From an uncultured Bacteroidales bacterium (lineage in GTDB: Bacteria; Bacteroidota; Bacteroidia; Bacteroidales; UBA932), in assembly GCA_900317845.1 (NCBI GenBank), contig ONII01000006.1, positions 15,172-79,171 of the forward strand: DNA of 64,000 nt, in the 5' to 3' direction. Both the position numbers and the translations under genes were made by a program. How positions within the stretch are numbered: the first letter of the stretch is position 1; the number at the start of each line of letters is the position of its first letter. Positions 1-64,000 of the stretch are shown here, in pieces. The notes beneath the pieces were generated by a model. That model was not told the DNA's origin and searched no databases. It saw only the letters and a list, made by a program, of their open reading frames with translations.

Positions 1-2
1 TC

Positions 3-1064
3 CGCTTCCAGACCAACGGCCGGTATTACACCACCTTAAGCGCCAGCTTTACGGAGCCTTGGCTGTTTGGTAAAAAGCCCACGTCCCTCAGCGTTTCCGG
101 GTACTACTCCCGTATGACGGACTCCTACCTTGCCATTGGTATCCTGTCCACGGACAAGATGTTCGAGGTATTCGGTTTCAACGCCGGTCTGGGTACGCGC
201 CTGAAGTGGCCGGACAACTATTTTGTCCTGTACAACAACCTGAGCTGGCAAACCTACAAACTCACCAACTGGACCAACAGTTACTTTGCCTTCAACGACG
301 GTATTTCCCACAACCTGAGCTATACCATCTCTCTTACGCGTAACTCCACGGACCAGCAGATTTACCCGCGTACCGGCTCGGAGTTCAGCCTGTCGCTGCA
401 ACTCACCCCGCCGTACTCCCTGTTCCGCAAATACACTTACAAGGACGGCCAGAAGGTTGCCGTAAACAGCTGGAAGGATGTTAATTATGACGATTGGACA
501 GCTGCCCAGCGCTACAAGTGGATTGAGTACCACAAGTGGAAGTTCAACGGCACAGTATACGCTAAACTGGTGGGAGACCTGGTGCTGATGACCCGCGCGC
601 AGTTCGGTTACCTGGGTTACTACAACCGCAACTGGGGCTATTCCCCGTTCGAGAACTTCCAGGTGGGCGGCGACGGCATGTCCGGCTACATGACCTACGG
701 TGCGGAAATCGTCTCCCTGCGTGGCTACGAGGACTATTCCCTGACCCCGCGCAAGCTCACCCCGTACAGCCAGAACGGTCTTAGCTATGCCGGTAACGTA
801 TACGATAAATTTACGGTGGAGCTCCGCTATCCGGTGATTCTGCAGCCGCAGAGCACGATATTTGTACTGGCCTTCCTGGAAGGCGGTAACTGCTGGAGCG
901 ACATCCGCGAATTCAACCCGTTCCAGATCAAGCGAAGCGCCGGTGTGGGTGTGCGTGTGTTCCTCCCGATGATCGGCCTGCTGGGTGTAGACTGGGGCTA
1001 CGGCTTCGACGGCGGTTCCACCGGCGGCAGCCACTTCCACTTTGTGTTAGGTCAACAGTTCTAA
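3..1064 (+). CDS. bamA: Outer membrane protein assembly factor BamA, C-terminal beta-barrel (5'-truncated by window edge)
   Basis: Frame open from position 3 (FTEPWLFGKKP), LRGY-type loop motif (IVSLRGYED), C-terminal FHFVLGQQF, followed by skp. Confidence 0.92.
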   Translation, partial: RFQTNGRYYTTLSASFTEPWLFGKKPTSLSVSGYYSRMTDSYLAIGILSTDKMFEVFGFNAGLGTRLKWPDNYFVLYNNLSWQTYKLTNWTNSYFAFNDGISHNLSYTISLTRNSTDQQIYPRTGSEFSLSLQLTPPYSLFRKYTYKDGQKVAVNSWKDVNYDDWTAAQRYKWIEYHKWKFNGTVYAKLVGDLVLMTRAQFGYLGYYNRNWGYSPFENFQVGGDGMSGYMTYGAEIVSLRGYEDYSLTPRKLTPYSQNGLSYAGNVYDKFTVELRYPVILQPQSTIFVLAFLEGGNCWSDIREFNPFQIKRSAGVGVRVFLPMIGLLGVDWGYGFDGGSTGGSHFHFVLGQQF

Positions 1065-1068
1065 TATT

Positions 1069-1095
1069 TGTCATTTCGAGCTTGTCGAGAAATCT
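1069..1095 (+). repeat. REP-like short palindrome TGTCATTTCGAG...TCGAGAAATCT
   Basis: Imperfect inverted repeat just after the bamA stop; related copies at 6333-6364 and 24708-24747 (minus). Confidence 0.6.
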
Positions 1096-1123
1096 CATAC
1101 AGAAACAATTAATATTAAAGGAT

Positions 1124-1696
1124 ATGAAAAAACTTATTGTCATCGCCCTTGCGGCCTTTGCAACCTTCACCCTTTCCGCCCAGACCCTGGGTAAGGTGAA
1201 CTTCAATGAACTCGTGATGCTGATGCCGGAAATGGACACCGCCCGCGAGGCCATCAACGCCTCCCAGAAAGAGGCGGAAGAAACCTACTCCGCCATGGTG
1301 GAAGAGTATCAGGGCAAGATGAACCAGTACCAGCAGAAGCAGGCCAGCTGGACAGCGGCCATCCGCGAATCCAAGGAGCGTGAGCTCATGGAAATCCAGA
1401 ACCGCATCCAGGAATTCCAGCAGTCCATCTCCCAGGAACTCCAGCAGCAGCAGAATCAGCTCACCGCTCCCATCCAGGAGAAAGCCGCCAAGGCCGTGAA
1501 CGAGATTGCCAAAGCCAAGGGCCTCACCGTCCTGTTCGATGCTTCCCAGGCACTGTACTTTGACGAATCCAAAGTGATCGACATTACTGCCGATGCCCGC
1601 AAAGCCCTGAACATCCCCGCGGACCGCACCCTGGAAAGCCTCCAGGCAGAGCTCCAGGCACAGGCCCAGGCCGCTCAAGCTGCTCAGGCCAAGTAG
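1124..1696 (+). CDS. skp: OmpH/Skp periplasmic chaperone
   Basis: Signal peptide MKKLIVIALAAF..., GKVNFNELV N-terminus, Q/E-rich coiled coil, VIDITAD C-terminal motif, downstream of bamA. Confidence 0.88.
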   Translation: MKKLIVIALAAFATFTLSAQTLGKVNFNELVMLMPEMDTAREAINASQKEAEETYSAMVEEYQGKMNQYQQKQASWTAAIRESKERELMEIQNRIQEFQQSISQELQQQQNQLTAPIQEKAAKAVNEIAKAKGLTVLFDASQALYFDESKVIDITADARKALNIPADRTLESLQAELQAQAQAAQAAQAK

Positions 1697-1720
1697 GCCA
1701 ATCTTTTTAGAAAATAATTG

Positions 1721-1779
1721 GGAATTCACTTTAATTTCTTTACATTTGTAACGGAATTAAGGTGAATTCCTTATTTTTT
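1721..1779 (+). terminator. Long hairpin terminator of bamA-skp overlapping the gdhA -7 promoter box (TACATTTG 1741-1748)
   Basis: 24-bp arms 1721-1744/1747-1770 with 21 Watson-Crick matches plus 2 G-U pairs on the + strand, followed by a T-rich tract. Confidence 0.65.
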
Positions 1780-1810
1780 ATAACCATAACACTAAAACAT
1801 CGTTTTTGTA

Positions 1811-3154
1811 ATGAAAACAACTGACATCATGGCACGCCTTCAGGCCAAGTATCCCTTGGAGAAGGAATATCTGCAGGCTGTGCAGGAAGTACTGGAATCC
1901 ATCGAAGAGGTGTACAACCAGCATCCTGAGTTTGAGAAAGCCAAGATTGTTGAACGGCTGGTGGAACCGGACCGCATCTTTACGTTCCGCGTTACCTGGA
2001 TCGACGACCGCGGGGAGGTACAGACCAACACCGGTTACCGCATCCAGTTCAACAGTGCCATCGGCCCTTATAAGGGCGGCCTCCGTTTCCATAAGGCCGT
2101 AACGCCTTCCATGCTCAAATTCCTGGGCTTTGAACAGACCTTCAAAAACGCCCTCACAACCCTTCCGATGGGCGGCGCCAAGGGCGGCTCTGACTTTGAC
2201 CCGGTGGGCAAATCCAACGACGAAATCATGCGTTTCTGCCAGGCTTTCATGCTGGAGCTGTGGAACTGCATCGGCCCGGATCAGGATATTCCTGCCGGCG
2301 ATGTTGGTGTAGGCGGTCGTGAAATCGGTTACCTGTATGGCATGTATAAAAAGCTGGCCCGCCAGTACAATACGGGCGTCCTCACCGGTAAGGGCGGCAC
2401 CTGGGGCGGCTCCATCCTTCGTCCGGAGGCCACCGGTTTCGGCGCCCTCTATTTCACCCAGCACCTGTTGAAGAAGGCCGGCAAGGATATCAAGGGCTGC
2501 AAGGTTGCACTCTCCGGCTTCGGCAATGTAGCCTGGGGCGCTGCTACTAAGGCCCGCGAACTGGGCGCCAAGGTGGTGGCCATCAGCGGCCCGGACGGCG
2601 TGTGCGAGATTCCGGATGGTATTACCCCGGAAATGATTGATTACATGCTGGTTATGCGTGCTTCCAACCGCAACAAAGTAGAGGATATGGCCACCAAGTT
2701 CCCCGGTCAGGCCAAGTTCACCGCCGGCAAGAAGAGCTGGAGCATCCCCGTGGACATTGCCCTGCCTTGCGCCTTCCAGAACGAACTCTCCGAGGAGGAT
2801 GCCAAGGAACTCAAGGCCAATGGCTGCTGGTGCTGCTGCGAGGTGTCCAACATGGGCTGCCAGCCCGGCGCCATCCACTTCTTCCAGCACAACGGTATCC
2901 TCTTCGCCCCCGGCAAGGCCGTGAATGCGGGCGGTGTGGCCACCAGCGGTCTGGAAATGACCCAGAACGCAGAGCACATCTCCTGGAGCGGGGAAGAAGT
3001 GGATGAGAAACTCCACTTCATCATGAAGTCCATCCACGAACAGTGCGTCAAGTACGGTACCCAGCCGGACGGCAGCGTGGACTATGTGAAGGGCGCCAAC
3101 ATCGCCGGCTTCATGAAAGTTGCCACCGCCATGCTGGAGCAAGGAACCATTTAG
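1811..3154 (+). CDS. gdhA: NADP-specific glutamate dehydrogenase
   Basis: GPYKGGLRFH, LPMGGAKGGSDFDP, DIPAGDVGVG, RPEATGFG, GFGNVA motifs. Confidence 0.96.
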   Translation: MKTTDIMARLQAKYPLEKEYLQAVQEVLESIEEVYNQHPEFEKAKIVERLVEPDRIFTFRVTWIDDRGEVQTNTGYRIQFNSAIGPYKGGLRFHKAVTPSMLKFLGFEQTFKNALTTLPMGGAKGGSDFDPVGKSNDEIMRFCQAFMLELWNCIGPDQDIPAGDVGVGGREIGYLYGMYKKLARQYNTGVLTGKGGTWGGSILRPEATGFGALYFTQHLLKKAGKDIKGCKVALSGFGNVAWGAATKARELGAKVVAISGPDGVCEIPDGITPEMIDYMLVMRASNRNKVEDMATKFPGQAKFTAGKKSWSIPVDIALPCAFQNELSEEDAKELKANGCWCCCEVSNMGCQPGAIHFFQHNGILFAPGKAVNAGGVATSGLEMTQNAEHISWSGEEVDEKLHFIMKSIHEQCVKYGTQPDGSVDYVKGANIAGFMKVATAMLEQGTI

Positions 3155-3173
3155 TTTCCCGGTCCCTTCTTTT

Positions 3174-3206
3174 ACGGTGTCTCATGAAAATGGGGCACCG
3201 TTTTTT
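3174..3206 (+). terminator. Rho-independent terminator of gdhA
   Basis: ACGGTGTCTCAT-GAAA-ATGGGGCACCGT followed by a T run. Confidence 0.8.
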
Positions 3207-3277
3207 ATTGGTAATATGTAAGGTTATCTTACAATTAATTGCTATCTTTGCAAGCTAAACTGTATTAACCATTTTAC

Positions 3278-4876
3278 ATGAAAAAACTGGTAGTCGCGCT
3301 TTGTCTGGCATCGCTTTTCCTGGTTTCCTGCGAGCAGAAAACCAGCAAGGGGGAGCGCCTGCTGGAGAATTATGCGCTGGTAACGATTCCTGCTCCGGAC
3401 CTTTCAGGAATCACGGATAATGGAAAAGAGGTCCTGAATCTGTATCGCTTTGCGGCAGACCAGGCAGATGCCATCTATTGGGAGCAGAGCTTTGGCCCCA
3501 AGTCCACCTTCGACAATTTGCAGGATCCCGCAGAGAAGGCCTTTGTCGATGTGAACTATGGCCCGTGGAACCGTATCGACGACCAACCTTTCCTGGAAGG
3601 GTACGGCCCCAAGCCGGAAGGTTCCCGTTTTTACCCGGAAGACATGACGGATGCGGAGTTCGAGGCCCTGGCAGATCCTGCCAAGTATAGCCCGTACACA
3701 CTCATCCAGCGTGCCAATGACGGATCCCTGAAGGTGGTGTGGTATCACGACGCCTATCAGGCCCAGGTAAAAAAGATGGCCGATATCCTCCGCGCCGCCG
3801 CCGACATCACCATCAAGGAGAGTGTCCGTAACTATCTGCTCAAGAAGGCGGAAGCCCTTCTCTCGGACAACTATTACGAGAGCGAAAAAGCCTGGCTGGA
3901 GATGACGGACAGCAAGATGGACCTGGTGATTGGCCCCAACGAAACCATCGACGATGAACGGTACGGCCTCAAGGCCTCCTATGGCGCCTATGTGCTCCTG
4001 AAGAACCTGGACCGCACGGCCAGCCTCCAGTCCCTGACCTCCCGTCTGCCGGAACTGCAGGCCTCCCTGCCCGGCGACGCCATCTACCATTCTTTCGTTC
4101 CGGGTGCGGAGTCCAACATTTTCTCCTGCGATGTCATCTATTACGGCGGTTACACCAATGCCGGTTACAAGGTCATTGCCATTAACTTCCCGTACGATAC
4201 CCGCGTCCAGGAGGAATTCGGTACCCGTACCATCCTGTTCGACAATGTCATTCGCGAAAAGTTCAACCGCACCGTTTTTCCTGCCGGCATGCAGCTGTTC
4301 GAGGGCGCGGATTGCGCGCACCTGGACGCAAATGCGTTCTATTGGGGCATCGTCTTCCGCGAAGTGGCCAAGGGACTGGGCGTGAAAGAGACCATCACCG
4401 GAAAAGGCACGGTGACCGAGGCCCTGGGCAATGAGGCCCTCACCCTGGAAAAAGCCAAATCCAACGTACTGGGCGCTTACCTCTGTGCCCGGGAAGTGGA
4501 AGACCACCGTATAGACGCCCTCATCATGAAGCCGGATGTGCTGGCCACCTTTGTGGCCAATGTCATCCGCTCCACGCGCTTTGGCTTTGGTGATGCCACC
4601 GGACGCGCCAACCTGGTCATTTACAATTATTTGATGGAACAGGGGGCCATTACCCGCAAGGCTTCCGGCAAATATGGCATTGATTATGCCAAAACGGAGG
4701 AAGCCATTGCTTCCCTGGGCGCCCAAATCCTGAAACTCCAGGCCCTGGGAGACCGCGAGGCCGCTACGGAGTTCGTGAACAAGTATGCCGTTGTGGCTTC
4801 CACCATCAAGGCCGACATCGTGAACCTGGAACTGGAAAAGATACCTGTGGATATCCGTTTCACCTACGAAAAATAA
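3278..4876 (+). CDS. Lipoprotein of the DPP III/M49-like family with degenerate zinc site (probable pseudopeptidase)
   Basis: Lipobox LFLVSC; family motifs NYGPWNRID, GANFYP-like GSRFYPEDMT, DLVIGPNE, IAINFP; REVAK where HEXXH is expected and EKAKS where EExKA is expected; TATCTTTG box at 3243-3250. Confidence 0.8.
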   Translation: MKKLVVALCLASLFLVSCEQKTSKGERLLENYALVTIPAPDLSGITDNGKEVLNLYRFAADQADAIYWEQSFGPKSTFDNLQDPAEKAFVDVNYGPWNRIDDQPFLEGYGPKPEGSRFYPEDMTDAEFEALADPAKYSPYTLIQRANDGSLKVVWYHDAYQAQVKKMADILRAAADITIKESVRNYLLKKAEALLSDNYYESEKAWLEMTDSKMDLVIGPNETIDDERYGLKASYGAYVLLKNLDRTASLQSLTSRLPELQASLPGDAIYHSFVPGAESNIFSCDVIYYGGYTNAGYKVIAINFPYDTRVQEEFGTRTILFDNVIREKFNRTVFPAGMQLFEGADCAHLDANAFYWGIVFREVAKGLGVKETITGKGTVTEALGNEALTLEKAKSNVLGAYLCAREVEDHRIDALIMKPDVLATFVANVIRSTRFGFGDATGRANLVIYNYLMEQGAITRKASGKYGIDYAKTEEAIASLGAQILKLQALGDREAATEFVNKYAVVASTIKADIVNLELEKIPVDIRFTYEK

Positions 4877-4891
4877 ACGTATCAATATATT

Positions 4892-6331
4892 ATGAAGTTC
4901 AATGCTAAATATATGGTATTCTTGCCGCTGGTGCTGGCAATTACCATATTCCTGTGGGCCGTCCCGGTATCCTTCTTCGGGATTGACGCCCTGACGGTTG
5001 TGCAGCAGCGCGTGATTGCCCTGTTTGTCTTTGCAGCCTTGATGTGGATTTTCGAAATTATTCCCAACTGGTCCACGTCGCTTCTTGTGATTGTGATTTC
5101 GCTGCTCACCGTGTCCAACAAGGGTATCGGCCTGTTCTGTGATCCGCAGTACGGAACGCTCGTCCCTTACGGCCGTATCATGGCTTCCATGGCGGACCCC
5201 GTGGTAATGCTGTTCCTGGGCGGCTTTGTGCTGGCTATCATGGCCGAGAAATACGGGCTGGATGTTACCCTGGCCCGCGCCCTCCTAAAACTGTTCGGCA
5301 CCAAGCCGGAAATTGTGCTGCTGGGTTTCCTCATCATGATTTCCGTGTTCTCCATGTTCATGAGCAACACGGCTACCGCCGCCATGATGCTGGCCCTGCT
5401 CACTCCGGTGCTTTCCAAGCTTCCGGCCGACGATAAAGGCAAGATCGGCCTGGCGCTGAGTATCCCCGTGGCCGCCAACCTGGGCGGTATCGGCACGCCC
5501 ATCGGTACGCCGCCCAATGCTACTGCCAAGGGCGCCCTGGAGCAGGCCGGCATTGACGTGAGCTTTGGCGAGTGGTGCGTTCACATGATTCCCTACGTGA
5601 TTGTGATGATTGTGATTGCCTGGATTCTCCTTCGCGTCATGTTCCCGTTCAAGACCAAGAAACTGGTGCTGGAGATTCCCGAAAGCCAGCAGAAGAAAGA
5701 CTGGAAACTGTACGTGGTATGGATTACCTTCGTGGGCACCATCCTGCTGTGGGCAACCGAGCAAATCACCCACATCAACTCCAATATTGTGGCTCTTATC
5801 CCGCTGGGCGTGTTCACTGCAACCGGCCTGTTCGGCAAGGAAGAAATCAAGGAGATTAACTGGAATGTGCTGTGGCTGGTAGCCGGTGGCTTCTGCCTGG
5901 GTTACTGCCTGCAGGACACCGGTCTTGCCAAGGTGCTCATCCAGGCCATTCCGTTCGGCAGCATGAGCGTAGTGCTGGTGCTGGTGGTGGCCGGTCTGGT
6001 GTGCTACCTGCTGAGTAACTTCATCTCCAACTCTGCTACGGCAGCACTGCTCATCCCTATTCTGATTGTGGTTGCCAACGGCATGGCAGACCCTGAAGCT
6101 GCCAACAACGCGGAGTTCCTGGCTCTGGGTGGCACTTCCGCCATGATTATCTTCATCGCCGTGTGTGCTTCCATCGCCATGCTGTTCCCCATTTCCACCC
6201 CTCCGAATGCCATCGCTTCCGCTACCGGCATGGTGGATACCAAGGATATGACCCGCGTGGGCCTGGTGATTGGTCTTATCGGCTTTGTGCTGGGCTATTT
6301 CTGGTTAACTAAACTTTTCCCGTTTGCTTAA
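4892..6331 (+). CDS. SLC13/DASS family anion transporter
   Basis: Many hydrophobic helices; SMFMSNTAT, GTPIGTPPN, FISNSATAA and PISTPPNAI motifs. Confidence 0.92.
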   Translation: MKFNAKYMVFLPLVLAITIFLWAVPVSFFGIDALTVVQQRVIALFVFAALMWIFEIIPNWSTSLLVIVISLLTVSNKGIGLFCDPQYGTLVPYGRIMASMADPVVMLFLGGFVLAIMAEKYGLDVTLARALLKLFGTKPEIVLLGFLIMISVFSMFMSNTATAAMMLALLTPVLSKLPADDKGKIGLALSIPVAANLGGIGTPIGTPPNATAKGALEQAGIDVSFGEWCVHMIPYVIVMIVIAWILLRVMFPFKTKKLVLEIPESQQKKDWKLYVVWITFVGTILLWATEQITHINSNIVALIPLGVFTATGLFGKEEIKEINWNVLWLVAGGFCLGYCLQDTGLAKVLIQAIPFGSMSVVLVLVVAGLVCYLLSNFISNSATAALLIPILIVVANGMADPEAANNAEFLALGGTSAMIIFIAVCASIAMLFPISTPPNAIASATGMVDTKDMTRVGLVIGLIGFVLGYFWLTKLFPFA

Positions 6332-6332
6332 T

Positions 6333-6364
6333 TGTCATACCGAGGCCCCAAGCCGAGTGTATCT
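6333..6364 (+). repeat. Diverged REP-like palindrome TGTCATACCGAG...CCGAGTGTATCT
   Basis: Shares the TGTCAT..CGAG / CGAG...ATCT ends with 1069-1095; intergenic after a stop codon. Confidence 0.45.
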
Positions 6365-6379
6365 CAAACTAGAAACCCG

Positions 6380-7678
6380 ATGAAAAAATTATTCATTCTT
6401 ACATTGGCAGCGCTGCTTACCGGCAGCGCCGCTTTTGCGCAGGACGCTCCCGTAGAGGAAAAGCCCTCGCACTTCAAGCTGTACGGCTTTGTCCGTAACT
6501 ACCTGGCCGCCGACAGCCGTGCCGTTAAAGCCGGTACGGAGGACCTGTACTTTTACATGCCCCAGGACAAGGAGATGTCCAAGGGCTTCGACAGCAATGG
6601 CGAATTCAACTGGCGTTTTGTTTCCCTGACCACCCGCCTGGGCCTGGACGTGTCCGGTTACAAGTGGGGGAAGATGGGTATCGGCGCCAAAGTGGAGGCG
6701 GACTTCTACTACCTTAGCGGGTCCGTTCCCACCCTACGCCTGCGCCAGGCCTTTGTCAAGCTTAACTGGGACGACAGCCGCTGGGCCCTCACCCTGGGCC
6801 AGACCTGGCACCCCATGGCCGTGGATATGCCCCATATGAACAACCTGGAAACCGGCGCTCCCTTCAATCCCTTCAACCGCAGCCCGCAGGCCCGGGTAGA
6901 CCTTTCCCTGGGTGGTGGTTTCAGCCTCACCGCCAGCCTCCTGTATCTGAACCACTACCTGCCCACCGGCCCGGACGGCAAGAGCAAGGATTACTTCAAG
7001 TATGGCCTGCCGGAGTTCTACTTTGGCGCCAGCTTCCAGAATGAGCATTTCCTGGCCCGCGTGGGCTTGGATATGGTCAATCTTCGGCCCTACCGTTCGC
7101 ACGCCGACTGGCGTGTGCAGGGAGACAATCCTCCCACCATCCAGGTGAAGAGCCTCCTGACCACCGTTTCCCCGTTCGCCTTCTTCCAGTATACCAACGG
7201 AAAGTTCCAGCTGCGCGCCAAGAGCATCCTGGGCCAGGGCGGCGAGCACCTCAACATGCTCTCAGGCTATGGTATCCACAGCCTGAACAATGACGGCACC
7301 ATCACCTATACCCCTATGCAGGACTGGGCTTCTTTTGTGAGTGTCTCTTACGGCAAAAAGATCCAGGTAATGGGCATGCTGGGCTACATGAAGCAGCTGG
7401 GTACCACCCAGGACCTTCTGGATAATCAGTTGTGGCTCAATAATTCTGCCGATACCCGCATCCAGCAGGCCTTCCGCGCCACGCCCACCATCGCCTGGAA
7501 CCTGGGCAAGTTCACCGTGTCGCTGGAGTACAACCTCACCGCCGCTCAGTTCGGCAATACCAAGGCCGCCGGCTTTGCCGCCGACGCAGCCCGTAACGCC
7601 CGCGGCATGTTCGCTCCCGCCGATATGCACTGGATTGTGAACCACCGTCTCATCTGCATGACCAAGTTTAATTTCTAG
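6380..7678 (+). CDS. DcaP-like outer membrane porin
   Basis: Signal peptide, FKLYGFVR, TTRLGLDV, VEADF, LRLRQAFV, LGQTWHPM motifs, terminal Phe. Confidence 0.72.
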   Translation: MKKLFILTLAALLTGSAAFAQDAPVEEKPSHFKLYGFVRNYLAADSRAVKAGTEDLYFYMPQDKEMSKGFDSNGEFNWRFVSLTTRLGLDVSGYKWGKMGIGAKVEADFYYLSGSVPTLRLRQAFVKLNWDDSRWALTLGQTWHPMAVDMPHMNNLETGAPFNPFNRSPQARVDLSLGGGFSLTASLLYLNHYLPTGPDGKSKDYFKYGLPEFYFGASFQNEHFLARVGLDMVNLRPYRSHADWRVQGDNPPTIQVKSLLTTVSPFAFFQYTNGKFQLRAKSILGQGGEHLNMLSGYGIHSLNNDGTITYTPMQDWASFVSVSYGKKIQVMGMLGYMKQLGTTQDLLDNQLWLNNSADTRIQQAFRATPTIAWNLGKFTVSLEYNLTAAQFGNTKAAGFAADAARNARGMFAPADMHWIVNHRLICMTKFNF

Positions 7679-7698
7679 ACGATTGGAAATATGTTTTT

Positions 7699-7731
7699 AG
7701 GGACAGGATGATTGGCCTGTCCCTTTTTTTT
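7699..7731 (+). terminator. Rho-independent terminator after the porin gene
   Basis: AGGGACAGG-N8-CCTGTCCCT followed by T7. Confidence 0.82.
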
Positions 7732-7768
7732 GCTATATTTGTACAATGACTTTTAAAATCTAACCACT

Positions 7769-9136
7769 ATGGGCGCATTTCATGCATATGACATTCGCGG
7801 AATCTGGGGGAAAGACTGGAACCTGGAAGACGCATATAAGGTGGGATACTTCATCCCCGAACTCCTGAAGACCAACAAAGTGCTGGTAGGCCGCGACTGC
7901 CGCCTCTCCGGCAAGGATATCCACGACGCCCTCATCAAGGGCATTACGGATGCCGGCGCAGACGTAGACGACATTGGCTACAGCTCCACGCCGCTGGTGT
8001 ACTTTGGCACCGCCAACTACGGGTACAAGGCATCGGTCCAAATCACCGCTTCCCACAATCCGCCGGAGTACAACGGCATGAAAGTGAGCCGTGAGAACGC
8101 TCTTCCCGTGGGCCTGGACACCGGCTTGGGCCAAATCAAGCAGTGGATCGACGAAGGCCGTCCCACGCCGCCTGCCGCCAAGAAGGGTTCGGTGAAGGAG
8201 ATTGACATCAAGCCGGACTACATTGCCTTCCTCAAAAAGTTCAAAGGGGACTACTCCAACCTGAAGATCGCCTTCGACCTGTCCAACGGCATGGCCACCC
8301 TCTTTGCCAAGGAAATCTACAAGGGAGAAAATGCCACTTATCTCTTTGACGAGATGGACGGCAGCTTCCCCAACCATGAGCCCAACCCGCTGGTAGCCAA
8401 GAATGTAGAGCCGCTCAAGAAACTGGTGGGAGAAATCAAGGCCGACATCGGCGTCATCTATGACGGCGACGCAGACCGCGTCATGTTCGTGGACGACAAA
8501 GCCCGCTTTGTGGCTCCGGACCTGGTGATTGCCCTTATGGCCCGCTATTTCTGCGACGAACGGGGAGAGAAGAATCCGCGCGTGCTGCAGGAAATCCGTT
8601 CCAGCCTGGCCGTGGCGGAGGAACTCCGCGCCAAATACAATGCGGACGTTCACACCTGGCGTGTAGGGCGTGCTTTCGCTGCTCCCAAACTTCGTGAAAT
8701 TGACGGCCTGTGGGGCGGTGAACTGGCCGGCCACTATTATTTCAAGGACTTCTTCTACAGCGACAGCGGCATGCTTGCCAGCATCATCGTCCTCAGAATC
8801 GTGAGCGCCCTCAAGAAGCAGGGTATCAAGCTCTCGGAGGAGATGGACCGCCTTACCAGGTATGAGAACTCCGGCGAAATCAACTACAAGGTAGAGGACA
8901 AGAAGGGCGCCATGGATGCCGTAAAGGCCCATTTCGAAAGCAAGGAAACGCCCACCAAGGTGATGGACTTCGACGGATACCGTCTGGAATTCCCCGGCTG
9001 GTGGTTCAACATCCGTCCTTCCAATACGGAGCCTTACCTCCGTTTCATCTGTGAGGCTACCTCGCAGGAACTCCTGAAAGAAAAGATTGCCCAGGCGGAC
9101 GCCATCATTGTGGGTCAGTTCGGCGGCAAACGGTAG
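7769..9136 (+). CDS. Phosphomannomutase/phosphoglucomutase
   Basis: AYDIRG, TASHNP active-site Ser, DGDADR metal loop, GELAGH, RPSNTEP; TATATTTG box 7734-7741. Confidence 0.95.
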   Translation: MGAFHAYDIRGIWGKDWNLEDAYKVGYFIPELLKTNKVLVGRDCRLSGKDIHDALIKGITDAGADVDDIGYSSTPLVYFGTANYGYKASVQITASHNPPEYNGMKVSRENALPVGLDTGLGQIKQWIDEGRPTPPAAKKGSVKEIDIKPDYIAFLKKFKGDYSNLKIAFDLSNGMATLFAKEIYKGENATYLFDEMDGSFPNHEPNPLVAKNVEPLKKLVGEIKADIGVIYDGDADRVMFVDDKARFVAPDLVIALMARYFCDERGEKNPRVLQEIRSSLAVAEELRAKYNADVHTWRVGRAFAAPKLREIDGLWGGELAGHYYFKDFFYSDSGMLASIIVLRIVSALKKQGIKLSEEMDRLTRYENSGEINYKVEDKKGAMDAVKAHFESKETPTKVMDFDGYRLEFPGWWFNIRPSNTEPYLRFICEATSQELLKEKIAQADAIIVGQFGGKR

Positions 9137-9139
9137 CGG

Positions 9140-10186
9140 ATGAAGAAAAGAATTGCACTTTGTTTAGCGGCTGTGTGTGCCTGTGTGCCTGTTTTCGGGC
9201 AAGCACAGGACCACACGGCCGATTCCCTGCGTCATATCTTTGGCCGGCAGGAGGTGAAAACCAACACCCGCATGGGCACCAAGTATGCGGATACGCTGGA
9301 TACCGGGAATCCGGCTGTCAAGGTGGTGCTGTACGACAATGGCACCTATCGGTACGTAAAGGACCCCTCTGCCGTAGCCGATACCACCTTGTTCACGGAG
9401 TTCTGGGACGAGCGTGCAGTAAACCCGTATCATCAGTCCCCGGATCCTATTCCGGACCAGTTCTCCATTTGGGTGCTGGATTCCCTGGATACCTATTGCT
9501 GTCCCTACCAGACTACCGTTCGTTCCAAGTTCGGGTATCGCCACGGCCGCCGGCACCAGGGCGTAGATTTGCCCTATCCCACCGGTACGCCCGTTCCGGC
9601 CGCTTTTTCCGGCAAGGTCCGTATTTCGGACTATGTGGGAGGCTACGGCAACCTAGTGGTTATACGCCATGCCAGCGGCCTGGAAACCTTCTATGCCCAT
9701 CTGTCCAAGCGCAACGTAAACACGGGGGATTGGGTGAGCGCAGGCGATATCATCGGCCTTGGCGGCTCTACGGGGCGTTCCACCGGACCGCACCTGCATT
9801 TCGAAACCCGTTACCGGGGGGCGGCATTCGATCCTTCCTGGCTTATCGACTTTGAGACCGGCACGCTGCGGCATCGCCTGCTCAAAGTGCGCAGCTGGTA
9901 CTTCAATCCCAACCAGCGCTATGTCCAGAACGTGGACGACGAAGACGAGATTTTCCGTACGGATGAGGAAGACCGCATCCTGGCAGAGCAGAAAGCCAAG
10001 GAAGAGGCTGCTGCCCGCGCCCGCGCAGAGGCTGCTGCGCAGAAGTACCATACTATCCGCAGCGGCGACACCTTGTCCGGCATCGCCAAGAAGTATCATA
10101 CCACGGTAAGGCGCATTTGTGCGCTCAATCCCGGCCTTACGGAGAGGACGGTGCTCAAGCTGGGCCGGAAAATTCGCGTGCGCTAG
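9140..10186 (+). CDS. M23 family peptidase with C-terminal LysM domain
   Basis: HQGVD, YAHLS, STGPHLHFE motifs; HTIRSGDTLSGIAKKY LysM. Confidence 0.92.
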   Translation: MKKRIALCLAAVCACVPVFGQAQDHTADSLRHIFGRQEVKTNTRMGTKYADTLDTGNPAVKVVLYDNGTYRYVKDPSAVADTTLFTEFWDERAVNPYHQSPDPIPDQFSIWVLDSLDTYCCPYQTTVRSKFGYRHGRRHQGVDLPYPTGTPVPAAFSGKVRISDYVGGYGNLVVIRHASGLETFYAHLSKRNVNTGDWVSAGDIIGLGGSTGRSTGPHLHFETRYRGAAFDPSWLIDFETGTLRHRLLKVRSWYFNPNQRYVQNVDDEDEIFRTDEEDRILAEQKAKEEAAARARAEAAAQKYHTIRSGDTLSGIAKKYHTTVRRICALNPGLTERTVLKLGRKIRVR

Positions 10187-10741
10187 CTATTTGAGTTTGG
10201 AATTGTAGTGAGGATGAACTTTTCCTTTCTGTATGTTCTGCAGTTTGGAAGAGATCATCTTCTTGCGTATAGGGGCGGCATGGTCCGTGAACAGGTCCCC
10301 GTCCAGGTGCGACAACTCGTGCTGGATCATGCGGGCGGCAAAGTTGTCAAACTCCTCCGTTACCTGCTGTAAATCCTCGTTGTAGTACCGTACGGTCATC
10401 TTTTTGGGACGGACTACGTCGCAGTAGACGCCGGGAATGCTCAGGCAGCCTTCCGAATAAGTGACTTTTTCCTCGCTCTCTTCCAGAATTTCCGGGTTGA
10501 TGAGCGTGCGGCGGAACCCCTTCAGGTAATCATAGGTGTCCGACACTACGTCGCCGTCCACAATGACCACACGGAGGCTCACGCCAATCTGGGGAGCGGC
10601 CAGGCCGCAGCCGTCCGCCACCACCAGGGTGTCCTTGAGGTCTTGCACCAGGGCTTGGATGCCCGCTTTGTCACTGAGGTCTGCCGGAGCAGCCGTTTTG
10701 CGCAGGACTTCTGCGCCGTACAGGTAGATGGGTTTTATCAT
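10187..10741 (-). CDS. def: Peptide deformylase
   Basis: GCGLAAPQIG, EGCLS, QHELSHLDG motifs. Confidence 0.96.
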   Translation of the reverse strand: MIKPIYLYGAEVLRKTAAPADLSDKAGIQALVQDLKDTLVVADGCGLAAPQIGVSLRVVIVDGDVVSDTYDYLKGFRRTLINPEILEESEEKVTYSEGCLSIPGVYCDVVRPKKMTVRYYNEDLQQVTEEFDNFAARMIQHELSHLDGDLFTDHAAPIRKKMISSKLQNIQKGKVHPHYNSKLK

Positions 10742-11223
10742 TTTTTTCTTCTTGTCTTGTTCATGGACAAACTGTCGGGTACGGCCGAAGGGTCTACGCT
10801 CAGGGTGCCGCCGTTTTCCCGGTCCAGGTAACTTTGCAGGATGATGGCGGCCGATATCTTGTCCACTTCCTTTTTGTCCCGGCGCTGGGAGGCTTTCATG
10901 CCGCCGTCTATCATGATGCGGTGGGCCAGCACGGATGTAAACCGTTCATCTTCAAGGGTGACGGGCGTGTCCGGGAATGCTTTTTCCAGTTGTTTCAGGA
11001 AGGCTTGCACGTCCCCAAGGGCCTCCGAAGGGCTGCCGTTCATGTTTACCGGGTAGCCCACTACAAAGCGAAGGATTCTCTCGCGGATGGCGTAATTTTT
11101 GATATAATCTATTAACTTTGTAGAATCAACTGTTTCCAGGGCAGATGCAAAGATGCCAAGAGGATCACTGACCGCCAGGCCGGTTCTCCTTTTTCCGTAG
11201 TCTATGCCAAGAATTCTGTCCAT
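10738..11223 (-). CDS. ruvX: Holliday junction resolvase-like/pre-16S rRNA nuclease YqgF (RuvX)
   Basis: ILGIDYGKRRTGLAVSD, DERFTS, VDKISAAIILQSYL. Confidence 0.94.
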   Translation of the reverse strand: MDRILGIDYGKRRTGLAVSDPLGIFASALETVDSTKLIDYIKNYAIRERILRFVVGYPVNMNGSPSEALGDVQAFLKQLEKAFPDTPVTLEDERFTSVLAHRIMIDGGMKASQRRDKKEVDKISAAIILQSYLDRENGGTLSVDPSAVPDSLSMNKTRRKK

Positions 11224-11250
11224 TTACAGTTTGCAAATATACGAATAATT

Positions 11251-12093
11251 ATGGATAAAGCAGATAAGAAGGCCAGTAACTTGCGTCTCACCCTGTTGGA
11301 TGCCACCTCCCATGAGCGGCTCTGGAGTCTCCGGTTTTCCCGGACCCACTTCATCATTGCCAATATCTCCCTGGTTGTGGTGGTGTTCCTGGCGATTTTC
11401 TGCCTTATCGCGTTTACGCCCATCCGCACCTTCATTCCCGGTTACCCCAACGCCCAGTCACGCCGGCAGGCCGTCCAGAATGCGCAGCGTATAGACTCGC
11501 TGCAAACGCGCATTCTGCAGTGGGAACTGTATACGGAAAATCTCAGGCGCGTGGTGGCGGGGGAGGACCCCATTCGTCTGGACACCCTTATGCTGGGCCG
11601 GGAAGGCTCGCGGGTGGTGTCGGATGCCCGCTACCTGGCCATCCGGGATTCCCTGCTTCGGGCCGATGTCGTCCAGGAAGAGCAATTTGGCCTGTCGTCT
11701 GCCCGGCGGCGGAACCTGCCCATCGAGGCAATGGCCTTCTACACGCCCGTAAAGGGGGTTGTTTCCAAAGGCTTCGACCGCAGTCTGCATCCCTGGGTGG
11801 ATGTTACGGCGCCCGTGGGCAGCCCGGTGATGGCGGTCCTGGATGGGAGTGTGGTATATACCTCCTGGTCGCAGGACAGTGGCTACACCCTGGTGCTCCA
11901 GCACGGAAGCGACCTTCTGTCCATTTACAAGAACAACCAAAAGCTGCTTCACAAAACCGGAGATGTCGTAAAAGCCGGCACGCCGGTGGCCATGCTGGCA
12001 TCGTCCACCTCGCTTACAAAAGGGGACCACTTGCATTTTGAGCTGTGGTACAAGGGCGTGGCTGTGGATCCGGCACAGTACATAAAATTTTAA
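11251..12093 (+). CDS. M23 family peptidase-domain membrane protein
   Basis: N-terminal TM segment, coiled coil, C-terminal M23 domain ending HLHFELW; typical position upstream of dxr. Confidence 0.85.
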   Translation: MDKADKKASNLRLTLLDATSHERLWSLRFSRTHFIIANISLVVVVFLAIFCLIAFTPIRTFIPGYPNAQSRRQAVQNAQRIDSLQTRILQWELYTENLRRVVAGEDPIRLDTLMLGREGSRVVSDARYLAIRDSLLRADVVQEEQFGLSSARRRNLPIEAMAFYTPVKGVVSKGFDRSLHPWVDVTAPVGSPVMAVLDGSVVYTSWSQDSGYTLVLQHGSDLLSIYKNNQKLLHKTGDVVKAGTPVAMLASSTSLTKGDHLHFELWYKGVAVDPAQYIKF

Positions 12094-13233
12094 ATGAAGA
12101 CTATTGCAATATTGGGGTCCACGGGATCCATCGGAACGCAGACGCTGGACGTAGTGCGGCAGCACCCGTCCCGCTTCTCCGTGTTCATGCTATCGGCCAA
12201 TAACAATGCAGAGCTGCTGGTGCAGCAGGCGCTGCAGTTCCATGTGCCGCATGTGGTCATTTGCAATCCGGACAAATTTGCGCAGGTAAAGGCCGCGCTG
12301 CCGGGCGTGCAGGTGCATCTGGGCATAGACGCCGCCTGTGAACTGGTGCAGGCGCCGGAGGTAAACGTGGTGGTGGCCGCCATGGTGGGCTTCAGTGGGC
12401 TTAAACCTACGCTCGCGGCTATCCGCGCCCGGAAAACCCTGGCCCTGGCCAACAAGGAAACCCTGGTGGCCGCCGGCTCGCTGGTGATGGGGGAGGCCGC
12501 CCGTTGCGGCGCCTGCATATATCCGGTAGATTCGGAGCATTCGGCCATCTTCCAATGCCTGCTGGGTGCGCAGGGAAATCCCGTGCGCCTGATTCATCTC
12601 ACCGCTTCCGGCGGCCCGTTCCGCACCTGGCCGCGGGAGCAGATTGCCACCGCCACCAAGGCGCAGGCGCTCAAGCATCCCAACTGGGATATGGGGGCCA
12701 AAATCACCATCGACTCGGCTACCATGATGAACAAAGGCTTCGAGGTCATTGAGGCCAAATGGCTGTTCCAGGTGCCGGCTGGTAAAATCCATGTGGTGGT
12801 GCACCCGGAGTCGGTCATTCATTCCATGGTGGAGTTTGTGGACGGCGCGGTCATCGCCCAATTGGGCTGCCCGGACATGCGGCTTCCCATCGCGCTGGCC
12901 ATGGCATACCCGGAACGCCTTCCGCTGGATGGTAAACGCCTGGATTTCAGCGCACTCAAGGACCTGACCTTCTTTGAACCGGACCGGGAAAAGTTCCCCT
13001 GCCTGCAACTGGCCTTCGACGCCATCGAGCGGGGCGGAAACATCCCCTGTGCCATGAATGCGGCCAACGAGGCTGCCGTGGCCGCGTACCTGAAAGACCA
13101 AATCGGCTTTTACGACATTCCGGCCATCATCGGCAACGTGATGGCAGCAATTCCTTTTATCGAGAACCCTTCGCTGGAGGCCATCTTCGCCACGCATGAG
13201 GAGGCCTTCCGCAAAGCCCAGGAACGCCTATGA
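12094..13233 (+). CDS. dxr: 1-deoxy-D-xylulose-5-phosphate reductoisomerase
   Basis: ILGSTGSIGTQ, LALANKE, PVDSEHSA, HPNWDMGAKITIDSA. Confidence 0.97.
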   Translation: MKTIAILGSTGSIGTQTLDVVRQHPSRFSVFMLSANNNAELLVQQALQFHVPHVVICNPDKFAQVKAALPGVQVHLGIDAACELVQAPEVNVVVAAMVGFSGLKPTLAAIRARKTLALANKETLVAAGSLVMGEAARCGACIYPVDSEHSAIFQCLLGAQGNPVRLIHLTASGGPFRTWPREQIATATKAQALKHPNWDMGAKITIDSATMMNKGFEVIEAKWLFQVPAGKIHVVVHPESVIHSMVEFVDGAVIAQLGCPDMRLPIALAMAYPERLPLDGKRLDFSALKDLTFFEPDREKFPCLQLAFDAIERGGNIPCAMNAANEAAVAAYLKDQIGFYDIPAIIGNVMAAIPFIENPSLEAIFATHEEAFRKAQERL

Positions 13234-14567
13234 GCCCCGTACTGATGAAAATCCTTCAGGTTATCCTGGCGCTTTCGGGCCTCATACTTATCCATGAGGC
13301 CGGCCATTTTGCGTGGGCGCGCCTGTTCCGGATCAAGGTGGATAAGTTTTTCCTTTTCTTCGATGTGGGAGGCGTCAAACTCTTCTCCACCCGCAGGGCG
13401 TGGTTCCGGAAGCTGGTGCCCGCTTCGGAGCGCTGGGAAACGGAATACGGTATTGGCTGGCTGCCCCTCGGCGGCTATTGCAAGATTGCCGGCATGATAG
13501 ACGAATCCATGGATACGGAGGCCCTCAAGCAGCCCCCGCAGCCTTGGGAGTTCCGCACCAAACCGGCCTGGCAGCGCCTGCTGGTGATGAGCGGCGGCGT
13601 GCTCAACAATTTCCTTCTGGCTATTGCGCTTTTTATTGCCATCCTGGCTATCTGGGGCAGCAATTATATGCCCAACAACAGCCCGGTATACGTAAATGAG
13701 CTGGGCGAGGAACTGGGTTTCCGCACCGGGGACCGCATCCTTAAAATGGACAATTATGTCCCGGACGATTTTCTCTCGCTGCAGGCCGACCTTGCCCGTC
13801 GGCAAGTGGAGAAAGTAACCGTCCTCCGCGGAACGGATACCCTGACGCTGTACATGGACCAGTCGCTGATGGGGGAGGTGATCAATTCGCCCGGCCTCTT
13901 TGACATCGCCCTGCCTTTTGTGGTGGACAGCATTATGCCTTCGTCGCCCAATTATGCTTCCGAACTGGCCATCGGGGACCGGATCGTGGGGCTGGACGGG
14001 GCCGATACCCCCTATCTGCAGGATGCCCAGAAAGTGCTGCGGGAACATCCCGGCGAGCGCATTCCCGCGGAAATCGTCCGGGGGGCCGATACCCTGGCCA
14101 TCACCCTGCAGGCAGACAGCCTGGGCATGCTGGGCGTGTTTTTCCGCAATCCCGCCCTGCAGCACCGGACCTATTCCATCCTTGAATCGGTGCCTGCCGG
14201 TTGCGCCTTGGCCTGGGACTCGGTGAGCGGGTATCTTCGGGACCTCCGCCTGGTGGCAACGCCTTCTACGGGCGCCTACAAATCCGTGGGCAGTTTTGTC
14301 GCTATCGGCCAGGTGTTCCCTTCCCGGTGGAACTGGCACCAGTTCCTTTATATCCTGGCCATGCTCTCCATTATGCTGGCCGTAATGAATCTTTTGCCCA
14401 TTCCGGGCCTTGACGGCGGACACATTGTGTTCTGCCTGTACGAAATGCTTACGGGTCGCAAACCCAGCGACCGCTTCCTTACCATCGCGCAGCTCATTGG
14501 CATGGCCCTTTTGCTGCTGCTTATGTTCCTGGCCTTTGGCAACGACATCTCACGATTAATTCATTAG
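13230..14567 (+). CDS. rseP: RIP metalloprotease RseP
   Basis: HEAGH, GWLPLGGY, NLLPIPGLDGG; PDZ region. Confidence 0.95.
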   Translation: MSPVLMKILQVILALSGLILIHEAGHFAWARLFRIKVDKFFLFFDVGGVKLFSTRRAWFRKLVPASERWETEYGIGWLPLGGYCKIAGMIDESMDTEALKQPPQPWEFRTKPAWQRLLVMSGGVLNNFLLAIALFIAILAIWGSNYMPNNSPVYVNELGEELGFRTGDRILKMDNYVPDDFLSLQADLARRQVEKVTVLRGTDTLTLYMDQSLMGEVINSPGLFDIALPFVVDSIMPSSPNYASELAIGDRIVGLDGADTPYLQDAQKVLREHPGERIPAEIVRGADTLAITLQADSLGMLGVFFRNPALQHRTYSILESVPAGCALAWDSVSGYLRDLRLVATPSTGAYKSVGSFVAIGQVFPSRWNWHQFLYILAMLSIMLAVMNLLPIPGLDGGHIVFCLYEMLTGRKPSDRFLTIAQLIGMALLLLLMFLAFGNDISRLIH

Positions 14568-14569
14568 TT

Positions 14570-15577
14570 ATGAAACTCCATTTTACCCGAATCCTCGCGT
14601 TTGCCCTTTGCGTGTTGGCGTTTGCAGGATGTAAAAGCGGCAATAAAAAAGCCTTGCTCCCCAACGTGAGCGGAAAAGCCGGCGAAGTGCTGGTGGTGAT
14701 TGAGCGCGAACAGTGGGAAGGCAACCTGGGCGTGGCCATCCGCGAAGCGCTGGCCATGGATACCCCGTACCTGGCACAGCGGGAGCCCCTTTTCGCGGTC
14801 TCCAACGTGCCTCCGGGCAGTTTTACCAATATGTTCAAGATGCACCGCAACTTGCTGGTGGTGAACATAAACCCGCAGAATGCCACCAATGGCGTCCTGT
14901 ATAAGAACAATGTGTGGGCGCAGCCCCAGGCCGTTGTGCAGCTCAATGCGGCCGATGCAGAACAGGCCCTGGAACTGTTCCGGGAAGCCGGCGTAAAGCC
15001 GGCGGAGTTCTTTGAGCAGTCGGAGCGCGACCGTGTCATCGCCAACGCCAAGCTCTACGAGGAACGGGCCCTGCAGCCGCCCATGGAAAAGGTGACGGGC
15101 GGCATCATCCATTTCCCGTCGGGCTACCGCTGCCGCATGGCAACGGACGACTTTGTGTGGATGGCCGACGAAAAACAGTACGTCCAGCAGTATGTGATGG
15201 CATACAAATATCCCGTTGGCGGTGACGATGTCTTCTCGCTGGAAAACATCATCCAGAAGCGCAACGAGGTAATGAAAGCCAACGTGCCGGGCATGTTTGA
15301 GGGCTCGTACATGACCACCTCTACGGCACAGGAACCCACTACGCGCTCCCTGCGTTATCGGGGACGCGCCTTTATGGAAACCCGCGGCTTCTGGGAGGTG
15401 CACGGAGACTTTATGGGCGGTCCTTTTGTGTCGCACTCCTTCTACAGCCCGGACGGAAATGATATCATTGTCCTGGAGGCGTTTGTCTTTGCTCCCCGCT
15501 ACGACAAGCGCCAGTACCTGCGTCAGGTAGAGTCCCTGCTGTACTCTTTTGAGTGGAAAACCGATGATAATCAATAA
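14570..15577 (+). CDS. DUF4837-like lipoprotein
   Basis: Lipobox AFAGC, GKAGEVLVV, MGGPFVSH, FVFAPRYDKR motifs resemble this Bacteroidetes family. Confidence 0.7.
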   Translation: MKLHFTRILAFALCVLAFAGCKSGNKKALLPNVSGKAGEVLVVIEREQWEGNLGVAIREALAMDTPYLAQREPLFAVSNVPPGSFTNMFKMHRNLLVVNINPQNATNGVLYKNNVWAQPQAVVQLNAADAEQALELFREAGVKPAEFFEQSERDRVIANAKLYEERALQPPMEKVTGGIIHFPSGYRCRMATDDFVWMADEKQYVQQYVMAYKYPVGGDDVFSLENIIQKRNEVMKANVPGMFEGSYMTTSTAQEPTTRSLRYRGRAFMETRGFWEVHGDFMGGPFVSHSFYSPDGNDIIVLEAFVFAPRYDKRQYLRQVESLLYSFEWKTDDNQ

Positions 15578-15580
15578 ATT

Positions 15581-17800
15581 ATGAAAAAATTTTTGTATGT
15601 AATGGCCTCCCTGGCGCTGCTGTTTTCTGGCTGCACCCGGGAACTGGAAACCCGTCTGAGTGATGTGGAGACCCGCCTGGCCAAAGTGGAAGACCAGGTG
15701 AAGGAACTCAATTCCCAGGTGAGTCTCATTCAAAACCTAATTAATGGAAAATACTTCATCCAGAGTGCTACTGAGCTCCCGGACGGCTCCGGCTATAAGC
15801 TGGTCCTGGTGGACAAGGACGGAAACTCGTTGGAGAAAACCGTACTAAACGGAAAGGACGGGGCGGATGGCGAGGACGGCGTGAGCCCTACTGTTGGTGT
15901 CAAGAAGGATACCGATGGCAACTACTACTGGACACTCAATGGCGAGTGGCTGCTGGTGGGCGGAGAGAAAGTCCGCGCCAACGGGCAGGACGGAGCTAGT
16001 GGAAAAGACGGCAAGGATGCCCCTCAGACGCAGTTCAAGGTGGAAGACGGCAAATGGTACGTAAAGGTGGGCGATGGCGCCTGGACCTACGTAGGAGAGG
16101 CCGCTACACTCATTCAGGGGCCCATCGCTTCCATTGATGCTTCCGGGGCCGATGTCGTGGTGATAACCCTCACGGACAATACCGTGCTGGAGCTCCCCAA
16201 GGCTGCGGTTGCCGTCAAGCTCCAGATTCTGGTAGATGATGCGGCATTCCAAAACATGACGGCCGGACAAACCCAAAGTGCTCCCTATGAAGTGAAAGCC
16301 CCTGCCGGCGTTACCTATACGCTGGATTCCTATGAGCCCGAGAATTGGAAAGTGACCCTTTCGGACCCCAAGGACAACAAGGGCATTGTGACCATCAGCG
16401 TTCCTGCTGCCGGAAAATCGGCCAAAGTACTCCTGATTGCTAATGGCAGCGACGGAAGCAGCTATGCCAAGGTCCTGCACATCGAGGTGGAAGGCAGCGG
16501 GGAAGAGGCCCCGGTGGTGCTGCAGGAAATGGTGGACGCTACGGCGGGTAGTATCGACCTTCCTGCCGGCGCCACGGATGTGGCTTTTACGGCAACCTGG
16601 ATTGCCTTGTCCGGCAATCAGCTCCTCATTGCCACCAACGATACCTATGATGCCCGCATGGCTACGGTGTCGTTCAAGGTAGGGGAGAAGAGCTATGTCC
16701 TTACGGTCATGCAGGCGCAGAAGGATGCGATTGTCCTTACGGAAAATGCGTTGCAGGTAAGCGCGGCGGGGGAGGAAATCCCGTTTGTGATTAAGGCCAA
16801 TGTAACCGTGGAGGCGGCCTCCAGTGTGGAATGGATTACGGTAGCGCCCGCCACCAAAGGCCTGGAAGACAAACCGTTCACGGTGAAGGTGGCGGCCAAT
16901 GAGGCTACGTCGCCCCGTGAGGGCACCATTACCTTCTCCTCGGGAGAACTCCAGCAGGTAGTGACGGTGACGCAGGAAGGCACGGGGCCTGTTCTCCCTC
17001 CTGTAGCCGGCGTCTTTGAACTGCTGACGGATGCATCGGAACTGCAGGCCGGGGACCAGCTCCTGCTTGTGAATCAGGCAAAAGATTATGCCATGGGCGC
17101 TCAGAGTGGTAATTTCCGCAGCCGCGTTTCCATCACGATTGTGGACGATACTGTTTCCGATCCCGGAGAAGGGGTGGTTGTGATTACCCTGGAGGGCGAG
17201 GAGGGCGCCTGGAACCTGAAGGTGTCGGATGGTTATCTGGCGGCTCAGTCTTCCGCCAAGAATTATTTGGTTACGGTTGATTCCGTAACCGATTATGCCA
17301 CCTGGAGCATTGCGCTGGATGGCCAGGGACTTGCTACGCTCACGGCCGCTAACGGTGGCCGCAATACCCTTCTGTATAACTCGCAGAGTGGCAATGAAAG
17401 GTTCAGCTGCTATGCCAATACGGGCAACACAACCAAAGAGGTGCTGATTTTCCACAAGGCCGGTACCCCCGCAACGCCCGTAACGCAGTACGATGCCCTG
17501 GGCCTGTACCTGGGCAAGCAGGAGCGCGTTTACCAGGCCGGTATAGACCAGTATGTCCGCTCTTATGACGGCAGCGCCCTGCAGTTTGTGCTCCTGGAGC
17601 CCCAAGGCAAGGAGCAGGTGAAACTGAGCGGCTTTACCACGGCGCTACAGCCCGGAGATGCCGTCACGGTTTCTGTGGACTGGAAGAAAGACAAAACCCA
17701 GGTGCTGGAGAAAGCCTATCCCATGACCGTCCTCAAAGACCAGGAGGGCAAATTGTGGATCGGTGATGCCAAGGGGAGAGGTGTAATTATTAGAAAGTAA
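15581..17800 (+). CDS. Multidomain surface lipoprotein (DUF4988-like N-terminus with GKDG repeats, BACON-like domains, probable beta-trefoil-like domain)
   Basis: Lipobox LFSGC, coiled coil, GKDGADGEDG, YYWTLNGEWL; SSVEWITV...ANEATSPREGTITF...VTVTQ BACON pattern. Confidence 0.68.
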   Translation: MKKFLYVMASLALLFSGCTRELETRLSDVETRLAKVEDQVKELNSQVSLIQNLINGKYFIQSATELPDGSGYKLVLVDKDGNSLEKTVLNGKDGADGEDGVSPTVGVKKDTDGNYYWTLNGEWLLVGGEKVRANGQDGASGKDGKDAPQTQFKVEDGKWYVKVGDGAWTYVGEAATLIQGPIASIDASGADVVVITLTDNTVLELPKAAVAVKLQILVDDAAFQNMTAGQTQSAPYEVKAPAGVTYTLDSYEPENWKVTLSDPKDNKGIVTISVPAAGKSAKVLLIANGSDGSSYAKVLHIEVEGSGEEAPVVLQEMVDATAGSIDLPAGATDVAFTATWIALSGNQLLIATNDTYDARMATVSFKVGEKSYVLTVMQAQKDAIVLTENALQVSAAGEEIPFVIKANVTVEAASSVEWITVAPATKGLEDKPFTVKVAANEATSPREGTITFSSGELQQVVTVTQEGTGPVLPPVAGVFELLTDASELQAGDQLLLVNQAKDYAMGAQSGNFRSRVSITIVDDTVSDPGEGVVVITLEGEEGAWNLKVSDGYLAAQSSAKNYLVTVDSVTDYATWSIALDGQGLATLTAANGGRNTLLYNSQSGNERFSCYANTGNTTKEVLIFHKAGTPATPVTQYDALGLYLGKQERVYQAGIDQYVRSYDGSALQFVLLEPQGKEQVKLSGFTTALQPGDAVTVSVDWKKDKTQVLEKAYPMTVLKDQEGKLWIGDAKGRGVIIRK

Positions 17801-17806
17801 CTGACT

Positions 17807-19594
17807 ATGAAAAAGATAGCTTCCATTTTAATTCTTCTCGCCTGCAGCCTTAGCCTGCTGGCAAAGCCCGCAAAGCCCGGTTTCTTCCGCTATACCCAGC
17901 CGGACGGCAGCACCATCCTGATTCAGCGTCATGGCGACGAATGGGGCCACTGGACCACCAACCAGGCCGGCCAGGTGGTTCGTATGGACGAGAACGGTTT
18001 CTACCGCGTGGTGGAGGGTGCTACGGTGGAAATGGCGGCGCAGGCTGCCACTATCCGCCGCAAAGCGATGCGGCAGGTGGCGTCGGCGGCCCGTCCCAAG
18101 GCGCCTGTCGCTATAGGCCAGAAACATTTCCTGGTGGTGTTGGTGGAGTTCGCCGACCTTTCTTTCAAGATTGCTTCTCCCAGGCAGGCCTTCAGCGATA
18201 TGCTCAACGAGCCCGGCTACAGCGCCAACGGCGCTACCGGGAGTGCCCGCGACTATTATTACGAGAACTCCCACGGCGTTTTTGAACCCATCTTTGACGT
18301 ACTGGGCCCCGTCAAGCTCTCGCAGAAGATGTCCTACTACGGCAGCAACGACGCCCAGGGCAATGACAAGTATCCGGAGCAGGCCGTAAAAGAAGCCTGC
18401 GAGGCCCTTGATGCAACGGTAGATTTTTCCGAATACGATTTGGACGCGGACAACGATGTCGATTTGGTTTACATGGTTTATGCCGGTAAAGGGGAAGCCG
18501 ATGGCGGCTCCGAAAACACCATCTGGCCGCACCAGTGGTACCTGACCGCTGGCGGAATATATCTCACGCTGGATGGCAAGCGGGTGGACCGGTATGCCTG
18601 CGGCTCCGAGCTCAACGGAAGCGGAACCATGGACGGCCTTGGCACCATCTGCCACGAGTTCGGCCATGCCATGGGCCTGCCGGATTTCTACGACACAGAC
18701 TACTCGGACAATGGCCAGGCGCGCACGCTCATGGGCTATTCCCTCATGGACAGCGGTTCGTATAATAACGACGGCTGGACGCCGCCTTACCTGAACATGG
18801 AAGAACGCATCCTGATTGGCTGGCTGGAAGAAAGCGCCATTCTGGAATTCCCCAAGAACGGGGCCTATACGCTCGAGAGCGTGCAAAACGAGGTGTGCTA
18901 CAAGATTCCTACCGATATGGAAGGGGAGTACATCCTGCTGGAATGCCGCAGCAAACAGGGCTGGGACCAGTACATTCCTGCCGCCGGCCTCATTGCCTAC
19001 CATGTGGATAAAAGCTCCCGGAAAGTAAGCATTTCCGATATGGGCTCTATCTCCGCCTCTCAGCTCTGGAGCGAATGGGACGCATCCAATGCCATCAACG
19101 AGAATGGTAAGCATCCCTGCTTCTATGTAGTGGCATCGGCCGCTCCGTACGACTGTTCCTATGGCATGCAGTATTATTCCCAATATGGCGCCTATTACTA
19201 TACGGCCGACGATACGGACATTCCGTTCCCGGGCGGGAGAAATGTAACTTCCTATGCTCCCAAAAGTTGGAACAAGGTGGCAACAGCCATTTCCCTGTCG
19301 GAGATAGCCTATTCCGGCAACAAGGCTTCTTTCAAGGTGAGCGGCGTGGTGAATGCCGGCCTGGATTTCCCGTATATCCCCAGTGCCGGGAACTATACGG
19401 CCGGGCAGAGTTTCCCGCTTTCGCTGGAACTGCCGGACGGCTACGTGGCAACGGCCGTTGCGTGGACCCTGGACGGTGCATCCGTTTCCGGGGAGTCCAT
19501 TACCCTTACGGCTGGTTCCCATGTGATTGAGGCCGAGGTGACAGGGGAGAGCGGCAAAAAGGATATCGTGACCCTGGAAATTACGGTCCAGTAA
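17807..19594 (+). CDS. M6 family (immune inhibitor A-like) secreted metalloprotease
   Basis: Signal peptide, TQPDGS...GDE, LVVLVEFAD, IWPH, CHEFGHAMGLPDFYD, LMDSGSYN. Confidence 0.92.
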   Translation: MKKIASILILLACSLSLLAKPAKPGFFRYTQPDGSTILIQRHGDEWGHWTTNQAGQVVRMDENGFYRVVEGATVEMAAQAATIRRKAMRQVASAARPKAPVAIGQKHFLVVLVEFADLSFKIASPRQAFSDMLNEPGYSANGATGSARDYYYENSHGVFEPIFDVLGPVKLSQKMSYYGSNDAQGNDKYPEQAVKEACEALDATVDFSEYDLDADNDVDLVYMVYAGKGEADGGSENTIWPHQWYLTAGGIYLTLDGKRVDRYACGSELNGSGTMDGLGTICHEFGHAMGLPDFYDTDYSDNGQARTLMGYSLMDSGSYNNDGWTPPYLNMEERILIGWLEESAILEFPKNGAYTLESVQNEVCYKIPTDMEGEYILLECRSKQGWDQYIPAAGLIAYHVDKSSRKVSISDMGSISASQLWSEWDASNAINENGKHPCFYVVASAAPYDCSYGMQYYSQYGAYYYTADDTDIPFPGGRNVTSYAPKSWNKVATAISLSEIAYSGNKASFKVSGVVNAGLDFPYIPSAGNYTAGQSFPLSLELPDGYVATAVAWTLDGASVSGESITLTAGSHVIEAEVTGESGKKDIVTLEITVQ

Positions 19595-19655
19595 AAAAGT
19601 TGGTACAGGGACACAAAAAGATGAGAAATAATTTTGGAGGGAAAAAATTTTTTCT

Positions 19656-19663
19656 TACCTTTG
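19656..19663 (+). promoter_or_regulatory. Bacteroidetes -7 promoter box (TACCTTTG) for tRNA-Glu-rpsT
   Basis: Matches TAnnTTTG, 13 nt before the tRNA 5' end. Confidence 0.75.
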
Positions 19664-19676
19664 CAGTCCCAAGTTT

Positions 19677-19751
19677 GGTGGGTTCGTATAACGGTTAGTA
19701 CTCGGGATTTTCATTCCCGCAATAGGAGTTCGATTCTCCTACCCACTACCA
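19677..19751 (+). tRNA. tRNA-Glu (TTC) with encoded CCA
   Basis: Acceptor GGTGGGT/ACCCACT, anticodon arm CGGGA-TT-TTC-AT-TCCCG, T-loop GTTCGATTC. Confidence 0.96.
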
Positions 19752-19770
19752 AATATAAAAAAGTAAAATA

Positions 19771-20025
19771 ATGGCAAACACTAAATCAGCCGCACGTGCC
19801 GCCCGTCAGAGCGAGCGTCACCGCCTGCATAACAAGTATTATGCAAAAACAACGAGGAACGCCATCCGCGACCTCCGCAACACGACAGACAAGGCAGCAG
19901 CCCAGGAGAATGCTCCTAAGGTATATGCCATGATAGACAAGCTCGCAAAAATCGGGGTTATCCACAAAAACAAAGCGGCCAACCTCAAGAGCGGTCTCCA
20001 GGTTTACATCAACAAGCTCGCCTAA
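19771..20025 (+). CDS. rpsT: 30S ribosomal protein S20
   Basis: MANTKSA...R...[20 protein letters not shown]. Confidence 0.97.
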
Positions 20026-20046
20026 GAGCTTGTTTTTTATCAGGAG

Positions 20047-20122
20047 CGGGATGTAGCGCAGTTGGTAGCGCACTACGTTCGGGACGTAGGGGTCGCTCGT
20101 TCGAGTCGAGTCATCCCGACCA
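20047..20122 (+). tRNA. tRNA-Pro (CGG) with encoded CCA
   Basis: Acceptor CGGGATG/CATCCCG, anticodon arm CTACG-TT-CGG-GA-CGTAG, T-loop GTTCGAGTC. Confidence 0.96.
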
Positions 20123-20174
20123 AAAAGAAGCCAGACGGACTTTCTGGTTTCTTTTTTTTGTCTATCTTTGTGAG

Positions 20175-20954
20175 GTGAACCCTTTCAAGCAACATATATT
20201 CCTGCTTCTGGCCGCCTTTCTGCTGGGCGGTCTCTCCCTCCAGGCGCAGAAAATCTGTGCCCACCGGGGATACTGGAAGTGTGAGGAGGCGGGGAATACC
20301 CAGAATTCCATTGCTTCGCTGCGCGCGGCCCAGCAAAACGGTTTCTGGGGCAGTGAATTCGATGTGCACCTTACCGCGGATGATATTGTAGTGGTGAACC
20401 ACGACCCTTCGCTCAATGGCATCTCCATCCGCAAGAATACGTATAAGCGGCTTTTAAGGACGCGGCTCTCCAATGGGGAGCCCATCCCCTCCCTGGCCGA
20501 TTATCTGCGGCAGGGGGCGCAATCGTCCTGTATGCTCGTGTTGGAAATCAAGCCCCAGAAAACGGTGCATCGTACCCTTGCCCTGGCCAAAGCCTGCGTG
20601 GAGGAACTGCGGACATTTCAGCTCCTGGATTCCACCCGCGTCATGTTTATCTCGTTCAGTTTTGAGGCCTGCCGCTGGATTGCGGAGCAATTGCCCGGCT
20701 TTGGCAACCAGTATCTGGAAGGGGACAAAGATCCGGAAACCGTGCATGCGGCCGGGATAGGCGGCATCGACTATCATTACACGGTTTTCCACCGGCATCC
20801 GGACTGGGTGGCGCGTGCCCACGCCCTGGGCATGGACGTAAACGCCTGGACCGTAGATAGCAAGAGCGAAATGGAATACCTCCGGGACCTGGGCGTAGAT
20901 GTTATCACCACCAACCGCCCCCTCCTCCTTCGCGAAGTGCTGGAAAAACAATAA
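20175..20954 (+). CDS. Glycerophosphodiester phosphodiesterase family protein
   Basis: AHRG, QNSIASL, EFDVHLTAD, HD, LEIK, WTVD, VITTNRP. Confidence 0.93.
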   Translation: MNPFKQHIFLLLAAFLLGGLSLQAQKICAHRGYWKCEEAGNTQNSIASLRAAQQNGFWGSEFDVHLTADDIVVVNHDPSLNGISIRKNTYKRLLRTRLSNGEPIPSLADYLRQGAQSSCMLVLEIKPQKTVHRTLALAKACVEELRTFQLLDSTRVMFISFSFEACRWIAEQLPGFGNQYLEGDKDPETVHAAGIGGIDYHYTVFHRHPDWVARAHALGMDVNAWTVDSKSEMEYLRDLGVDVITTNRPLLLREVLEKQ

Positions 20955-20986
20955 AAAACAAGCGCCGGCGTATCTGCCAGCGCTTG
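20953..20986 (-). terminator. Original tRNA-Asn terminator, displaced by the integrated element
   Basis: Minus strand CAAGCGCTGGC-AGATAC-GCCGGCGCTTG followed by a T run, directly after the duplicated tRNA 3' end. Confidence 0.7.
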
Positions 20987-20988
20987 GT

Positions 20989-21035
20989 GCTCCCCCTGTT
21001 GGACTTGAACCAACGACCCTCTGATTAACAGTCAG
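20989..21035 (-). repeat. att direct repeat (duplicated 3' half of tRNA-Asn)
   Basis: Exact match to 23994-24040; lacks the D-arm and 5' acceptor strand. Confidence 0.93.
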
Positions 21036-21131
21036 GCCCTGGGACATCAGTCCGTAGAGACCACTAAGCACTACCTGGCCAAGTTTAGCACTACAAAAAT
21101 GGCCGAAGAAACGGATATTGACCTCTCGTAA
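21030..21131 (+). pseudogene. C-terminal stump of a tyrosine integrase
   Basis: SQALGHQSVETTKHYLAKFS... is a box II motif (LGH...T..Y); no start codon, in-frame TGA at 21006. Confidence 0.8.
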
Positions 21132-21257
21132 ACAGGTGTTTGTCCGACAAACACACATCTTGCAATTTGGACTAAGCCCCAAATACTTATAATGCCAGAA
21201 ATGCCAGGGGCAAACAAAAATAAATCACTACATTTGTAAACCTTAAAGACGTTCGCT

Positions 21258-22343
21258 ATGGAACAGTTGATGAAATTGGATAAGGAATACGCCCAGTGGA
21301 TTGCAGAGCTGGCACAACGATATCGCTCCAGCCAGATAAAGGCTGCAATAAAGGTCAATGATGAGATGCTTCGCTTCTACTGGTCAGTGGGTGAGGACAT
21401 CGAGAAGCGGCAGTACGAAAACCGCTATGGCAGCCATTTCTATGAGAATGTAAGCAAGGATTTGAGGAAGGAATTGGGCTTAGTCCATGGTTTGTCCACG
21501 ACTACAATCAAGTACACTCATTATTTCTATCGCCTTTATAGTCAGCTTGTTGGAATTCGTCAGCAAGTTGCTGACGATTCTGCAGCACCAATTCGTCAGC
21601 AAGATGCTGACGTTTTGGATTTGATCTTCAAGATTCCGTGGACCCACCATATGTGCATCATTGACAAAGTGAAAGGTGATGCCAAGAAAGGCCTTTTCTT
21701 CGCCAGGAAGACACTGGATAATAATTGGGGAAGAGCTGTGCTGCTTAACTTCCTCTCATCCGATCTTTATGAGCGCCAGGGCGCTGCCCAGACCAACTTC
21801 GCGCTCACCATACCGGCGCCGGAGAGCGACCTGGCCCAGGAGCTTCTGAAGAGCCCGTACGATTTCACGTTCCTGCCGGGAAAGGAGAGGTATCAGGAGG
21901 CCGAGTTGAAAGATGCCTTGATTGATCACATTACCCGGTTCTTGGTTGAACTGGGCAAGGGCTTCTCTTATGTCGGCAAAGAGTATCGCCTTGTTGCCGG
22001 AGGGAAGGAGAAGTTCATCGACTTGCTCTTTTACATTATCCCGCTGCATCGATATTGCGTGATCGAGGTCAAGGTTACGGAGTTCGATTTCCCGGATCTG
22101 GGACAATTGGCAGGATATGTTGCTATGGTGGACGACCTCCTCAACACCGAAGTCGAGAAGCCAGCTATTGGCCTGCTAATCTGCAAGGAGAAGAATTCCG
22201 TCCTGGCTCGATACGCACTGTCAACAATCAATCGCCCGATGGGAATCTCTGAATACGAGATTGCCCGCCAGCAGCTGCCTGACGATTTGAAAAACGCCCT
22301 TCCTTCCCCAGAAGAAATCGAACAGGGACTGATGGACAAATAG
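21258..22343 (+). CDS. YhcG/DUF1016 family PD-(D/E)XK nuclease-domain protein
   Basis: YWSVGEDI, IPWTHH, KSPYDFTFL, ELGKGFSYVG, IDLLFY...YCVIEVK, GQLAGY, IGLLICK; own TACATTTG box 21229-21236. Confidence 0.92.
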   Translation: MEQLMKLDKEYAQWIAELAQRYRSSQIKAAIKVNDEMLRFYWSVGEDIEKRQYENRYGSHFYENVSKDLRKELGLVHGLSTTTIKYTHYFYRLYSQLVGIRQQVADDSAAPIRQQDADVLDLIFKIPWTHHMCIIDKVKGDAKKGLFFARKTLDNNWGRAVLLNFLSSDLYERQGAAQTNFALTIPAPESDLAQELLKSPYDFTFLPGKERYQEAELKDALIDHITRFLVELGKGFSYVGKEYRLVAGGKEKFIDLLFYIIPLHRYCVIEVKVTEFDFPDLGQLAGYVAMVDDLLNTEVEKPAIGLLICKEKNSVLARYALSTINRPMGISEYEIARQQLPDDLKNALPSPEEIEQGLMDK

Positions 22344-22423
22344 CATCATAGCCACATAGAAGAGAACTGCCGCCACCTCAACGTGACGGCAGTTTCAGTA
22401 GTACAGCAATATAGCCTCCAAAT

Positions 22424-22711
22424 ACTACCCAAAAGGTCGATGAGACTACCCAAAAGACTACCCAAAAGGGCGAAAACTCCACACCAAAGACCAACCCAAA
22501 GGAGGGAAAGTCCACACCAAAGAAACTGGGCGCTACAGCGCAATTGATACTTGACATCCTTTCAGAAGATCCTTACTTGAAACGAGAAGAGATTGCAGCA
22601 CGTGCAGGCTTAAAGCTGGAAGGCCTCAAGTATCAATTAGCTCAGCTTAACTCGTTGGGGAACAGTAATAATGCTATCAGGGTGGCGTGTTATACTCTCA
22701 TACGGAATTAG
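22424..22711 (+). pseudogene. Fragment: TTQK repeats plus winged-HTH C-terminus of an ATP-binding transcriptional-regulator-like gene
   Basis: TTQKVDETTQKTTQK...LILDILSEDPYLKREEIAARAGLKLEGLKYQLAQL; in-frame TAG just upstream, no start. Confidence 0.6.
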
Positions 22712-22755
22712 AATTCTGTAGTGGCTGATTCTGAACACTTCGGCCCCGTTCCGGA

Positions 22756-22905
22756 TTACTCATCCTTCAACAAACTCTTCATACTTCTGTCTGCCAACCC
22801 GGAATCCAAGACACCTGCTTCTTTTGCAAAGTATAGAAGCAATTGCCACAGTTCCTTCACCCGGCTTTCCAGTAAAGCCAGTCTTTCCAATTCATCCTTC
22901 ATCAT
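22756..22905 (-). CDS. Hypothetical 49-aa protein translationally coupled to the HTH gene
   Basis: ATGA overlap with the stop of 22902..23180; MMKDELERLALLESRVKELWQLLLYF... Confidence 0.45.
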   Translation of the reverse strand: MMKDELERLALLESRVKELWQLLLYFAKEAGVLDSGLADRSMKSLLKDE

Positions 22906-23180
22906 CTATTCCCTCCTTCGGCCACCCATTTCCTCAGGGCAGCGGTCTCAAACATAAGCTTGCTTCCTATCTTATGAGCGCCTGGGACCTTGCCCTGGGA
23001 ATGCATTTGGTACAGGCTGTTCTTGCTGTAGCCTGTAATCTCTGAGGCTTGCGAGACAGATACTCTTTCCGGGTATTCATATTTCTTCTCGTCCCGCAGT
23101 ACCTCAAGCATCGTCTCACGGACGACGCCCTCCATTTCCTTTTTCATCTTTTCCATCAGTTGTTCAAACAATTCTCTCAT
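22902..23180 (-). CDS. Excisionase-like helix-turn-helix protein
   Basis: VSVSQASEITGYSKNSLYQMHSQGKVPGAHKIGSKLMF...LRKWV, typical MerR-type HTH/Xis pattern within an integrative element. Confidence 0.82.
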   Translation of the reverse strand: MRELFEQLMEKMKKEMEGVVRETMLEVLRDEKKYEYPERVSVSQASEITGYSKNSLYQMHSQGKVPGAHKIGSKLMFETAALRKWVAEGGNR

Positions 23181-23489
23181 GCCTCGTAACCTTTAATATT
23201 ATACTTCATCTCGGCTCTCATACGGAACTGGCGGCAAGATTAGTAAAGACCGTTGACTAATCCAAATTTCGGAAGGCTGGTCGGACCAAATTTCGGCGAA
23301 AAAAAGGGGCGTCCAAAAGTGGAAAAAGGGCAAAGCACATAGCTGGATTTGGATACTTCGATAAAAGTAGATAGGTTTGCACCAACACTGAAATATGAAG
23401 GGGAAGAGTCGTCAAGTCACAAGATGACTTTGTGGGGAAGTAGAAAAGTGTAGAAGTATAGATTAGTAATAGTGTAAACGAAGAAAAGT

Positions 23490-23766
23490 ATGGATCAGTT
23501 AGAAATGTTCCGGGAACAGCTCAGGAGAAAGCCCGGAGAGACGCAAAAGAAAGAGATGAAAAAGAAGAAGGACGGGAGCGACGCGACCGTAAAGGTGCCG
23601 GCCGGCCACCCTCAGAGACGCGCGAGTCTTGGCACTATGGCTGGATGAAAGGGGAAAAAGGCGAAGCCTTTCTTTCATCTTTGCCGATGCCCTGGAATAT
23701 TACATCGACAACAAGTATCCCGAAGCCCGTGAAGGGGTTAGGATTGTCAAAAAACAAGAAGTATAA
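23490..23766 (+). pseudogene. Probable frameshifted ribbon-helix-helix protein
   Basis: Frame A gives MDQLEMF...ATVKVPA; after a shift near 23610 another frame gives TLRDARVLALWLDERGKRRSLSFIFADALEYYIDNKY...EV*. Confidence 0.45.
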
Positions 23767-23994
23767 GTCTTTATATTGCCAGAATTTGGCTTATCCCAAA
23801 TTGCAAGATGTGCTTTCGTGTCACGAACGCGATTGTCGCCGCCAAATACTTCTTTTATGGGGTTATATTTGCCTTTTCGTATATCGTAAAGCAATAAAAA
23901 TATTCTTTTAAAACACGCTGAAACTGCGACAAAACTGCGACTAAGGCCCAAAAGAAAAGCACCTACATTTCTGCAAGTGCTTGATTCTGAGGAG

Positions 23995-24068
23995 CTCCCC
24001 CTGTTGGACTTGAACCAACGACCCTCTGATTAACAGTCAGATGCTCTAACCAACTGAGCTAAGGAGGA
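23995..24068 (-). tRNA. tRNA-Asn (GTT), no encoded CCA
   Basis: Acceptor TCCTCCT/AGGGGGA, D-arm AGCTCAGTTGGTTAGAGC, anticodon arm TCTGA-CT-GTT-AA-TCAGA. Confidence 0.96.
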
Positions 24069-24213
24069 ATATTTTGCCGTTATTTCCGTAACGGGATTGC
24101 AAAGGTACAATCTTTTTTGGATTCTGCAAAGCTTTTCAAGAAATTTTTTTAAAAGATTTATTGTGCCGGATTTTTATGTATCTTTGTAAGTTCTTTTGTA
24201 GAGCTTAAGGAAA

Positions 24214-25125
24214 ATGGACATTGACCTGCTATCCAGAATGGTAAAAGAAGTGGTGATGGACCACGACACCGTGACGCTGCCCGGCGTGGGCAGTTTTGTC
24301 ACGGAACTGGTTCCTGCAACCTTCGCAGACCGCGGCTACACCATCCTTCCGCCGTATCGCAGGCTGTATTTCTCTCCCACTCAAGGGGAGGATACCCTTT
24401 TGGTAGATTTCTACGCCCAGGCCAATCGCATTCCGGTAGCCGATGCAAGCCGCATCCTCACGGACTTCCTTTCGGAAATGAAGGAAGTGCTTAAGGTGAA
24501 GAAAACCATCGTTTTCCCGGGCCTTGGACGCCTTCGCGCCACGCGGGAGAACCATTTCTTCTTTGTGGCCGATGAAGACCTGGACATTTATCCCACCGGT
24601 TTTGGCCTGCAGCCCATCTCCCTCAAAAGCCACGAAGAAACCAAAGAGGAAGTTGAAGAAGCCGTCTCTGCCCTTGCCTCCATCCTGGAACAAAAGCCGG
24701 AGCCGGAAGATTTCTCGGCTGCGCCTGCGGCTCCGCTCGAAATGACAGTAGCAGAGCCTGCGCCAGAGCCCGAACCGGAGCCCGAACCAGAGCCCGAACC
24801 AGAGCCCGAACCAGAGCCCGAACCAGAGCCCGAACCAGAGCCCGAACCAGAGCCCGAATCGGAGCCCGAACCAGAGCCGGAGCCGGAGCCTGAACCGGCC
24901 CCCATTGTCATTCCGACCGAAGTGGAGGAATCTCCTGCCCCCGAACCCGTTGTGGAGCCTGCCGCAGAGCACAAGGGCCGGAATGTGTTCCTGTGGACGC
25001 TTGTTGCCCTGGGCATCGCGCTCATCCTGACGGTTATCGGTCTTGCCGTGGCGGGCCGTGTGGCCCCTCAGTGGCTGGACAGTTTCCTGTATTCTCCGGA
25101 AGAGTTAGAAGTGTTATATAAGTAG
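24214..25125 (+). CDS. HU-like (CCDC81-type) domain protein with Pro-Glu repeat linker and C-terminal TM helix
   Basis: [10 protein letters not shown] and [11 protein letters not shown]-like repeats, PEPEPE tract, hydrophobic helix near C-terminus. Confidence 0.75.
24708..24747 (-). repeat. REP-like palindrome inside the CDS
   Basis: Reverse complement TGTCATTTCGAGCGGAGCCGCAGGCGCAGCCGAGAAATCT shares both ends with 1069-1095. Confidence 0.7.
24763..24897 (+). repeat. 12-bp coding tandem repeat CCAGAGCCCGAA (PEPE)n
   Basis: About 11 near-identical units. Confidence 0.95.
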
Positions 25126-25131
25126 TGTAAA

Positions 25132-25878
25132 ATGAAGCCGGTTAGTAGAGAAGGATACAAATTCAGACAGGATATTTCCATCCCGTGCTACCAGACGGAC
25201 AGCAAGTTGCAGCTCAGGCCCGCCGCTTTTATGGACCTGGCCCAGGAAATTGCCTATTGGGCCGCCCAGGAGCTGGGATTCGGCTACGATACCCTCCATA
25301 TCCACCATACGGCCTGGGTGCTCAGTCGCATGCACATCCACTTTGTGCAGCCTGCTCTCTGGCGGGAGCAGGTATCGATTTACACCTGGCACAAAGGCTC
25401 CGCCGGCCTGTTTTACATGCGTGATTTCGACCTGCGGAATGAAGCAGGGGAGCACAGCGTGCTCTGCACCAGTTCCTGGGTGGTGATTAACGAGGAAACC
25501 CGCCGCCTGGTGCGCCCGGAAGACCTGGCCCAGTTCCTGGCCGTGGATTACGAGGTGGACGATGCCATCGCGGAACCCGCCCCCAAAGTGGCTCTGCCCA
25601 AGGACAGTGAAGCGGAATGCGTAGCAACGCACCGCGTGGCTTTCTCGGACGTAGACCTCATTGGCCATACCAACAACGCCCGCTATGTGGTATGGGCCAT
25701 GGACTGCCTTCCGCTCTCTCAGACGGAACAGCCGCTTAAAGACTTGTATATCAATTTCAATAAAGAAACCAAGGCGGACGAACTTGTACAGCTCTATCGC
25801 CTGCAGGACGGCGTTTCCTGGTATGTGGAAGGCCGCGTGGACGGCAAGTCCTGCTTTGTTGTAAAACTGGAATATTGA
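25132..25878 (+). CDS. Acyl-ACP thioesterase
   Basis: WVLSRMHI, TSSWVVIN..TRR, SDVDLIGHTNNARY. Confidence 0.9.
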   Translation: MKPVSREGYKFRQDISIPCYQTDSKLQLRPAAFMDLAQEIAYWAAQELGFGYDTLHIHHTAWVLSRMHIHFVQPALWREQVSIYTWHKGSAGLFYMRDFDLRNEAGEHSVLCTSSWVVINEETRRLVRPEDLAQFLAVDYEVDDAIAEPAPKVALPKDSEAECVATHRVAFSDVDLIGHTNNARYVVWAMDCLPLSQTEQPLKDLYINFNKETKADELVQLYRLQDGVSWYVEGRVDGKSCFVVKLEY

Positions 25879-25880
25879 CT

Positions 25881-27566
25881 ATGAAAGATTTGTTTTTCGG
25901 ATACGGCGTCGCCCATAGCATCATGCTGCTTGCATTTGTTATCGGCATTGGACTTTTTCTGGGCCGTTTCAAGGTAAAAGGCATCTCCCTGGGCTCCACC
26001 TGGATCCTGTTTCTGGGCATCCTGATGGGGCATCTGGGCTTCCAGATGGACCTGGACATGCTGCATTTTGTCAAGGAGTTCGGCCTTATCCTCTTTGTGT
26101 TTTCCATCGGTCTTCAGGTGGGCCCCGGTTTTTTTCATTCGTTCAGAAGCGGCGGCGTAAAGATGAACCTGCTGGCCGTGATGAACATTCTGCTGGCCGT
26201 TGCGGCCACTTATGCCATATCGGCCCTCAGCGGTGAAAGCCTTTCTACGATGGTGGGCGTGATGTCCGGCGCCGTCACCAATACGCCCGGCCTCGGTGCC
26301 GCCCAGCAAACCTTTATAGACACCGCGGTCGCCGGAGGCACTAGCGCCCTGGCCGCCGGCGAGGTCTCCGGGCACTTGGCATCGGCCTACGCCGTAGCCT
26401 ATCCCATCGGCGTTATTGGCGTTATTGGCGTCATCCTGCTGTTCAAGGCTATTTTCAGGATCGATCCTAAAAAGGAACTGGCAGAGCTGAAAGCGCAGGA
26501 CGATGAGGTGGAAAAAGCCCGCCGCATGCATGTGATGGTGGAGAATCCGGCCATCTTCGGACGCAAGCTCTCCGGCATCCTGCAGGAATTTGGCGGCGAT
26601 TTTGTGGTATCCCGCATCATGAAGGGCGACGAAATCCTGTTCCCGCAGCCGGATACCATCCTGAACGAAGGCGACAAACTGCTCATTGTGACCTCGCAGA
26701 ACGAGGTGGACCGAATCCGCATCCTCTTTGGTGAGGAAGTGCCTATGCATCAGGCCGATTGGCAGGTGAAAGACCACAACATGGTCACCCGCCGCATTGT
26801 GGTTACCAATGGCAAACTCACCGGGAAAAAGCTCAAGGAACTGGGCTTCCGCAGCGCTTACGGCGTAAGTGTGACGCGTGTTATCCGTGCCGGCGTGGAG
26901 CTCGTCGCCAGCCCCAACCTGTACATCCAGGTGGGTGACGGCCTCATGTGCGTGGGAACGCTCAAAAACATCGAAAACCTGGCCAAGAAAGTGGGTAACT
27001 CCAACGATGCCCTCAACAAACCCAACCTGGTGCCCATTTTCCTGGGCATTGTGGTGGGTATCATCTTTGGCTCCCTTCCCATTCGCTTCCCGGGCATCCC
27101 GCAGGCCATCAAGCTGGGCCTGGCCGGCGGCCCGCTCATCATTGCCATCCTGCTGGGCCACTTCGGCCCCAAATATAAAATCACCACGTATACCACCACC
27201 AGTGCCAATCTGATGCTGCGGGAAATCGGCATTGCCATGTTCCTGGCAGCCGTGGGCATTGGCGCCGGTGCCGACTTCTGGAAGTCCATTGTGGGCGGTG
27301 GTTACTGGTGGATCCTGTACGGCGCCATCATCACCATCGTGCCTCTGTGCATCACCTTCATCGTGTCCCGTGCGTTCTTCCACCTCAACTTCTACCAGAT
27401 TTGCGGCCTTATCAGCGGCTCCTGCACCAATCCGCCGGTGCTGGCCTTCGCCCAGGGCATGTACGGCAGCGACTATACGTCCGTGAACTATGCCACGGTG
27501 TACCCGCTGTCCATGTTTATGCGCGTGCTGGTAGCACAGCTGCTCATCCTGGTTGCAATGGCGTAG
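25881..27566 (+). CDS. AspT/YidE/YbjL family transporter with TrkA-C domains
   Basis: LFVFSIGLQVGPGFF, GAVTNTPGLGAA, LGLAGGPL, SCTNPPVL, YATVYP. Confidence 0.92.
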   Translation: MKDLFFGYGVAHSIMLLAFVIGIGLFLGRFKVKGISLGSTWILFLGILMGHLGFQMDLDMLHFVKEFGLILFVFSIGLQVGPGFFHSFRSGGVKMNLLAVMNILLAVAATYAISALSGESLSTMVGVMSGAVTNTPGLGAAQQTFIDTAVAGGTSALAAGEVSGHLASAYAVAYPIGVIGVIGVILLFKAIFRIDPKKELAELKAQDDEVEKARRMHVMVENPAIFGRKLSGILQEFGGDFVVSRIMKGDEILFPQPDTILNEGDKLLIVTSQNEVDRIRILFGEEVPMHQADWQVKDHNMVTRRIVVTNGKLTGKKLKELGFRSAYGVSVTRVIRAGVELVASPNLYIQVGDGLMCVGTLKNIENLAKKVGNSNDALNKPNLVPIFLGIVVGIIFGSLPIRFPGIPQAIKLGLAGGPLIIAILLGHFGPKYKITTYTTTSANLMLREIGIAMFLAAVGIGAGADFWKSIVGGGYWWILYGAIITIVPLCITFIVSRAFFHLNFYQICGLISGSCTNPPVLAFAQGMYGSDYTSVNYATVYPLSMFMRVLVAQLLILVAMA

Positions 27567-28160
27567 GTGATGGTGGACCTGGTCTATCCTTCGGAGCCTG
27601 CTCCGCTGTATCCCCGGCCTTCCATTGGCCGTCCGGGCAGACAGCTCGTTCCCAGGGGGGAGATGCTCCCGCTCATGGAACCGTCCGGTCTGGTCTATGG
27701 CCGTGCAACCCGCGACTGGTGCCACAGCGGTTCCAAGGTGCTGCATCCGGTAGTCCATTTGCACATTGTGGACCGGTTTGGCAATATCTACCTGCAAAAA
27801 CGAGCGATGACCAAAGACCTCCTTCCCGGCTATTGGGATACGGCGGTGGGCGGCCACGTAACCTATGGTGAGCAGGCCGTGGAGGCCCTGTACCGTGAGG
27901 CGGCGGAGGAATTGGGACTGCACGCATTCAATCCCATCCCGCTGGATACCTACACCTACCAGACGGAGCGCGACAGCGAATTCGTGTTCATTTACGGCAT
28001 GGTGGGGCATCCGGACATTGCCCCGGACGAGTCCGAAGTCTCCGAAGGAAAGTGGTGGTCCCAGGAGGAGGTGGACGCTGCTTTCGGGAAAAATATCCTT
28101 ACGCCTAACTTCGAGTCAGAATTTCCTCAAATTCGTGCCCGTTTACTGGCATTACTGTAG
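27567..28160 (+). CDS. NUDIX hydrolase (Idi-like)
   Basis: LHPVVHLHI, LQKRA..K...PG.WDTAVGGH, REAAEELG; start uncertain. Confidence 0.88.
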   Translation: MMVDLVYPSEPAPLYPRPSIGRPGRQLVPRGEMLPLMEPSGLVYGRATRDWCHSGSKVLHPVVHLHIVDRFGNIYLQKRAMTKDLLPGYWDTAVGGHVTYGEQAVEALYREAAEELGLHAFNPIPLDTYTYQTERDSEFVFIYGMVGHPDIAPDESEVSEGKWWSQEEVDAAFGKNILTPNFESEFPQIRARLLALL

Positions 28161-28195
28161 GATTTCCCCGAAAAAAGCCGTAACTTTACAAGGTT

Positions 28196-29764
28196 ATGGC
28201 ATCAGATATCGACAAATTCGTACATGACCAACTGTCGGTGTGGCCGGCGGTGGCTGCCAAGTACCGGGCACTGAAAAGCACCCGTACCCGTACCTTACCG
28301 CTGCGGGGCATGCTGGTTACGCTGCAGTCCAATCCGGGGCGCATGCCCATCTTCGACCACGGCTGTCCGCTCTGCGAGGAAAACTACATGGAGCATCAGC
28401 ACACGCTCCCGTTCGAGGGCCGGAAGGGCCGCAAGTACAATATTCTGGTAAACCGGGCGCCCATCTTCCCCAACCACCTGGTCATTACGCGCGATATCCA
28501 TGCCCCGCAAACCATCTGGCACCGCTTCCCGGATATGCTGGACCTGGCCGCTCAGTTGGAGAATTACATCGTCTTTTACAACAGCCCCAACAGCGGTACC
28601 ACCGTGCCGCAACACGCCCATTTCCAGGCATGCCCCAAGGGGTATATGCCGCTGGAGCGTGTGGCGGAGCGTCTGCTTCGGTCCGTCCGGGGAGGAGAAA
28701 CGCCTGCAGAGATTCGTTTCATCACTTCCGTTCGGGATGCGCAGCTCTATCATTACCAGGGATTTAACCGGGGCATTTTCATGCTGCGCGCTACCACCTC
28801 CAAGTCCATGGCCAAGCTCTTTTACCGGCTTCTGGACTGTCTGAATCTGCTGGCAGAGGAAACCGAGCCCCGCTTCAATGCCTTTACGTACTGCAGCGAG
28901 GGAGAGTTCCGGGCCGTCGTCATCCTTCGCAGCGCCTCGCGCCCGCAGTGCTATTATGCGGAAGGGGATGCCCATTTTGCCATTTCGCCCGGCGCGGCCG
29001 ATATGGCCGGCTTCTTTGTGGTGCCGGAGGAAGGGGATTTCGACCGCCTGAACGCAGAAGTCGTAGCCCGGATATATGACGATGTTACCTTGTCCGCCGC
29101 GGAGGAGGAGCGGCTCCTGTGGCGCCTGGTGCGCACCCAGCCCCGCATAGAGGTGGGTATCGTATCGGCTCCGCAGATTGGCTTTGAGATTATCTCGGAC
29201 GGCGCCGGCCCGCAGCAGGTATCGTACCGGGAAGGAAAGATAGACTACAATGGGGTCCTGTACGACGAACTGGTGTTCGAGGCCGTGACCATTTCCACCC
29301 TCTTCGCGGAGCCTTCTTTCATTCTGTACGGGGAAGGGGAGCCCATGCGTTTTGCCGGCACGCTCAAGTTCATCGTGAACGAGGGAAAGGTGCAGGCGGT
29401 GAACGTGATAGGTGCAGAAGATTACCTGCTCAGCGTGGTGTCACTCCTGCCGGAAACGCAGCGCAAGGAGGCGGCCATCACCATCCGTACACGGCTCATG
29501 GAACGGATCGCCCACCGGAAGGCGGGGCATTGCGCGGTAAGAGGCCCGGAGCTCGGGAGCACGGAAGAGGTTGTTACGTGGCTGGCTCATCGGCCTGCTT
29601 CAACGGGCGTGCCGGAAGAGGCTCCCGTCCATGTGCGGTACGATGTTTGCGCCGGGGAACACTGCTGGCGCTATATCGGCCTTACAGACCACGCCGATGC
29701 CCATGCCCGCTCCGTTATTGACGAAACTTGGGGACAAACCAATGGCAACGATAGGCATATTTGA
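28196..29764 (+). CDS. DUF4922-like HIT-fold nucleotidyltransferase/phosphorylase fused to a truncated SpoIID-like domain
   Basis: LQSNPGR, CPLC, HAHFQ, ISPGAADMAG; C-terminal IEVGIV, YNGVLYDEL, FAGTLKFIV, VNVIGAEDYL, YDVCAGEHC. Confidence 0.75.
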   Translation: MASDIDKFVHDQLSVWPAVAAKYRALKSTRTRTLPLRGMLVTLQSNPGRMPIFDHGCPLCEENYMEHQHTLPFEGRKGRKYNILVNRAPIFPNHLVITRDIHAPQTIWHRFPDMLDLAAQLENYIVFYNSPNSGTTVPQHAHFQACPKGYMPLERVAERLLRSVRGGETPAEIRFITSVRDAQLYHYQGFNRGIFMLRATTSKSMAKLFYRLLDCLNLLAEETEPRFNAFTYCSEGEFRAVVILRSASRPQCYYAEGDAHFAISPGAADMAGFFVVPEEGDFDRLNAEVVARIYDDVTLSAAEEERLLWRLVRTQPRIEVGIVSAPQIGFEIISDGAGPQQVSYREGKIDYNGVLYDELVFEAVTISTLFAEPSFILYGEGEPMRFAGTLKFIVNEGKVQAVNVIGAEDYLLSVVSLLPETQRKEAAITIRTRLMERIAHRKAGHCAVRGPELGSTEEVVTWLAHRPASTGVPEEAPVHVRYDVCAGEHCWRYIGLTDHADAHARSVIDETWGQTNGNDRHI

Positions 29765-30506
29765 CTCCGGATGCGGCGGGCTCTCGGTATACCGGGAGCT
29801 CATCAAGGTCCTGCCGCAGGAACAGTATCACTATTTCTCCGACAATGCGCATTGCCCGTACGGAGAAAAAACGCCCCTGTACATTCAGCGGCGCGGGCGT
29901 TTTATCACGGAATTTCTCCTGGACAAAGGGGCCGATATCATTGTGGTTGCCTGCAACACGGCAACCGCCGCGGCCATTGCTACGCTGCGGGCAGAGTACC
30001 CGGACGTGCCGTTTGTGGGCATGGAGCCGGCTGTAAAACCGGCGGCGCTGGGAACGCACACAGGGGTGATAGGCGTGCTGGCTACGGCGGGTACGCTAAA
30101 AGGCTCCAAGTACCTGACCACAAGGGGCTTGTATGAGGATAACGTGCGCATTGTAGAGCACGTGGGACAAGGCTTTGTAGAGCTGGTAGAGGCCGGCAAA
30201 CTGGATGGTCCGGAAACCGTGGAAACCGTGCGTGCTTCCCTGAAGCCACTGCTTGCCGCCGGGGCCGATACCATTGTCCTCGGCTGCACGCACTATCCTT
30301 TCCTGCAGCCGGTGATTGAGCGGCTGTCCGGTCCGGATGTGCGGGTGATCGACCCAGCTCCTGCCGTGGCTCGGCAAACCGTTCATGTGCTGGAGCAGCG
30401 TGGTATTGTAACCGGTGTGGGGCCGTTCTCCGTGGAGCTGCATGCTTCCGGGGACCCCACCGCCCTCCGGCGTATTTTTGCCCTGGTGGAGGCGGGTGAT
30501 AAGTAA
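29742..30506 (+). CDS. murI: Glutamate racemase
   Basis: IGIFDSGCGGLS, CPYG, VACNTAT, GMEPAVKPA, VLGCTHYP. Confidence 0.96.
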   Translation: MATIGIFDSGCGGLSVYRELIKVLPQEQYHYFSDNAHCPYGEKTPLYIQRRGRFITEFLLDKGADIIVVACNTATAAAIATLRAEYPDVPFVGMEPAVKPAALGTHTGVIGVLATAGTLKGSKYLTTRGLYEDNVRIVEHVGQGFVELVEAGKLDGPETVETVRASLKPLLAAGADTIVLGCTHYPFLQPVIERLSGPDVRVIDPAPAVARQTVHVLEQRGIVTGVGPFSVELHASGDPTALRRIFALVEAGDK

Positions 30507-30583
30507 GCGGCTGATTACCAGTCGTTTGTAATATAATCCTCGTTCGTTTTTTGAACGAGGAATGTGTTAAAACCAGTTGATTT
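30505..30583. repeat. Palindromic dispersed element, copy 1 (core ATAATCCTCGTTC-GTTTTTT-GAACGAGGA at 30533-30561)
   Basis: 33/41 identity over the left half to the copy at 33290-33330. Confidence 0.75.
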
Positions 30584-30591
30584 ACAATAAG

Positions 30592-31839
30592 ATGAGTGTC
30601 ACAAAGAAATTCGTTCTGACAACCCTTTCCCTTCTTTTGAGTGTAGTTTTGCACGCGCAGGTGCTCACGGGCATCGACGTGCTGCAGATGAACGGCTTCG
30701 AGGAACTTCGCGGCAAGCGGGTGGGGCTGGTGACCAACCCCAGCGGAGTGGACCGAAACCTTCGTTCCACCATCGACATTCTGTTCGAAGCCCCGGAGGT
30801 GAATTTGGTGGCGCTCTATGGCCCTGAGCACGGTGTTCGTGGCGATGCCTACGCCGGCGACCACGTAGAGGGCAGCACGGACGCCAAAACCGGGCTGCCG
30901 GTATTTTCCCTTTATGGGAGCACGCGGGAGCCTTCGCCGGAGATGCTCAAGGATATCGACGTGATGGTGTACGATATCCAGGATGTCGGGGTGCGCTGCT
31001 ACACCTTCATCTCCACGCTGGGCCTGGTGATGCGCGCCTGCGGCAAGGCCGGGATTGAGGTCCTGGTGCTGGACCGGCCCAATCCGCTGGGCGGGAACAA
31101 GGTGGAAGGTCCGCTGGTGGAGGAGGGTTATTACTCCTTCGTGAGCCAGTTCCATATTCCGTTTGTGTACGGCCTCACGGTAGGGGAGCTGGCCGCACTC
31201 ATCAACGAAGAAGGCCTGAACAAAGGCCAGAAAGGGGACCAGGAGCACATCCGCTGCAAGCTGAACGTAGTAGCCATGCGCGGCTGGCACCGTTGGATGC
31301 AGTTTCGTGACACCGGCCTGCCCTGGATCCTGCCTTCGCCCAACATCCCATCCATGGAAAGCGCCCTTTGCTACGCTTCTTCCGGCATTTGCGGCGAATA
31401 CGGCCACATTCACACCGGGGTGGGGTACACCATTCCCTTCCAGACCTTCGCCATTGACTGGATCGATGCCGATGCCCTCAAGGCCCGCCTGGACAGCTAT
31501 CATCTCCCGGGCGTGGCATTCCGCACCATCCATTACAAGCCCATCGCCGGGTACTACAACGGCAAGCTGGTGCATGGCGTCCAGTTCTTCTTTACGGACT
31601 TTGAAAAGGCCCCGGTGTCCCTCCTGCAGTTCTATGTGATGCAGGCTGTCCAGGAACTTTGGCCCGCCCACAATCCCTATCCTCTCAAAAAGACGCGCAT
31701 GCTGGATATCGTTTGTGGTACGGATTATGTAAGAGTCAATTTTGGAAAGCGCCTGAAGGTGGCCGATATTGCAGCCTACTGGAACAAGGACGCGGATGCT
31801 TTCAAGGCCCTTTCCCGCAATTACTATTTATACGATTAA
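30592..31839 (+). CDS. Exo-beta-N-acetylmuramidase NamZ family (DUF1343)
   Basis: GLVTNPSG, LYGPEHG, YDIQDVGVRCYT, LDRPNP, PSPNIP. Confidence 0.92.
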   Translation: MSVTKKFVLTTLSLLLSVVLHAQVLTGIDVLQMNGFEELRGKRVGLVTNPSGVDRNLRSTIDILFEAPEVNLVALYGPEHGVRGDAYAGDHVEGSTDAKTGLPVFSLYGSTREPSPEMLKDIDVMVYDIQDVGVRCYTFISTLGLVMRACGKAGIEVLVLDRPNPLGGNKVEGPLVEEGYYSFVSQFHIPFVYGLTVGELAALINEEGLNKGQKGDQEHIRCKLNVVAMRGWHRWMQFRDTGLPWILPSPNIPSMESALCYASSGICGEYGHIHTGVGYTIPFQTFAIDWIDADALKARLDSYHLPGVAFRTIHYKPIAGYYNGKLVHGVQFFFTDFEKAPVSLLQFYVMQAVQELWPAHNPYPLKKTRMLDIVCGTDYVRVNFGKRLKVADIAAYWNKDADAFKALSRNYYLYD

Positions 31840-31858
31840 CCTTTAAAACAGAGACGCT

Positions 31859-33277
31859 ATGAGAAGATTTATGACCTATGCCGCTTCGTTAGTAATGGCA
31901 CTGTCCATGCTCACGGCTCCCGATATGCTGGCCCAGTCCCGTTCGGGCGGCGGCTCCACTACCACCCGTTCTACTGGAAGTTCCAGCAGTTCTTCCAGTA
32001 GCCGCTCCAGTTCAAGCACCCGTTCTTCCGGCAGCAGCCAGCAGGTGACCCGTTCTTCCGGCAGCTCTTCGAGCTCGCGTTCCAGCGGGAGCAGCAGCTC
32101 GCAGGTGAGCCGCTCCAGCAGCAGTAGCAGCCAGCAGGCCACGCGCTCCAGCGGCACCAGCACCACCACCCGCTCCAGCGGAAGCTCTACCCGTTCCAGC
32201 GGCACCAGCAGCACCCGTTCCAACAGCGTCACCACCCGTTCGTCCGGAAGTTCTTCGGTGAGCAGCGGTTCGCAGGCGCGTTCCTCGAGTTCGAGCAGCA
32301 GTTCCTCTTCCGCAGTGACGAGCAGCTCCCAGGCCCGTTCCTCCAGCACGGCAACGGTGCAGAGTGACACCCGTGCCACCAGTGGCACCGCCCAGGCCGT
32401 TACCGGAACCACCGTGCGCTCCTCCAACGTGAGCCGCAGCGGCCTTACCTCCAGCGTGGGGCAGGATTCCGCTCCCGTGAACCCCACCTATCGTGACAAC
32501 GGATACAACTACCGCTACAGTGACGATATGCGCGTGGACGACCGCCACAACATGTACCGTGTTGCCCCGCGTTACCGTGATCCCATGCCTTGGGACCGGG
32601 CCGGTTACTTCTGGGGAGATCATCCGCACTACTACGGCTACCGCATCCACAGCCTGCCGCCGCACTGGCGCCGGATTCGCCACTGGGGGATCGACTATTA
32701 CTACTACAACGGCATTTATTACCGTCCTTACGGCGGGGCCTATGTCGTTTGCCGTCCTCCTTTTGGCACACCGCTGGAGGTTGCCATCGACCGGGCGCTG
32801 TTCCATGCCATTCGTTTCGCGTACTACTGCGACACCTATCGCACCTACTCGCGCACCTTTGACTACTACAACGTCATTGCCCGGCAAAACCTGATTATCG
32901 CCCAGCAGAATGCCCGCCTCATTGCCCAGCAGAAGTCCTATGCCATCAACGCCAACCGTGCGCTGTCGGCCTATGAGCTGGCCAACCGCCTGGGGCTGGT
33001 ACAGAGTTACGCCTACGCCAACTCCGAGTACTTCTACCAGGACGGCGTGTTCTACACCCTCTCCGCTTCCGGCACAGTTTCTACCATCGTTCCTCCTGCA
33101 GGTGCGCTGGTGAGCTCCCTCCCGGACGACTATGAGATCATAGTCATGGACGGTATCGAGTACTATATGGTGGACAACACCGTGTACCGCACCACCCTGT
33201 TTGAGGGCGTTCCTTACCTGGAGGTCCTGGGGCAGATGTACGGTTCGCTGTATACCCAGTACAATGTGTACCGGTAA
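31859..33277 (+). CDS. Secreted protein with long Ser/Thr-rich region and C-terminal DUF6515-like Tyr-rich repeats
   Basis: Signal peptide, ~170-aa S/T/R/G low-complexity tract, YYYYNGIYY, YFYQDGVFY, VPPAGALVSSLP, YYMVDNTVY. Confidence 0.72.
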   Translation: MRRFMTYAASLVMALSMLTAPDMLAQSRSGGGSTTTRSTGSSSSSSSSRSSSSTRSSGSSQQVTRSSGSSSSSRSSGSSSSQVSRSSSSSSQQATRSSGTSTTTRSSGSSTRSSGTSSTRSNSVTTRSSGSSSVSSGSQARSSSSSSSSSSAVTSSSQARSSSTATVQSDTRATSGTAQAVTGTTVRSSNVSRSGLTSSVGQDSAPVNPTYRDNGYNYRYSDDMRVDDRHNMYRVAPRYRDPMPWDRAGYFWGDHPHYYGYRIHSLPPHWRRIRHWGIDYYYYNGIYYRPYGGAYVVCRPPFGTPLEVAIDRALFHAIRFAYYCDTYRTYSRTFDYYNVIARQNLIIAQQNARLIAQQKSYAINANRALSAYELANRLGLVQSYAYANSEYFYQDGVFYTLSASGTVSTIVPPAGALVSSLPDDYEIIVMDGIEYYMVDNTVYRTTLFEGVPYLEVLGQMYGSLYTQYNVYR

Positions 33278-33280
33278 GGA

Positions 33281-33387
33281 GTGACTACTAAGTGACTGAA
33301 TATCATTGATTTGTTATATAATCCTCGTTCAAAAACCGAACGAGGATTATTGTATAAGTGGCTGCGAATCGGTAAATTAGCAGTCAC
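33281..33387. repeat. Palindromic dispersed element, copy 2 (perfect 13-7-13 core at 33318-33350; outer 11-bp imperfect inverted repeat)
   Basis: ATAATCCTCGTTC-AAAAACC-GAACGAGGATTAT; GTGACTACTAA...TTAGCAGTCAC. Confidence 0.78.
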
Positions 33388-33436
33388 GGGTGGCGTGAGC
33401 TGGGTGTATGGAAGTTTTTTTGTATCTTTGTAGTCT

Positions 33437-34579
33437 ATGACTACACTGGAACAAATAAAGGACCTGCAGGAGCGTGTGGCAGCGCTGAACGCCTGTCTGG
33501 ATATCCCCGGCAAGCGGAAGGAAGTAGCCGCCAAGACGGAAGAAACATTGGCCCCGGATTTCTGGGGAGACCCCAAAGCGGCGGAGGCTTTCCTGAAAAA
33601 ACTCTCCGGCATCAAGTCCTGGATAACGGACTACGACAAGGCAAAGGGTCTTGCCGATGACCTGGACGTACTGTACGAATTTGCCAAAGAAAGTATTGCC
33701 GGCCGGGAAGAAGAAGCTGTGGAAACAGCGGAGACGCAAGAGCTTGCACAAAGTTTCCAGCAGGCGACAGACGCCGTGGAGGCCCTGGAACTGAGGAACA
33801 TGCTGGGGAACGAGGGCGACAATCTGGGCGCCGTGCTCACCATCAATTCCGGCGCCGGCGGAACAGAGGCCAACGACTGGAGCGCCATGCTCATGCGCAT
33901 GTACCTCCGCTGGGGGGAACGCAACGGCTACAAGATGACCGTCACGTCCCTCTTGGAAGGCGAAGAAGCCGGCATCAAGAGCTGCACCATCGAGGTAGAA
34001 GGGGATTATGCCTATGGCTACCTCAAGGCAGAAAACGGCGTGCACCGCCTGGTGCGCATTTCGCCCTTCAATGCCCAGGGCAAGCGTCAGACCACGTTTT
34101 CCAGCGTATTCGTGTACCCGCTGGTAGACGACAGCATCAACATTGAGATTAATCCCGGAGATTTGGAATGGGACACCTTCCGCAGCGGCGGCCATGGCGG
34201 CCAGAATGTGAACAAGGTGGAAACCGGCGTACGTGTGCGCCACATCCCCTCCGGCATCATGGTGGAAAATACGGAAACCCGCAGCCAGCAGGACAACCGC
34301 CAGCGGGCCCTCCTCATCCTGAAATCGCGCCTGTACGACATCGAGCTCAAAAAGCGCCAGGAAAAGCAGGCGGAGCTGGAAGGCCAGAAAAAACGCATCG
34401 AGTGGGGCTCCCAAATCCGCAACTACGTACTTCACCCCTACAAATTGGTGAAAGACCTCCGCACCGGTTACAACACGGCCGATACCCAGGCCGTACTGGA
34501 CGGCGACCTCAACGAATTCATGAAAACCTATCTGATGGGTAAAGGCAGTGCCGTTACCGATTCCGACAATCTGGACTGA
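33437..34579 (+). CDS. prfB: Peptide chain release factor 2 (uninterrupted frame)
   Basis: [11 protein letters not shown] (SPF), [19 protein letters not shown]; TATCTTTG box 33423-33430. Confidence 0.96.
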
Positions 34580-35583
34580 TGAAAAGACTCCTCCTCCTTC
34601 TTCTGCCTGTTCTGGCGCTTGTCGCTTGCTCTCACCGCGTGAAACCGGTTCATTCAGACCCGGTTACGGTGAAAGTGAATCCGGTGGCTGCAGAAACCAC
34701 GCATGTGATGGCCTCTTATGTGGGCAAGGCAGAGACCACCGGCACCACCATCCTTTCGGCTCCGTATGCCGGCACGCTGGTGGAAATCCCCGTCAAGCAG
34801 GGCCAGAGCGTAAAAAAGGGCCAGGTGCTCTCCCGCGTGTATTCGGAGCAGGTGAAGGCCGCCTTTGACATGGCCCGGGCATCGCTTGCGCAGGCGGAGG
34901 ACGGCTTTGAGCGCATCCAGAAACTCAAGGACGGCGGAGCCGTGGCCGATGTCAAAGTGGTGGAAATTGAAACCCAGCTGGCCCAGGCTCGTGCTGCCCA
35001 GGCGGCTGCCCGCCAGACGCTGGAAGAAGGTATCCTCAAGGCCCCCTTCGACGGCGTTGTCGGGGAGGTATATGCCCAGAAAGGCATTCGTGTGGATGTT
35101 CTTCAGCCGCTGGTGCAGCTGCTGGACCGCAGCGGTACCTATGTCCGTTTTGCGGTTCCGGAAACGGAAATCCTGCAACTGGACCCCGGCATGGCAGTGG
35201 AGATAGAAGTCCCGGCCCTGGAGAAAACCTTCCAGGCCACCGTGGAAACCAAAGGCGTTGTGGGGCAGCCCCTGTCCCATGCATACGACTGCCTGGCCCG
35301 CGTGACGGACAAATCGCTCCTGCCCGGCATGGTGTGCAAAGTTCGCGTCCTGATGCCCTCTGCCACGCACATCCTGTGCCCTGCCAGTGCCGTGCGCACC
35401 GGAGCGGAAGGGCGCTACGTCTGGTGTGTAGAGCAGGGCATCGCAGTTCGTAAAGATATCGTTGTCGGCGGGTACAGCGGCCGCAACATCATTGTGGAAA
35501 GCGGCCTCCGGGAAGGGGATCTTCTCATTGTGGAAGGTGCCCGCAAGGTGTCCGGCGGCATGCGGGTAAAAACCGTTCAATAG
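34579..35583 (+). CDS. RND efflux periplasmic adaptor (MFP) lipoprotein
   Basis: Lipobox LVAC, GQSVKKGQVL, LKAPFDGVV, LLPGM, GLREGD. Confidence 0.9.
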   Translation: MKRLLLLLLPVLALVACSHRVKPVHSDPVTVKVNPVAAETTHVMASYVGKAETTGTTILSAPYAGTLVEIPVKQGQSVKKGQVLSRVYSEQVKAAFDMARASLAQAEDGFERIQKLKDGGAVADVKVVEIETQLAQARAAQAAARQTLEEGILKAPFDGVVGEVYAQKGIRVDVLQPLVQLLDRSGTYVRFAVPETEILQLDPGMAVEIEVPALEKTFQATVETKGVVGQPLSHAYDCLARVTDKSLLPGMVCKVRVLMPSATHILCPASAVRTGAEGRYVWCVEQGIAVRKDIVVGGYSGRNIIVESGLREGDLLIVEGARKVSGGMRVKTVQ

Positions 35584-35586
35584 CCC

Positions 35587-38500
35587 ATGGAGGTAAGCCG
35601 GTACAAGAAGGGAATCGCAGGATGGGTCCGCTGGACCATTCAGCACAAGAAGGTGGTCTATCTTCTTGTGGCGGCCCTTTGTGTACTGGGTATCTGGGGC
35701 GTGAGCCGGATCAATAAGGACGAATTCCCCACCTTTGAGATTAAGCAGGGCCTGGTCGTGGGCATCTATCCCGGCGCCACCGCCCAGCAGGTAGAGGACC
35801 AGCTGGCAGGGCCCCTGGAACAAACCCTTTTAACGTTCAAGGAAGTGATTCGCAGCACCTTGCATACGGTGAGCAAGGATGGCATCTGCTATATCTATGC
35901 AGACCTGGATTGTCCCATGTCCAGGAAGGACGATGTCTGGTCCAAAATCAGGCTCCGGCTGCAGCAGGAAAAGCTGTTGCTGCCCGCCGGCGTTCTGGCA
36001 GTGGCTGCCCTGGACGACTTTACCTCGCTGTCGGCCATCATGCTCTCCATCCAGTCCACCGACAAGGGATACGGGGAATTGGAAGAACTGGCCGATGCAC
36101 TAAGCGAGCGCTTTCGCCGCATTGACCAACTTGCCAGCGTAAGAGTACTGGGAACGCGTCCGGACGAGATTGCTGTGCACGTGGATATGGACCGGGTAAG
36201 TGCATACGGAATAGACCCGGCCACGCTGCTTTTGAATTACCAGACTGCCTCCGTGCCCATTCCGGGCGGAAGTTTTGACGCCTCCTATGTGAGTGCGCCC
36301 ATTCATGTGAATCCGGCCATTACTTCGGAACAGGAGATAGGGGACCGCGTGGTGTTCGCCAGCCCCGCCGGGGATGTGGTGCGCCTGAAGGATATTGCCC
36401 GCATCGAGCGCCGCTATCAGGCTGCCACCGAGGAGGTCAGCTACAATGGAATGCCCTGTGTGGTCCTGTCCCTGGAGTCCAGGCAGGGGAACGACATCAC
36501 GGCCTTTGGCCGGGATGTAGACCGCGTTCTGGAGGAGTTCCACTCGGAACTGCCGCACAGCGTTACCATTACCAAAATCACCGACCAGCCCAAGGTGGTG
36601 GGGGACTCCGTCTTCAACTTCATGCGGGACCTGGTGGTGGCCATGCTGGTGGTGGTGCTGGTGATGCTCCTGTTGTTCCCGCTCAAGAGTGCCCTCATCG
36701 CATCGTCCGGTTTGCCTGTTATTACGGCGATGACGCTGTGTATCATGTATTTTACAGGTATCGACCTGAATACTGTTACGCTGGCAGCCCTGATTACTTG
36801 CCTGGGCATGATTGTGGACGACTCCATCATCACCATGGACGGCTATATGGACAAACTGGGGCGGGGAATGAACCGTTTGGATGCCGCCTGCGCCAGTGCC
36901 AGGGAACTGTTCATGCCCACCTTTGTGGCTACGCTCGCCATCTCGCTCATGTTTTTCCCCATCAAGGTGATTCTGAGCGGCTATATGCGGGACTTCGTGA
37001 AGTTCTTCCCCTGGATTATCCTGTGCGCCCTGATGCTGTCACTGGTGTATGCTGTGTCCATGGTGCCGTCGCTGGAAACCCGTTTCATCAGCGAGCCGCA
37101 CCGGGGCAACGAGAACCTGGTGGCCCGCATCCAGTCCAAACTGTTCCGCTTTATCGAAGGCGGATACGCCCGGGCGCAGGAGTGGTGCTTCCGACACCCC
37201 TATATGACGCTTTGCGGAGCGCTTACGGCGGTGGCCATGGGGGTACTCATGTTCCTTACGCTCAATTTCCAGATGATGCCCAAGGCCAACCGGGACTTCT
37301 TCTGTGTGGAGGTAGAACTGGAAGGGGGCCATTCCGCAGAACGCACCCGTGAGGTGACAGATTCGCTGGAAAGCATCTTTCTGGCCGATGAAAGGGTGGT
37401 CTCTGTGACTACCTACCGGGGGCTGAGCGTGCCGCGCTTCAGCGCCACTTATGCGCCCAAAATTCCGTCTCCCTCCAGCGCCCAGCTCATTGTGAAAACC
37501 ATCTCCAACAAGGCTACGGTGCAACTCATTCAGGAGTATGAAGGGCACGAGGCCATGTTCCCGGAGGCACTTCTCCGCGTTAAGCAGATGGATTACCAGC
37601 TGGTGGAGGCTCCGGTGCACGTGATTTTCAAGGGAGAGAACCGGGAGGCGCTGTACCCGGCGGCGGATGCCCTCCGGGCGCAGATGGCCAGGATGGATAC
37701 GCAGCTCAAGTGGGTGCATGCCGACAATGACAATTTGCAGCCCATGGTGAATATCCGCCTGGATGCGGACGAAGCGTCGCGCCTGGGCGTGAACCGGGGC
37801 TTGCTTTCCCTGCAGCTGGCCGGCTCCTTCAATGGCCGGTCCATCGCGTCCGTATGGGAAAACGGCCGTTCGCTGCCCGTTACCTTGTATGCAGAGGGGC
37901 TGGAAGGGGATATGCCCTATACCGTGATCGGGGACCAGATGGTAGCATCGGCCCTGCCGGGTGTAAGCATTCCGCTGCGGCAGGTGGCTTCCGTGGAGCC
38001 GGACTGGCAGGTGGCGCAGTTGCACCGCTGGGGCGGGGAATCGTCCGTGAGCGTATATGCCGACACCAAAATGGGCATCAGCCAGCCGCAGGTAATGAAG
38101 GAAGTGGAGGACTATGTGAATCACCTGGAATTGCCGGAGGGCGCCCATGTGCAGTATAGCGGCCTTTCTTCGCTGAATGCGGTGCTGGGGCCGGAGATTG
38201 CAATTGCCTTCTTTGTGGCCTGCCTCATTCTGTTTGTCTTCCTGCTGTTCCACTTCAAGAAGGCCAGTATTGCCCTGCTTACCATGGCCATGAGTACCCT
38301 GTGCCTGTTCGGCGCCTTCCTGGGCATGTGGCTCTTCAACCTGGACTTTGGCATGACGGCGGCCCTGGGCCTCATCTCCCTGGTGGGCATTGTGGTGCGC
38401 AACGGCATCCTCATGTACGAATTTGCAGAGGACAAGCGCTTTAAAGACGGTGCCGATGTCCGCACGGCCGCCATGGAAGCCGGCAAACGCCGCGTCCGTC

Positions 38501-38679
38501 CCATCTTCCTCACCTCCTGCACCACCGCTCTGGGCGTGCTGCCCATGATCCTCTCCGGAGACCTCCTGTGGCAGCCCATGGGCGTAATCATCTGCTTTGG
38601 CACCATCCTCTCCATCTTCCTCATCGTTCTGGTGATGCCCATCGGTTATTACCTGGTGTTCAAGGGGCAGGACGATTAG
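35587..38679 (+). CDS. RND efflux transporter permease (AcrB/AcrD/AcrF family)
   Basis: YPGATAQQVE, GMIVDD, VRNGIL, RVRPIFLTS; two TM bundles. Confidence 0.94.
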   Translation: MEVSRYKKGIAGWVRWTIQHKKVVYLLVAALCVLGIWGVSRINKDEFPTFEIKQGLVVGIYPGATAQQVEDQLAGPLEQTLLTFKEVIRSTLHTVSKDGICYIYADLDCPMSRKDDVWSKIRLRLQQEKLLLPAGVLAVAALDDFTSLSAIMLSIQSTDKGYGELEELADALSERFRRIDQLASVRVLGTRPDEIAVHVDMDRVSAYGIDPATLLLNYQTASVPIPGGSFDASYVSAPIHVNPAITSEQEIGDRVVFASPAGDVVRLKDIARIERRYQAATEEVSYNGMPCVVLSLESRQGNDITAFGRDVDRVLEEFHSELPHSVTITKITDQPKVVGDSVFNFMRDLVVAMLVVVLVMLLLFPLKSALIASSGLPVITAMTLCIMYFTGIDLNTVTLAALITCLGMIVDDSIITMDGYMDKLGRGMNRLDAACASARELFMPTFVATLAISLMFFPIKVILSGYMRDFVKFFPWIILCALMLSLVYAVSMVPSLETRFISEPHRGNENLVARIQSKLFRFIEGGYARAQEWCFRHPYMTLCGALTAVAMGVLMFLTLNFQMMPKANRDFFCVEVELEGGHSAERTREVTDSLESIFLADERVVSVTTYRGLSVPRFSATYAPKIPSPSSAQLIVKTISNKATVQLIQEYEGHEAMFPEALLRVKQMDYQLVEAPVHVIFKGENREALYPAADALRAQMARMDTQLKWVHADNDNLQPMVNIRLDADEASRLGVNRGLLSLQLAGSFNGRSIASVWENGRSLPVTLYAEGLEGDMPYTVIGDQMVASALPGVSIPLRQVASVEPDWQVAQLHRWGGESSVSVYADTKMGISQPQVMKEVEDYVNHLELPEGAHVQYSGLSSLNAVLGPEIAIAFFVACLILFVFLLFHFKKASIALLTMAMSTLCLFGAFLGMWLFNLDFGMTAALGLISLVGIVVRNGILMYEFAEDKRFKDGADVRTAAMEAGKRRVRPIFLTSCTTALGVLPMILSGDLLWQPMGVIICFGTILSIFLIVLVMPIGYYLVFKGQDD

Positions 38680-38718
38680 AAGCTATTAGTTTTGCATTTT
38701 CAGAATATACTTCTTATA

Positions 38719-38752
38719 TTGCGAAAAATTTCGCAACGAAAAATTTCGCAAT
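38719..38752 (+). repeat. 34-bp palindromic/tandem repeat, copy 1
   Basis: TTGCGAAAAATTTCGCAACGAAAAATTTCGCAAT immediately before the ATPase ATG; 31/34 identical to 39818-39851. Confidence 0.9.
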
Positions 38753-39814
38753 ATGGAGAATCCGTTTAAATTCGGCACCGTTGTAGAGGGAAAATACTTT
38801 ACGGACAGGGCGGACGAACGCGTCTTTTTAGCGCAGATTTTGGATAGCCCGAACCATGCGGTCTTAATCAGTCCACGGCGCTTTGGAAAGAGTTCTTTGG
38901 TAAAAGAAGTGCTGAACAGCCAAAACCGGGAGGTGATTTCCGTTAATTTACAGGCCGTGACCAGCGTGCACAAACTGGCAGAAGTTTTGTATCGGCAGTT
39001 CTTTTCCAGGCGCCCTCTCGATAAGGCAAAGCACTACCTGTCCAAATTGCGAATTGCGCCAACCTTATCATACAACCCGCTTACAGATAGTCCCGAGTTT
39101 TCATTGCTGTCATCGGCCGACAAAAAAGTGGTTCTGGAAGATGTCTTCGGCGTTTTAGAGAAAGCCGGAGAAAAGAAACGTCTGATAGTAGTACTGGATG
39201 AATTCCCGGAGATTCTTCAGATTGAGAAAGGCCTGGACAAAATGCTTCGTTCCATTATGCAGGAGCAGAAGAATATCAATTACATCCTGATGGGAAGCCA
39301 GGAAGATATGATGAAAAAAATCTTCCTCAGAAAGAAGTCTCCCTTTTATCACTTTGGCAGCATAATCCATCTGGACAGGATTCCGGCCCCCGAATTCAAA
39401 CAATATATCGAGCAGCGGCTTCCCAGGGAAGGGCAGAACAAGGGCCTTGCCGATGAAATTGTATCTTTTACCTCCTGTCATCCCTATTATACCCAACAAC
39501 TTGCTTTCCAGGTATGGTTTGAATTGCAGCAGGGAGAAGAAGTAACATCTGCCGTTTCAACGGCTGTCGAACACATTGTTCACGCACACGATTTTGACTA
39601 TTCCCGCCTTTGGGAATCCATGAACAGGACAAACCGGATAGTGCTATTGAAATTGGCCACAAGTGCCACTCCGCCGATGGAAAATCCGGAACTTCCCTCA
39701 AGCACCATTTACAGTGCCTTGAAACGGCTGGTCAGTGCCGGAATACTGATTAAGAACGGGAAGTACGTCTATGACGATCCCTTCTTTAAACTCTGGGTAA
39801 AAAGCATCATTTAG
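38753..39814 (+). CDS. AAA+ ATPase (archaeal-type ATP-binding protein) with C-terminal winged helix
   Basis: NPFKFG, FTDR, SPRRFGKSSL Walker A, VVLDEF Walker B, HPYYTQQL, YDDPFFKLW; AT-richer than flanks. Confidence 0.88.
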   Translation: MENPFKFGTVVEGKYFTDRADERVFLAQILDSPNHAVLISPRRFGKSSLVKEVLNSQNREVISVNLQAVTSVHKLAEVLYRQFFSRRPLDKAKHYLSKLRIAPTLSYNPLTDSPEFSLLSSADKKVVLEDVFGVLEKAGEKKRLIVVLDEFPEILQIEKGLDKMLRSIMQEQKNINYILMGSQEDMMKKIFLRKKSPFYHFGSIIHLDRIPAPEFKQYIEQRLPREGQNKGLADEIVSFTSCHPYYTQQLAFQVWFELQQGEEVTSAVSTAVEHIVHAHDFDYSRLWESMNRTNRIVLLKLATSATPPMENPELPSSTIYSALKRLVSAGILIKNGKYVYDDPFFKLWVKSII

Positions 39815-39817
39815 CCG

Positions 39818-39851
39818 TTGCGAAAAAAGTCGCAACGAAAAAATTCGCAAT
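39818..39851 (+). repeat. 34-bp palindromic/tandem repeat, copy 2
   Basis: TTGCGAAAAAAGTCGCAACGAAAAAATTCGCAAT, 5 bp before the uvrD ATG. Confidence 0.9.
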
Positions 39852-39856
39852 CGCGT

Positions 39857-41989
39857 ATGACAGACATCTTCCAAGGACTGAACAGCCGGCAGAAGGAAGC
39901 CGTAGAGGCCACTGAAGGGCGTATCCGCGTGGTGGCAGGGGCGGGCACGGGGAAAACCAAGGCCCTTACCCACCGCTATGCGTATCTGGTGAATGTCTTG
40001 GGAATCGACCCGGCCAACCTGCTGTGCCTTACCTTTACCAACAAGGCTGCGGCGGAGATGCGCAGCCGCATTGCCGCCATGGTGCACAGCGGAGACTACA
40101 ACGACTTTGTGTGCACCCTGCACGGCTTTTGCGTCAAATTCCTGCGCAAGGAGATATACCGGATTGGCTTTCCCAAATCCTTCACCGTCCTGGACGAGGA
40201 AGACAGCAAAGCCATTGCCAAGCAGGCCATGGACGAGCTTGGCCTCAAGCGCACGGAAAAGACGGTGAAGCAGTTCCTGGATGCGATTGGCGCGGAAAAA
40301 GCGCTCAACGGGTACATCCAAACCTATATGCTTCCCGGCAGCGTGGTGTCCGACGAGATGCGCCGCACCTCCCGGCTCGCGGCCTACGTGAGCCGCCAGA
40401 TGAAAAACTACGCGCTGGACTTTGACGACCTGATGAACGTCACCAAATACATCCTGGACCATTTCCCGGACGCCTGTGAGCACTGGCAGACGCAGCTCAA
40501 CTACATTATGGTGGACGAGGCCCAGGACTGCAACCTGGACGATTGGGACCTTATCGAGCGGCTGAGTGCCAAGCACCGGAACCTGTTCATCGTGGGCGAC
40601 CCGGACCAGGCCATCTACGAGTGGCGGGGCGCCCGGCCGGACCTTTTCGTGAACTTTGCCGCAGACAGAACCATCGTCCTGGACGAGAATTACCGCAGCA
40701 CGCCGCGCATCCTGGACGTGGCCAACAGCGTCATCGCCAATAACCAGAACCGCATTCCCAAGGACCTGTTCACCCGCAAGCCGGAGGGGCGCGCCGTGAT
40801 TCACTTCCACGGGAAGAGTGAGAAGGAGGAGACAGAATGGATTGTTTCGCAGATCAAGCACCTGTTGGAGAGCGGAGCTAAGGTGAACGACATTGCCATC
40901 CTGTACCGCAGCAGCTACCTTTCCCGCGCGCTGGAGCAGGCGCTGCTGAACGCCCACCTGGAATACACCATCTGGGGCGGCACGCGTTTTTTCGAGCGCC
41001 GGGAAATCAAGGACGCGCTCAGTTACCTCCGCCTGGTGAATAACCAGGACGACGACCTCTCCTTCGAGCGCATCATCAATGTGCCTTCCCGCAAGCTCGG
41101 CCGGAGGTTCCTGGACGGCATCAGGGCCCTGGCCGATGAACGCGGCATCTCGCTCTACAGCGCCCTGCAGCTGGACGGGGACGCCAAGGCGGCGGGCTTT
41201 GTGGACCTGATTGAAGACGCCAAGCAGTTTGCCCTGGAAAACCGCGTGAGCGACCTCCTGAACCGCCTGCTGGACCGCTCCGGATACAAAAAGATGGTAC
41301 GCGAAGACCAGGACGAAGACCGCCTGGAGAACCTGGACGAGCTCCTTTCCAGCATCCGCTTCTACGAGAGCGTCCGTACGCCGGAAGAAAGCACGCTGGC
41401 CGACTACCTGCAGGACATCGCCCTCTATACCAACGACGACCACCGCAAAGACACTCCTAGCCTCAAGCTCATGACCATCCACCAGGCCAAGGGGCTGGAA
41501 TTCCCCTATGTCTTTATCACCGGTCTATCGGAGGGCATTTTCCCCAATATGCGCAGCATCCGCGAAGGCAAGAAAAACGGCGAGGAAGAAGAGCGGCGGC
41601 TCATGTATGTGGCCATCACCCGGGCGGAGAAGGCGCTGTTCCTCACGGAATCCGAGGGGTTCAACATTTCCTCCAAAACGAACAAGTACCCGTCCCGTTT
41701 CCTGGCCGAGATCAAGCCGGACCTTGTGGTTACGGAAGGCGTTGTGCCTGAGGAACTTTGGAAGGGCACCCGCAACCTGACGCATGTGCTGGACCAGGAA
41801 GATTTCAGCGCCGAAAGAGCCGCCTATGCGTCCCCCTTCCATGTGGGAGACATCGTCCGGCACGCGGTCTTTGGCGAGGGCGTCATTGTCTCCGCCAACA
41901 AAGACTTCACCAGCTTTGACGTCCAGTTTGACTCCGGCGCCATCCGCACCCTCCGCGCAGGATTCATTCAGCTGGCGGATTTGCCTTAG
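39857..41989 (+). CDS. uvrD: UvrD/PcrA family SF1 DNA helicase
   Basis: AGAGTGKT, TFTNKAA, VDEAQD, VGDPDQAIYEWRGA, NYRST, TIHQAKGLEF, EERRLMYVAITRA. Confidence 0.93.
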   Translation: MTDIFQGLNSRQKEAVEATEGRIRVVAGAGTGKTKALTHRYAYLVNVLGIDPANLLCLTFTNKAAAEMRSRIAAMVHSGDYNDFVCTLHGFCVKFLRKEIYRIGFPKSFTVLDEEDSKAIAKQAMDELGLKRTEKTVKQFLDAIGAEKALNGYIQTYMLPGSVVSDEMRRTSRLAAYVSRQMKNYALDFDDLMNVTKYILDHFPDACEHWQTQLNYIMVDEAQDCNLDDWDLIERLSAKHRNLFIVGDPDQAIYEWRGARPDLFVNFAADRTIVLDENYRSTPRILDVANSVIANNQNRIPKDLFTRKPEGRAVIHFHGKSEKEETEWIVSQIKHLLESGAKVNDIAILYRSSYLSRALEQALLNAHLEYTIWGGTRFFERREIKDALSYLRLVNNQDDDLSFERIINVPSRKLGRRFLDGIRALADERGISLYSALQLDGDAKAAGFVDLIEDAKQFALENRVSDLLNRLLDRSGYKKMVREDQDEDRLENLDELLSSIRFYESVRTPEESTLADYLQDIALYTNDDHRKDTPSLKLMTIHQAKGLEFPYVFITGLSEGIFPNMRSIREGKKNGEEEERRLMYVAITRAEKALFLTESEGFNISSKTNKYPSRFLAEIKPDLVVTEGVVPEELWKGTRNLTHVLDQEDFSAERAAYASPFHVGDIVRHAVFGEGVIVSANKDFTSFDVQFDSGAIRTLRAGFIQLADLP

Positions 41990-42537
41990 CGAAGCGCAAT
42001 CCCTTCCTCCTGCATGGCCTGCAGCGCTTCCTTGTGCCCCTGGGCATCTACATAGGCAATGCAGTCCTGCAGGATACTTACGCGGAAGCCGTCTTTGAGA
42101 AGATCTTCCGCCGTATTTCGCACACAGAATTCCGTGGCGATGCCGCAGATGATAACCTTGTCAATCTCCAGCAGGTGCAGCACCTCGCTCAGGCTTTGCC
42201 CGGCGGGATTGCGGCCTTCGAAGGCGCTGTACTGCTCCTGGGCCGGATCCTCTCCTTTGAAGAAGCTCAGGTCTTCGTCGGCATAGGGCACCAATGCCTC
42301 GTGGATGTCCGCTCCATGGGTGCCCTGGACGCAGTGCGGGGGCCAGGGGCCGCCCTGCGCCGTGAACGAGCAGTGGTCTGCGGGATGATGATCCCGCACA
42401 AAGAGGATGGGGGAGGGGTGCTCCTTCCGGATAAACTGAAGGCTGTTCTCTACGGCTTTATCCGCTTCATGGCAGGCCATGGAACCGTCGATAAAGTCAT
42501 AGAGCATATCCACAACGATGAGTGCAGTGTCTTTCAT
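41986..42537 (-). CDS. pncA: Nicotinamidase/isochorismatase family
   Basis: VVDMLYDF, DHHP..H.SF, WPPHCVQGTHGA, KG, GIATEFCV; adjacent to pncB. Confidence 0.9.
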   Translation of the reverse strand: MKDTALIVVDMLYDFIDGSMACHEADKAVENSLQFIRKEHPSPILFVRDHHPADHCSFTAQGGPWPPHCVQGTHGADIHEALVPYADEDLSFFKGEDPAQEQYSAFEGRNPAGQSLSEVLHLLEIDKVIICGIATEFCVRNTAEDLLKDGFRVSILQDCIAYVDAQGHKEALQAMQEEGIALR

Positions 42538-42543
42538 GGTAAC

Positions 42544-44049
42544 TTATATCTCAAAGGAGTCTATTTCCTTCACCAGCTTTCCAATGATGGACATCTTGAG
42601 GTCGTACAGGGCATCGGAAATGTCCACTTTGTAATAGTGGGGGTTGATGAGTCGGCGCTCCGCCGGGGAGAAATGGTGCAGGTTGTCCCGGTAGAAGGCC
42701 TTTTTCATCTGGAGGTCATAGTACGGGGCAATCCGCTTGCCGGCCTTGATGGACTGGAGCTGCAGCGGACGGGCATCGTAAGAGCCTTCCTCGAAGGTTT
42801 TGGTCTTGAAGGAGTCAAACTCGTCCCGGATGGTCACTGTCTTCCCCTGCTGGATGGCCAGGTCCGTGGCGTCTCCGCGGAGGCAGGTGACATCGGCCTT
42901 AAAGACATAGCCGTCCACGGAATTGCCTTTTTCCTTGTCCTGGGCCGATATGCGCCAGGTGATTTGGAAGCCGGGGTTGATGAGCTTGATTTTGTCTTCC
43001 GAGCGCTTGAGCACCGGCTGGCCGTCTATCTGCACCAGCTTGTATACATTCCCAAAGCACGGGGCGGCCTTGGAAGTGGCGATGGCGTCGCCTACGCCGT
43101 AACTGTCTATCCGGGCGCCCTGGCGCTCCAGGTCCGTGATAAGATACTCGTCCAGGCCGTTGGTCGCAAAGATTTTACACTTGGTAAGGCCGTTGGCATC
43201 CAGGATGCGACGCACTTCCTGCGACAGGTACGCCAGGTCTCCGCTGTCCAGACGGACGCCGTAACCGGGGGCATAATTGTCGTCGATGCCGTTCTCCCTG
43301 AAGGAGCGAATGGCGTTTTTAATGCCGCAGCGGAGGGTGTCGTAGGTGTCGATCAGGAGGATGATAATCTCTCCGCGGTGCGTATGGATGTAGTCCGTAA
43401 ATGCCTGATGCTCACCTTCTACGGTGCTTCCATAGGAGGTGATGAAGCTGTGCGCCATGGTGCCGGTTGAAGGCACGTTGTTGAAGGCGCCGGTGAGGAT
43501 GTTGGATGAGCTGGCGCAGCCGGCAATCTGGGCCGCCTTGCCGCCATAAACCGCCGCCCAGGGACCATGTGCGCGGCGGGAACCGAACTCAGAGACCGGC
43601 TTGTCCGTGGAACGGCACACGCGGGAGGCCTTGGTGGCCACGGCCATCTGGTGGTTCAGGATGCACAGCATGGGCGTTTCCAGCACCTGGGCCTCTACCA
43701 GCGGCCCCACCACCGTGACGATGGGCTGGTTGGGGAATACAATCTCACCTTCCCGCATGGTGTATACATCGCCCGTGAACTTCATGGTGCTCAGATACTT
43801 GCGAAACTCCTTGTACTCTTCTCCGGGCAGGAATTTCTCGTAGAATTCCTCCGGCTCCGTGCCCAGTTTCAGGACCATTTCTATGACCTCTTCCGTTCCG
43901 CTCACCACGGCCCAGTTGTTATTTTCCGGGGCTTTGCGGTAAAACAGGTTGAACACGGCAATCTGGCCTTCTTTTCCACAGTCCAGATAGGACTTTCCCA
44001 TGGTGTACTGGTACTTGTCCGATACGTAAGCGTTGTTGATCTCGTTCAT
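42544..44049 (-). CDS. pncB: Nicotinate phosphoribosyltransferase
   Basis: DKYQYTM, FGSRRAHG, GTMAHS, LIDTYDT, GVRLDSGD, VYKLV; start taken at MNEINN. Confidence 0.93.
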   Translation of the reverse strand: MNEINNAYVSDKYQYTMGKSYLDCGKEGQIAVFNLFYRKAPENNNWAVVSGTEEVIEMVLKLGTEPEEFYEKFLPGEEYKEFRKYLSTMKFTGDVYTMREGEIVFPNQPIVTVVGPLVEAQVLETPMLCILNHQMAVATKASRVCRSTDKPVSEFGSRRAHGPWAAVYGGKAAQIAGCASSSNILTGAFNNVPSTGTMAHSFITSYGSTVEGEHQAFTDYIHTHRGEIIILLIDTYDTLRCGIKNAIRSFRENGIDDNYAPGYGVRLDSGDLAYLSQEVRRILDANGLTKCKIFATNGLDEYLITDLERQGARIDSYGVGDAIATSKAAPCFGNVYKLVQIDGQPVLKRSEDKIKLINPGFQITWRISAQDKEKGNSVDGYVFKADVTCLRGDATDLAIQQGKTVTIRDEFDSFKTKTFEEGSYDARPLQLQSIKAGKRIAPYYDLQMKKAFYRDNLHHFSPAERRLINPHYYKVDISDALYDLKMSIIGKLVKEIDSFEI

Positions 44050-44068
44050 GGTTGGTGATTTGTGGATA

Positions 44069-44112
44069 CAATTGCAGCTGAACAGGTTTCTGCGCCTATT
44101 CAGCTGCAATTG
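44069..44112 (-). other. Strong intercistronic hairpin
   Basis: 14-bp perfect inverted repeat CAATTGCAGCTGAA/TTCAGCTGCAATTG, extendable by U-G plus 3 bp on the minus strand. Confidence 0.75.
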
Positions 44113-44123
44113 CGGCAATAAAA

Positions 44124-45008
44124 CTACAGCGTGGACATTTTCTCCAGGCACAGCTCCACCAGTTTGCGGATGGCCGGTTTGTAGTCCGGGTTGGAGCTTT
44201 GCAGGTAGCGGTTGGCAATGATGCAGCAAACCGTGCTGGCGTGGTGGCCCAGGTGGGCGGCCAAGCCGGCCAGCGGGGAACTTTCCATCTCGAAGTTGGT
44301 GATGCGGTAGTCCTCACCGCCGGTGGAGAAGCGGAAGCTTTCTACGTCCTCCAGCATGTTGGGCATGGCCAGCGGCAGGCGGACAATGCGTCCCTGCGGA
44401 CCGTAAAATCCTGGAGCTGAGATGGTTACGCCCTTAAGCGTAACGTCTTTCATGAGGTCGATAATCTTGTTGGACGCCTTCACGAAATACGGGGAAGGGA
44501 GGTACGGGTTCCAGTTCATATGCTTTTTGAAGGCTTCCTCCACTTCCGGGATGGTGACTTTTTCGCGGTTGCCGTACCAGTTCATGACGCCGTCGAAGCC
44601 CACGCTGATGTGTGCCAGCACGTAGCTGCCCAGCGGAATGTCTGCGTGCAGGGCGCCGGAGGTGCCGATGCGCAGGATGTTGAGGGCGCGGTGCTCCGGC
44701 TTTACCTCGCGGGTTTTGAAGTCCACGTTGGCCAGGGCGTCCAGCTCTGTCATCACAATGTCAATGTTGTCCGGGCCAATCCCATGGGACAGGGCGGTGA
44801 TGCGCTTGCCATTGTATTTGCCGGTGACGGAGACGAATTCACGCGAGGCGTGGCGGAACTCGATGTCTGTCAGGTATTCGGCAATCATGTCCACGCGGGA
44901 AGGATCGCCCACCATAATTACGTTATCGGCCAGTTCCTCCGGTTTCAGGTGAATGTGGAACACGGAGCCGTCGCCGTTGATAATAAGTTCAGATTCAGGT
45001 ATTCTCAT
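44124..45008 (-). CDS. Nucleoside (uridine/purine) phosphorylase
   Basis: VGDPSRV, REF, HGIGPDNIDI, RIGTSG, GFYGPQGR, NFEMES. Confidence 0.92.
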   Translation of the reverse strand: MRIPESELIINGDGSVFHIHLKPEELADNVIMVGDPSRVDMIAEYLTDIEFRHASREFVSVTGKYNGKRITALSHGIGPDNIDIVMTELDALANVDFKTREVKPEHRALNILRIGTSGALHADIPLGSYVLAHISVGFDGVMNWYGNREKVTIPEVEEAFKKHMNWNPYLPSPYFVKASNKIIDLMKDVTLKGVTISAPGFYGPQGRIVRLPLAMPNMLEDVESFRFSTGGEDYRITNFEMESSPLAGLAAHLGHHASTVCCIIANRYLQSSNPDYKPAIRKLVELCLEKMSTL

Positions 45009-45080
45009 ATTCGATGTGGTTCTAGGAACACAAATATAAACTAAATTTCCTATATTTGCAAAAGACCTATCGTCAACATT

Positions 45081-47048
45081 ATGAAGAAAACCATCCTCCT
45101 TGCGGTCCTTCTGACCGTCTCCCTGTTTCCTTTAAAGGCCGATGAAGGCATGTGGCTTCCGGCCCTCATTTCCCAGCGCATCGCCGACATGCAGGCCAAG
45201 GGCCTCAAACTCAGCGCAGAAGACATTTACAGCGTGAACCAGGCCAGCCTCAAGGATGCCGTAGTGCTGTTTGGCAGCGGCTGCACCGGTGAGCTGGTGA
45301 GTGACCAGGGGCTCCTGTTCACCAACCACCACTGCGGCTACAGCTACATCCAGAAGCATTCCTCCGTGGAGCACGACTACCTCAAGGACGGTTTCTGGGC
45401 CCTGAACCGCGGAGAAGAACTGCCCAATCCCGGGCTCACCGTGCGCTTCCTGGAGCGGATGGAAGACGTTACGGCTCAAGTGCTTAAAGGCTACAAGCCC
45501 GGAAAGATGGACGAGCTTGACCGCATCAAAATCGTCAAGAAAAACAGCGAAAAACTCAAAGAGCAGGCCGTCAAGGACGGGAAGGGGCTCAAGGCCAGCG
45601 TGGAGGCGCTCTACTATGGCAACCAGTATTTCCTCTTCGTGTTCCGCGAGTATACGGATGTGCGGCTGGTGGGCGCTCCGCCCTCTTCCATTGGCAAGTT
45701 CGGCGGGGAAACGGACAACTGGATGTGGCCCCGTCACACCGGTGACTTTTCCATCTTCCGCATCTATGCCGGCAAAGACAATCTGCCGGCCGATTACAGC
45801 GAGGACAACATCCCGTACACGCCCAAAAAATCGCTCAAAATCTCCCGCGCCGGCGTAAAGGAAGGCGATTTCACCTTTGTCTATGGCTGCCCGGGCAGCA
45901 CGCAGGAGTATGTGCACTCGGAGGCGGTAAAGTACATCAGCGAGGTGTCGGATCCGGAGAAAATCGCCCTTCGCACCACCCGGCTGCAAATCATGAAAAA
46001 GTACATGGACAAGAGCCAGGCCGTCCGTATCCAGTATTCCAGCAAATATGCGGGCGTTGCCAATGCCTGGAAAAAGTGGCAGGGGGAGGCAAAAGGCCTC
46101 AAGAAGATGAAGACCGTGGCCACCAAGCAGGCCTACGAAGCCCGTTTCCGGGAATGGGCCCAAGGCACGGAATTCAAGGACGTGCTGGACAACCTGGCCT
46201 ATATCTATCAGGAGCGGAACGCCCTCTACCGGGCCTATGAATACTACAACGAGACCGTCCGCAGCATCGAGCGCCTGCGCATGGTCTCCGGCCGTCCCTT
46301 CGAGATGAAAGACTATTACCAGCCCATCGACGAGGAAACCTTCGTGGCCCTGATGGAAGCCTTCGACAAGAATCTGGACGATGCCTACAAGCCGGCGTAT
46401 TTCCTGCAAAAACGGGCCGAATACGACAGCATGGAGGCCTGGAAGGACGATGTCTTTGCCAGCGACGAGGACGCCCGCGCGCTGTCCGATGCCCTGGATG
46501 CGTTCTACAGGGGCGCCATCGTGAGCAAGGTGCGCTCGCTGAACGAATCCCTCCAGCTGGTGTACCGGGACTACATGCGGGCGCAGATGGCGTTTGAACC
46601 GGAGAAAGCCTTCTACCCGGACGCCAACCTGACCTTACGTGTGGCCTATGGCCATGTGGAAGGCTATCGGCCCGCCGATGCCATCTATTACCACCCGGTT
46701 TCCACGCTGCGGGGCATTATCGAGAAAGACAATCCGGACATCTTTGACTACAACATCCCCCAGACGCTGCGGGACATCTATGCCCAGGGCGGCCACGAGG
46801 ACCAGCCCGTGTGCTTCCTGGCCACCAACCACACCACCGGCGGCAACTCCGGCAGTCCGGTCCTCAATGCAGAGGGCAACCTCATTGGCATCAACTTCGA
46901 CCGTGTGTGGGAAGGCACCCTGAGCGACCTCGCCTTCGACCCGGACGTGTGCCGCAACATCTCCCTGGACGTGCGCTATATCCTATTCATAATAAAGGAG
47001 ATAGGCCATGCGGACTATCTCCTGGATGAAATGGCGTTTGTCGATTAG
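45081..47048 (+). CDS. S46 dipeptidyl peptidase, likely DPP11-type (Asp/Glu-specific)
   Basis: DEGMWLP, TNHHC, NWMWPRHTGDF, TGGNSGSPV; GINFDR has Arg at the position that distinguishes DPP11 from DPP7. Confidence 0.9.
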   Translation: MKKTILLAVLLTVSLFPLKADEGMWLPALISQRIADMQAKGLKLSAEDIYSVNQASLKDAVVLFGSGCTGELVSDQGLLFTNHHCGYSYIQKHSSVEHDYLKDGFWALNRGEELPNPGLTVRFLERMEDVTAQVLKGYKPGKMDELDRIKIVKKNSEKLKEQAVKDGKGLKASVEALYYGNQYFLFVFREYTDVRLVGAPPSSIGKFGGETDNWMWPRHTGDFSIFRIYAGKDNLPADYSEDNIPYTPKKSLKISRAGVKEGDFTFVYGCPGSTQEYVHSEAVKYISEVSDPEKIALRTTRLQIMKKYMDKSQAVRIQYSSKYAGVANAWKKWQGEAKGLKKMKTVATKQAYEARFREWAQGTEFKDVLDNLAYIYQERNALYRAYEYYNETVRSIERLRMVSGRPFEMKDYYQPIDEETFVALMEAFDKNLDDAYKPAYFLQKRAEYDSMEAWKDDVFASDEDARALSDALDAFYRGAIVSKVRSLNESLQLVYRDYMRAQMAFEPEKAFYPDANLTLRVAYGHVEGYRPADAIYYHPVSTLRGIIEKDNPDIFDYNIPQTLRDIYAQGGHEDQPVCFLATNHTTGGNSGSPVLNAEGNLIGINFDRVWEGTLSDLAFDPDVCRNISLDVRYILFIIKEIGHADYLLDEMAFVD

Positions 47049-49405
47049 ATACTCAGCATAATGTCGTTGAGCAGGCCGCCGGCCGTTTGGCGCGTGCCGG
47101 CGCCGGCACCCTGGATGAGCATGGGGGAGGGGTAGTCGCCGGTGGTAATGAGGATGGCGTTGTCCGTGCCCCGAAGGCTGTACAGCGGACTCTCCGGCCC
47201 CACCTCCTGCAAGCCCACCACCGCGTGGCCCTCGGCATCTACGGACGCCACATACCGCAGCTTCTTCCCGGAGGCTGCGGCTTTTTTGTACCGCTCCTGA
47301 ATGTTGGCGGGAATGGGCTCCAGGCTCACCTGCGCCTCTTCCAGCGGAAGGCCGGCCTGGCGGCTCAGAATGAGGATTTTGCGGAGCACGTCCTTGCCGG
47401 AAAGGTCCACCTGAGGGTCCGGCTCCGTGTAGCCTTTGCGGCGGGCGTCTTCTACCAGGGCGTCCCAATCGGCCCCGTTGTAATTGTCCAGCAGGTAGTT
47501 GAGCGTGCCGGAAAGCACGGCGTCCATCCGCACTAGGGTGTCGCCGCTTTGCACCACGCGGTCCAGCGTGACCAGGACGGGCAGGGCCGCGCCGGCCGTG
47601 GTCTCGTAGCGCAGGGAAACGCCCGCCTTGTGGGCCTCCAGCTGCAGGTTCTTGAACTGGGCGTAGGTGCCGGAGAAGGGGATTTTGTTGCAGGCCACCA
47701 CGGAATAGCCGCTGTGGAAGAGGTCCGGGTAGCGGAACCCGAGTTCCTCGTTGGCCGTGCAGTCAATGAAGAGGGAATTCTCCAGCGAAAGCGCGCACAG
47801 GGCATCCACAAAAGAACCCGGGGTGCCCGCCTCCAGAAGTTCTCCGGCATGGGAGAGGTCAATTCCTTCTGTGTCAATTATATAGCGCGTGCTCCGGGCC
47901 AGGCCGCACACGCGAAGCTCCTTGCCGGAACGCTTGGCAATGGCCGCCGCATTGTCCAGCAGCATGTTCACCAGCGCTTTGCCCACGCGGCCGTAACCGG
48001 CAATGAACAGGGGAATGACCTGGTTGGTGAAACGGTCGAAGAACTCGTGGTGAATGGCGCGGATGGCTTCATCGGCCCGCTCGGAAGGGACGATCACGGA
48101 GATATTCCGCTCCGAGGAACCTTGGGCGGTGGCGCGTACCGGGATGCTGTGACGGCTCAGGGCGGCCAGCATGCTGCCGGTGGCGCCGCTGTGGCCCAGC
48201 ATATCGTCCCCGATGACGCAGACGATGGAAAAGCCTTTTTCCACGCGCAGCGGATTCAGTTTCCCGAGGGAAATTTCGTAGGCGAAGCAGGCATCGGCCG
48301 CCCTCCGGGCCTTCTCGGCGTCGGCTGCGGCAATGGCAATGCACATGGAGTGCACGGACGAGGCCTGCGTGATGAGGATGATGTTGATGCCGGCGCGAGA
48401 AAGGGCGTCGAACAGGCGCGAGCTGAAGCCCGGAACGCCCACCATGCCGCTCCCTTCCAGCGAGATGAGCGCCAGGCCATGGGAGTGGGCAATACCAATA
48501 GCGCCCCCTTGCGCCCGCGGCGGATTTTTCTCCACCAGCGTGCCCGGCTCATCCGGATGGAAGGTGTCTTTTACATAAATGGGAATGCCCTCTGCCACAA
48601 CGGGTTGGATGGTGGGCGGGTAAATTACCTTGGCGCCAAAATGGGAAAGCTCCTGCGCGGCGCGGTAGGAGATATGCGGAATGGGGCGGGCCGACGGCAC
48701 CACCTCCGGATGGGCGGTCATGATGCCCGGAACATCGGTCCAAATCTCTACCCGGCGGGCGTGGATGCCCACGGCGAACAGCGACGCGGTGTAGTCTGAG
48801 CCGCCGCGCCCGAGGGTGGTTACCTTGCCGTCCTGGTCGCGTGCAATGAAGCCCGGGACAATGAACAGTTCCGCGCGCGTATGCTGCTCAACGGCCTCCT
48901 GCACGCGCCGATAGGTCTCCGCGCTTTCCACCACGCCGTCCCGCACGCGGACAATCTCGCGGGCGTCCAGCCATCGGCACGCAATGCCCTGTGAGAGAAA
49001 GCTGTCCGTGAGGATGCGCGTAGAGAAGAGCTCGCCAAAGCTTTCCACGGCGCTCAGGCTGGTAGGGGAGAGCTCGCCCAGGAGAAAAACGCCCTGCAGG
49101 ATGCTCTCCAGCTGCCCGAAGAGCCCGTCCACGGCGCCCTGCGTCTTATTCCTGTAGCCGGCGGGAAGCAGCTTGTCGATGATGACATGGTGCCGCTCCT
49201 GCCAGCGGCTCAGGCGCTCTTTGTAGGCCTCGTCGCGGGCGGCGGCCAGGCGGCCCATCTCGATGAGGGCGTCGGTGCAGCCGCTGATGGCGGAACTCAC
49301 CACAAGGGTGCGATCGGCCTCCAGGGCCTTCTGAACAATTTGGATGGTCTGCAGCATGGCGTCCGCGCTTGCAACGGAGGTGCCGCCGAATTTGAGTACT
49401 TGCAT
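47045..49405 (-). CDS. thrA: Bifunctional aspartate kinase/homoserine dehydrogenase
   Basis: VLKFGGTSV, TLGRGGSDY, WTDVPG, two ACT domains, GYGRVG, YETTAGAALP, GYTEPDP; located in the met operon. Confidence 0.93.
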   Translation of the reverse strand: MQVLKFGGTSVASADAMLQTIQIVQKALEADRTLVVSSAISGCTDALIEMGRLAAARDEAYKERLSRWQERHHVIIDKLLPAGYRNKTQGAVDGLFGQLESILQGVFLLGELSPTSLSAVESFGELFSTRILTDSFLSQGIACRWLDAREIVRVRDGVVESAETYRRVQEAVEQHTRAELFIVPGFIARDQDGKVTTLGRGGSDYTASLFAVGIHARRVEIWTDVPGIMTAHPEVVPSARPIPHISYRAAQELSHFGAKVIYPPTIQPVVAEGIPIYVKDTFHPDEPGTLVEKNPPRAQGGAIGIAHSHGLALISLEGSGMVGVPGFSSRLFDALSRAGINIILITQASSVHSMCIAIAAADAEKARRAADACFAYEISLGKLNPLRVEKGFSIVCVIGDDMLGHSGATGSMLAALSRHSIPVRATAQGSSERNISVIVPSERADEAIRAIHHEFFDRFTNQVIPLFIAGYGRVGKALVNMLLDNAAAIAKRSGKELRVCGLARSTRYIIDTEGIDLSHAGELLEAGTPGSFVDALCALSLENSLFIDCTANEELGFRYPDLFHSGYSVVACNKIPFSGTYAQFKNLQLEAHKAGVSLRYETTAGAALPVLVTLDRVVQSGDTLVRMDAVLSGTLNYLLDNYNGADWDALVEDARRKGYTEPDPQVDLSGKDVLRKILILSRQAGLPLEEAQVSLEPIPANIQERYKKAAASGKKLRYVASVDAEGHAVVGLQEVGPESPLYSLRGTDNAILITTGDYPSPMLIQGAGAGTRQTAGGLLNDIMLSI

Positions 49406-49408
49406 AGG

Positions 49409-50398
49409 TTACAGGATAAGGGCCGACAGTTTGGCGGTTTCCAGCAGAAAGCCGTCGTGGCCAAAATTGGAGCTGATTTCGACATACCGGGCGCCCGGAA
49501 TCCAGGCGGCCCACTGCCGGCCTTCCGCCGGCGGGAAAATGAGGTCGGTGTCCACGGCGACCACCGTTGTGCGGGCCTTGATGCCCTGCAGGGCCTTTTG
49601 CACGCCGCCCCGTCCCCGGCCCGCGTTGTGGCTGTCCAGGGCATTGCACAGGCAGTAGTAGGAGTAGGCGTCAAAGCCGCGGCGCACCAGTTTTTCGCCC
49701 TGGTACCGCTCGTAGGAGGCTACACGGCCGGCAAAGAGGGTGTCCGGGTCTTCTTCGGCCTGGGTGAGGCCATACCCTTTGAAACACCGGTAGCTGATAA
49801 GTGCCTGGGCCCGGGCGCATTTGAGCCCTTCGCGGCCGCCGGCAAGCGAACGTGCCTGACGGAACGAAGGGTCCGCTTCCAGGGCCATGCGCTGGGCTTC
49901 CACCGTGGCCCCCAGGAAAGGGGAGATGCGGGGCGCTGTGCACAGGAGCAGGCAGCGGTCAAAGAGCTGTGGCTGCATCACGGCCCATTCCAAAGCATGG
50001 AATCCGCCGTTGGATGCCCCGATTAAAAGGTCGATTTTGCTAATTCCCAGGTGCTTGCGTACGGCCTCAAAGGCTAGCACGGTGTCGCGGATGGTTACAT
50101 CCGGAAAGTCCAGCAGCCAGGGACGCCCGGTAGCGGGGTTCTCCCGCGCCGGCCCTTCGGATCCATACGCGCTGCCCAGCATGTTCACGCACACCACGCG
50201 GCTTTTTTCCGTGTCGATGGTCTTGCCCGGCCCCACCATCTCCGGCCACCAGTCTTCCGGGTCGCTGTTGGCGGTAAGGGCGTGGCAAATCCAAATGACT
50301 TTCCCCGTCCCCTGGGAGGTATGGAAGACGATGTGCGCCTGCTCCAGCACCGCGCCGCATTCTAAGTTCAGGTTAACGGTAATCTCTTGTCGGATCAT
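49409..50398 (-). CDS. metX: Homoserine O-acetyltransferase
   Basis: CHALTANSD, WWPEMVGPG, GASNGG nucleophile elbow, FGHDGFL. Confidence 0.92.
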   Translation of the reverse strand: MIRQEITVNLNLECGAVLEQAHIVFHTSQGTGKVIWICHALTANSDPEDWWPEMVGPGKTIDTEKSRVVCVNMLGSAYGSEGPARENPATGRPWLLDFPDVTIRDTVLAFEAVRKHLGISKIDLLIGASNGGFHALEWAVMQPQLFDRCLLLCTAPRISPFLGATVEAQRMALEADPSFRQARSLAGGREGLKCARAQALISYRCFKGYGLTQAEEDPDTLFAGRVASYERYQGEKLVRRGFDAYSYYCLCNALDSHNAGRGRGGVQKALQGIKARTTVVAVDTDLIFPPAEGRQWAAWIPGARYVEISSNFGHDGFLLETAKLSALIL

Positions 50399-51675
50399 GC
50401 TTTTGCGGCTTTCAGGGCTTGTTCAAGGTCTGCGATAATGTCCTCGGGGGCTTCCAGGCCCACGCTGAAGCGGATGAGGTCCGGGGCGATGCCGGCCGCC
50501 CTGAGCTGCTCGTCGGAAAGCTGTCGGTGCGTGTGCGAGGCCGGATGCAGGACACAGGTGTGGCAGTCGGCTACGTGGGTTTCGATGGTGGTGAGTTTGA
50601 GGGCGTCCAGGAAGCGGTTGTCAAAGGCGCGGCCGCCCTTGAGGCCAAAGCACAGCACACCGCTGCAGCCATTCGGCAGGTACTTGATAGCCAGGTTGTG
50701 GTGCGGGTCGCTTTCCAGGCCGGGGTAGTGTACCCAGGCTACGTCCGGGCAGTTCTCCAGCCAGCGGGCCACCTGGAGGGCGCTGCTGCTGTGGCGGGGC
50801 ATCCTCAGGTGCAGGGTTTGCAGGCCCAGGTGCAGGTAAAAGGCGTTCTGGGGGCTTTGGGTGCTGCCCAGGTCCCGCATCAGATGGGTGACGGCCTTGG
50901 TGATAAACGCGGCTTTGCCAAACTTCTTGGTATAGGTGAGGCCGTGGTAGGAGGCATCCGGCGTGGTGAGGCCGGGGAATTTGTCGGCGTATTCCTCCCA
51001 GGGGAAGTTGCCGCTGTCCACTACGGCGCCGCCCACGCTGGTGCCGTGTCCGTCAATGTATTTGGTGGTGGAATGCGTTACAATATCGGCCCCCCATTCG
51101 AACGGGCGGCACAGCACGGGCGTAGCGAAGGTGTTGTCAATCACCAGCGGCAGGCCGTTTTTGTGCGCCACGGCAGCCCAGCGGGCAATGTCCAGCACCT
51201 CTACGCCGGGGTTGGAGAGGGTTTCCCCGAAGATGAGCTTGGTGTTGGGGCGGATGGCGGCCTGAATCTCGCTGTCCGGGGCATCGGCCTTGATAAAGCT
51301 AACTTCAATGCCGAATTTTGCCAGTGTAACGCCCAGCAGGTTGAAGGTGCCGCCGTAGATGTTGTTGGCCGCGACGATATGGTCTCCTGCGCCGGCGATA
51401 TTCAGGCAGGCAAACAGGTTGGCGGCCTGGCCGGAGGAGGTGAGGATGGCGCCCACGCCGCCTTCCAAGGTACAAATTTGCGCAGCTACGGCATCTACCG
51501 TGGGGTTCTGCAGGCGGGTATAGAAGTACCCGGTCTCTTCCAGGTCAAAGAGCCGGCCCATCTGGTCCGAGGTTTCATATTTAAAGGTAGTGCTCTGGAT
51601 AATGGGAAGCTGCCGCGGCTCGCCCTTCTTGGGGCTGTAGCCGGCATGTACGCACAGTGTGTCAATCTTTGCCAT
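50395..51675 (-). CDS. metY: O-acetylhomoserine aminocarboxypropyltransferase/sulfhydrylase
   Basis: FYTRLQNPT, SSGQAA, IYGGT, VIDNTFATP, HSTTKYIDGHG, IRFSVGLE; start at MAKIDT. Confidence 0.93.
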   Translation of the reverse strand: MAKIDTLCVHAGYSPKKGEPRQLPIIQSTTFKYETSDQMGRLFDLEETGYFYTRLQNPTVDAVAAQICTLEGGVGAILTSSGQAANLFACLNIAGAGDHIVAANNIYGGTFNLLGVTLAKFGIEVSFIKADAPDSEIQAAIRPNTKLIFGETLSNPGVEVLDIARWAAVAHKNGLPLVIDNTFATPVLCRPFEWGADIVTHSTTKYIDGHGTSVGGAVVDSGNFPWEEYADKFPGLTTPDASYHGLTYTKKFGKAAFITKAVTHLMRDLGSTQSPQNAFYLHLGLQTLHLRMPRHSSSALQVARWLENCPDVAWVHYPGLESDPHHNLAIKYLPNGCSGVLCFGLKGGRAFDNRFLDALKLTTIETHVADCHTCVLHPASHTHRQLSDEQLRAAGIAPDLIRFSVGLEAPEDIIADLEQALKAAKA

Positions 51676-51696
51676 GGTTCTTTTATTTATCATAGT

Positions 51697-51886
51697 ATCC
51701 GAAGGATATAGGTTCCCGAACCGTCGCTTCGCGACCCCTCCCATTTGCAACGCGCCTGGCGGCGCGGCTCTGGGCCCCTCCCGTTCCGGGAGATTGGTTT
51801 TCCCCCTGTAATCCCCCTAGGGATACTTGCCCTTACGGGGCACGGCCGAGGGTGGCCATGGGTTCGGGAACCTATACCCTTCGGAT
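51697..51886 (-). ncRNA. Candidate structured 5' leader or MITE-like element upstream of metY
   Basis: 26-bp terminal inverted repeat (single mismatch is G-U on the minus strand) enclosing about six hairpins; starts next to the -7 box TATCTTTG at 51889-51896 (minus). Confidence 0.6.
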
Positions 51887-52021
51887 TGCAAAGATAGACT
51901 GTATGGAAAAAACGAACAAGCGTTTAAGAAAATTTGGAAAATATTACTATATTTGCTTTTAAAATTGATAGATAAAGAAAAATCGACCTGTGGAAATAGC
52001 TGTTTGTAGAAAATTATTCTT

Positions 52022-52489
52022 ATGAGCGAAATGGTACTGGACGCAGTGGATCTGCAAATTCTGCGGGCGCTGCAGGAAAATGCGCGGCTCACCACCAAGG
52101 AACTGGCCGCGCGCGTGAACCTTTCCACTACGCCTGTGTTCGAGCGCATGAAGCGGCTGGAAAAGAGTGGCTTTATCAAGCAGTACGTGGCGGTGCTGGA
52201 TGCGGAAAAGCTGGGGAGGGGATTCACCGTGTTCTGTTCCGTGAAGCTCAAGCAGATGAACCGCGCCGTTGCCCGAGACTTTATCTCCGTGATCCGGGAC
52301 ATCCCCCAGGTGGCGGAATGCTACAACATCTCCGGCGAATACGACTATCTGCTAAAGATTTACGCGCCCGACATGAAGTACTACAACGAGTTCATCATCA
52401 ATGTCCTGGGCAACATCAGCGCCATCGGCTCCATCCTCTCCTCCTTCGTGATGGACGAAATCAAGAACACCCACGCGCTGTATTTGTAG
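52022..52489 (+). CDS. Lrp/AsnC family transcriptional regulator
   Basis: LDAVDLQILRALQENAR...ELAARVNLS..PVFERMKRLE; ECYNISGEYDYLLK; divergent from met operon. Confidence 0.95.
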   Translation: MSEMVLDAVDLQILRALQENARLTTKELAARVNLSTTPVFERMKRLEKSGFIKQYVAVLDAEKLGRGFTVFCSVKLKQMNRAVARDFISVIRDIPQVAECYNISGEYDYLLKIYAPDMKYYNEFIINVLGNISAIGSILSSFVMDEIKNTHALYL

Positions 52490-52586
52490 CCCGGCATGTT
52501 GAATTTTGTAGAATTATTTTTGCTTGCGCAGTGGTTTGGCGCAAGGTGGCTGTATCTTTGCACCAGAAACTTAAAAGAACAGTACC

Positions 52587-52712
52587 ATGCGCAACACAGA
52601 TTTCAACCTTGACGCTCTCGGAAACATGATTTCTTCCACCACTTCCTTCCAGGCCCTGAAGGATATCATCCGCGATCTGGATCTGGAGTTTGAGCAGGCC
52701 GCCAGCCTCTAG
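52587..52712 (+). CDS. Hypothetical 41-aa small protein
   Basis: MRNTDFNLDALGNMISSTTSFQALKDIIRDLDLEFEQAASL*; own TATCTTTG box at 52553-52560, A-rich leader, host-like codon usage. Confidence 0.5.
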   Translation: MRNTDFNLDALGNMISSTTSFQALKDIIRDLDLEFEQAASL

Positions 52713-52719
52713 TGCGCCC

Positions 52720-55059
52720 TTATTCCACCTTCAGGTCCACCACGGTGGATTCTTTGTCCGGGGACAAGCCCACGCGGAGGGTTCGCACGGCGCTGCGGTC
52801 TTTCTGCCTGGCCGCCAGAATGCGGTCCCCAATGATGAATTCGGACACCGGGTCTTCCACATAGCGCATCACGGCCCGCTTGAGCGGACGGGCGCCATAG
52901 GCGGGGTCGTAGCCGGCATCGGCAATAAAACGCTTGGCGGAAGGGGTGATGGTGAGCTTGTAACCGGCTTCCAGCGCCCGCGCCCGCAGGTCTTTGAGTT
53001 CAATGTCTATGATGGACTCAATGGATTCCTTGGTCAGGGAGTTAAAGTATACCTGGTCGTCCACACGGTTGATGAATTCCGGCGGGAACGCCTTCTTCAC
53101 CGCCTTTTCCACCACGGAACGACGATCCATTTCCACGTTCTTGCCCGCTGTGGCAAAACCAATTCCGTTGCCGTATTCCTCCATCTCGCGGCTGCCCACA
53201 TTGGAGGTCATGATGACAATGGTATTCTTAAAGTCCACCGTGCGGCCGTTGCTGTCCGTGAGCCGGCCCTCGTCCATTACCTGCAGCAGCAGGTTGAAGA
53301 TGTCCGGATGCGCTTTCTCAATCTCGTCCAGCAGCACCACGCAGTAGGGTTTGCGGCGCACGCGTTCACTGAGCTGACCACCTTCCTCGTAGCCCACATA
53401 ACCCGGAGGCGCCCCAATCAGGCGCGACACGCTGAACTTCTCCATGTACTCGCTCATGTCTATGCGCACCAGATTGTCCTCGCTGTCAAACAGATACTCT
53501 GCCAGCGAACGGGCCAGCTGCGTTTTCCCCACGCCGGTGGGGCCAAAGAACAGGAATGTGCCGATGGGCCGGTGCGGGTCCTTGAGGCCGGCCCGGTTGC
53601 GCTGGATGGCGCGCACCACCTTTTCCACGGCCTCGTCCTGGCCAATGATGCGCTGCCTGAGGCGCTCGCGCATCTTCACCAGGCGGTTGCCTTCACTCTC
53701 GGCCACCTTGTTCACCGGAATGCCCGTCATTTTGGAGACCACGGAGGCAATGTCCTCGGCCTCCACCACGTGGCTGCGGCCCTTTTTCTTGGTCAGGGAC
53801 AGGCGTACCATGGAACCGGCCTCGTCCAGGGCATCAATGGCTTTGTCCGGCAGGGATTTATCCGTGATGTAGCGGTCGGTCAGGCGCACGGCAGCCTCTA
53901 CGGCATCGTCCGTGTAGGTGATGCCATGGAATTCCTCGTATTTGGGTTTGAGCTGTTGCAGAATAGCGATGGACTGCGGAACGTCCGTGGATTCCACCAC
54001 AATCTTCTGGAAACGGCGGTCCAGCGCACCGTCCTTTTCCACAATCTTGGTGAATTCGTCCAGCGTTGTTGCGCCGATGCACTGGAATTCTCCGCGCGCC
54101 AGCGCCGGCTTGAGCATGTTGGCGGCATCCAGGCTGCCGGAAGCGCCGCCGGCCCCCACGATGGTGTGGAACTCGTCAATGAACAGGATCAGGTCCGGGT
54201 TCTCCGAAGCTTCTTTGATGATGGTCTTGAGGCGTTTTTCAAAATCGCCCCGGTATTTGGTACCGGCCACTACGGAGGCGATATCCAGGGAAAGAATGCG
54301 TTTTTTTGCCAGCGCGGCGGAGATGTCGCCGGTGGCGATGCGCTGGGCGATACCCTCCACAATGGCGCTTTTTCCCACGCCGGGCTCGCCGATGAGCATG
54401 GGGTTGTTCTTTTTGCGCCTGCCCAGAATCTCGATGACACGGGCAATTTCCGTGTCGCGGCCCACCACCGGGTCCAGCTTGCCCTCGCGGGCCGCCCGGG
54501 TGAGGTCATAGGCAAACTCCTCAATGTCCAACTTTTTCTCCTCTGCGGGTTCCTCTTCCGGTCCCTGGGAGGGCTGTTTGGGGTCCTCTTGGTCCTGCGT
54601 CTCCTGCTGCTGCGGGCGCAGAAGGCCTTCGTCTTCCATGTAGGCCAAGAGGCGTCCATAGTCTATCCCGTGCGAGCGCAGGTACACCTGTCCGTAGCTC
54701 TCCGTGGTGCGGCACAGAGCCAGCAGCAAGTGCTGGGGTGCGGCCGCCGGGCTCTTGAGCCGGGTGGCTTCCATGACGGTGATGCTGAGCACGTTCTGCG
54801 CCTGGCGCGAGAAACTGATGTTGTCAATTTGCTCGTACGGGATGGTCTCGTTGGTGAAAATGCGCTGGTCGATAAAGGTTTTGAGGTCTGCCGGCTCGAT
54901 GGCCAGGTCCTGCAGCGCCTTGAACGCCGGATTCTCCTCGTGGCGGATGATGCCCAGGAACAGATGGTCCGGGCCTATCCCATAACTGCCGGTGCGCATG
55001 GCTTCCTCCCGCGCGTATTTAATGACCAGATTGAGGTCTTCGGTAACTTTCAGTTGCAT
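52720..55059 (-). CDS. clpC: ATP-dependent Clp protease ATP-binding subunit (ClpC/ClpA-like, no middle coiled-coil domain)
   Basis: Clp N repeats, GEPGVGKS and GPTGVGKT Walker A motifs, IGF loop (GIGF), GARPLKR. Confidence 0.9.
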   Translation of the reverse strand: MQLKVTEDLNLVIKYAREEAMRTGSYGIGPDHLFLGIIRHEENPAFKALQDLAIEPADLKTFIDQRIFTNETIPYEQIDNISFSRQAQNVLSITVMEATRLKSPAAAPQHLLLALCRTTESYGQVYLRSHGIDYGRLLAYMEDEGLLRPQQQETQDQEDPKQPSQGPEEEPAEEKKLDIEEFAYDLTRAAREGKLDPVVGRDTEIARVIEILGRRKKNNPMLIGEPGVGKSAIVEGIAQRIATGDISAALAKKRILSLDIASVVAGTKYRGDFEKRLKTIIKEASENPDLILFIDEFHTIVGAGGASGSLDAANMLKPALARGEFQCIGATTLDEFTKIVEKDGALDRRFQKIVVESTDVPQSIAILQQLKPKYEEFHGITYTDDAVEAAVRLTDRYITDKSLPDKAIDALDEAGSMVRLSLTKKKGRSHVVEAEDIASVVSKMTGIPVNKVAESEGNRLVKMRERLRQRIIGQDEAVEKVVRAIQRNRAGLKDPHRPIGTFLFFGPTGVGKTQLARSLAEYLFDSEDNLVRIDMSEYMEKFSVSRLIGAPPGYVGYEEGGQLSERVRRKPYCVVLLDEIEKAHPDIFNLLLQVMDEGRLTDSNGRTVDFKNTIVIMTSNVGSREMEEYGNGIGFATAGKNVEMDRRSVVEKAVKKAFPPEFINRVDDQVYFNSLTKESIESIIDIELKDLRARALEAGYKLTITPSAKRFIADAGYDPAYGARPLKRAVMRYVEDPVSEFIIGDRILAARQKDRSAVRTLRVGLSPDKESTVVDLKVE

Positions 55060-55114
55060 GAATACAAAAATAATCAAATTCCCCTTATCAACAATCGCGC
55101 CCGCTACAGGAAAC

Positions 55115-55151
55115 TGACAAAATGTCAAAATTGCGCGGGCACTGTTTTTGT
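55115..55151 (+). promoter_or_regulatory. Putative sigma54-type promoter (GGCAC-N5-TTGT) with upstream TGACA-N3-TGTCA palindrome
   Basis: GGCAC 55138-55142, TTG 55148-55150, palindrome 55115-55127. Confidence 0.5.
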
Positions 55152-55168
55152 AGCAATTAGCCTCTGCT

Positions 55169-55690
55169 ATGAAGAAAATCCTTACATTTGCGCTGCTTCT
55201 TTGCGGTATTGCCGCAGGGGCACAGAACCTGGAAGGCACATTTACCCAGGCTAAAACATTGAAAATTTCCGGCCGTGTCATCAAGAGCGAGGGCACCATC
55301 ACCTTTACCGCACCTGACCAATTGGCCATGCTCTATACCAAACCGGAAGGCGACTACTTTATCATTGACGGCCCCTACCTTCGCATGGATATGCGTGGGG
55401 TGGCGTTGGATGTGAACCGGGAGAACAACAAGTCCATCAAGGTGGAAAGCAATGCCATCGTCTATGGTCTTGCCGGCAAGTATGACACCATTGCAGAGGA
55501 ACTCAATGCAGACTGCACGGTCACCGACAACAAGGACGGCGGCAAGCACGTGGTCATCAAGGTGCGCAAGGCCAAACCCAAAGGCTATTCCGGCATGGAG
55601 CTGGACTACAAGAAAAACGGCCAGCTTTCCAGAATGGTACTGGAAGAATTCGGCGGCATTTCCACGGAATATTTAATCAAGGCAAAATAA
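55169..55690 (+). CDS. LolA-like outer membrane lipoprotein carrier domain protein
   Basis: Signal peptide, GTFTQAKT...SEGTITFTAPDQLAMLYTKP pattern. Confidence 0.6.
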   Translation: MKKILTFALLLCGIAAGAQNLEGTFTQAKTLKISGRVIKSEGTITFTAPDQLAMLYTKPEGDYFIIDGPYLRMDMRGVALDVNRENNKSIKVESNAIVYGLAGKYDTIAEELNADCTVTDNKDGGKHVVIKVRKAKPKGYSGMELDYKKNGQLSRMVLEEFGGISTEYLIKAK

Positions 55691-55717
55691 AAAAAGCGGG
55701 GTGACCCGCTTTTTTTT
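55689..55717. terminator. Bidirectional terminator
   Basis: A-run GCGGG-GTGA-CCCGC T-run between convergent genes. Confidence 0.85.
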
Positions 55718-55718
55718 G

Positions 55719-56666
55719 TTATCCGTTGTATTTCTTTCCGGGGAAGAACCGGGGAACGGCCTGGCAGTATTTGGCGTATTCCGGGTATTTTCCAGAACTG
55801 ATTTCCTCTGCCAGGGCGGAGCTGCCCAGGAAGAGTACAATCAGCAGCAGCGCGCCAATGATGCTCCAGTTGAAAACGCCCACACCGGCGCCGATGGAGA
55901 AGATATACAGGGCGCACCAGGTACCCTGTTCACCCAGGTAGTTGGGGTGACGGCTGTGGCTCCACAGCCCGTTTGTGTTGAATCCCTTGTTATACGGAGC
56001 CGGCAGTTCCTCCAACTTTTGCCCCGCGTTAATCATCTTCCACTTGGTGGTCTGGAAGGCCCACTGCTGCTCGTCGGCAATGGTCTCGTGGGCAATGAAA
56101 TAGAACATGAGGGCGGCGGCAAGGACATCGACCCAGCCAAAGGGAACGGTGGAGTTCATGCTCACCAGCGCCGGGAACGTGGTCATCAGGACCAGCGCAT
56201 TCTGGTAGATGGAAATAAAGAACAGGTCGAACAGGCCCCATGCCAGGCGGTTGCCCTTGAAGGGGGCGCCGTTCCGCACCACGCTCCAGCGGTAGTCTTC
56301 TTCGCCCTCCCAGAATTTGAGCTTATAGGCCCCTTTCCGGGCAAAATTCATGGTGAGGCGGCAGCCCCACAACGTGGCCAGGATGGCGATTACCACCAGA
56401 CGGAGCTGCATGCCGCCGTTGATGGCGATAATCCAGGTATAGGCAATGGGAAGGAGGCTCCACAGCTTGTCCATCTGGGAATTGTTGCCGGTGAGTTCAC
56501 CCACCACAAAGCACCAGATGGCACTGCAGGCGCAAATGGCGCCCAGGGTTTTGAGGGTGGAAAGCTGCGTCGCATCCAGCGCGGGACCCACGTAGATGTA
56601 CATGAGCGGGCACACAACCAGGGACAGGCCCAGGAGCGTAGCCATCAGGGGGATGTTCATTTTCAT
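55719..56666 (-). CDS. DUF1295 family membrane protein (steroid 5-alpha-reductase-like)
   Basis: DKLWSL, WGCRL, EDYRW, ETIADEQQ, GLWSHSRHPNYLGE. Confidence 0.88.
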   Translation of the reverse strand: MKMNIPLMATLLGLSLVVCPLMYIYVGPALDATQLSTLKTLGAICACSAIWCFVVGELTGNNSQMDKLWSLLPIAYTWIIAINGGMQLRLVVIAILATLWGCRLTMNFARKGAYKLKFWEGEEDYRWSVVRNGAPFKGNRLAWGLFDLFFISIYQNALVLMTTFPALVSMNSTVPFGWVDVLAAALMFYFIAHETIADEQQWAFQTTKWKMINAGQKLEELPAPYNKGFNTNGLWSHSRHPNYLGEQGTWCALYIFSIGAGVGVFNWSIIGALLLIVLFLGSSALAEEISSGKYPEYAKYCQAVPRFFPGKKYNG

Positions 56667-56730
56667 ATCAAACAGGTTCAGTTAAAGTACATTAGACTGC
56701 AAAGATAGTAAAAACCAAGTATTTTTCAGT

Positions 56731-58041
56731 CTACAGCCCCCAGTCTGCGGCGGAGTAGGTGCTCTTAGGGGCATTGGGAACGTTGGGGAAGTAGGTGACT
56801 CCCGTTAACTGCTCCAGGTCTGCTACCGACATAAGTTCCTTGCTTGTCACGGCTTGCCCCTTGAGGTCATTGCTGTGGGCACGGACAAAAGCCACGCACT
56901 TGAGCTCCGAGGCGCTGCAGTCCTGCACCCGTTTGCCGGTGTTCCCGTTCTTGGTACGGAGCAGCACATAGTAGTACATGGTGGGAATGGAGACGTCTGA
57001 ACGCCCGCCAAAGGAGATTTTCCCCGGGGAGGCCGATATCCCATAACCGTCTTTATACTGTTTAAAGTAGCAACCCAGCACCTCATAGAGAGTATCCTTG
57101 CATACCTGTTTGTCCACATAGTCTTCCAGGATGTTCCATCCGCCGCCTCCGGTGTTGAAGCCGCTGCTCAATTGGGGGGCGATGTTGCTGTAGTAGAAAA
57201 CTTGCTCATTGGTGGCACGCGAGCACGTGCGTTCCGCCGAGCCTAACATGTGTCCTTTGTTGCAGCCGCCGCCCGTAGATTTGGACTTGTACTGGATGTC
57301 GGAGGGAATGTCGGGATCGGCTTTGTAAGCGTCGGACCGGCCGGAATTGCCCACATACATGCTGTGCCGGGGAGCCGCCACCCACAGGGGGCAGTGGTCT
57401 TCTGCGCTGAAACAGACCGTATAGTTGCGGGCTGGCTTATTGCCGGGCCCTTTGACGTCAGGACTATAGTGCCAGGCAATATACAGATTCTCGTCCGCGC
57501 TGCTGACCAGATAGTTGTTCTTCTCCTTGACGTTTACTACCGGCATCTCTGCCCAGGCAGGAACGGAAGAGGAAGACGGCGTGTCCTTTGCCTGCGTAGT
57601 AAAGGAACGGCTTTCTCCGTAGAAGGTCTTAATCTCATTGTCTCGCTGGAGAATGACATAGGCCCGATACCAATAGGTGCTCTGCGGCTCCAGGTCTTGG
57701 AGTTGGACGCTGAAACTGGTGGTGCCGCTGGCCTGTTCCGTATAGGCCATCTGGTCCGTAGGGCCCCATTCAAAGCCGACCTCGCGGATGGTGGCATTGG
57801 CGCCGGCGCTGCTTCCGTTAAGGGTCGCAGAGAAGGCGGTCAAATCACTGGCTGCTCCGGTGGCTACATCCACCTTGAGGGCATCCGGCTGTCCCGGTTG
57901 TCCCGGTTGTTCCGGTTGTGATGGCTGGGTGGGCGTGGTGGGCGTGGTGCCGGAGGGGATGAGCGGCTTTACCGGCTGCGTACCGGGGGTGCAGGCTACA
58001 AAAGCCAGCACGCAGCCAAGAAGTAGAAAACGTTTTTTCAT
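56731..58041 (-). CDS. DNA/RNA non-specific endonuclease lipoprotein with N-terminal Ig/Fn3-like domain
   Basis: Lipobox AFVAC, RNYTVCFS, NKGHML, FYYSNIAPQ, WNILE. Confidence 0.88.
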   Translation of the reverse strand: MKKRFLLLGCVLAFVACTPGTQPVKPLIPSGTTPTTPTQPSQPEQPGQPGQPDALKVDVATGAASDLTAFSATLNGSSAGANATIREVGFEWGPTDQMAYTEQASGTTSFSVQLQDLEPQSTYWYRAYVILQRDNEIKTFYGESRSFTTQAKDTPSSSSVPAWAEMPVVNVKEKNNYLVSSADENLYIAWHYSPDVKGPGNKPARNYTVCFSAEDHCPLWVAAPRHSMYVGNSGRSDAYKADPDIPSDIQYKSKSTGGGCNKGHMLGSAERTCSRATNEQVFYYSNIAPQLSSGFNTGGGGWNILEDYVDKQVCKDTLYEVLGCYFKQYKDGYGISASPGKISFGGRSDVSIPTMYYYVLLRTKNGNTGKRVQDCSASELKCVAFVRAHSNDLKGQAVTSKELMSVADLEQLTGVTYFPNVPNAPKSTYSAADWGL

Positions 58042-58043
58042 GA

Positions 58044-59387
58044 TTAGTAGCGGTTCAGGGGCCTTTCTGCGGTCATGGAGTGAACCTGGCGTTTTACCTC
58101 GTCCAGGACTAGTTTGTGAGCAATACGCTCCGCCGTCTGGGCCTCCGTGGGCTCCTTGGCGGTAAGGGCGGCAAAGTGTTTGTTGGCCGACTCCAGCACG
58201 CGGTCTATCAGCTCCACAATCTGCAGCATGTCCTTTTCCTCGAAGCCGCGGGAAGTGACGGCCGGCGTGCCAATGCGAAGGCCGGAGGTGGCGAAGGCGC
58301 TACGGCTGTCGAAGGGCACCATGTTCTTGTTCACGGTAATATCGGCACGGACCAGTTCTTTCTCTGCGACGCGGCCTGTCAGGTCCGGGAAGTTGGGGCG
58401 TAAGTCGATGAGCATGAGGTGGTTGTCCGTTCCGCCGGAAATAATCTTGTAGCCTTTGTCAATGAATGCCTTGCACATGGCGGCGGCGTTGGCCACCACC
58501 TGCTTCTGGTACTGCTTGTATTCCGGCTGGGCGGCCTCCCAGAAGGCCACGGCCTTGGCGGCAATCACATGCTCCAGCGGCCCGCCCTGAATGCCCGGGA
58601 AAACGGCGGAATTCAGGATGGCGCTCATCTTCTTGATCTCTCCCTTGGGCGTGGTGAGGCCCCAGGGGTTGTCAAAGTCCTTGCCCATGAGGATAATACC
58701 GCCACGCGGCCCGCGGAGGGTCTTGTGGGTGGTGGACGTAACAATATGCGCGTATTTTACCGGGTTCTTCAAGAGGCCCGCGGCAATGAGGCCGGCGGTG
58801 TGGGCCATATCGATCCACAGGATGGCGCCCACTTTGTCTGCAATGGCACGCATGCGCTCGTAATCCCATTCGCGGGAATAGGCCGATGCACCGCCAATGA
58901 TGAGTTTGGGCTTGCACTCCAGGGCTTTGCGCTCCATTTCATCGTAGTCCACGCGGCCGGTTTCCGGATTGAGGCCGTACGCTACAGGGTGATACAGGAT
59001 ACCGGAAGCGTTGACAGGGGAACCGTGGGTAAGGTGGCCGCCCATGGACAGGTCCAGCCCCATGAAGGTGTCTCCGGGTTTGAGGATGGCCATGGTGACG
59101 GCCATGTTGGCCTGGGCTCCGGAGTGCGGCTGCACATTGGCATATTCGGCATCGTACAGGGCGCACAGGCGGTCGATGGCCAGCTGTTCAATCTGGTCCA
59201 CTACCTCGCAGCCGCCGTAATAGCGCTTGCCAGGGTAGCCCTCTGCATATTTGTTGGTGCATACGGAGCCCATGGCTTCCAGCACTTCGTTGGTGACATA
59301 ATTTTCCGAGGCAATGAGTTCCAGGCCGGCGGCCTGGCGCTGCTGTTCCTTGTTAATAAGGTCAAAAAGCTGAGAATCGCGTTTCAT
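58044..59387 (-). CDS. glyA: Serine hydroxymethyltransferase
   Basis: [49 protein letters not shown]. Confidence 0.97.
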
Positions 59388-59455
59388 ATTGAGTGGTTAG
59401 TATTTCCTAGTGGAATATTTTCACAAATTTACAAGAAAACCTTTACCTTTGCAAC

Positions 59456-59992
59456 ATGAAAGACAGAAAACTTCTCAATATAGAATTAGGCCGATTGACG
59501 GCGGAGCAGTACCGCCACAGGAAAGAAAGCGGTCTGGTGCTGGTGCTGGACAATATCCGCAGTGCGCACAACGTGGGCAGCGCTTTCCGCACCGGCGACG
59601 CCTTTGGCGTAGATAAGATTTATCTGGGCGGTATCTGTCCCGTCCCGCCGTCTCCGGAGCTGCACAAAGTGGCCCTGGGAGCAGAAGAGTCTGTCCCTTC
59701 GGAGCACGTGGAAGACGTAGTGGCCTTGGTAAAGCAGTTACAGGCCGATGGATATACGGTTGTTGCCGTGGAGCAAACGGTCCACTCGGTAAAACTGGAC
59801 CATTTTCACCGGGAACCCGGCCGGAGGTATGCCCTGGTCTTTGGAAACGAAGTCAGCGGCGTACAACAGGAAGTTGTAGACGCCGCTGACTTTGCTCTCG
59901 AAATCCCCCAGCAGGGGACCAAACACTCACTCAATGTAAGTGTGAGTGTAGGAGTAGTCCTTTGGGGCTTAATCCAAGCTATGGATTGCTAG
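59456..59992 (+). CDS. TrmH/SpoU family RNA methyltransferase
   Basis: LDNIRSAHNVGSAFRT, FGNEVSG, EIPQ.GTKHSLNVSV. Confidence 0.93.
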   Translation: MKDRKLLNIELGRLTAEQYRHRKESGLVLVLDNIRSAHNVGSAFRTGDAFGVDKIYLGGICPVPPSPELHKVALGAEESVPSEHVEDVVALVKQLQADGYTVVAVEQTVHSVKLDHFHREPGRRYALVFGNEVSGVQQEVVDAADFALEIPQQGTKHSLNVSVSVGVVLWGLIQAMDC

Positions 59993-61267
59993 GCCGCTGC
60001 GGAGCTTGGGCTCAAACCAGGTGGTTTTGGGCGGCATAATGTTGCCGGTGTCCGCAATGCTCATGAGCTGATCCATGGAAACCGGATACAGGGCAAAGGC
60101 CACCTTCATCTCGCCGGAATCTACACGGCGGGAAAGCTCCCCAAGGCCACGGATACCGCCCACAAAGTCGATACGCTTGTCTGTGCGCAAATCCTTGATT
60201 CCCAGAATCTTGTCCAGTACGAGGTTGCTCAGGATGGTGACATCCAGCACGCCAATAGGGTCGGCGTCGTTGTAGCGGCCCGGCTTGGCGGTGAGGCTGT
60301 ACCACACGCCCTCAATGTACATGGAGAAGTTGTGCAGGCCGGCGGGATGGTAAATCTCCGAGCACTTGCAGTGGCAGGGATACTCACATTCGCACTTGCC
60401 GCCGTCTTTGGTGCAGTCGCACTTGCATTCTACAATGAAGTCTTCCTCCAGGGCTTTGAAGAACTCCTGGGTGCTCAGGCCGTTGAGATCCTTCACTACA
60501 CGGTTGTAGTCGATGATGGCCAGGTGGCTCTGCGGGAAGCACACCGCCATGAAATAGTTGTACTCCTCGTTGCCGGTGTGGTGCGGGTTCTGCGCCTTTT
60601 TCTCTGCGCCCACGCGGGCGGCGGCAGCCGTGCGGTGATGGCCGTCGGCCACATAAAACGCGTCGATGTCCTTGGTGAAGATTTCCGTGATACGGGCAAT
60701 GGTGGCGTCATCTTCAATTACCCAGAAGGTGTGCGTGAAGTTGTTCTCGTCCACGAACTTGTATTCCGGCTCTCCGGCGGCTGTCTTGGCAATGATGTCG
60801 TTGAGCTCCGCGTGGTCCTTGAAGGCAAAGAAGACGGGCTCGATATTGGCGTTCTGGATGCGCACGTGGATCATGCGGTCGTCTTCCTTGGGCTTGAGGG
60901 TGAGCTCGTGCTTCTTGATAATGCCACTGGCGTAATCGTCGGTGTGGGCACAGAGGACAATACCATACTGGGTGCGGCTGCCCATGGTCTGGGCGTACAC
61001 ATAGTACTTTTCTTTGTCGTCCTGCACCAGCCAGCCTTTCTCTTTCCAGGCCTTGAAGTTCTCCACGGCTTTGTCGTAGGTGCGCTGCTCGTGCTCACCG
61101 GCGATGGGGGAGAAGTCAATCTCAGGCTTGGTGATGTGCAGGAGGCTTTTTTCTCCGGCCATGGCCAGGGCTTCCTCGGAGTTGAGGACGTCATACGGGG
61201 GAGCGGCAACTTCCGTTACCAGATTCTTGGGCGGGCGAATGGCCGCGAAGGGTTTTACTCGTACCAT
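59969..61267 (-). CDS. DUF1015 family protein with Cys-rich insertion
   Basis: PPYDV, IKKHELT, YVADGHHR, RIDFVGGIRG, MPPKTTWFEPK; usual position after serC-serA. Confidence 0.92.
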   Translation of the reverse strand: MVRVKPFAAIRPPKNLVTEVAAPPYDVLNSEEALAMAGEKSLLHITKPEIDFSPIAGEHEQRTYDKAVENFKAWKEKGWLVQDDKEKYYVYAQTMGSRTQYGIVLCAHTDDYASGIIKKHELTLKPKEDDRMIHVRIQNANIEPVFFAFKDHAELNDIIAKTAAGEPEYKFVDENNFTHTFWVIEDDATIARITEIFTKDIDAFYVADGHHRTAAAARVGAEKKAQNPHHTGNEEYNYFMAVCFPQSHLAIIDYNRVVKDLNGLSTQEFFKALEEDFIVECKCDCTKDGGKCECEYPCHCKCSEIYHPAGLHNFSMYIEGVWYSLTAKPGRYNDADPIGVLDVTILSNLVLDKILGIKDLRTDKRIDFVGGIRGLGELSRRVDSGEMKVAFALYPVSMDQLMSIADTGNIMPPKTTWFEPKLRSGLAIHSLD

Positions 61268-61269
61268 AA

Positions 61270-62190
61270 CTATTTGTTTACTTGGAATTTACAATTGCCT
61301 GTTGCAAAGAAGTCTACAATCTGGCGGGCGGCGGCCAGGCCGGCATTCACGTTGGCTTCCGCCGTCTGGGCGCCCATCTTCTTGGGCGTGGCGAATACGC
61401 GCGTGCCAAACTTTTCCTGCAGGGCGGCGTAGTTGTCCGGCATGACATCCGTGACATATTTGAGATCCGGACGCTCCTCCAGGGCCTTCATAAGGCCTTC
61501 CTCGTCAATGACTTCCTTGCGGGCGGTGTTCACCAGCGTGGCGCCCTTGGGCATGCGGGTAATGAGGTCATAGCCGATGCTCTTAATGGTGGTGGGAAGG
61601 GCGGGGATGTGGATGGAGAGGTAGTCCGATGCGGCATAGAGCTCTTCCACGGAGTGGACGGGCTGGGCGCCGCCGGCAATGATTTGCTCATCTGTGAGGA
61701 ACGGGTCCAGGGCGCAGATTTCCATGCCCAGGGCCTTGGCTTTCTGGCCCACCAGACGGCCCACGTTGCCGTAGGCCTGTACGCCCAGCCGCTTGCCCAG
61801 GAGCTCCGACCCGGTGGCCGGGGTGAGCTGGGTGCGGGCCATGAAAATCATCAGGCACAAGGCGAGTTCCGCCACGGCATTGGAGTTTTGTCCGGGGGTG
61901 TTCATGACCACGATGCCGCGGGCGGTGGCGGCGGCGAGGTCCACATTGTCAAATCCGGCGCCGGCGCGCACCACAATCTTGAGTTTGGGGGCGGCGGCCA
62001 TCACTTCTTCCGTCACTTTATCGGAACGGATGATAAGGGCTTCTGCGTCCGCAACGGCCTTTACAAAATCCGATTGCTCTGCATATTTTTCCAGTTTGCT
62101 GACCTTGTGACCGGCAGCTTCCAGAATATCGGTAATGCCTTTAACCGCAGCGGCGGCAAAGGGCTTTTGGGTGGCAAGTAAAACGTTCAT
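61270..62190 (-). CDS. serA: D-3-phosphoglycerate dehydrogenase (short form)
   Basis: IIRSD, VRAGAGFDNVD, NTPGQNSNAVAEL, NTARKE; in operon with serC. Confidence 0.9.
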   Translation of the reverse strand: MNVLLATQKPFAAAAVKGITDILEAAGHKVSKLEKYAEQSDFVKAVADAEALIIRSDKVTEEVMAAAPKLKIVVRAGAGFDNVDLAAATARGIVVMNTPGQNSNAVAELALCLMIFMARTQLTPATGSELLGKRLGVQAYGNVGRLVGQKAKALGMEICALDPFLTDEQIIAGGAQPVHSVEELYAASDYLSIHIPALPTTIKSIGYDLITRMPKGATLVNTARKEVIDEEGLMKALEERPDLKYVTDVMPDNYAALQEKFGTRVFATPKKMGAQTAEANVNAGLAAARQIVDFFATGNCKFQVNK

Positions 62191-63266
62191 TATTTTTTCA
62201 GGGCTTCAAATTCTTTCATGCAATCTACCAGGGCCTGGACACTCTCGATGGGGCAGGCATTGTACAGGGAGGCGCGGAAACCGCCTACGCTGCGGTGGCC
62301 CTTGATGCCCACCATGCCGCGTTCTTTGGCAAAGGCGAAGAATTCGTCCTGGAGTTCTTCCTTGCCGGGAGCCATTACAAAGCACACGTTCATCAGGGAG
62401 CGGTCTTCCTTGGCGGCGGTGCCGGTGAACAGGGAGTTGCGGTCAATTTCGTCGTACAGCAACTGGGCCTTTTTCTCGTTGATTTTCTGGATGGCCTCTA
62501 CGCCGCCCACGCTCTTGATCCACTTGAGGGTTTCGTTCATCACATAGATGGCGAACACCGGCGGGGTATTGAACATGGAGAGTTTGTCAATGTGGGTCTG
62601 GTAGTTGAGCATGGTGGGCAGGTGGCGCGTTACGCGGCCCAGGGACTCCTTGCGGATAATGGCGAAGATGACGCCGGCCGGGCCCACGTTTTTCTGGGCA
62701 CCGCCATAGATAAGGTCATACTTGCTCACGTCTACCGGGCGGGACATGATGTCCGAAGACATATCGGCAATGAGCGGGCAGGGGCAGTCCATATCCTCCT
62801 TGATTTCCGTGCCGTAAATGGTGTTGTTGGTGGTGATGTGCAGGTAGTCCAGGTCTGCGGGGATCTCGAAGCCCTTGGGAATATAGGAATAGTTCTTGTC
62901 CTTGGAGCAGGCGATGGCATAGGCCTCGCCAATACCCTGGGCCTCTACGAGGGCCTTGTGGGCCCATACGCCGGTGTCCAGGTAGGCTGCCTTCTTCTCC
63001 AGGTAATTCATGGCCACGTACAGGAACTGCAGCGATGCGCCGCCGCCCAGGAACACGACCTCGTGCGTGTCCGGGATGTGGAGGAGTTCCTTCCACAGGG
63101 CGCGGCACTCGTCCATTACGGCATCCCACTCCTTGGTGCGGTGGCTGATGGACAGCAGGGATACTCCGGTACCGCTGAAGTCTTTTAAGGCCTCGATGGT
63201 ATGGTCGATGGCAACCTGCGGCAACAGGCAGGGGCCGGCATTGAAAACATGAACTTTTTTAGACAT
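62190..63266 (-). CDS. serC: Phosphoserine aminotransferase
   Basis: [51 protein letters not shown]. Confidence 0.97.
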
Positions 63267-63329
63267 GATGTATTAAAATAAAGTGTATTAATTATGGTCT
63301 TGCAAGTTAAGATTTTTTATTGACAAAAC

Positions 63330-63932
63330 CTATATTTCTTCCAATTTTGCGCAATTTTCCACGCGGTTTTTAAAATCCGCCACGGCGGACAGCCGCACCC
63401 GCACTTCCAGCGTGCAGCTTTCCCCAAAGTCCTGCGCCCGCGGCTGGATGTCCATGTCCTTGAGCACCTTCATGACGGCGTTCATGGACAGGTACTCAAA
63501 GTGGACCTTGAAGTTTTTCCCGGCAATCTTGGTGACGATTTGTCCGCTCGCGATGGCATCGGCCGTGGAGGTTTTATACGCCCGGATGAGCCCCGGGATG
63601 CCCAGCTTGATGCCGCCGAAATAGCGCACCACCACCACCAGGACGTCGCTCAGGCCGGCGGAATCGATCTGGCCCAGGATGGGACGTCCGGCGCTGCCGG
63701 CAGGCTCTCCGTCGTCGCTGGCCCGGAAGATATTTCCCTGATATCCAAGCCGATAAGCATAGCAATGATGCCGTGCATCGTGATACTCTTTTCTGAGGGC
63801 TGCGACGATGTTCTTTACCTCCTCCTCCGTCTCTACGGGGTAGGCGAGGGCGATGAACCGGGACCCGTTGTCCTTGAACAGGCCTTCCGAGGGTGCCGCC
63901 AGGGAACGATATGCGTCAAATGCTTCTTCCAT
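63330..63932 (-). CDS. YigZ/IMPACT family protein
   Basis: DNGSRF, ARHHCYAY, DDGEPAGSAG, RYFGGIKLG..GLIRAY. Confidence 0.93.
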   Translation of the reverse strand: MEEAFDAYRSLAAPSEGLFKDNGSRFIALAYPVETEEEVKNIVAALRKEYHDARHHCYAYRLGYQGNIFRASDDGEPAGSAGRPILGQIDSAGLSDVLVVVVRYFGGIKLGIPGLIRAYKTSTADAIASGQIVTKIAGKNFKVHFEYLSMNAVMKVLKDMDIQPRAQDFGESCTLEVRVRLSAVADFKNRVENCAKLEEI

Positions 63933-64000
63933 CGACACGAAAATAGTGATTTTTGCAATAATTTGCAACGGAACGGGAAAAAAGCCCTATATTTGTGTTA

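Follow-up and report, generated by a model that had tools for sequence, protein, structure and literature searches.

Linkage and fusion of a zinc-less DPP III-fold lipoprotein to anion carriers in Bacteroidales suggest that secondary transporters have a hitherto undescribed periplasmic helper

What does a lipoprotein that is built like a metallopeptidase and stripped of its zinc site do beside an anion carrier and an outer-membrane porin? The question is raised by a 64,000-nucleotide stretch of contig ONII01000006.1 from an uncultured Bacteroidales bacterium (hereafter the window), in which three co-oriented genes follow the glutamate dehydrogenase gene gdhA (Table 1). A sequence-only reading had placed the three genes, separated by gaps of 15 and 48 bp, between one promoter and one terminator, and the same open reading frames and signals were found again by us. 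No copy of the Bacteroidota -7 box was found on the + strand inside the unit, the next one lying at 7734 ahead of the following gene, and the porin starts at ATG 6380 and not at TTG 6332. Judged from these signals, the genes between the 3243 box and the 7699 terminator are a single transcription-unit-like block. The M49-like, DASS and porin families are each present in one copy in the genome (97.75%-complete), which also holds a single Iso_dh match.

Table 1. Coordinates of the features in and around the three-gene unit (positions in the window)
Feature	Position	Strand	Details
gdhA, NAD(P)-glutamate dehydrogenase	1811..3154	+	NF010633, 798 bits; conserved upstream neighbour, outside the operon
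Terminator-like hairpin ending gdhA	3174..3201	+	12-bp stem and T-run
Bacteroidota -7 promoter box	3243..3250	+	TAtcTTTG
Gene 1, M49/DPP III-fold lipoprotein	3278..4876	+	532 aa, without zinc site
Lipobox cysteine of gene 1	3329..3331	+	C18 (LVSC)
REVAK at the HExxH position of gene 1	4358..4372	+	R361, E362, K365; HEISH/HELMH in 6EOM/5ZUM
EKAKSN at the EExKAD position of gene 1	4448..4465	+	residues 391-396; EECKAD/EEAKAD in 6EOM/5ZUM; Glu ligand is K392, last Asp is N396
Gene 2, DASS (SLC13-type) Na+-coupled anion carrier	4892..6331	+	479 aa
Gene 3, DcaP-like outer-membrane porin	6380..7678	+	16 strands; 432 aa with signal peptide
Intrinsic-terminator-like hairpin at the end of the unit	7699..7724	+	9-bp GC-rich stem and T-run

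Gene 1 can be aligned from end to end with the short bacterial DPP III of Caldithrix abyssi (6EOM; phmmer, E = 1e-72) and Corallococcus (5ZUM; E = 3e-67), matches Pfam PF03571 (21.5 bits, cut-off 21), and yields a structural model (pLDDT 90.5) with TM-scores of 0.88 to 5ZUM and 0.85 to 6EOM (Foldseek). It shares full-length homology, the two-lobe fold and a lipoprotein-like N-terminus with these enzymes, and C18 is kept at at least 95% in all three classes of short-M49 relatives. Unlike them, it has neither the zinc ligands nor the catalytic histidine. Alignment to the solved short DPP III revealed that the HExxH/HExxGH zinc motif is absent from gene 1, as is the EExR(K)AE(D) motif with its ligand Glu, the second Glu of which is the third zinc ligand of M49 enzymes (PMC5805324); all three ligands (H, H and E in 6EOM) are replaced, by R361, K365 and K392. 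The Arg-variants, to which gene 1 belongs, have also lost H441, N306, D292, D243, E236 and D396, all invariant in His-type proteins, of which position 441 is the transition-state histidine and position 306 the N-terminus-binding Asn. Over 24 class-specific positions the net charge moves from -3.2 in His-type proteins to +1.5 in Arg-variants, and the whole-protein charge stays at about -18 despite this shift. On this comparison the catalytic apparatus of gene 1 is lost and a locally cationic pocket is left, in agreement with the earlier description of a lipoprotein with a cationic dead active site: the M49 fold is kept and the charge of the cleft is inverted. The Arg-variant protein is under purifying selection (dN/dS 0.11-0.14 for gene 1; overall range 0.03-0.14). 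Full-text literature searches returned nothing relevant on M49 pseudopeptidases, or on Bacteroidetes DPP III zinc-motif lipoproteins.

Could the Arg-variant still be an enzyme, using metal-independent chemistry to free a transportable anion from a conjugate (an acidic peptide, an N-acyl or a gamma-glutamyl compound, for example) beside the carrier that imports it? The former catalytic base E362 and E391 are invariant across all classes, conservation extends over 60 positions of scaffold and cleft, the family descends from peptidases of the periplasm, some of which are fused to M28 or M29 peptidases, and an M28 peptidase gene adjoins one RKK locus. From the zinc-competent HHE the ligands change to RHE, then RHD/RHK and then RKK, and the early RHE forms, which retain two of the three ligands, also speak for catalysis. 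However, the first zinc histidine is gone in every Arg-variant along with the histidine at 441 and the Asn at 306, and the later lineages shed the remaining ligands stepwise with no obvious substitute site. This loss of one ligand after another without a substitute suggests the decay of a disused site, and we regard retained catalysis as unlikely.

The other two proteins proved to be of the types proposed for them, an inner-membrane SLC13/DASS carrier and a DcaP-like porin. Gene 2 scores 243.3 bits against TIGR00785 DASS (cut-off 198.6), matches VcINDY with E = 4e-36 and keeps the SNT and PPNA motifs of the bacterial DASS dicarboxylate symporters; its hairpin tips, SNT and SNS, align to both VcINDY SNT motifs. 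It differs from those symporters in the second tip, where SNS is a conservative variant, and in its dedicated porin and pseudopeptidase partner. Sulfate and phosphate look less likely than dicarboxylates and were set aside: although the phosphate carrier PHO90 nominally ranks first among PDB matches, its tips read SNV/SHT, and gene 2 fits VcINDY. This type of DASS carrier was not found in the 16 other Bacteroidales families sampled. The model of gene 3 (pLDDT 82) has DcaP of Acinetobacter baumannii (6EUS) as its first-ranked structural match (Foldseek E = 4e-16, TM 0.76). DcaP is an anion channel that is associated with dicarboxylate uptake and carries a long N-terminal coiled coil. The window porin is only 16% identical to it, has the signal-peptide helix alone before strand 1, without such a coiled coil, and has no Pfam match, DcaP PF19577 included; PF19577 weakly matches two of 26 porin relatives (E = 0.001).

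The short-M49 genes of related genomes, 111 distinct ones in all, were compared by gene neighbourhood; 86 of them are Arg-variants, all of which form one clade in the tree of short-M49 genes (SH-aLRT 100). Linkage to a carrier is near-obligate: 78 of the 80 Arg-variants with readable flanks have an anion carrier gene within 400 bp (37 DASS-A, 21 DASS-B and 20 Asp-Al_Ex; two have no partner, and six more loci are cut by contig ends), whereas none of the 19 zinc-competent His-type genes with full flanks adjoins one. The expected association of the REVAK variant with DASS was borne out, R..K/Q variants adjoining a DASS gene in 24/24 cases with readable flanks. In a further GTDB family, too, an Arg-variant follows an Asp-Al_Ex gene. 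The window's own Asp-Al_Ex gene (25881-27527) stands without an Arg-variant lipoprotein.

Of the proposed three-part set, the parts are as named and form one block here, but the trio is not fixed. DASS and porin occur without the lipoprotein in basal lineages (L138-L147), and the Arg-variant lipoprotein pairs also with the DASS-B paralogue and with Asp-Al_Ex carriers where the porin is absent. With 44 DASS-A loci readable in their flanks, the porin lies downstream in 30; gdhA lies upstream in 24, either next to DASS-A or with the M49-like gene in between. The older module is the pair of DASS and porin, which often follows gdhA and which the lipoprotein joined later, so that the trio is one of several architectures. 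Since the carriers also occur without it, the lipoprotein is an accessory and not a requirement.

Because all Arg-variants share one ancestor, their contrast with the His-type genes counts as a single evolutionary event, and independent support for the carrier link comes only from repeated rearrangements and from fusion. A single ancestor within one group of rumen/gut Bacteroidales would also suit mere inherited synteny with no functional link. Against this stand nine orders and orientations that involve three types of carrier, gaps of only 1-4 nt between stop and start at several loci of Asp-Al_Ex with an Arg-variant, purifying selection on both partners and in-frame DASS fusions, and we hold inherited synteny to be very improbable. 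The fusions were found in three MAGs (L076, L118 and L121) as one open reading frame each (1001-1026 aa; at 8504-11509 in L118), in which DASS is followed by a linker of ~20 aa and the dead M49-like domain without a signal peptide. The C-terminus of DASS carriers is periplasmic in VcINDY and SLC13. Fusions of Asp-Al_Ex with an Arg-variant were looked for and none was found; long short-M49 representatives were also considered as carrier fusions and rejected, their partners proving to be M28, M29 or an SLH-like module.

Fusion and tight linkage show a physical partnership and are silent on ligand binding, which leaves room for a subunit with a structural or regulatory role and no substrate binding, one that stabilises, gates or localises the carrier, or tethers it to the porin. 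The carriers of relatives that work without the lipoprotein would suit such a role, as would the porin gene that begins 78 bp after the fused gene in L118 and L121. On the other hand, the class-specific changes cluster in what used to be the substrate cleft and reverse its charge, which a pure scaffold would not need, and the partner carriers come from two families with only anionic substrates in common. We consider this explanation improbable, slightly more so than retained catalysis.

Is a carrier partner common to all short-M49 proteins that have lost zinc? Among the 150 best representatives of short-M49 clusters at 50% identity, ~40 lack the first histidine, and the tree of representatives requires at least five independent losses. 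At 80 metagenome loci fetched by their match to a query from the large Y/W clade, no DASS or Asp-Al_Ex neighbour was found; the neighbours were ProRS, HDOD, MscS, S46 peptidase and M49 paralogues. These carrier-free loci speak against a carrier link for all zinc-less short-M49 clades, and on this evidence the link appears specific to the Arg clade.

A lipoprotein so linked and fused to carriers points to a previously undescribed periplasmic helper for secondary transporters. The reading that we favour, with slightly better than even confidence, is an import route of porin and DASS carrier with a DPP III-fold, ligand-capturing subunit that resembles a binding protein. The operon would import an anion of the carboxylate type, with a C4/C5 dicarboxylate the likeliest candidate, independently of TonB and ATP: the anion would pass the outer membrane via the DcaP-like porin and be moved across the inner membrane by the Na+-coupled DASS elevator carrier, on whose periplasmic face the lipid-anchored protein would dock, its two-lobe clamp closing on the anion and then handing it over. 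According to the 6EOM paper (PMC5805324), it is the binding of a ligand that closes the lobes in every DPP III enzyme characterised. That the lipoprotein binds a ligand, what this ligand is and that the protein docks on the carrier are our inferences; the invariance of E362 and E391 could count against capture, as a sign of residual chemistry, and the carrier-free Y/W types also count against it. The wider proposal, that an Arg/Lys-lined dead DPP III clamp is a periplasmic receptor for elevator-type DASS and Asp-Al_Ex carriers, combined here with a DcaP-like porin into an envelope-spanning route, is more tentative and in our judgement a little short of an even chance.

Neither DASS nor Asp-Al_Ex carriers are known to use a partner protein, and both are treated as stand-alone transporters. 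In eukaryotes, enzyme-fold ectodomains serve as ancillary subunits of secondary transporters, as with the SLC3/SLC7 heavy chains and ACE2 or collectrin with SLC6A19; the partnership is alike, but folds and carriers are unrelated, and the role there is trafficking or stability, not ligand capture. Further parallels are TRAP, TTT and TAXI-GltS, where the genes likewise couple an elevator-type Na+/anion carrier to a protein outside the cytoplasm that is lipid-anchored or fused. The membrane components of TRAP have the same fold as DASS, fused genes are found in both cases, and in both the carboxylate may be contacted by an arginine. The partner here differs in being a dead metallopeptidase of predicted DPP III fold and not a periplasmic-binding-protein fold of the DctP, TAXI or Bug kind. 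TRAP binding proteins hold the carboxylate by an arginine (PMC4646407). Until 2025 the use of binding proteins was known for TRAP and TTT only, and TAXI-GltS, the third case, demonstrated that such recruitment is open to elevator carriers beyond TRAP/TTT, raising the question whether elevator carriers in general can do so (PMC12344293).

If true, the capture reading would add a further independent case of an elevator carrier with a binding partner, derived from a pseudoenzyme of wholly different fold, and structural work on it could start directly from the natural single-chain fusions. In this family, moreover, the steps by which a metallopeptidase became a non-catalytic protein are preserved as a dated record. 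That no citrate synthase was detected in the genome, at 97.75% completeness, is no more than suggestive of 2-oxoglutarate import by the operon; together with the conserved gdhA neighbour it fits a role in carbon and nitrogen skeleton supply. The hosts are abundant uncultured Bacteroidales of rumen and gut, and the substrate would bear on their supply of carbon and nitrogen skeletons.

Three co-oriented genes of the window, encoding a DPP III-fold (family M49) lipoprotein (gene 1), a DASS carrier (gene 2) and a DcaP-like porin (gene 3), are separated by gaps of 15 and 48 bp, and each is the sole member of its family in the 97.75%-complete genome. A sequence-only reading had described them as a candidate three-part anion uptake system enclosed by one promoter and one terminator; the ORF coordinates bear out the spacing, and both boundaries were recovered as a Bacteroidota -7 box and a terminator-like hairpin. 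The -7 box motif is over-represented in the window (39 copies vs 21 expected), and in a scan of the window the next plus-strand copy lies only at 7734, ahead of the following gene. With this lone plus-strand box, the closing hairpin and a separate terminator for the upstream gdhA, the layout fits a single transcription unit. A TTG start for gene 3 at 6332 was dropped for the downstream ATG, the nearest database relative of the porin being 432 aa long. On its upstream side, gdhA has the C-terminal part of a BamA-like Omp85 gene, truncated at the edge of the window, together with a gene for an OmpH/Skp chaperone.

Features of the operon and other genes of the window
Feature	Position	Strand	Remark
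Omp85 C-terminal part and OmpH/Skp gene	3-1696		upstream of gdhA
Terminator of gdhA	3174-3201	+	hairpin
-7 box	3243-3250	+	TAtcTTTG, 28 nt 5' of first ATG
Gene 1, M49-like lipoprotein	3278-4876	+	ORF
Gene 2, DASS carrier	4892-6331	+	ORF
Gene 3, porin	6380-7678	+	ORF from ATG
End of unit	7699-7724	+	hairpin and T-run, terminator-like
Asp-Al_Ex carrier	25881-27527	+	PF06826

Gene 1 carries the lipobox LVSC (cysteine C18) and aligns over its full length with the two short bacterial DPP III enzymes of known structure, from Caldithrix abyssi (6EOM, E 1e-72) and Corallococcus (5ZUM, E 3e-67). The zinc ligands of 6EOM are both His of HEISH and the second Glu of EECKAD (PMC5805324); R361, K365 and K392 occupy these positions in gene 1 (REVAK ... 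EKAKSN), so the catalytic apparatus is lost, and the dead cationic active site already noticed in the bare sequence is confirmed. The AlphaFold model (pLDDT 90.5) superposes on 5ZUM and 6EOM with TM 0.88 and 0.85, indicating that the two-lobe clamp is kept intact. A second M49 homologue of canonical DPP III length (~680 aa) is encoded in the same genome, outside the window (G000:C22:236613-237659).

From 41 related genomes and a species-representative genome scan, 114 short-M49 genes (111 distinct sequences) were collected, each with up to 10 kb of flanking sequence; the records are titled as rumen and gut Bacteroidales MAGs, 'Candidatus Cryptobacteroides' among them. Classes are named after the residues at the three zinc-ligand positions, in the order His, His, Glu: zinc-competent (His-type) genes are HHE, RHE has only the first His changed to Arg, RHD, RHK and RHR have the Glu replaced as well, and in RKK and RQK no original ligand is left. 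In an IQ-TREE phylogeny rooted on HHE proteins from outside the genus, HHE genes are paraphyletic and basal, all Arg-first genes form one clade (SH-aLRT 100), and nested in that clade are an RHD and an RKK clade (support 100 each), a topology that gives the order HHE, RHE, RHD/RHK/RHR, RKK/RQK. The EAHG-motif His (position 441) and the LPND-motif Asn (position 306), invariant in His-type proteins, are L or T and F or Y, respectively, in the Arg clade, from which the equally invariant D292, D243, E236 and D396 are gone. Net charge at 24 class-specific positions is -3.2 (His-type), +0.7 (R..H) and +1.5 (R..K), that of the whole protein being steady across classes at about -18 to -21, and 60 positions, including E362 and E391, are at least 95% conserved in all three classes. 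Among rival readings, residual or new enzymatic chemistry in the Arg-variant appears unlikely. Close short-M49 pairs have dN/dS of 0.03-0.14, higher for RKK (0.11-0.14) than for a His-type pair (0.03) and in every case far below 1, the mark of a maintained protein under purifying selection and not of a decaying gene. The zinc triad is also absent from many other short-M49 lipoproteins (P0252-P0304), in which the first His is replaced by Y, W, F, N or Q; the tree requires at least five independent zinc-site losses and has a large Y/W clade (17 representatives), and loci L149-L228, fetched with that clade as query, showed no carrier linkage.

Of the 86 distinct Arg-variant genes, 37 have a DASS type A gene (65-97% identity to the window carrier) within 400 bp, 21 have the second paralogue, DASS type B (50-54% identity), and 20 have Asp-Al_Ex (PF06826, aspartate:alanine-exchanger family); two with full flanks have no carrier (L085, L099), and in six a contig end makes the neighbour unreadable. 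Full flanks are available for 19 His-type genes, and neither DASS nor Asp-Al_Ex adjoins any of them. This near-obligate coupling takes nine combinations of order and orientation, including RKK > DASS-B > RHE triplets and one divergent pair, with 1-4 nt from stop to next start in several Asp-Al_Ex loci, and mere synteny without a functional link is a highly improbable account of it. As the basal Arg lineages are those linked to Asp-Al_Ex, carrier association is about as old as the His-to-Arg change. A coding-pattern scan for the Arg motif in 401 genomes, drawn evenly over 148 families of the order, returned genuine Arg-variants only from the window genome, one congener and one genome of another family, the last lying 39 bp downstream of an Asp-Al_Ex gene. 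The sole Asp-Al_Ex gene of the window's genome, 58% identical to those paired with M49-like genes in relatives, has no M49-like neighbour. The RKK > DASS-B > RHE triplet of L068 is flanked by an M28 peptidase gene, 393 bp 5' of its RKK gene, and by an F420-0:gamma-glutamyl-ligase-family gene directly adjoining its other end (L068:7941-9608 and L068:14746-15945); an M28-M49 fusion protein occurs elsewhere (P0251).

In three MAGs (L076, L118 and L121) the two partners are physically fused in a single ORF of 1001-1026 aa, in which DASS runs to ...LFPF and is followed by a ~20-residue linker and the M49-like domain from the equivalent of residue ~30, devoid of signal peptide and lipobox. Since VcINDY and SLC13 proteins have their C-terminus in the periplasm, the fused domain occupies the expected place of the lipoprotein. 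A ligand-free structural subunit, another rival reading, seems quite unlikely.

The carrier and porin assignments of the sequence-only reading were also borne out. Gene 2 exceeds the TIGR00785 (DASS) cut-off (243 vs 198.6 bits) and shares its hairpin-tip motifs (SNT and SNS) and both PPNA motifs with the dicarboxylate carrier VcINDY; the tips of the phosphate carrier PHO90 instead read SNV and SHT. Gene 3 matched no Pfam family, and the Pfam DcaP profile matched weakly in 2 of 26 relatives; its model, a 16-strand barrel (pLDDT 82), has DcaP as closest PDB structure (6EUS, E 4e-16, TM 0.76). Among 44 DASS-A genes with readable flanks, 30 are followed by the porin and 24 preceded by gdhA; the window-type DASS occurs in 19 of 24 congeners, and sampling of 16 other families turned up none. 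Basal lineages of the DASS tree (L141-L147) have gdhA > DASS > porin or DASS > porin and no M49-like gene, which makes the porin-carrier pair the older module and the pseudopeptidase a later accessory; L138-L140, inside the associated clades, lost the M49-like gene secondarily. The genetic lipoprotein-carrier link of the proposed set is borne out, but the trio is not fixed, and the window's operon is one among several architectures. Between the window and its near-identical relative L031 (G010:C131), the porin has dS 1.31 and 65% amino acid identity, as against dS 0.07-0.15 for the flanking gdhA, M49-like and PMM genes and 0.47 for DASS; the pattern resembles recombinational replacement of a surface-exposed protein, to which pressure from phages or the host may have contributed. 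In L035, L037, L078-L082, L089 and L125, the place of the single porin 3' of DASS is taken by a tandem pair of paralogues with 34-41% identity to the window porin.

We infer that the pseudopeptidase clamp would use R361, K365 and K392 to close on an anionic ligand and would deliver it to the carrier, much as binding proteins do in TRAP, TTT and TAXI-GltS systems. An arginine holds the carboxylate in TRAP binding proteins (PMC4646407), and ligand binding leads to lobe closure in DPP III enzymes (PMC5805324). The 2025 TAXI-GltS paper, which states that binding-protein use had until then been known only for TRAP and TTT carriers, asks for further classes (PMC12344293). The likeness lies in a secondary carrier with a proposed dependence on a partner protein, but here the partner is a pseudoenzyme of unrelated fold. 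DASS and Asp-Al_Ex carriers have no known partners, and searches of the literature for M49 pseudopeptidases and for zinc-motif-variant DPP III lipoproteins in Bacteroidetes yielded no such system. A C4/C5 dicarboxylate or an acidic amino acid is the probable substrate, judging by the VcINDY-like motifs of the carrier, the Asp-Al_Ex partners in relatives, the DcaP resemblance of the porin and the adjacent gdhA. The 97.75%-complete genome has only one Iso_dh-family gene and no detected citrate synthase (PF00285), the latter leaving room for the speculation that the operon may import 2-oxoglutarate.

Follow-up and report, generated by a model that had tools for sequence, protein, structure and literature searches.

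We identify a three-gene unit at positions 3243-7731 of the window, the 64,000-nucleotide stretch of uncultured Bacteroidales DNA analysed here, in which a lipoprotein (gene A), a DASS (SLC13-type) carrier (gene B) and an outer-membrane beta-barrel porin (gene C) are all encoded on the + strand between one promoter box and one terminator. We propose, with a probability of about one half, that this unit is one operon that moves a small anion across the envelope of rumen Cryptobacteroides and that A is a binding-protein-like accessory subunit of the carrier B, an arrangement that suggests a so far undescribed mode of nutrient uptake assisted by a helper protein. C would be a DcaP-like anion porin for passage through the outer membrane, B a sodium-coupled DASS elevator carrier in the inner membrane, and A a lipid-anchored periplasmic protein descended from a DPP III-type zinc dipeptidyl-peptidase. 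We infer that A binds the anion at the periplasmic face of B, where it would close on it like a flytrap, as DPP III does on a peptide, and would hand it over to B.

Gene A (3278-4876) encodes 532 aa and belongs to the short (about 550 aa) M49/DPP III-like family, gene B (4892-6331) encodes 479 aa, and gene C (6380-7678) encodes 432 aa from its ATG, beginning with a signal peptide. The gaps are 15 bp between A and B and 48 bp between B and C. The 5′ border of the unit is a terminator-like hairpin with a T-run on the + strand (3174-3207; 12 pairs, 6 of them G-C), whose hairpin proper (3174-3201) closes the upstream gdhA (1811-3154). At the 3′ border lies a second such element, also on the + strand (7699-7731; 9 pairs, 6 of them G-C), with the hairpin proper at 7699-7724 and a run of eight T after it. 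The ORFs and the sequence itself confirm this part of the preliminary description, which had placed three co-oriented genes with 15- and 48-bp gaps between a promoter at 3243 and a terminator at 7699.

The promoter box, TATCTTTG (3243-3250, + strand), fits TAnnTTTG, the consensus of the Bacteroidetes -7 box, and in 65 of 75 orthologous loci a TAnnTTTG box precedes the start of A by 31-44 nt. We used the phylum's own -7 box because the generic sigma-70 model is uninformative for Bacteroidetes; a site from a sigma-70 scan (TTGGTA/TACAAT, 3208-3235) was set aside, the model being unsuited to this phylum. Contigs from rumen RNA libraries cover A, B and C and span both junctions, which as contig evidence does not prove a single transcript. 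Those listed on A start at 3266-3279, two runs of them at 3266, a weak hint. A TTG at 6332, in frame with C, was considered as the start of C and rejected as unlikely, since natural strains in the rumen RNA libraries have three bases instead of 6332-6379 and the signal peptide begins at the ATG at 6380. An Rfam scan of positions 1-12000 found no RNA family, and hence no known riboswitch.

The assignment of B to the DASS family holds, with 243.3 bits against TIGR00785 (cut-off 198.6) and binding motifs like those of VcINDY; the Pfam matches are CitMHS and Na_sulph_symp. The first hairpin-tip motif, SNTATAA (residues 158-164; 5363-5383, + strand), is the same as in VcINDY, the second, SNSATAA (residues 379-385; 6026-6046, + strand), corresponds to SNTASAA there, and the GTPPNA and STPPNA of B align to the PPN motifs, so that the motifs of the sodium and substrate sites are present. 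Against the PDB, B scores equally well to the phosphate carrier PHO90 (E 6e-38, the top match) and to VcINDY (E 3e-36). Phosphate or sulfate was considered as the substrate on account of the PHO90 match and ranked below dicarboxylates, because the tip motifs of B match VcINDY and not PHO90.

For C, a direct sequence search of the PDB gave nothing, so a fold search was required. The AlphaFold2 model of C (pLDDT 87.9) has DcaP of Acinetobacter baumannii (6EUS) as its best solved structural match (E 2e-15; TM 0.62 by query and 0.76 by target), which makes it a DcaP-like beta-barrel, and the next structural matches are anion-selective porins, including Omp32. DcaP is a trimer with a long N-terminal periplasmic coiled coil; unlike it, C as modelled starts its first strand only about 10 residues after the signal-peptide cleavage region and has no coiled coil, and the two proteins are 17% identical. 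C has no Pfam match of its own, with no PF19577 match even at E 10, while PF19577 is matched by 6 of 38 C-family members (best E 7e-7) and carried by some Atlas neighbours of C. The modelled fold makes C a remote relative of DcaP and a predicted outer-membrane porin, and the earlier label "DcaP-like" can be kept.

A is a full-length homologue of the short M49 enzymes over both lobes, matching Caldithrix abyssi DPP III (6EOM) at E 1e-72 over residues 4-529, Corallococcus DPP III (5ZUM) at E 3e-67 and PF03571 at 21.5 bits (cut-off 21). Its signal peptide ends in the lipobox LVSC with Cys18 (3278-3331, + strand) and is followed by E-Q-K-T-S-K. The surface-export signal of Bacteroidetes lipoproteins is acidic and lies just after the lipidated Cys; no such acidic signal was found after Cys18 of A, where the clade consensus is basic. 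Caldithrix DPP III reads HEISH and EECKAD where A reads REVAK (residues 361-365; 4358-4372, + strand) and EKAKSN (residues 391-396; 4448-4465, + strand), replacing HExxH and EExKAD. The zinc ligands of the Caldithrix enzyme are His379, His383 and Glu412 (PMC5805324), and these correspond to R361, K365 and K392 in A; the Glu of HExxH is kept and the last Asp of the second motif is Asn. The HExx(G)H zinc motif was not found in A, and 75 of 75 clade proteins have R and then K or Q at its two His positions. Likewise, the zinc-binding second Glu of EExR/KAE/D was not found in A, and K392 is invariant in the clade. Among the Caldithrix substrate contacts, taken from PMC5805324, Glu254, Asp310, Asn324 and Glu326 have become G236, Y292, Y306 and T308, and Glu240 and Asn321 are retained as E222 and N303. 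A further conserved His is Thr441 in the window's clade (invariant or nearly so) and presumably corresponds to the transition-state His of DPP III. Judged by these replacements, the cleft of A is now cationic, having lost the zinc site and acidic subsite residues and kept the two-lobe, clam-like fold. Since the zinc ligands and several substrate contacts are replaced and the genomic partner is a transporter, A is not expected to act as a peptidase, and its sequence argues against dipeptidyl-peptidase activity. The lipoprotein with a "cationic dead active site" of the preliminary description is thus upheld, with R, K and K at the zinc-ligand positions and a lipobox at Cys18.

A is under purifying selection and not decaying: in ten comparisons, dN/dS is 0.08-0.17 for A, 0.03-0.09 for B and 0.14-0.25 for C. 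Among 75 RExxK/Q proteins, mean conservation is ~0.94 at pre-chosen sites (11 positions from PMC5805324 plus Glu380 and Glu411) versus 0.78 over all columns; we quote only the pre-chosen positions, as the permutation test of conservation is partly circular, some sites having been picked as conserved. The family tree shows just two changes of site class, from HExxH to RExxH and then from RExxH to RExxK/Q. A could still be an enzyme, namely a periplasmic hydrolase with another metal arrangement or none, whose substrate would be an anionic precursor (an acidic peptide or N-acyl amino acid, for instance) and whose product B would import. Enzyme-transporter gene pairs are common, the ancestors of A are periplasmic dipeptidyl-peptidases, the catalytic Glu (E362) is kept together with E391 and K394 in nearly all A copies (K394 is E in 5 of the 75 RExxK/Q proteins), and the RExxH subgroup retains one His and often the Glu ligand. 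However, the window's clade has all three zinc ligands replaced, by R, K (or Q) and K, as well as the nearly invariant change of His to Thr441, and in the natural fusions described below the linker of about 11-19 residues between carrier and A is less expected for an enzyme than for a binding domain. We consider an enzymatic role improbable.

The reading of A as a carrier subunit draws on the gene neighbourhoods of its relatives. About 190 loci were fetched and gave 163 unique A-family proteins for analysis, mainly from the genus Cryptobacteroides. Leaving aside copies at contig ends, a transporter gene adjoins or is fused to 138 of 140 zinc-deficient copies, versus 0 of 16 HExxH (zinc-competent) copies, a difference that counts as one evolutionary event because the H-to-R change and the first transporter association arose once, in one genus. 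The preliminary description had proposed to check whether the REVAK variant co-occurs with DASS and DcaP, and the co-occurrence is stronger than expected: a DASS gene is adjacent in 73 of 73 REVAK-type copies off contig ends (two more copies are at contig ends), and a porin gene follows the DASS gene in most loci. The partners of zinc-deficient A are the DASS carrier B, a DASS paralogue B′ (~52% identical to B), a permease of the AspT/YidE family (PF06826; NF003007 at 604 bits) and, in a single case, an ABC system for polar amino acids. The tree has at least 13 changes of partner type but only 4 between any transporter and none, so adjacency to a carrier has been kept through many rearrangements. 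Within Cryptobacteroides, comparison of the genomes thus supports A and B being functionally linked. No consistent transporter neighbour emerged for four zinc-less variants of the family in other lineages: one has an S41 peptidase nearby, one an MFS gene 437 bp upstream, one uninformative neighbours and one exonuclease VII. The association with transporters can therefore not be extended outside the Cryptobacteroides clade. Some relatives carry the locus next to a 2-oxoacid:ferredoxin oxidoreductase and gdhA.

The block BamA-Skp-gdhA-A-B-C is syntenic across Cryptobacteroides, and all neighbourhood data come from this one genus, except for one genome of another family (G743). Both observations fit inherited synteny in a young genus, by which A, B and C would be neighbours with no functional link. 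This is strongly disfavoured, and we give it hardly any weight: A has re-associated elsewhere with B′, AspT/YidE permeases and an ABC system, HExxH copies of the same genus are without such neighbours, and fusions of A to its carrier are maintained in two diverged clades.

These DASS::A fusions, 983-1004 aa in length, occur in three genomes and 14 protein clusters, and they are unlikely to be assembly errors because the clusters come from many samples. The linker from the DASS part to the mature A domain is 11-19 residues long; the signal peptide and lipobox of A are absent, their place being taken by the periplasmic C-terminus of the carrier. All fused A domains are zinc-deficient, at only 44-60% identity to the window's A, and the second hairpin-tip motif of B is conserved in 14 of 14 fusion proteins. 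One fusion lies at the same locus as the window genes, in the order gdhA, DASS::A and a C homologue (52% identical), with a 2-base gap between the called genes of the fusion and the C homologue. The second fusion clade does not conserve E222, the retained amine anchor, and ligand geometry may therefore differ between clades. The C-terminus of VcINDY is on the extracellular surface (PMC7553777), in agreement with A being a secreted lipoprotein, and from both we place A in the periplasm. By their sequences, the natural fusions put A on the periplasmic side of the inner-membrane carrier, and not in the position of an unattached capture step linked to the porin. An AlphaFold2 model of a natural fusion of 1004 aa shows two folded halves (mean pLDDT 81) joined by a disordered linker; at pTM 0.55 there is no confident relative placement of the domains, so the model is silent on docking. 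Co-folding of B with mature A, run without controls, scored 0.00, which counts neither for nor against binding.

Fusions and conserved adjacency show partnership only, and A could be a true partner that binds no ligand and instead stabilises or gates the carrier at its periplasmic face, in a structural, assembly or regulatory role. Other dead peptidase domains have turned into regulators, and the pairing of A with unrelated carrier folds (DASS, AspT/YidE and one ABC system) fits a generic modulator. B-C pairs also occur in relatives without A nearby, either with no A-family match in the genome (G001, G003, G009 and G020) or with A elsewhere (G014 and G021), so the carrier does not strictly need A. 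Two observations speak for a binding subunit instead: the residues remodelled in the cleft hardly vary and are specifically cationic, as in a conserved small-ligand site rather than a protein-protein surface, and the A-B′-A loci, where two different A paralogues flank one carrier, resemble transporters with several binding proteins. We therefore regard a purely structural or regulatory A as unlikely, yet as the foremost alternative to A as a binding subunit. Other arrangements are A-B-C, A-B-C-C′, A divergent from B-C, and B′-A, the last without a porin, so the A-B-C triad is modular, not fixed. Of the linked three-part set first described, the adjacency and fusion of A with B and the usual position of the porin next to them stand, whereas the set as a constant unit does not, given B-C without A and A with B′ or AspT/YidE.

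All characterised DPP III enzymes close upon ligand binding (PMC5805324), the motion that A would have retained. By analogy, the likeliest ligand is succinate, aspartate or another C4-dicarboxylate or acidic amino acid, because B has VcINDY-type motifs, the AspT family contains aspartate:alanine antiporters and C resembles DcaP and Omp32. We infer that transport is inward. Bacteroidales excrete succinate, and the unit could instead serve export, with B and the AspT/YidE partners releasing a fermentation product such as succinate, C letting it out, and A aiding release or blocking re-uptake. DASS carriers are reversible in principle, and the AspT family, to which our computed assignment places the permeases, includes exporters and exchangers. 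Against this, B retains the sodium-symporter-type SNT motifs of VcINDY, the oxidoreductase and gdhA neighbouring the locus in some relatives would consume an imported dicarboxylate (a weak point), and extracytoplasmic partners of the binding type are known for importers only (PMC12344293; PMC8276074). Export seems to us improbable too, slightly more so than an enzymatic A.

Uptake with A as a binding subunit would extend to a wider and more tentative proposal: zinc-less DPP III descendants, as lipoproteins or fused, may be a new type of solute-binding subunit that serves secondary carriers (DASS, AspT/YidE) from outside the cytoplasm. Against a binding role for A, no characterised DASS carrier is known to us to use a binding protein, and the AspT-family members characterised so far exchange or export their substrates, an activity in which such a protein would be unusual. 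Secondary transport assisted by a binding protein is known from TRAP, TTT and, since 2025, TAXI-GltS, all with the classical periplasmic-binding-protein fold, and the DASS family, which includes human citrate and dicarboxylate transporters, is thought to act alone. If true, our proposal would give the first binding-protein-assisted DASS transporter, a new, peptidase-derived and clam-like origin for binding proteins, and a clean case of a pseudoenzyme with a transport role whose intermediate steps are alive in living species. The natural DASS::A fusions would then be ready-made cryo-EM targets of a carrier with its partner. The proposal also bears on the acquisition or exchange of dicarboxylates such as succinate, a central currency in the rumen and gut, by the abundant uncultured Cryptobacteroides living there.

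Parts of the unit resemble several known systems. The dead LytM/M23 factors EnvC and NlpD are likewise zinc-less metallopeptidase folds reused as non-catalytic partners of another envelope protein; unlike A, they have another fold and amidase partners, and are regulators without a known small-ligand role. A resembles the short M49 enzymes 6EOM and 5ZUM, whose motif is the pentapeptide HExxH, in size, in having a signal peptide and an N-terminal Cys, and in its two lobes, and differs from them in its replaced zinc ligands and substrate contacts and in its genomic partnership with a transporter. B shares with VcINDY and the bacterial DASS dicarboxylate symporters the SNT/SNS and PPN motifs and, as far as aligned, the topology; unlike VcINDY, it lies next to a porin gene and is paired with an extracytoplasmic partner, either neighbouring or fused. 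The proposed role of A is closest to that in TRAP (DctP or TAXI with DctQM) and TAXI-GltS, the latter described in 2025 (PMC12344293), in which an extracytoplasmic protein serves a sodium-coupled elevator carrier for carboxylates. The partner in TRAP, TTT and TAXI-GltS has a periplasmic-binding-protein fold (DctP, TAXI or TctC type), whereas A has an M49 peptidase fold; the carrier here is a genuine DASS or AspT/YidE permease, and substrate binding by A is putative. Dependence on A is probably not obligate, because the carrier also occurs without A in relatives. The TRAP membrane part nevertheless shares the DASS fold with B, tethered or fused binding domains occur in such systems, and in TRAP, TTT and TAXI-GltS the partner gene lies beside or is fused to that of the carrier, just as nearly all zinc-deficient A genes do.

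The locus had been put forward in a preliminary description as a candidate three-part uptake system at 3243-7731, and its account of three genes, gaps, promoter and terminator proved accurate in coordinates, spacing, -7 box and hairpin. Gene A (3278-4876, + strand, 532 aa) encodes an M49/DPP III-like lipoprotein, gene B (4892-6331, + strand, 479 aa) a DASS carrier and gene C (6380-7678, + strand, 432 aa) a DcaP-like porin, with 15 bp between A and B and 48 bp between B and C. The -7 promoter box of Bacteroidetes has the consensus TAnnTTTG, which we take to be matched by TATCTTTG at 3243-3250; at 65 of 75 orthologous loci, such a box is present 31-44 nt 5′ of the first codon of A. The gdhA gene 5′ of A (1811-3154) is closed by a hairpin terminator (3174-3201), and a hairpin with a T-run lies 3′ of C (7699-7731). 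No RNA family was matched in an Rfam scan of positions 1-12000 of the window. The genes flanking the unit, in a genome assembly of 39 contigs and 2.4 Mb, have ordinary envelope and metabolic functions and include the C-terminal part of BamA (3-1064), Skp/OmpH (1082-1696), a phosphomannomutase/phosphoglucomutase-family gene (7769-9136) that has a separate TAnnTTTG box near 7728, and the gene for an M23-LysM peptidase (9140-10186). Two antisense frames on the - strand, one over A (3404-4885, 493 aa) and one over gdhA (1778-3142, 454 aa), were rejected as shadow frames; their clustering in relatives does no more than mirror that of the sense genes, and their codon-usage scores are below those of the sense frames.

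The stretch is present in rumen metatranscriptome assemblies from two studies, in which RNA-library contigs (95-99% identity) extend over all three genes at comparable depth. Contigs span both the A/B junction (4153-5362 and 3982-5896) and the B/C junction (5920-7564), and contigs from two runs start at 3266, in one run directly after adapter-like letters. These contigs are consistent with co-transcription of A, B and C and are not proof of it, since one continuous transcript cannot be demonstrated from contigs and carried-over DNA may contribute. Between B and C, the spacer of 48 nt (6332-6379) is reduced to CCT in all four rumen RNA-library assemblies aligned, a natural strain variant in which B and C almost abut.

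Protein A has a signal peptide with the lipobox LVSC (Cys18) followed by basic residues; the surface-export signal of Bacteroidetes lipoproteins consists of acidic residues after the Cys. Over its full length it is homologous to 6EOM, the short Caldithrix abyssi DPP III (E 1e-72), and also to the short DPP III in 5ZUM. A Corallococcus enzyme reportedly has the motif HELMH. In the Caldithrix enzyme, the zinc ligands are His379, His383 and Glu412, the catalytic residue is Glu380, and the substrate contacts are Glu240, Glu254, Asp310, Asn321, Asn324 and Glu326 (PMC5805324). When these residues are mapped onto A through the sequence alignment with 6EOM, the three zinc ligands become R361, K365 and K392, respectively, and the catalytic glutamate is kept as E362. 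Two of the substrate contacts are also kept (Glu240 as E222, Asn321 as N303), and the others become G236 (Glu254), Y292 (Asp310), Y306 (Asn324) and T308 (Glu326). Additionally, T441 of A occupies the position of another His that is invariant across the HExxH, zinc-competent copies of the family. Because of these replacements, the cleft of A is predicted to have lost the metal and several acidic side chains and to have gained three basic ones.

We find that this site is maintained and remodelled, not decaying. The dN/dS of A is 0.08-0.17 (ten comparisons, dS 0.15-1.2), its reading frames are unbroken in nearly every genome searched, and in the clade that carries RExxK or RExxQ the literature-defined site positions are conserved at about 0.94, versus an average of 0.78. 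A canonical long DPP III (about 680 aa, contig C22:236613-237659) is also encoded in this genome and shares 28% identity with A across 324 residues, so A is, judging from sequence, a diverged additional paralogue rather than the sole M49 protein of its organism. Among the 150 nearest 50%-identity cluster representatives of A (P0121-P0270), about one third are without at least one zinc ligand, with varied replacements (Y-E-x-x-D/N, W-E-x-x-N, Q-E-x-x-R and R-E-x-x-R among the examples); catalysis seems, from these motifs, to have been lost many times in the short M49 family. Four genomic contexts of zinc-less relatives among these representatives gave no consistent transporter link and no common theme.

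Using A, B and C as queries against 41 related genomes, then 401 of the genus and 401 of the order, we fetched about 190 loci, whose analysis by script yielded 163 distinct proteins of the A family, which fall into three classes by their site motifs. The class of HExxH with EExKAD comprises 18 proteins that belong to basal lineages of the genus or to other families in the order; RExxH is found in 70 proteins, and RExxK or RExxQ with EKAKSN in 75 proteins of one clade that includes A of the window. Among copies away from contig ends, and counting as associated any transporter gene within 400 bp, in a cluster or fused, we observe a transporter partner for 138 of 140 that are zinc-deficient and a transporter neighbour for none of 16 that read HExxH; within the genus, the upstream neighbour of HExxH copies is triosephosphate isomerase. 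The partner carriers of zinc-deficient A are the DASS carrier B, a DASS paralogue about 52% identical to it (B′), an AspT/YidE-family permease in 15 cases (PF06826 twice plus TrkA_C; NF003007 at 604 bits) and, in one case, a polar-amino-acid ABC system. Members of the AspT family are often exchangers. The ABC case adds a third type of partner carrier: at L101:5148-9575, a RExxH copy lies 3 nt downstream of an importer made up of a fused family-3 binding domain and permease, followed by an ATPase.

On the tree of A, site class changes twice, partner type at least 13 times, and the presence or absence of any transporter 4 times. The first association of A with a transporter has one origin, in one genus. 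Matches outside the genus, in 400 genomes of the order, are all ≤43% identical with the sole exception of G743, and HExxH is present in 14 of 14 out-of-genus copies fetched. In G743, which belongs to another family of the order, an AspT/YidE-family gene is followed by an A copy of 54% identity (L201); this sole zinc-deficient-type match outside the genus among the 400 genomes may reflect horizontal transfer or a taxonomic neighbour.

The arrangements seen are A-B-C, A-B-C-C′, A divergent from B-C, B′-A and A-B′-A; in the last, two different A paralogues flank one carrier and a LysR regulator is often adjacent. The porin follows B in most B-type loci. One clade (L090-L100, L112-L114, L120 and similar loci) has the order BamA, Skp, two 2-oxoacid:ferredoxin oxidoreductase subunits, gdhA, (A), B and C, and in G023 (L120) B and C come immediately after gdhA, with no A, which points to a later insertion of A between gdhA and a pre-existing B-C pair. 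B-C pairs without A exist in relatives; A is therefore an add-on.

In three genomes, a single open frame of about 1004 aa joins B (81% identical) through a 19-residue linker to the mature part of A, the signal peptide and lipobox being absent. Searching its A part against a set of 5.8 billion proteins, we found fusions of the same architecture in 14 clusters (983-1004 aa) from two clades that differ in their linkers of 11-19 residues. The fused A domains are only 44-60% identical to A of the window; the fusion proteins are zinc-deficient throughout, and the DASS motifs are retained in every one. One fusion occupies the locus equivalent to that of A, B and C, in the order BamA, Skp, gdhA, DASS::A and a C homologue (52% identical), with a 2-base gap between called genes. 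The domain arrangement is undefined in a predicted model of the fusion. Since the C-terminus of VcINDY is on the extracellular surface (PMC7553777) and the alignment of B with VcINDY reaches to 16 residues from the end of B, the fused A domain, like the free lipoprotein, is predicted to be periplasmic and at the carrier.

B is a DASS carrier (TIGR00785, 243 bits) in which the SNT and SNS motifs of the hairpin tips and the two PPN motifs line up with their VcINDY counterparts; PHO90, a phosphate carrier, has an equal overall score against B but other residues at the hairpin-tip and PPN positions. C has no Pfam match and no PDB sequence match of its own, and PF19577 is matched by 6 of 38 of its relatives. 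Its AlphaFold2 model (pLDDT 87.9) has Acinetobacter DcaP (6EUS, E 2e-15) as best solved structure, with anion porins such as Omp32 next. Between close genomes, the porin gene differs far more than the adjacent genes do, as between the window and L021 of G010 (C 67% identical, dS 1.37; A and B 96-97% identical, dS 0.15 and 0.46) and in other close relatives, which looks like allelic replacement or recombination; some loci have a Porin_4/Porin_O_P-type porin in place of C or added to it. We put at about even odds that the substrate is a C4-dicarboxylate or an acidic amino acid, because of the VcINDY-type motifs of B, the alternative partners from the aspartate:alanine-antiporter family and a polar-amino-acid ABC system, the match of C to anion porins and, more weakly, the conserved site beside gdhA and, in one clade, beside 2-oxoacid:ferredoxin oxidoreductase.

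We consider A to be a functional partner of the carrier with a probability of roughly 0.7. None of the characterised DASS carriers is known to work with a binding protein. In the proposed mechanism, A would be a zinc-less, binding-protein-like subunit with a cationic cleft, held by its lipid or a short linker at the periplasmic face of the anion carrier; an anion would enter through C, be captured by A and be presented to the DASS transport domain of B. DPP III enzymes have two lobes that close on the ligand (PMC5805324). That A acts as a binding subunit in this manner is a finely balanced proposition.

A full-text literature search returned no paper tying M49 pseudopeptidases to transport, and the few database names of A-family proteins are "hypothetical protein", with "Zn-dependent hydrolase" for zinc-competent relatives. 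Because fold and carrier families differ from those of known systems and neither literature nor names show such a link, there is a substantial chance that zinc-less A defines a new class of binding subunit. The closest known systems are the binding-protein-dependent secondary transporters TRAP, TTT and TAXI-GltS (PMC12344293), with which A-B-C would share an extracytoplasmic partner, an elevator-type sodium-coupled carrier and carboxylate substrates. Unlike in these systems, the fold of A is peptidase-derived, the carriers paired with it belong to other families, and its use is probably non-obligate.

Follow-up and report, generated by a model that had tools for sequence, protein, structure and literature searches.

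A DPP III-derived lipoprotein without zinc ligands as a probable non-catalytic partner of anion carriers in Bacteroidales

The window, by which we mean the whole stretch of 64,000 nucleotides that was analysed, comes from an uncultured Bacteroidales bacterium (assembly GCA_900317845.1, contig ONII01000006.1) and contains a lipoprotein gene derived from the DPP III peptidases (family M49), followed by the genes for an anion symporter and an outer-membrane porin. Proteins of this kind are called R-type here, and are defined by an invariant Arg in place of the first zinc-ligand His; residues are compared with those of the Caldithrix abyssi enzyme (CaDPP III). The features are as follows:

1811..3154, + strand: gdhA, NADP-type glutamate dehydrogenase (Pfam ELFV_dehydrog; NCBIfam NF010633, 798 bits)
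3174..3201, + strand: terminator-like hairpin and T-run ending gdhA (12-pair stem, then TTTTTATT), the upstream boundary of the operon
3243..3250, + strand: putative -7 promoter element TATCTTTG, which fits TAnnTTTG, 27 nt before the ATG
3278..4876, + strand: R-type DPP III-like (M49-derived) lipoprotein, 532 aa (open ORF, phmmer homology, AF2 fold), predicted to be catalytically dead
3278..3331, + strand: signal peptide of the lipoprotein with lipobox L-V-S-C18, read from the sequence
3947..3949, + strand: I224, where CaDPP III has its catalytic Tyr, Y242 (Tyr in 44/44 thinned intact enzymes and in no R-type protein)
4193..4195, + strand: Y306, at the position of the substrate-binding N324 of CaDPP III (Asn in 44/44 intact enzymes; Y, F or H in R-type)
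4358..4372, + strand: R361-E-V-A-K365 in place of the zinc motif HExxH (R361 and E362 invariant in the 93/93 R-type genes surveyed)
4445..4462, + strand: L-E391-K392-A-K394-S (residues 390-395) in place of EExKA(D), with the zinc-ligand Glu replaced by Lys
4598..4600, + strand: T441, at the position of the conserved transition-state His (H460 in CaDPP III; His in 44/44 intact enzymes; L, T or V in R-type)
4892..6331, + strand: sodium-coupled anion symporter of the DASS family (479 aa), which begins 15 nt past the lipoprotein gene (TIGR00785; Pfam Na_sulph_symp/CitMHS)
6377..7678, + strand: beta-barrel porin of the outer membrane (433 aa; signal peptide present, last residue Phe); best fold match DcaP
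7699..7724, + strand: terminator-like hairpin and T-run closing the three-gene operon (hairpin prediction)

Bounded by the two predicted terminators, the genes for the lipoprotein, the DASS symporter and the DcaP-like porin probably form one operon in the window, while gdhA is a conserved neighbour which lies outside the operon in this genome. The consensus to which the putative promoter element was compared, TAnnTTTG, is the -7 consensus of Bacteroidetes, known from Bacteroides promoters. The symporter scores 243 bits against TIGR00785 (cut-off 198.6), carries the motifs SNT (158-160) and SNS (379-381) at its hairpin tips, where the role of the Ser-Asn-Thr motif has been described for DASS proteins (PMC7553777), and matches PHO90 (5.6e-38) and VcINDY (4e-36) about equally well among PDB chains; an inorganic anion is a possible substrate, given that the nearest PDB match, PHO90, is a phosphate carrier. 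For the porin, no Pfam family and, by phmmer sequence search, no PDB chain was found. Its AF2 model (pLDDT 72.7, moderate) is best matched by DcaP, the dicarboxylate-selective porin of Acinetobacter baumannii (6EUS, E 7.7e-12, TM 0.51/0.62), which fits a position beside a dicarboxylate-type carrier, although 16-strand porins of the general and the anion-selective kinds come close to it in score. Sister species of the same genus have a syntenic gdhA-DASS-porin locus without any R-type gene, with gdhA 7 nt upstream of the DASS gene, which suggests that the R-type partner is dispensable for this type of carrier in general and argues against a general dependence.

In phmmer searches the lipoprotein aligned with the DPP III of C. 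abyssi (6EOM; residues 4-529, E 1.1e-72) and of Corallococcus (5ZUM; residues 30-530, E 2.8e-67) at 28-30% identity, and homology over the full length at E 1e-72 means that the correspondence between residues is not a chance match. R-E-V-A-K lies opposite H-E-I-S-H of 6EOM and H-E-L-M-H of 5ZUM, and E-K-A-K-S-N lies opposite E-E-C-K-A-D and E-E-A-K-A-D, respectively. The zinc ligands of CaDPP III are H379, H383 and E412 (PMC5805324), and in the window lipoprotein the two His have become Arg and Lys and the Glu has become Lys, with the general-base Glu E362 and also E391 retained. The three replacements and the kept general base are what an earlier note on this DNA had read from the letters of the intact ORF, and the same alignments add the substitutions of Y242 by I224, N324 by Y306, E326 by T308, D310 by Y292, E254 by G236, D416 by N396 and H460 by T441. 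A motif search of the whole lipoprotein, which has four His residues in total, gave no second HExxH-like motif, ruling out an intact HExxH elsewhere in the protein. The Pfam M49 model PF03571 is barely reached (21.5 bits against a cut-off of 21, residues 148-330 only) and an NCBIfam scan gave nothing meaningful. With regard to the features of M49 membership, the HExxGH/HExxH motif, the EExR/K-A-E/D motif with the second Glu ligand, and the catalytic Tyr and His are absent, while the two-lobe fold and the full-length sequence homology are present.

The same pattern extends to the family. All of the intact genes (59/59) agree at nine signature positions, Y-N-H-E-H-E-E-D-H, of which four (Y, N and the two outermost H) are gone from every R-type gene. 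The loss of zinc ligands, catalytic Tyr, substrate Asn and transition-state His from the window lipoprotein supports the view, also that of the earlier note, that it is non-catalytic. Over 20 positions with a catalytic or contact role, the net charge changes from -7.1 in intact enzymes to between -2.6 and -0.2 in proteins of the window type. The cleft is de-acidified (approximately 7 negative charges fewer), whereas the charge of the whole protein is constant at -17 to -20.

The predicted two-lobe fold is intact, as the AF2 model (pLDDT 90.6, pTM 0.88) matches 5ZUM with a TM of 0.89 and 6EOM with a TM of 0.84 in Foldseek comparisons. Compared with ten orthologs, the gene has a dN/dS of 0.08-0.17, and the codons for R361, K365 and K392 vary synonymously. 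Reading frames are intact in 93 R-type genes, and R-type protein clusters number more than 160. The gene is under strong purifying selection and is not decaying, and the earlier opinion that the altered metal site reflects something other than decay is borne out.

The R-type proteins form a single clade (SH-aLRT 100), nested within the intact enzymes of their own bacterial family. Position 365 is a His in most members and a Lys or Gln in the subclade of the window, and tolerates K, Q, H, R and M over the R-type proteins; position 392 is a Glu in most members and a Lys in derived lines, tolerates E, D, K and T, and the E392K change arose repeatedly within the clade. Because R361 alone of the three is invariant in the clade, the clade-wide function predates K365 and K392, which are, judged by this distribution, late and lineage-specific additions and not the core of the function. 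The cationic pocket of one Arg and two Lys proposed in the earlier note thus stands with respect to the Arg, whereas the lysines are derived, and this triad is ruled out as the ancestral functional site. Beyond R361, R317 and T372, the residues conserved specifically in R-type proteins are few, and the sequence would accordingly define a new binding site without sharpness. HExxH is kept only by more distant intact enzymes, which are 43-45% identical to the window protein and encoded at other loci without carriers; the window gene and the intact-enzyme gene of the sister species are not positional orthologs. A search with P0151 across the phylum for the genomic contexts of another degenerate lineage, of the Y-E-x-x-D/E/N type, returned only intact enzymes.

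A carrier gene, of either the DASS or the AspT/YidE type, lies within 300 nt of 83 of the 85 assessable R-type genes (DASS 64, AspT/YidE-type 19), a count which includes kin genes and so overstates the number of independent observations, versus 0/47 for the intact genes. In nearly all pairs the two genes share a strand and lie 3-50 nt apart, and the AspT/YidE-type carrier matches the YidE equivalog (648 bits). At several loci (L063, L075, L077, L094 and L123) two different R-type paralogs flank one carrier. Fusions of a DASS carrier with an R-type domain were found as 14 protein clusters of 983-1004 aa, drawn from independent data sets, with 54-91% identity to each other's reference, and as genes at the genomic loci L038, L066, L087, L130 and L133; their occurrence across NCBI, ENA and Logan assemblies and at five genomic loci rules out an assembly artefact. 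In the fusions the R-type domain starts directly after the last DASS transmembrane helix. Both linkage and fusion point to the R-type protein as a dedicated partner of inner-membrane anion carriers. In many relatives gdhA also adjoins the system, and the porin family is kept beside it at 37-72% identity, while at other loci a Porin_4/Porin_O_P barrel occupies the place of the porin.

A lipobox is present in 77 of the 88 unfused R-type proteins, and acidic residues are few downstream of its Cys. For VcINDY, the changes described at the extracellular/periplasmic surface include the C-terminus (PMC7553777), and because the DASS C-terminus is periplasmic in VcINDY, the fused R-type domain would be periplasmic as well. 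Signal peptide, lipobox and fusion topology together suggest that the R-type protein is extracytoplasmic and faces the periplasm. Surface exposure was rejected as the default location, since the lipid-anchor Cys is not followed by an acidic export signal and the topology of the fusions indicates the periplasm.

Compared with the short secreted DPP III enzymes (6EOM, 5ZUM), the window lipoprotein shares the length class of approximately 530-560 aa, the N-terminal signal with its Cys, the two-lobe fold and, besides E362, E391, K394 and N303, many structural residues, but it has lost the zinc ligands, the catalytic Tyr, the substrate Asn and the conserved His and has a de-acidified cleft, and R-type genes, unlike those of intact family members, are linked or fused to carriers. 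EnvC and NlpD have degenerate LytM (M23) metallopeptidase folds without zinc ligands and act as protein partners. The likeness is that of a zinc peptidase fold which lost its ligands, was kept by selection and was repurposed as a non-catalytic envelope partner, although EnvC and NlpD belong to another peptidase family, have amidases and not transporters as partners, and have no small-molecule ligand proposed for them.

A closer parallel in genomic organisation is offered by the TRAP (DctP, TAXI) and TTT systems and the proposed TAXI-GltS system (PMC12344293), in which a two-lobe protein outside the cytoplasm, in many cases anchored by a lipid, is encoded beside an elevator-type anion carrier and in close translational proximity to it, and is sometimes fused with it. 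The TAXI-GltS proposal rests on the same logic of linkage and fusion, and DASS proteins share a common fold with the TRAP membrane component (PMC12344293). TRAP binding proteins bind carboxylate through a conserved Arg (PMC4646407), which would parallel the invariant R361. Of the features common to binding-protein-dependent transporters, the R-type proteins show a probable extracytoplasmic location and tight linkage and fusion to the carrier. The R-type partner is, unlike those of TRAP, TTT and TAXI-GltS, derived from a peptidase and unrelated to DctP, TAXI and TctC (no such Pfam or NCBIfam match was obtained for the lipoprotein, and Pfam gives M49 only), and sister species run the DASS carrier without it.

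The explanation we favour, with somewhat better than even confidence, is that the R-type protein is a non-catalytic periplasmic partner of the carriers, probably a dicarboxylate receptor. A secreted short-form DPP III ancestor would have become a lipoprotein which no longer binds zinc or cleaves peptides but keeps its two-lobe clamshell; the two lobes of M49 enzymes close upon ligand binding (PMC5805324). The porin would admit a small organic anion, with C4-C5 dicarboxylates (for example succinate or 2-oxoglutarate) as the most probable kind. This anion would be caught in the de-acidified cleft of the dead peptidase, with the invariant Arg at the former first zinc His as the best candidate for a carboxylate anchor, and the anion would then be handed to the DASS carrier, or its uptake would be gated there. 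Ligand binding, the identity of the ligand and delivery to the carrier are all things we infer. The operon with DASS carrier and porin, the linkage of 83 of 85 genes, the DASS fusions and the loss of charge from the cleft give indirect support to an anion-binding role, and the choice of a dicarboxylate is a guess, prompted by the range of substrates that the partner families carry and by the gdhA neighbourhood.

Linkage and fusion fit any obligate partner and not a receptor alone, and R361 could merely fill the vacated metal site while pairing with E362 and E391. The R-type protein may in that case be a non-catalytic accessory that captures no substrate. It might stabilise, gate or regulate the carrier, or tether it to the porin, and its basic residues would do no more than occupy the vacant metal site and offset the charge of the glutamates that were kept. 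The variety of residues tolerated at positions 365 and 392 is what space-filling would allow, E362 and E391 are invariant and so available for pairing, and the sister species function without the protein. We nevertheless regard a purely accessory role as unlikely, as the charge change spans the whole substrate cleft and not only the metal site, the linkage is to two unrelated carrier families with anionic substrates in common, paralogs flanking one carrier are typical of receptors differing in specificity, and E392K has arisen repeatedly.

Less probable still is an enzyme of changed chemistry, metal-independent or with another site, that releases in the periplasm the anion which the adjacent carrier imports. 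Operons of enzymes and transporters are common, both glutamates (E362, the general base, and E391) are invariant and early members retain two of the three ligands (H365 and E392), but every member lacks the first ligand as well as the catalytic Tyr and the transition-state His, the protein contains no other metal motif, no clade-specific nucleophile candidate emerged, and the subclade of the window lacks all three ligands, yet has the same partners and is under the same selection. A peptidase gene in decay, left without present function, is very improbable: decay too would remove all catalytic residues, but not while leaving low dN/dS values, intact frames in 93 genes, a confidently predicted fold, conserved synteny and fusions.

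If the receptor interpretation is extended to the whole clade, the R-type dead DPP IIIs may represent an unrecognised class of binding-protein-assisted secondary transport, a proposal to which we give a little less than an even chance. The periplasmic receptor of the DASS and AspT/YidE elevator carriers would be a pseudopeptidase clamshell, held by a lipid anchor or by fusion with the carrier, and together with a dedicated anion porin it would provide a three-tier route that supplies glutamate synthesis with succinate or 2-oxoglutarate in Bacteroidales of the rumen and gut. No published description of the R-type system was found in the literature. DASS (SLC13-type) and AspT/YidE carriers are textbook examples of secondary transporters that work on their own, and neither family is known to need binding proteins. 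If true, a periplasmic partner made from a dead peptidase would extend the theme of elevator carriers recruiting binding proteins, as in TRAP, TTT and TAXI-GltS, with a partner of an entirely different protein fold from the known binding proteins. The clade also offers a natural series from metalloenzyme to pseudoenzyme, in which the replacement of the first His by Arg went together with the disappearance of the Tyr, the Asn and the His, and the other ligands changed later. Intact sisters can be compared there with R-type proteins in both unfused and fused form. The hosts are abundant, mostly uncultured rumen and gut Bacteroidales, and the system may bear on how these bacteria scavenge dicarboxylates for nitrogen assimilation.

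The lipoprotein gene and its neighbours in the window are arranged as follows:

1811-3154, + strand: gdhA, the upstream neighbour of the lipoprotein gene
3174-3201: terminator-like hairpin ending gdhA
3243-3250: TAnnTTTG box upstream of the lipoprotein gene
3278-4876, + strand: R-type DPP III-like lipoprotein, an open frame of 532 residues that starts with a signal peptide whose lipobox ends at Cys18
4358-4372, + strand: R361-E-V-A-K365, at the HExxH position
4445-4462, + strand: L390-E-K-A-K-S395, at the EExKA position
4892-6331, + strand: DASS sodium/anion symporter (TIGR00785, 243 bits), 15 nt after the lipoprotein gene
6377-7678, + strand: outer-membrane barrel of 433 aa, 45 nt after the DASS gene
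7699-7724: terminator-like hairpin closing the three-gene unit

A phmmer search of the PDB aligned nearly the whole lipoprotein with the two short-form DPP III enzymes of known structure, 6EOM from Caldithrix abyssi (CaDPP III, E 1.1e-72) and 5ZUM from Corallococcus (E 2.8e-67); the match to the long enzyme of Bacteroides thetaiotaomicron was weaker. REVAK lies opposite HEISH/HELMH and EKAKSN opposite EECKAD/EEAKAD, and since H379, H383 and E412 are the zinc ligands of CaDPP III (PMC5805324), all three ligands are replaced (H to R, H to K and E to K), with the general-base Glu retained. The earlier note had placed both motifs exactly, and these alignments, together with the published ligands, bear out its claim of a zinc site turned basic in an intact frame; the lipoprotein contains no further HExxH-like motif, and just four His in total. 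More catalytic and substrate residues are lost than that note had seen: in the CaDPP III alignment the catalytic Tyr (Y242 to I224, counted by position), a substrate Asn (N324 to Y306) and the conserved region 5 His (H460 to T441) are gone, and E326, D310, E254 and D416 are replaced by T308, Y292, G236 and N396, respectively. Pfam model PF03571 is barely reached (21.5 bits, cut-off 21), and no NCBIfam model matched. On another contig, the same genome encodes a long DPP III lipoprotein of the canonical type, whose HECLGH and EEARAD motifs are intact (G000 contig C22, L002:697-2742).

Decay of a peptidase gene, against which the earlier note had argued with dN/dS and structure prediction as proposed checks, is contradicted by selection, predicted fold and the many Arg-type relatives. 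Pairwise comparison of the window gene with ten orthologs gave dN/dS of 0.08-0.17 (dS 0.7-2.3), with synonymous changes seen at the R361, K365 and K392 codons. The best 120 clusters of the protein search are 71-100% identical; in the two-thirds caught by a simple motif pattern the first motif is R-E-x-x-K/Q, and the second is E-K-x-K in every one, while 165/369 short-M49 proteins in a larger set are of the Arg type. The M49 fold is retained in the AlphaFold2 model (44 sequences, mean pLDDT 90.6, pTM 0.88). On superposition the model scores TM 0.89 against 5ZUM and 0.84 against 6EOM, and for B. thetaiotaomicron DPP III it is nearer the closed (TM 0.79) than the open (0.63) form. The fold search ranked Fe2+/pterin-dependent PolE enzymes (TM 0.42/0.57, E about 1e-6; 9J30, 9J2E and others) next behind the DPP III structures, a structural kinship that was unexpected for the M49 fold.

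The comparison covered 152 genes, drawn from same-order and same-family genomes and from 80 loci retrieved with the Arg-type protein alignment. The H-type signature Y-N-H-E-H-E-E-D-H at nine key positions is present in 59/59 intact enzymes, HExxH being kept by these more distant relatives, whereas in all 93 R-type genes the first His is Arg and the Tyr, Asn and last His are lost. Most R-type genes have H at position 365, where the subclade of the window has K or Q, and most have E at position 392, where derived lines have K. In a maximum-likelihood tree all R-type sequences form one clade (SH-aLRT 100) nested among H-type enzymes from the bacterial family to which the window belongs; H365 and E392 persist in the basal lines, the K/K (or Q/K) group including the window is a late branch beside fused forms, and E392K is found on several separate branches. 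The catalytic apparatus was therefore lost at the clade root, and of the R/K/K replacement described earlier only the Arg holds throughout, both lysines (K365, K392) being later changes confined to derived lines. According to record titles the hosts are rumen and gut Bacteroidales MAGs, including Candidatus Cryptobacteroides and 'Alistipes sp. CAG:514/435', and our own count on the locus table gives 74 R-type loci in about 70 assemblies. Among 150 representative short-M49 proteins (50% identity clusters), about a third lack HExxH/EE in other ways (e.g. Y-E-x-x-D/E/N, W-E-x-x-N and Q-E-x-x-R in P0131-P0160), and zinc sites may thus have been lost many times over in this family.

With regard to the substrate cleft, the 20 positions considered, which in CaDPP III bind zinc, take part in catalysis or touch the substrate (PMC5805324), have a mean net charge of -7.1 in the H-type, -2.6 in early R-type lines and -0.2 in the window's group, while whole-protein charge stays at -17 to -20. 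Polar contacts have become aromatic or aliphatic in the R-type (N to Y/F, S/G to I/V/Y/F, T to V), the D310 position is often Lys, and few residues are both conserved and R-type-specific, namely R361, R317 and T372.

Among solved structures, the window DASS is closest to PHO90 of yeast and to VcINDY, a succinate carrier, and it contains the SNT and SNS hairpin-tip motifs, which are carboxylate- and sodium-binding elements in VcINDY (PMC7553777). The barrel had no Pfam or PDB sequence match; its AlphaFold2 model (pLDDT 72.7) is a porin-like barrel with the dicarboxylate channel DcaP as best PDB fold match and other trimeric porins, anion-selective Omp32 among them, close behind. This porin family recurs beside R-type systems at 37-72% identity. 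The flanks show a recurrent inversion of gdhA between close relatives (+ in the window, L067 and L068, opposite in L032-L034 and L069-L071), and downstream housekeeping genes (7769-12093; phosphoglucosamine/phosphoglucomutase-type mutase, M23-LysM peptidase, peptide deformylase, RuvX and a second M23 peptidase) syntenic with relatives.

A carrier gene lies within 300 nt of 83/85 R-type genes with enough flanking DNA (64 DASS, 19 AspT/YidE/YbjL-family), a count that overstates independence as the genes are kindred, vs 0/47 H-type genes with a DASS or AspT/YidE-type neighbour. The second carrier class matches Pfam Asp-Al_Ex and the YidE equivalog (648 bits), and carrier and R-type gene are on the same strand in almost all cases, with gaps of 3-50 nt. 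Besides the window's own order of partner, DASS and porin, the third gene can encode a Porin_4/Porin_O_P barrel with no detectable homology to the window's (L033, L072, L073, L081, L085, L102, L137 and others), a non-orthologous replacement of the DcaP-like barrel, and L073, L085 and L137 have both porin types. Five loci (L063, L075, L077, L094, L123) have one DASS flanked by two different R-type paralogs, a divergent pair of one K/K and one H/E form, and the order partner-DASS-YidE-partner in L082 and L100 gives two carriers and two partners per cluster. The two exceptions are an orphan beside a LysR regulator (L097) and another orphan beside a group II intron reverse transcriptase (L111). 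Because the arrangements vary and two unrelated carrier families are used, the gene neighbourhoods argue for a functional tie between R-type gene and carriers. LysR-type regulators are divergently upstream of some R-type genes (L063:4015-4908, L097:4974-5858), as in substrate-induced transport operons.

Same-genus species with only the intact enzyme have a syntenic gdhA-DASS-porin locus without a DPP III-like gene (L167-L171, in G422, G434, G006, G394 and G269), and therefore the R-type gene joined a carrier-porin pair that already existed, of a carrier type able to work without it. In L169 the DASS gene begins 7 nt downstream of gdhA, a spacing that suggests joint transcription of glutamate dehydrogenase and dicarboxylate carrier. 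From this tight link we infer a dicarboxylate feeding glutamate synthesis, candidates being 2-oxoglutarate, or succinate as precursor; a 2-oxoacid:ferredoxin oxidoreductase is also nearby in one relative.

Partner and carrier are also found fused. In a same-genus genome (L038) a single 994-aa frame encodes DASS and then an R-type domain, directly after the last hydrophobic DASS helix and without signal peptide. In VcINDY the end of TM10b is at the cytoplasmic surface and the last residues, after TM11, are listed among extracellular/periplasmic surface changes (PMC7553777), and by this analogy the fused domain should be periplasmic, matching the lipoprotein form. The same fusion is present in four more genomic loci, and a database search found it in 14 clusters (983-1004 aa, 54-91% identical to the L038 fusion) from NCBI, ENA and Logan assemblies. 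Substrate-binding proteins are known to alternate in this way between lipid-anchored and carrier-fused forms. The TAXI-GltS proposal was argued in the same way (PMC12344293).

The best-supported reading makes the R-type protein a probable periplasmic partner of anion carriers that has no catalytic role and most likely serves as a dicarboxylate receptor. R361 would be a candidate carboxylate anchor, paralleling the conserved Arg of TRAP binding proteins (PMC4646407), and the lobe closure known from M49 enzymes fits a receptor (PMC5805324). Rival explanations are an accessory protein without ligand, i.e. a scaffold or regulator whose basic residues would do no more than occupy the metal site, and an enzyme with new chemistry. 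Literature text searches returned no paper that pairs inactive M49 homologues with transporters, or binding proteins with DASS carriers. Read as a receptor, the R-type protein would make the system a secondary transporter of the binding-protein-assisted kind, with a pseudoenzyme at its core.

Follow-up and report, generated by a model that had tools for sequence, protein, structure and literature searches.

A structured element in the leader of a metY-like gene of an uncultured Bacteroidales bacterium is very probably one copy of a hairpin-forming repeat family

The window, by which we mean the whole stretch of 64,000 nucleotides that was analysed, carries a metY-like gene and, divergently oriented, a gene for a regulator of the Lrp/AsnC family (Table 1). 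The divergent arrangement of the two genes points to a regulatory link, and the Lrp/AsnC protein is the likelier controller of metY. The spacer between them holds a -7 box of the Bacteroidetes type, TATCTTTG, which we take, from established knowledge of Bacteroidetes promoters, to belong to the metY promoter. A long palindromic element starts 3 nt downstream of this box, and 22 nt separate its end from the start codon of metY (ATG at 51673-51675). Since the box is conserved and the element begins so close behind it, the element probably starts at or near position +1 of the transcript. Ahead of the ATG, the metY frame continues without a stop across the 3' arm, P4 and box B of the element as far as an ATG at 51744 and a TTG at 51750, which would formally allow 23-25 additional N-terminal residues; the Pfam alignment and the orthologues favour the ATG at 51675.

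Table 1. Genes, promoter box and parts of the palindromic element between the divergent genes, in window coordinates
Feature	Coordinates	Strand	Remarks
metY-like gene (O-acetylhomoserine sulfhydrylase family)	50395..51675	(-)	Cys_Met_Meta_PP, E = 9.7e-122, profile positions 1-381 of 381
Whole palindromic element	51698..51885	(-)	188 nt, 'long' variant; one among about 15 copies in the genome
Outer closing stem, 3' arm	51698..51722	(-)	pairs with 51861-51885; from folding and arm comparison
P4 hairpin GTCGC-GAA-GCGAC	51723..51735	(-)	dispensable; missing from one subfamily
Box B, TGGGAGGGG	51735..51743	(-)	
P3, variable hairpin closed by CCC...GGG	51740..51774	(-)	holds GCGCC-GCCA-GGCGC; sequence varies from copy to copy
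Box A, GGGAGGGGCCC	51772..51782	(-)	family-invariant; the P1 loop pairs with its 5' part or with the bases immediately before
Hairpin CTCCCG-GAA-CGGGAG	51778-51792	(-)	
Extra module of the long variant, three small hairpins	51783..51840	(-)	between P1 and box A; absent from short variants
Hairpin ATCCC/GGGAT	51811-51824	(-)	
Hairpin GCCC-CGTAA-GGGC	51829-51841	(-)	
P1 hairpin CATGGCC-ACCCTC-GGCCGTG	51841..51860	(-)	outer pairs covary
P1 loop	51848-51853	(-)	5' strand of the proposed pseudoknot
Outer closing stem, 5' arm, TCCGAAGGGTATAGGTTCCCGAACC	51861..51885	(-)	25 nt; partner is 51698-51722
-7 promoter box of metY, TATCTTTG, Bacteroidetes type	51889..51896	(-)	TAnnTTTG kept here in 15 orthologous spacers
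Lrp/AsnC-family regulator gene, divergent	52022..52489	(+)	AsnC_trans_reg, HTH_24

A preliminary description of this DNA had placed a multibranched RNA-like element at 51676-51896 and had offered two readings of it: a new leader responsive to methionine or SAM, or a MITE-like repeat that had landed at the transcription start. The element is present, within the narrower limits 51698-51885, and the wider span takes in the -7 box and a short piece of leader. Its closing stem comprises 25 bp, which become the 26 bp first reported when a flanking A-T pair is included, and the six inner hairpins named at the time were all located within it. The sole mismatch of the closing stem is, as had been stated, a G.U on the minus (metY-sense) strand and a C.A on the opposite strand. 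The RNA of the minus strand folds with a minimum free energy of -116.4 kcal/mol versus -81.3 kcal/mol in shuffled sequences (z = -7.05), and none of 200 shuffles was as stable; the plus strand reaches -108.9 kcal/mol (z = -5.9). Given these z-scores on both strands, the structure of the element is far beyond chance.

The position in the 5' leader of a gene of the methionine pathway, the multibranched fold and the purine-rich loops all speak for a new riboswitch that responds to methionine, SAM or homocysteine and controls metY. Rfam, however, gave no match at gathering scores over the whole window and none at E <= 10 in the element region, where chance matches alone were returned, in line with the earlier failure to recognise a SAM-I, SAM-II or cobalamin consensus. 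Nor was an expression platform recognised: neither a terminator nor a sequestering helix was seen in the 22-nt tail.

The genome to which the window belongs (G000; 2.4 Mb in 39 contigs, 97.75% complete) contains about 15 copies of the element, in both orientations, and the core seen at metY thus recurs at 14 further places in unrelated genes. Five copies are long (188-202 nt) and ten are short (119-175 nt), the short ones being devoid of a module of about 60 nt between P1 and box A; this module of the long variant was found in relatives also, at other loci. In no fewer than nine cases the copy is embedded in a long ORF whose frame it leaves open, and Pfam recognises domains of the host protein before and after the copy in that one frame. 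The host ORFs encode a GT2 glycosyltransferase, TilS, TruB, a MiaB-like radical SAM enzyme, RibF, TruA, a nucleotidyltransferase (NTP_transferase), an M20 peptidase and an aminotransferase, and relative to the host gene four of these copies have one orientation and five the other. A count of genomic copies had been set beforehand as a check that could refute a leader dedicated to methionine, and the many copies found, 15 in all, sit beside or inside unrelated genes instead of recurring upstream of the genes of one pathway.

Relatives were searched with a strict pattern made of the P1 hairpin and box A, whose reversed version, used as a control, gave zero matches. Of 36 genomes sampled from the same genus, 16 contain the family, each with between 1 and 29 matches, and this strict pattern did not match in 24 genomes of other families in the order. 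A scan of about 185,000 species, one genome each, returned at least 118 stretches, and all those listed come from MAGs of uncultured Bacteroidales from animal guts (ruminant, horse and bird among the matches listed), which belong, where named, to Candidatus Cryptobacteroides. Copies span 97-202 nt and reach 29 or more per relative genome. Of the 93 copies located in other species, 60 are intergenic; the remaining 33 fall within long ORFs, 10 of them in sense and 23 in antisense orientation. To judge from these matches, we are dealing with a family of repeats of about 100-200 nt carried on the chromosomes of uncultured Bacteroidales (Cryptobacteroides) from gut and rumen. A phage origin was also considered and rejected on zero matches to the pattern in viral contigs. 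Inspection by eye of the copies in G030, an informal look at replication-strand bias, gave no obvious strand switch along the contigs. In MAGs of two relatives, contigs break exactly at copies within the M20 and truA genes (G010:C184/C97, G088:C25/C23); repeats of the element therefore fragment assemblies and split gene calls.

Comparison of the orthologous lrp-metY spacers bears directly on what the element does at this site. Ten relatives (G078, G007, G093, G128, G145, G130, G084, G139, G144 and G143) have a spacer of 154-171 bp with the conserved -7 box and without the element. In G164, an element sits at the identical point (TATCTTTGCAA then TCCGAAGG...) and in the same orientation, with a short core and a different central hairpin. 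G010 and G088 share the outer stem of G000 and have the core inverted, and the sequence of the 5' arm of the outer stem at the G000 site is found at the orthologous site of all three (G164, G010 and G088). The spacer of G089 carries, at the exact insertion point of G000, a different hairpin element of about 105 nt (TCCGAGAGCG...CTCAGGA), which suggests that the content of a resident palindrome is replaceable. As far as these alleles tell, what is conserved at the metY site is the stem, and neither the core nor its orientation.

A sensor that works on the sense strand cannot survive inversion, and on this point the riboswitch reading fails. Neither presence nor sense orientation is conserved in the orthologous leaders, which are empty in ten relatives and hold a flipped core in two, and the copies at about 15 places in unrelated contexts speak equally against a leader that responds to methionine or SAM. 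The SAM riboswitch classes (SAM-I, SAM-II and related Rfam families) resemble the element in their position in the leaders of methionine genes and in a pseudoknot-containing fold; the element differs from them in having no Rfam match, in being untied to genes of sulphur metabolism and in an orientation that is not conserved. We thus regard a new riboswitch at metY as wholly implausible, and, on comparison of copies and sites, the element in the metY leader very probably does not sense methionine or SAM. For the locus, this removes one false riboswitch candidate. For similar cases, it illustrates that a riboswitch-like leader can be a repeat, and that copy counts and orthologous empty sites settle the question fast. 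Instead of a methionine sensor, the element is very probably one copy of a family of small, non-coding, hairpin-forming repeats.

A repeat may still acquire a function where it has landed. The metY copy could be an exapted cis-regulatory leader, that is, a former repeat which now serves as a 5' stem-loop (about -113 kcal/mol) and sets metY expression without a ligand; such a stem-loop could shield the transcript from 5'-end-dependent decay or offer a site to a double-strand RNase. The start of the element just past the conserved -7 box, probably at or near +1, a site kept occupied in four or five related species and the extremely stable fold all fit this idea. Yet ten relatives manage without the element, and orthologous alleles vary both in orientation and in core type, hence only the stem, and not the sequence of the core, could matter at metY. 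We consider exaptation unlikely and hold to the reading as a dispersed repeat.

Inversion and replacement were also seen at fixed sites inside genes. In the linker of truB, the element is antisense to the gene in G000 and G164 and in the sense orientation in G088, G089 and G010, at the same place and with the same stem as in the first two; the same inversion, with the central hairpin unchanged, distinguishes the two members of a second pair of species. Elsewhere this linker contains other palindromic families or only 33-51 nt, and the frame is kept in every allele. Across species, the insertion points in truA and in the M20 gene hold the present family in either orientation, with a long, a short or a third type of core, and in further species two other palindromic families, a stem-only palindrome, a footprint, or nothing. 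The insertion point is empty in G145 and G130, as is the M20 allele of G164. Filled and empty alleles differ by 189 nt in truA and by 123 nt in the M20 gene, both multiples of 3.

At one of these insertion points, G089 has a 12-nt footprint flanked by AATTAT repeats. In truA of G089, 13 nt identical to the 5' arm had suggested that the outer arm arose as an inverted duplication of the host flank; this was rejected, as the same arm sequence is also present at the truB copy, and for the same reason the truA allele of G089 is more readily explained as a deletion footprint between GGGTA repeats. In truA of G034, an in-frame, stem-only palindrome of 42 nt without a core lies at the insertion point and may be a remnant of core loss. 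Three further repeats were noted at these sites. A second palindromic family (ATGGCCGG..CCGGCCAT then CGTCATTCCCGG..CCGGGAAT) occupies, in truA and the M20 gene of G007, the same in-frame points as the family of G000. A third in-frame family, with the motif TGTCATTTCGAGCG(A/T)AGC and the peptide ..CHFERS.. or ..VISS.., is found in truA of G130, the M20 gene of G078 and truB of G130 and G007. A fourth repeat (GGCCGTACTCAGCCGCAGCGAAGCGAG..., peptide ..GRTQPQRSE..) lies in the truB linker of G032, G096, G174 and G143, sometimes as tandem or inverted pairs.

Within the family, it is the core that is shared between copies. On its + strand it consists of P1 closed by GGCC/GGCC, a 3-nt linker, NNGGG followed by AGGGGCCC (box A), P3, box B and an optional P4. 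The family form of box A is GGGAGGGGCCC and that of box B is GGGAGGGG; the CCC of box A and the GGG of box B close P3, and AGGGG forms the remainder of box B. The CCCNN of the P1 loop pairs with the NNGGG just before the invariant GGGAGGGGCCC: both N positions of either strand were left free in the search pattern, and all five pairs are formed in each of 67 distinct sequences from many species. The two variable pairs are distributed as GC26/UA26/AU14/CG1 and UA38/CG28/UG1. Their covariation score is 0.373, against 0.135 +/- 0.010 in shuffled sequences, with none of 500 shuffles reaching 0.373; kinship among copies inflates such statistics, and six different pair combinations are present nonetheless. 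When the partner strand is slid by 1-3 columns, pairing falls to 29-54%. The outer pairs of P1 covary as well (CG39/UA19/AU3 and GC34/AU18/CG9). The covariation analysis of homologues proposed at the outset has thus yielded a fully paired helix with compensatory changes, and the pairing of CCCNN with NNGGG, taken together with P1, indicates an H-type pseudoknot or possibly a mutually exclusive alternative helix. Furthermore, alignment columns 10 and 25 agree in most sequences: the nucleotide that separates the 5' arm of P1 from the loop strand is identical to the one at the centre of the 3-nt linker, with A/A 24 times, G/G 38 times and another combination 5 times. The agreement persists within each pseudoknot class. 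It may reflect a non-Watson-Crick contact or shared ancestry.

The outer stems and P3 were assessed by simple pairing counts. In 93 complete copies, the outer stems range from 15 to more than 45 bp and are 95% Watson-Crick paired, with sequences of widely different base composition, from AT-rich to GC-rich, that mostly show no relationship from one site to another. Their wobble pairs favour the + strand (52 G.T vs 23 A.C). Gapless pairing of P3 from its base gives, across copies, 634 Watson-Crick, 41 G.T and 11 A.C pairs. The fold of the + strand is, moreover, 5.8 kcal/mol more stable on average (93 copies vs 14), a difference biased by the richness of this strand in G. The pseudoknot covariation and the excess of wobble pairs on one strand, together with stems that are paired and yet site-specific, hence indicate selection for the folded form of a single strand, be it DNA or RNA. 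The preliminary description had argued for selection at the RNA level. A folded single strand does appear to be under selection throughout the family, as the covariation and the wobble excess suggest; this strand may be DNA as well as RNA, and its conservation is not evidence of ligand sensing.

The same observations could be read as the signature of a structured non-coding RNA encoded in many copies, for example a ribozyme, an sRNA acting in trans or an RNA that binds protein, in which the pseudoknotted core is the functional RNA and its genes are tolerated inside others. Strong covariation in P1 and the pseudoknot, invariant purine boxes, the excess of G.U over A.C on one strand and the non-Watson-Crick A/A or G/G correlation of two loop positions would all be expected of such an RNA. 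Against it, one third to two thirds of the copies lie inside ORFs and have no promoters of their own, antisense being the commoner orientation among the ORF copies of other species; cores flip at fixed sites, the family has no Rfam relative, and folded single-stranded DNA accounts for the same covariation. We judge a non-coding RNA family to be improbable and retain the repeat as the preferred explanation.

We searched for hallmarks of mobility and for partner enzymes. Direct repeats flanking 93 copies did not differ in their distribution of lengths from those of shuffled pairings; in the absence of a target-site duplication, classical transposition is not demonstrated. The 118 loci listed revealed no internal ORF or autonomous copy, and no parent IS with matching ends was seen in them. 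The DUF559 endonuclease (PF04480) was set aside as a partner because it is missing from G000, the one genome searched for it. The Y1_Tnp profile gave weak matches only, to ORFs of about 310 aa, which do not track the presence of the element: they occur in element-free genomes and are missing or below threshold in element-rich ones. An IS200/RAYT-type Y1 transposase was rejected as a partner on these grounds. Occupied sites may mostly be old and vertically inherited; the word 'mobile' refers to the patchy distribution and the multiple sites per genome. The second reading of the preliminary description, a MITE-like repeat at the transcription start, is correct insofar as a dispersed, non-coding palindromic repeat lies 3 nt past the -7 box. 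With terminal repeats that are unconserved and without target-site duplication, the family nevertheless lacks two standard traits of MITEs.

We propose the following scenario. The element entered the lrp-metY spacer recently, in an ancestor that G000 has in common with its nearest relatives, and has been inherited since. Copies inside genes are most probably translated as extra loops, as open frames and lengths in multiples of three suggest. At a given site the core flips, likely via recombination or template switching between the arms, a process that would also keep the arms complementary. Cores switch subtype or erode to footprints, and would be homogenised or re-seeded from other genomic copies. 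What a putative enzyme of the host or of the element recognises for copying or maintenance may be the pseudoknotted fold that the G-rich strand adopts as single-stranded DNA or as RNA. At metY the effect would be incidental: the first ~190 nt of the mRNA would become a very stable stem-loop, which may alter stability or translation. More speculatively, and we regard this as a doubtful though conceivable extension, the core could be a functional folded single-stranded DNA or RNA whose putative machinery would duplicate, invert and exchange the cores of resident palindromes, many of which lie in essential genes. If true, this would be a new kind of structure-guided element that continually rewrites protein loops in a major lineage of gut and rumen bacteria.

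Rickettsia provides the best-known cases of palindromic elements inserted in frame in essential genes, and an analogous system in abundant rumen and gut Bacteroidales suggests that the phenomenon is wider than thought. As described in the cited account, the Rickettsia palindromic elements (RPEs) are about 150 bp long, form ten families and include dozens of in-frame insertions in unrelated metabolic genes (PMC10969869). We see them as the closest analogue of the present family, by functional resemblance and not by membership; the likeness rests on features and not on a comparison of sequences, and across phyla one would not expect homology. Each is a set of palindromic repeats of about 100-200 nt without coding capacity, which comprise several families within one bacterial lineage, both have many in-frame insertions in unrelated housekeeping or metabolic genes, by which the host protein gains, in the present case most probably, a peptide segment, and, as far as that account goes, no parent transposase is known for either (PMC10969869). 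Indeed, the palindromic repeats described here lie in frame in many unrelated ORFs with the host domains intact. The hosts of RPEs are intracellular Alphaproteobacteria, whereas the present hosts are free-living gut Bacteroidales. The present family differs further in that its pseudoknotted central core is conserved while its long arms are site-specific, in that its cores flip and are replaced in place, and in its use of both orientations and several reading frames, owing to which no single conserved peptide exists.

With MITEs the family shares small size, the absence of coding capacity, inverted terminal arms and high copy number, and both can land in promoters or leaders and alter expression. 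In contrast to MITEs, its terminal arms are unconserved between copies, target-site duplications were not found in 93 copies, and no parent IS with matching ends was found in the 118 loci listed. REP/REPIN elements, which reportedly come with RAYT transposases (the work of Bertels and Rainey from 2011), likewise form long hairpins whose arms stay paired through compensatory change, and, like the present family, they are vertically inherited populations within one lineage of which one strand is presumably the active form. REPINs are extragenic, however, and the sequence of the REP arm is conserved and recognised, whereas the present family has variable arms, a conserved centre and many genic copies. 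Y1-transposase-like genes do not track it, and we found neither a conserved REP arm nor a cognate single-copy RAYT gene.

The literature searched on Cryptobacteroides repeats, on in-frame palindromic elements in Bacteroidales and on the core motifs yielded no published description, and the family is apparently an undescribed, RPE-like one with a structured core. It bears on gene calling, on protein-family alignments and, because contigs break at its repeats, on the assembly of MAGs. As a methionine leader the element would be ordinary; it is more interesting as a member of an RPE-like family. What sets this family apart from RPEs, MITEs and REPINs is a conserved centre in place of conserved ends, a pseudoknot supported by covariation, and the flipping and replacement of cores in place. 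The pseudoknot, the site-specific stems and the in-place flips offer concrete handles on how such elements propagate, a question that RPEs share.
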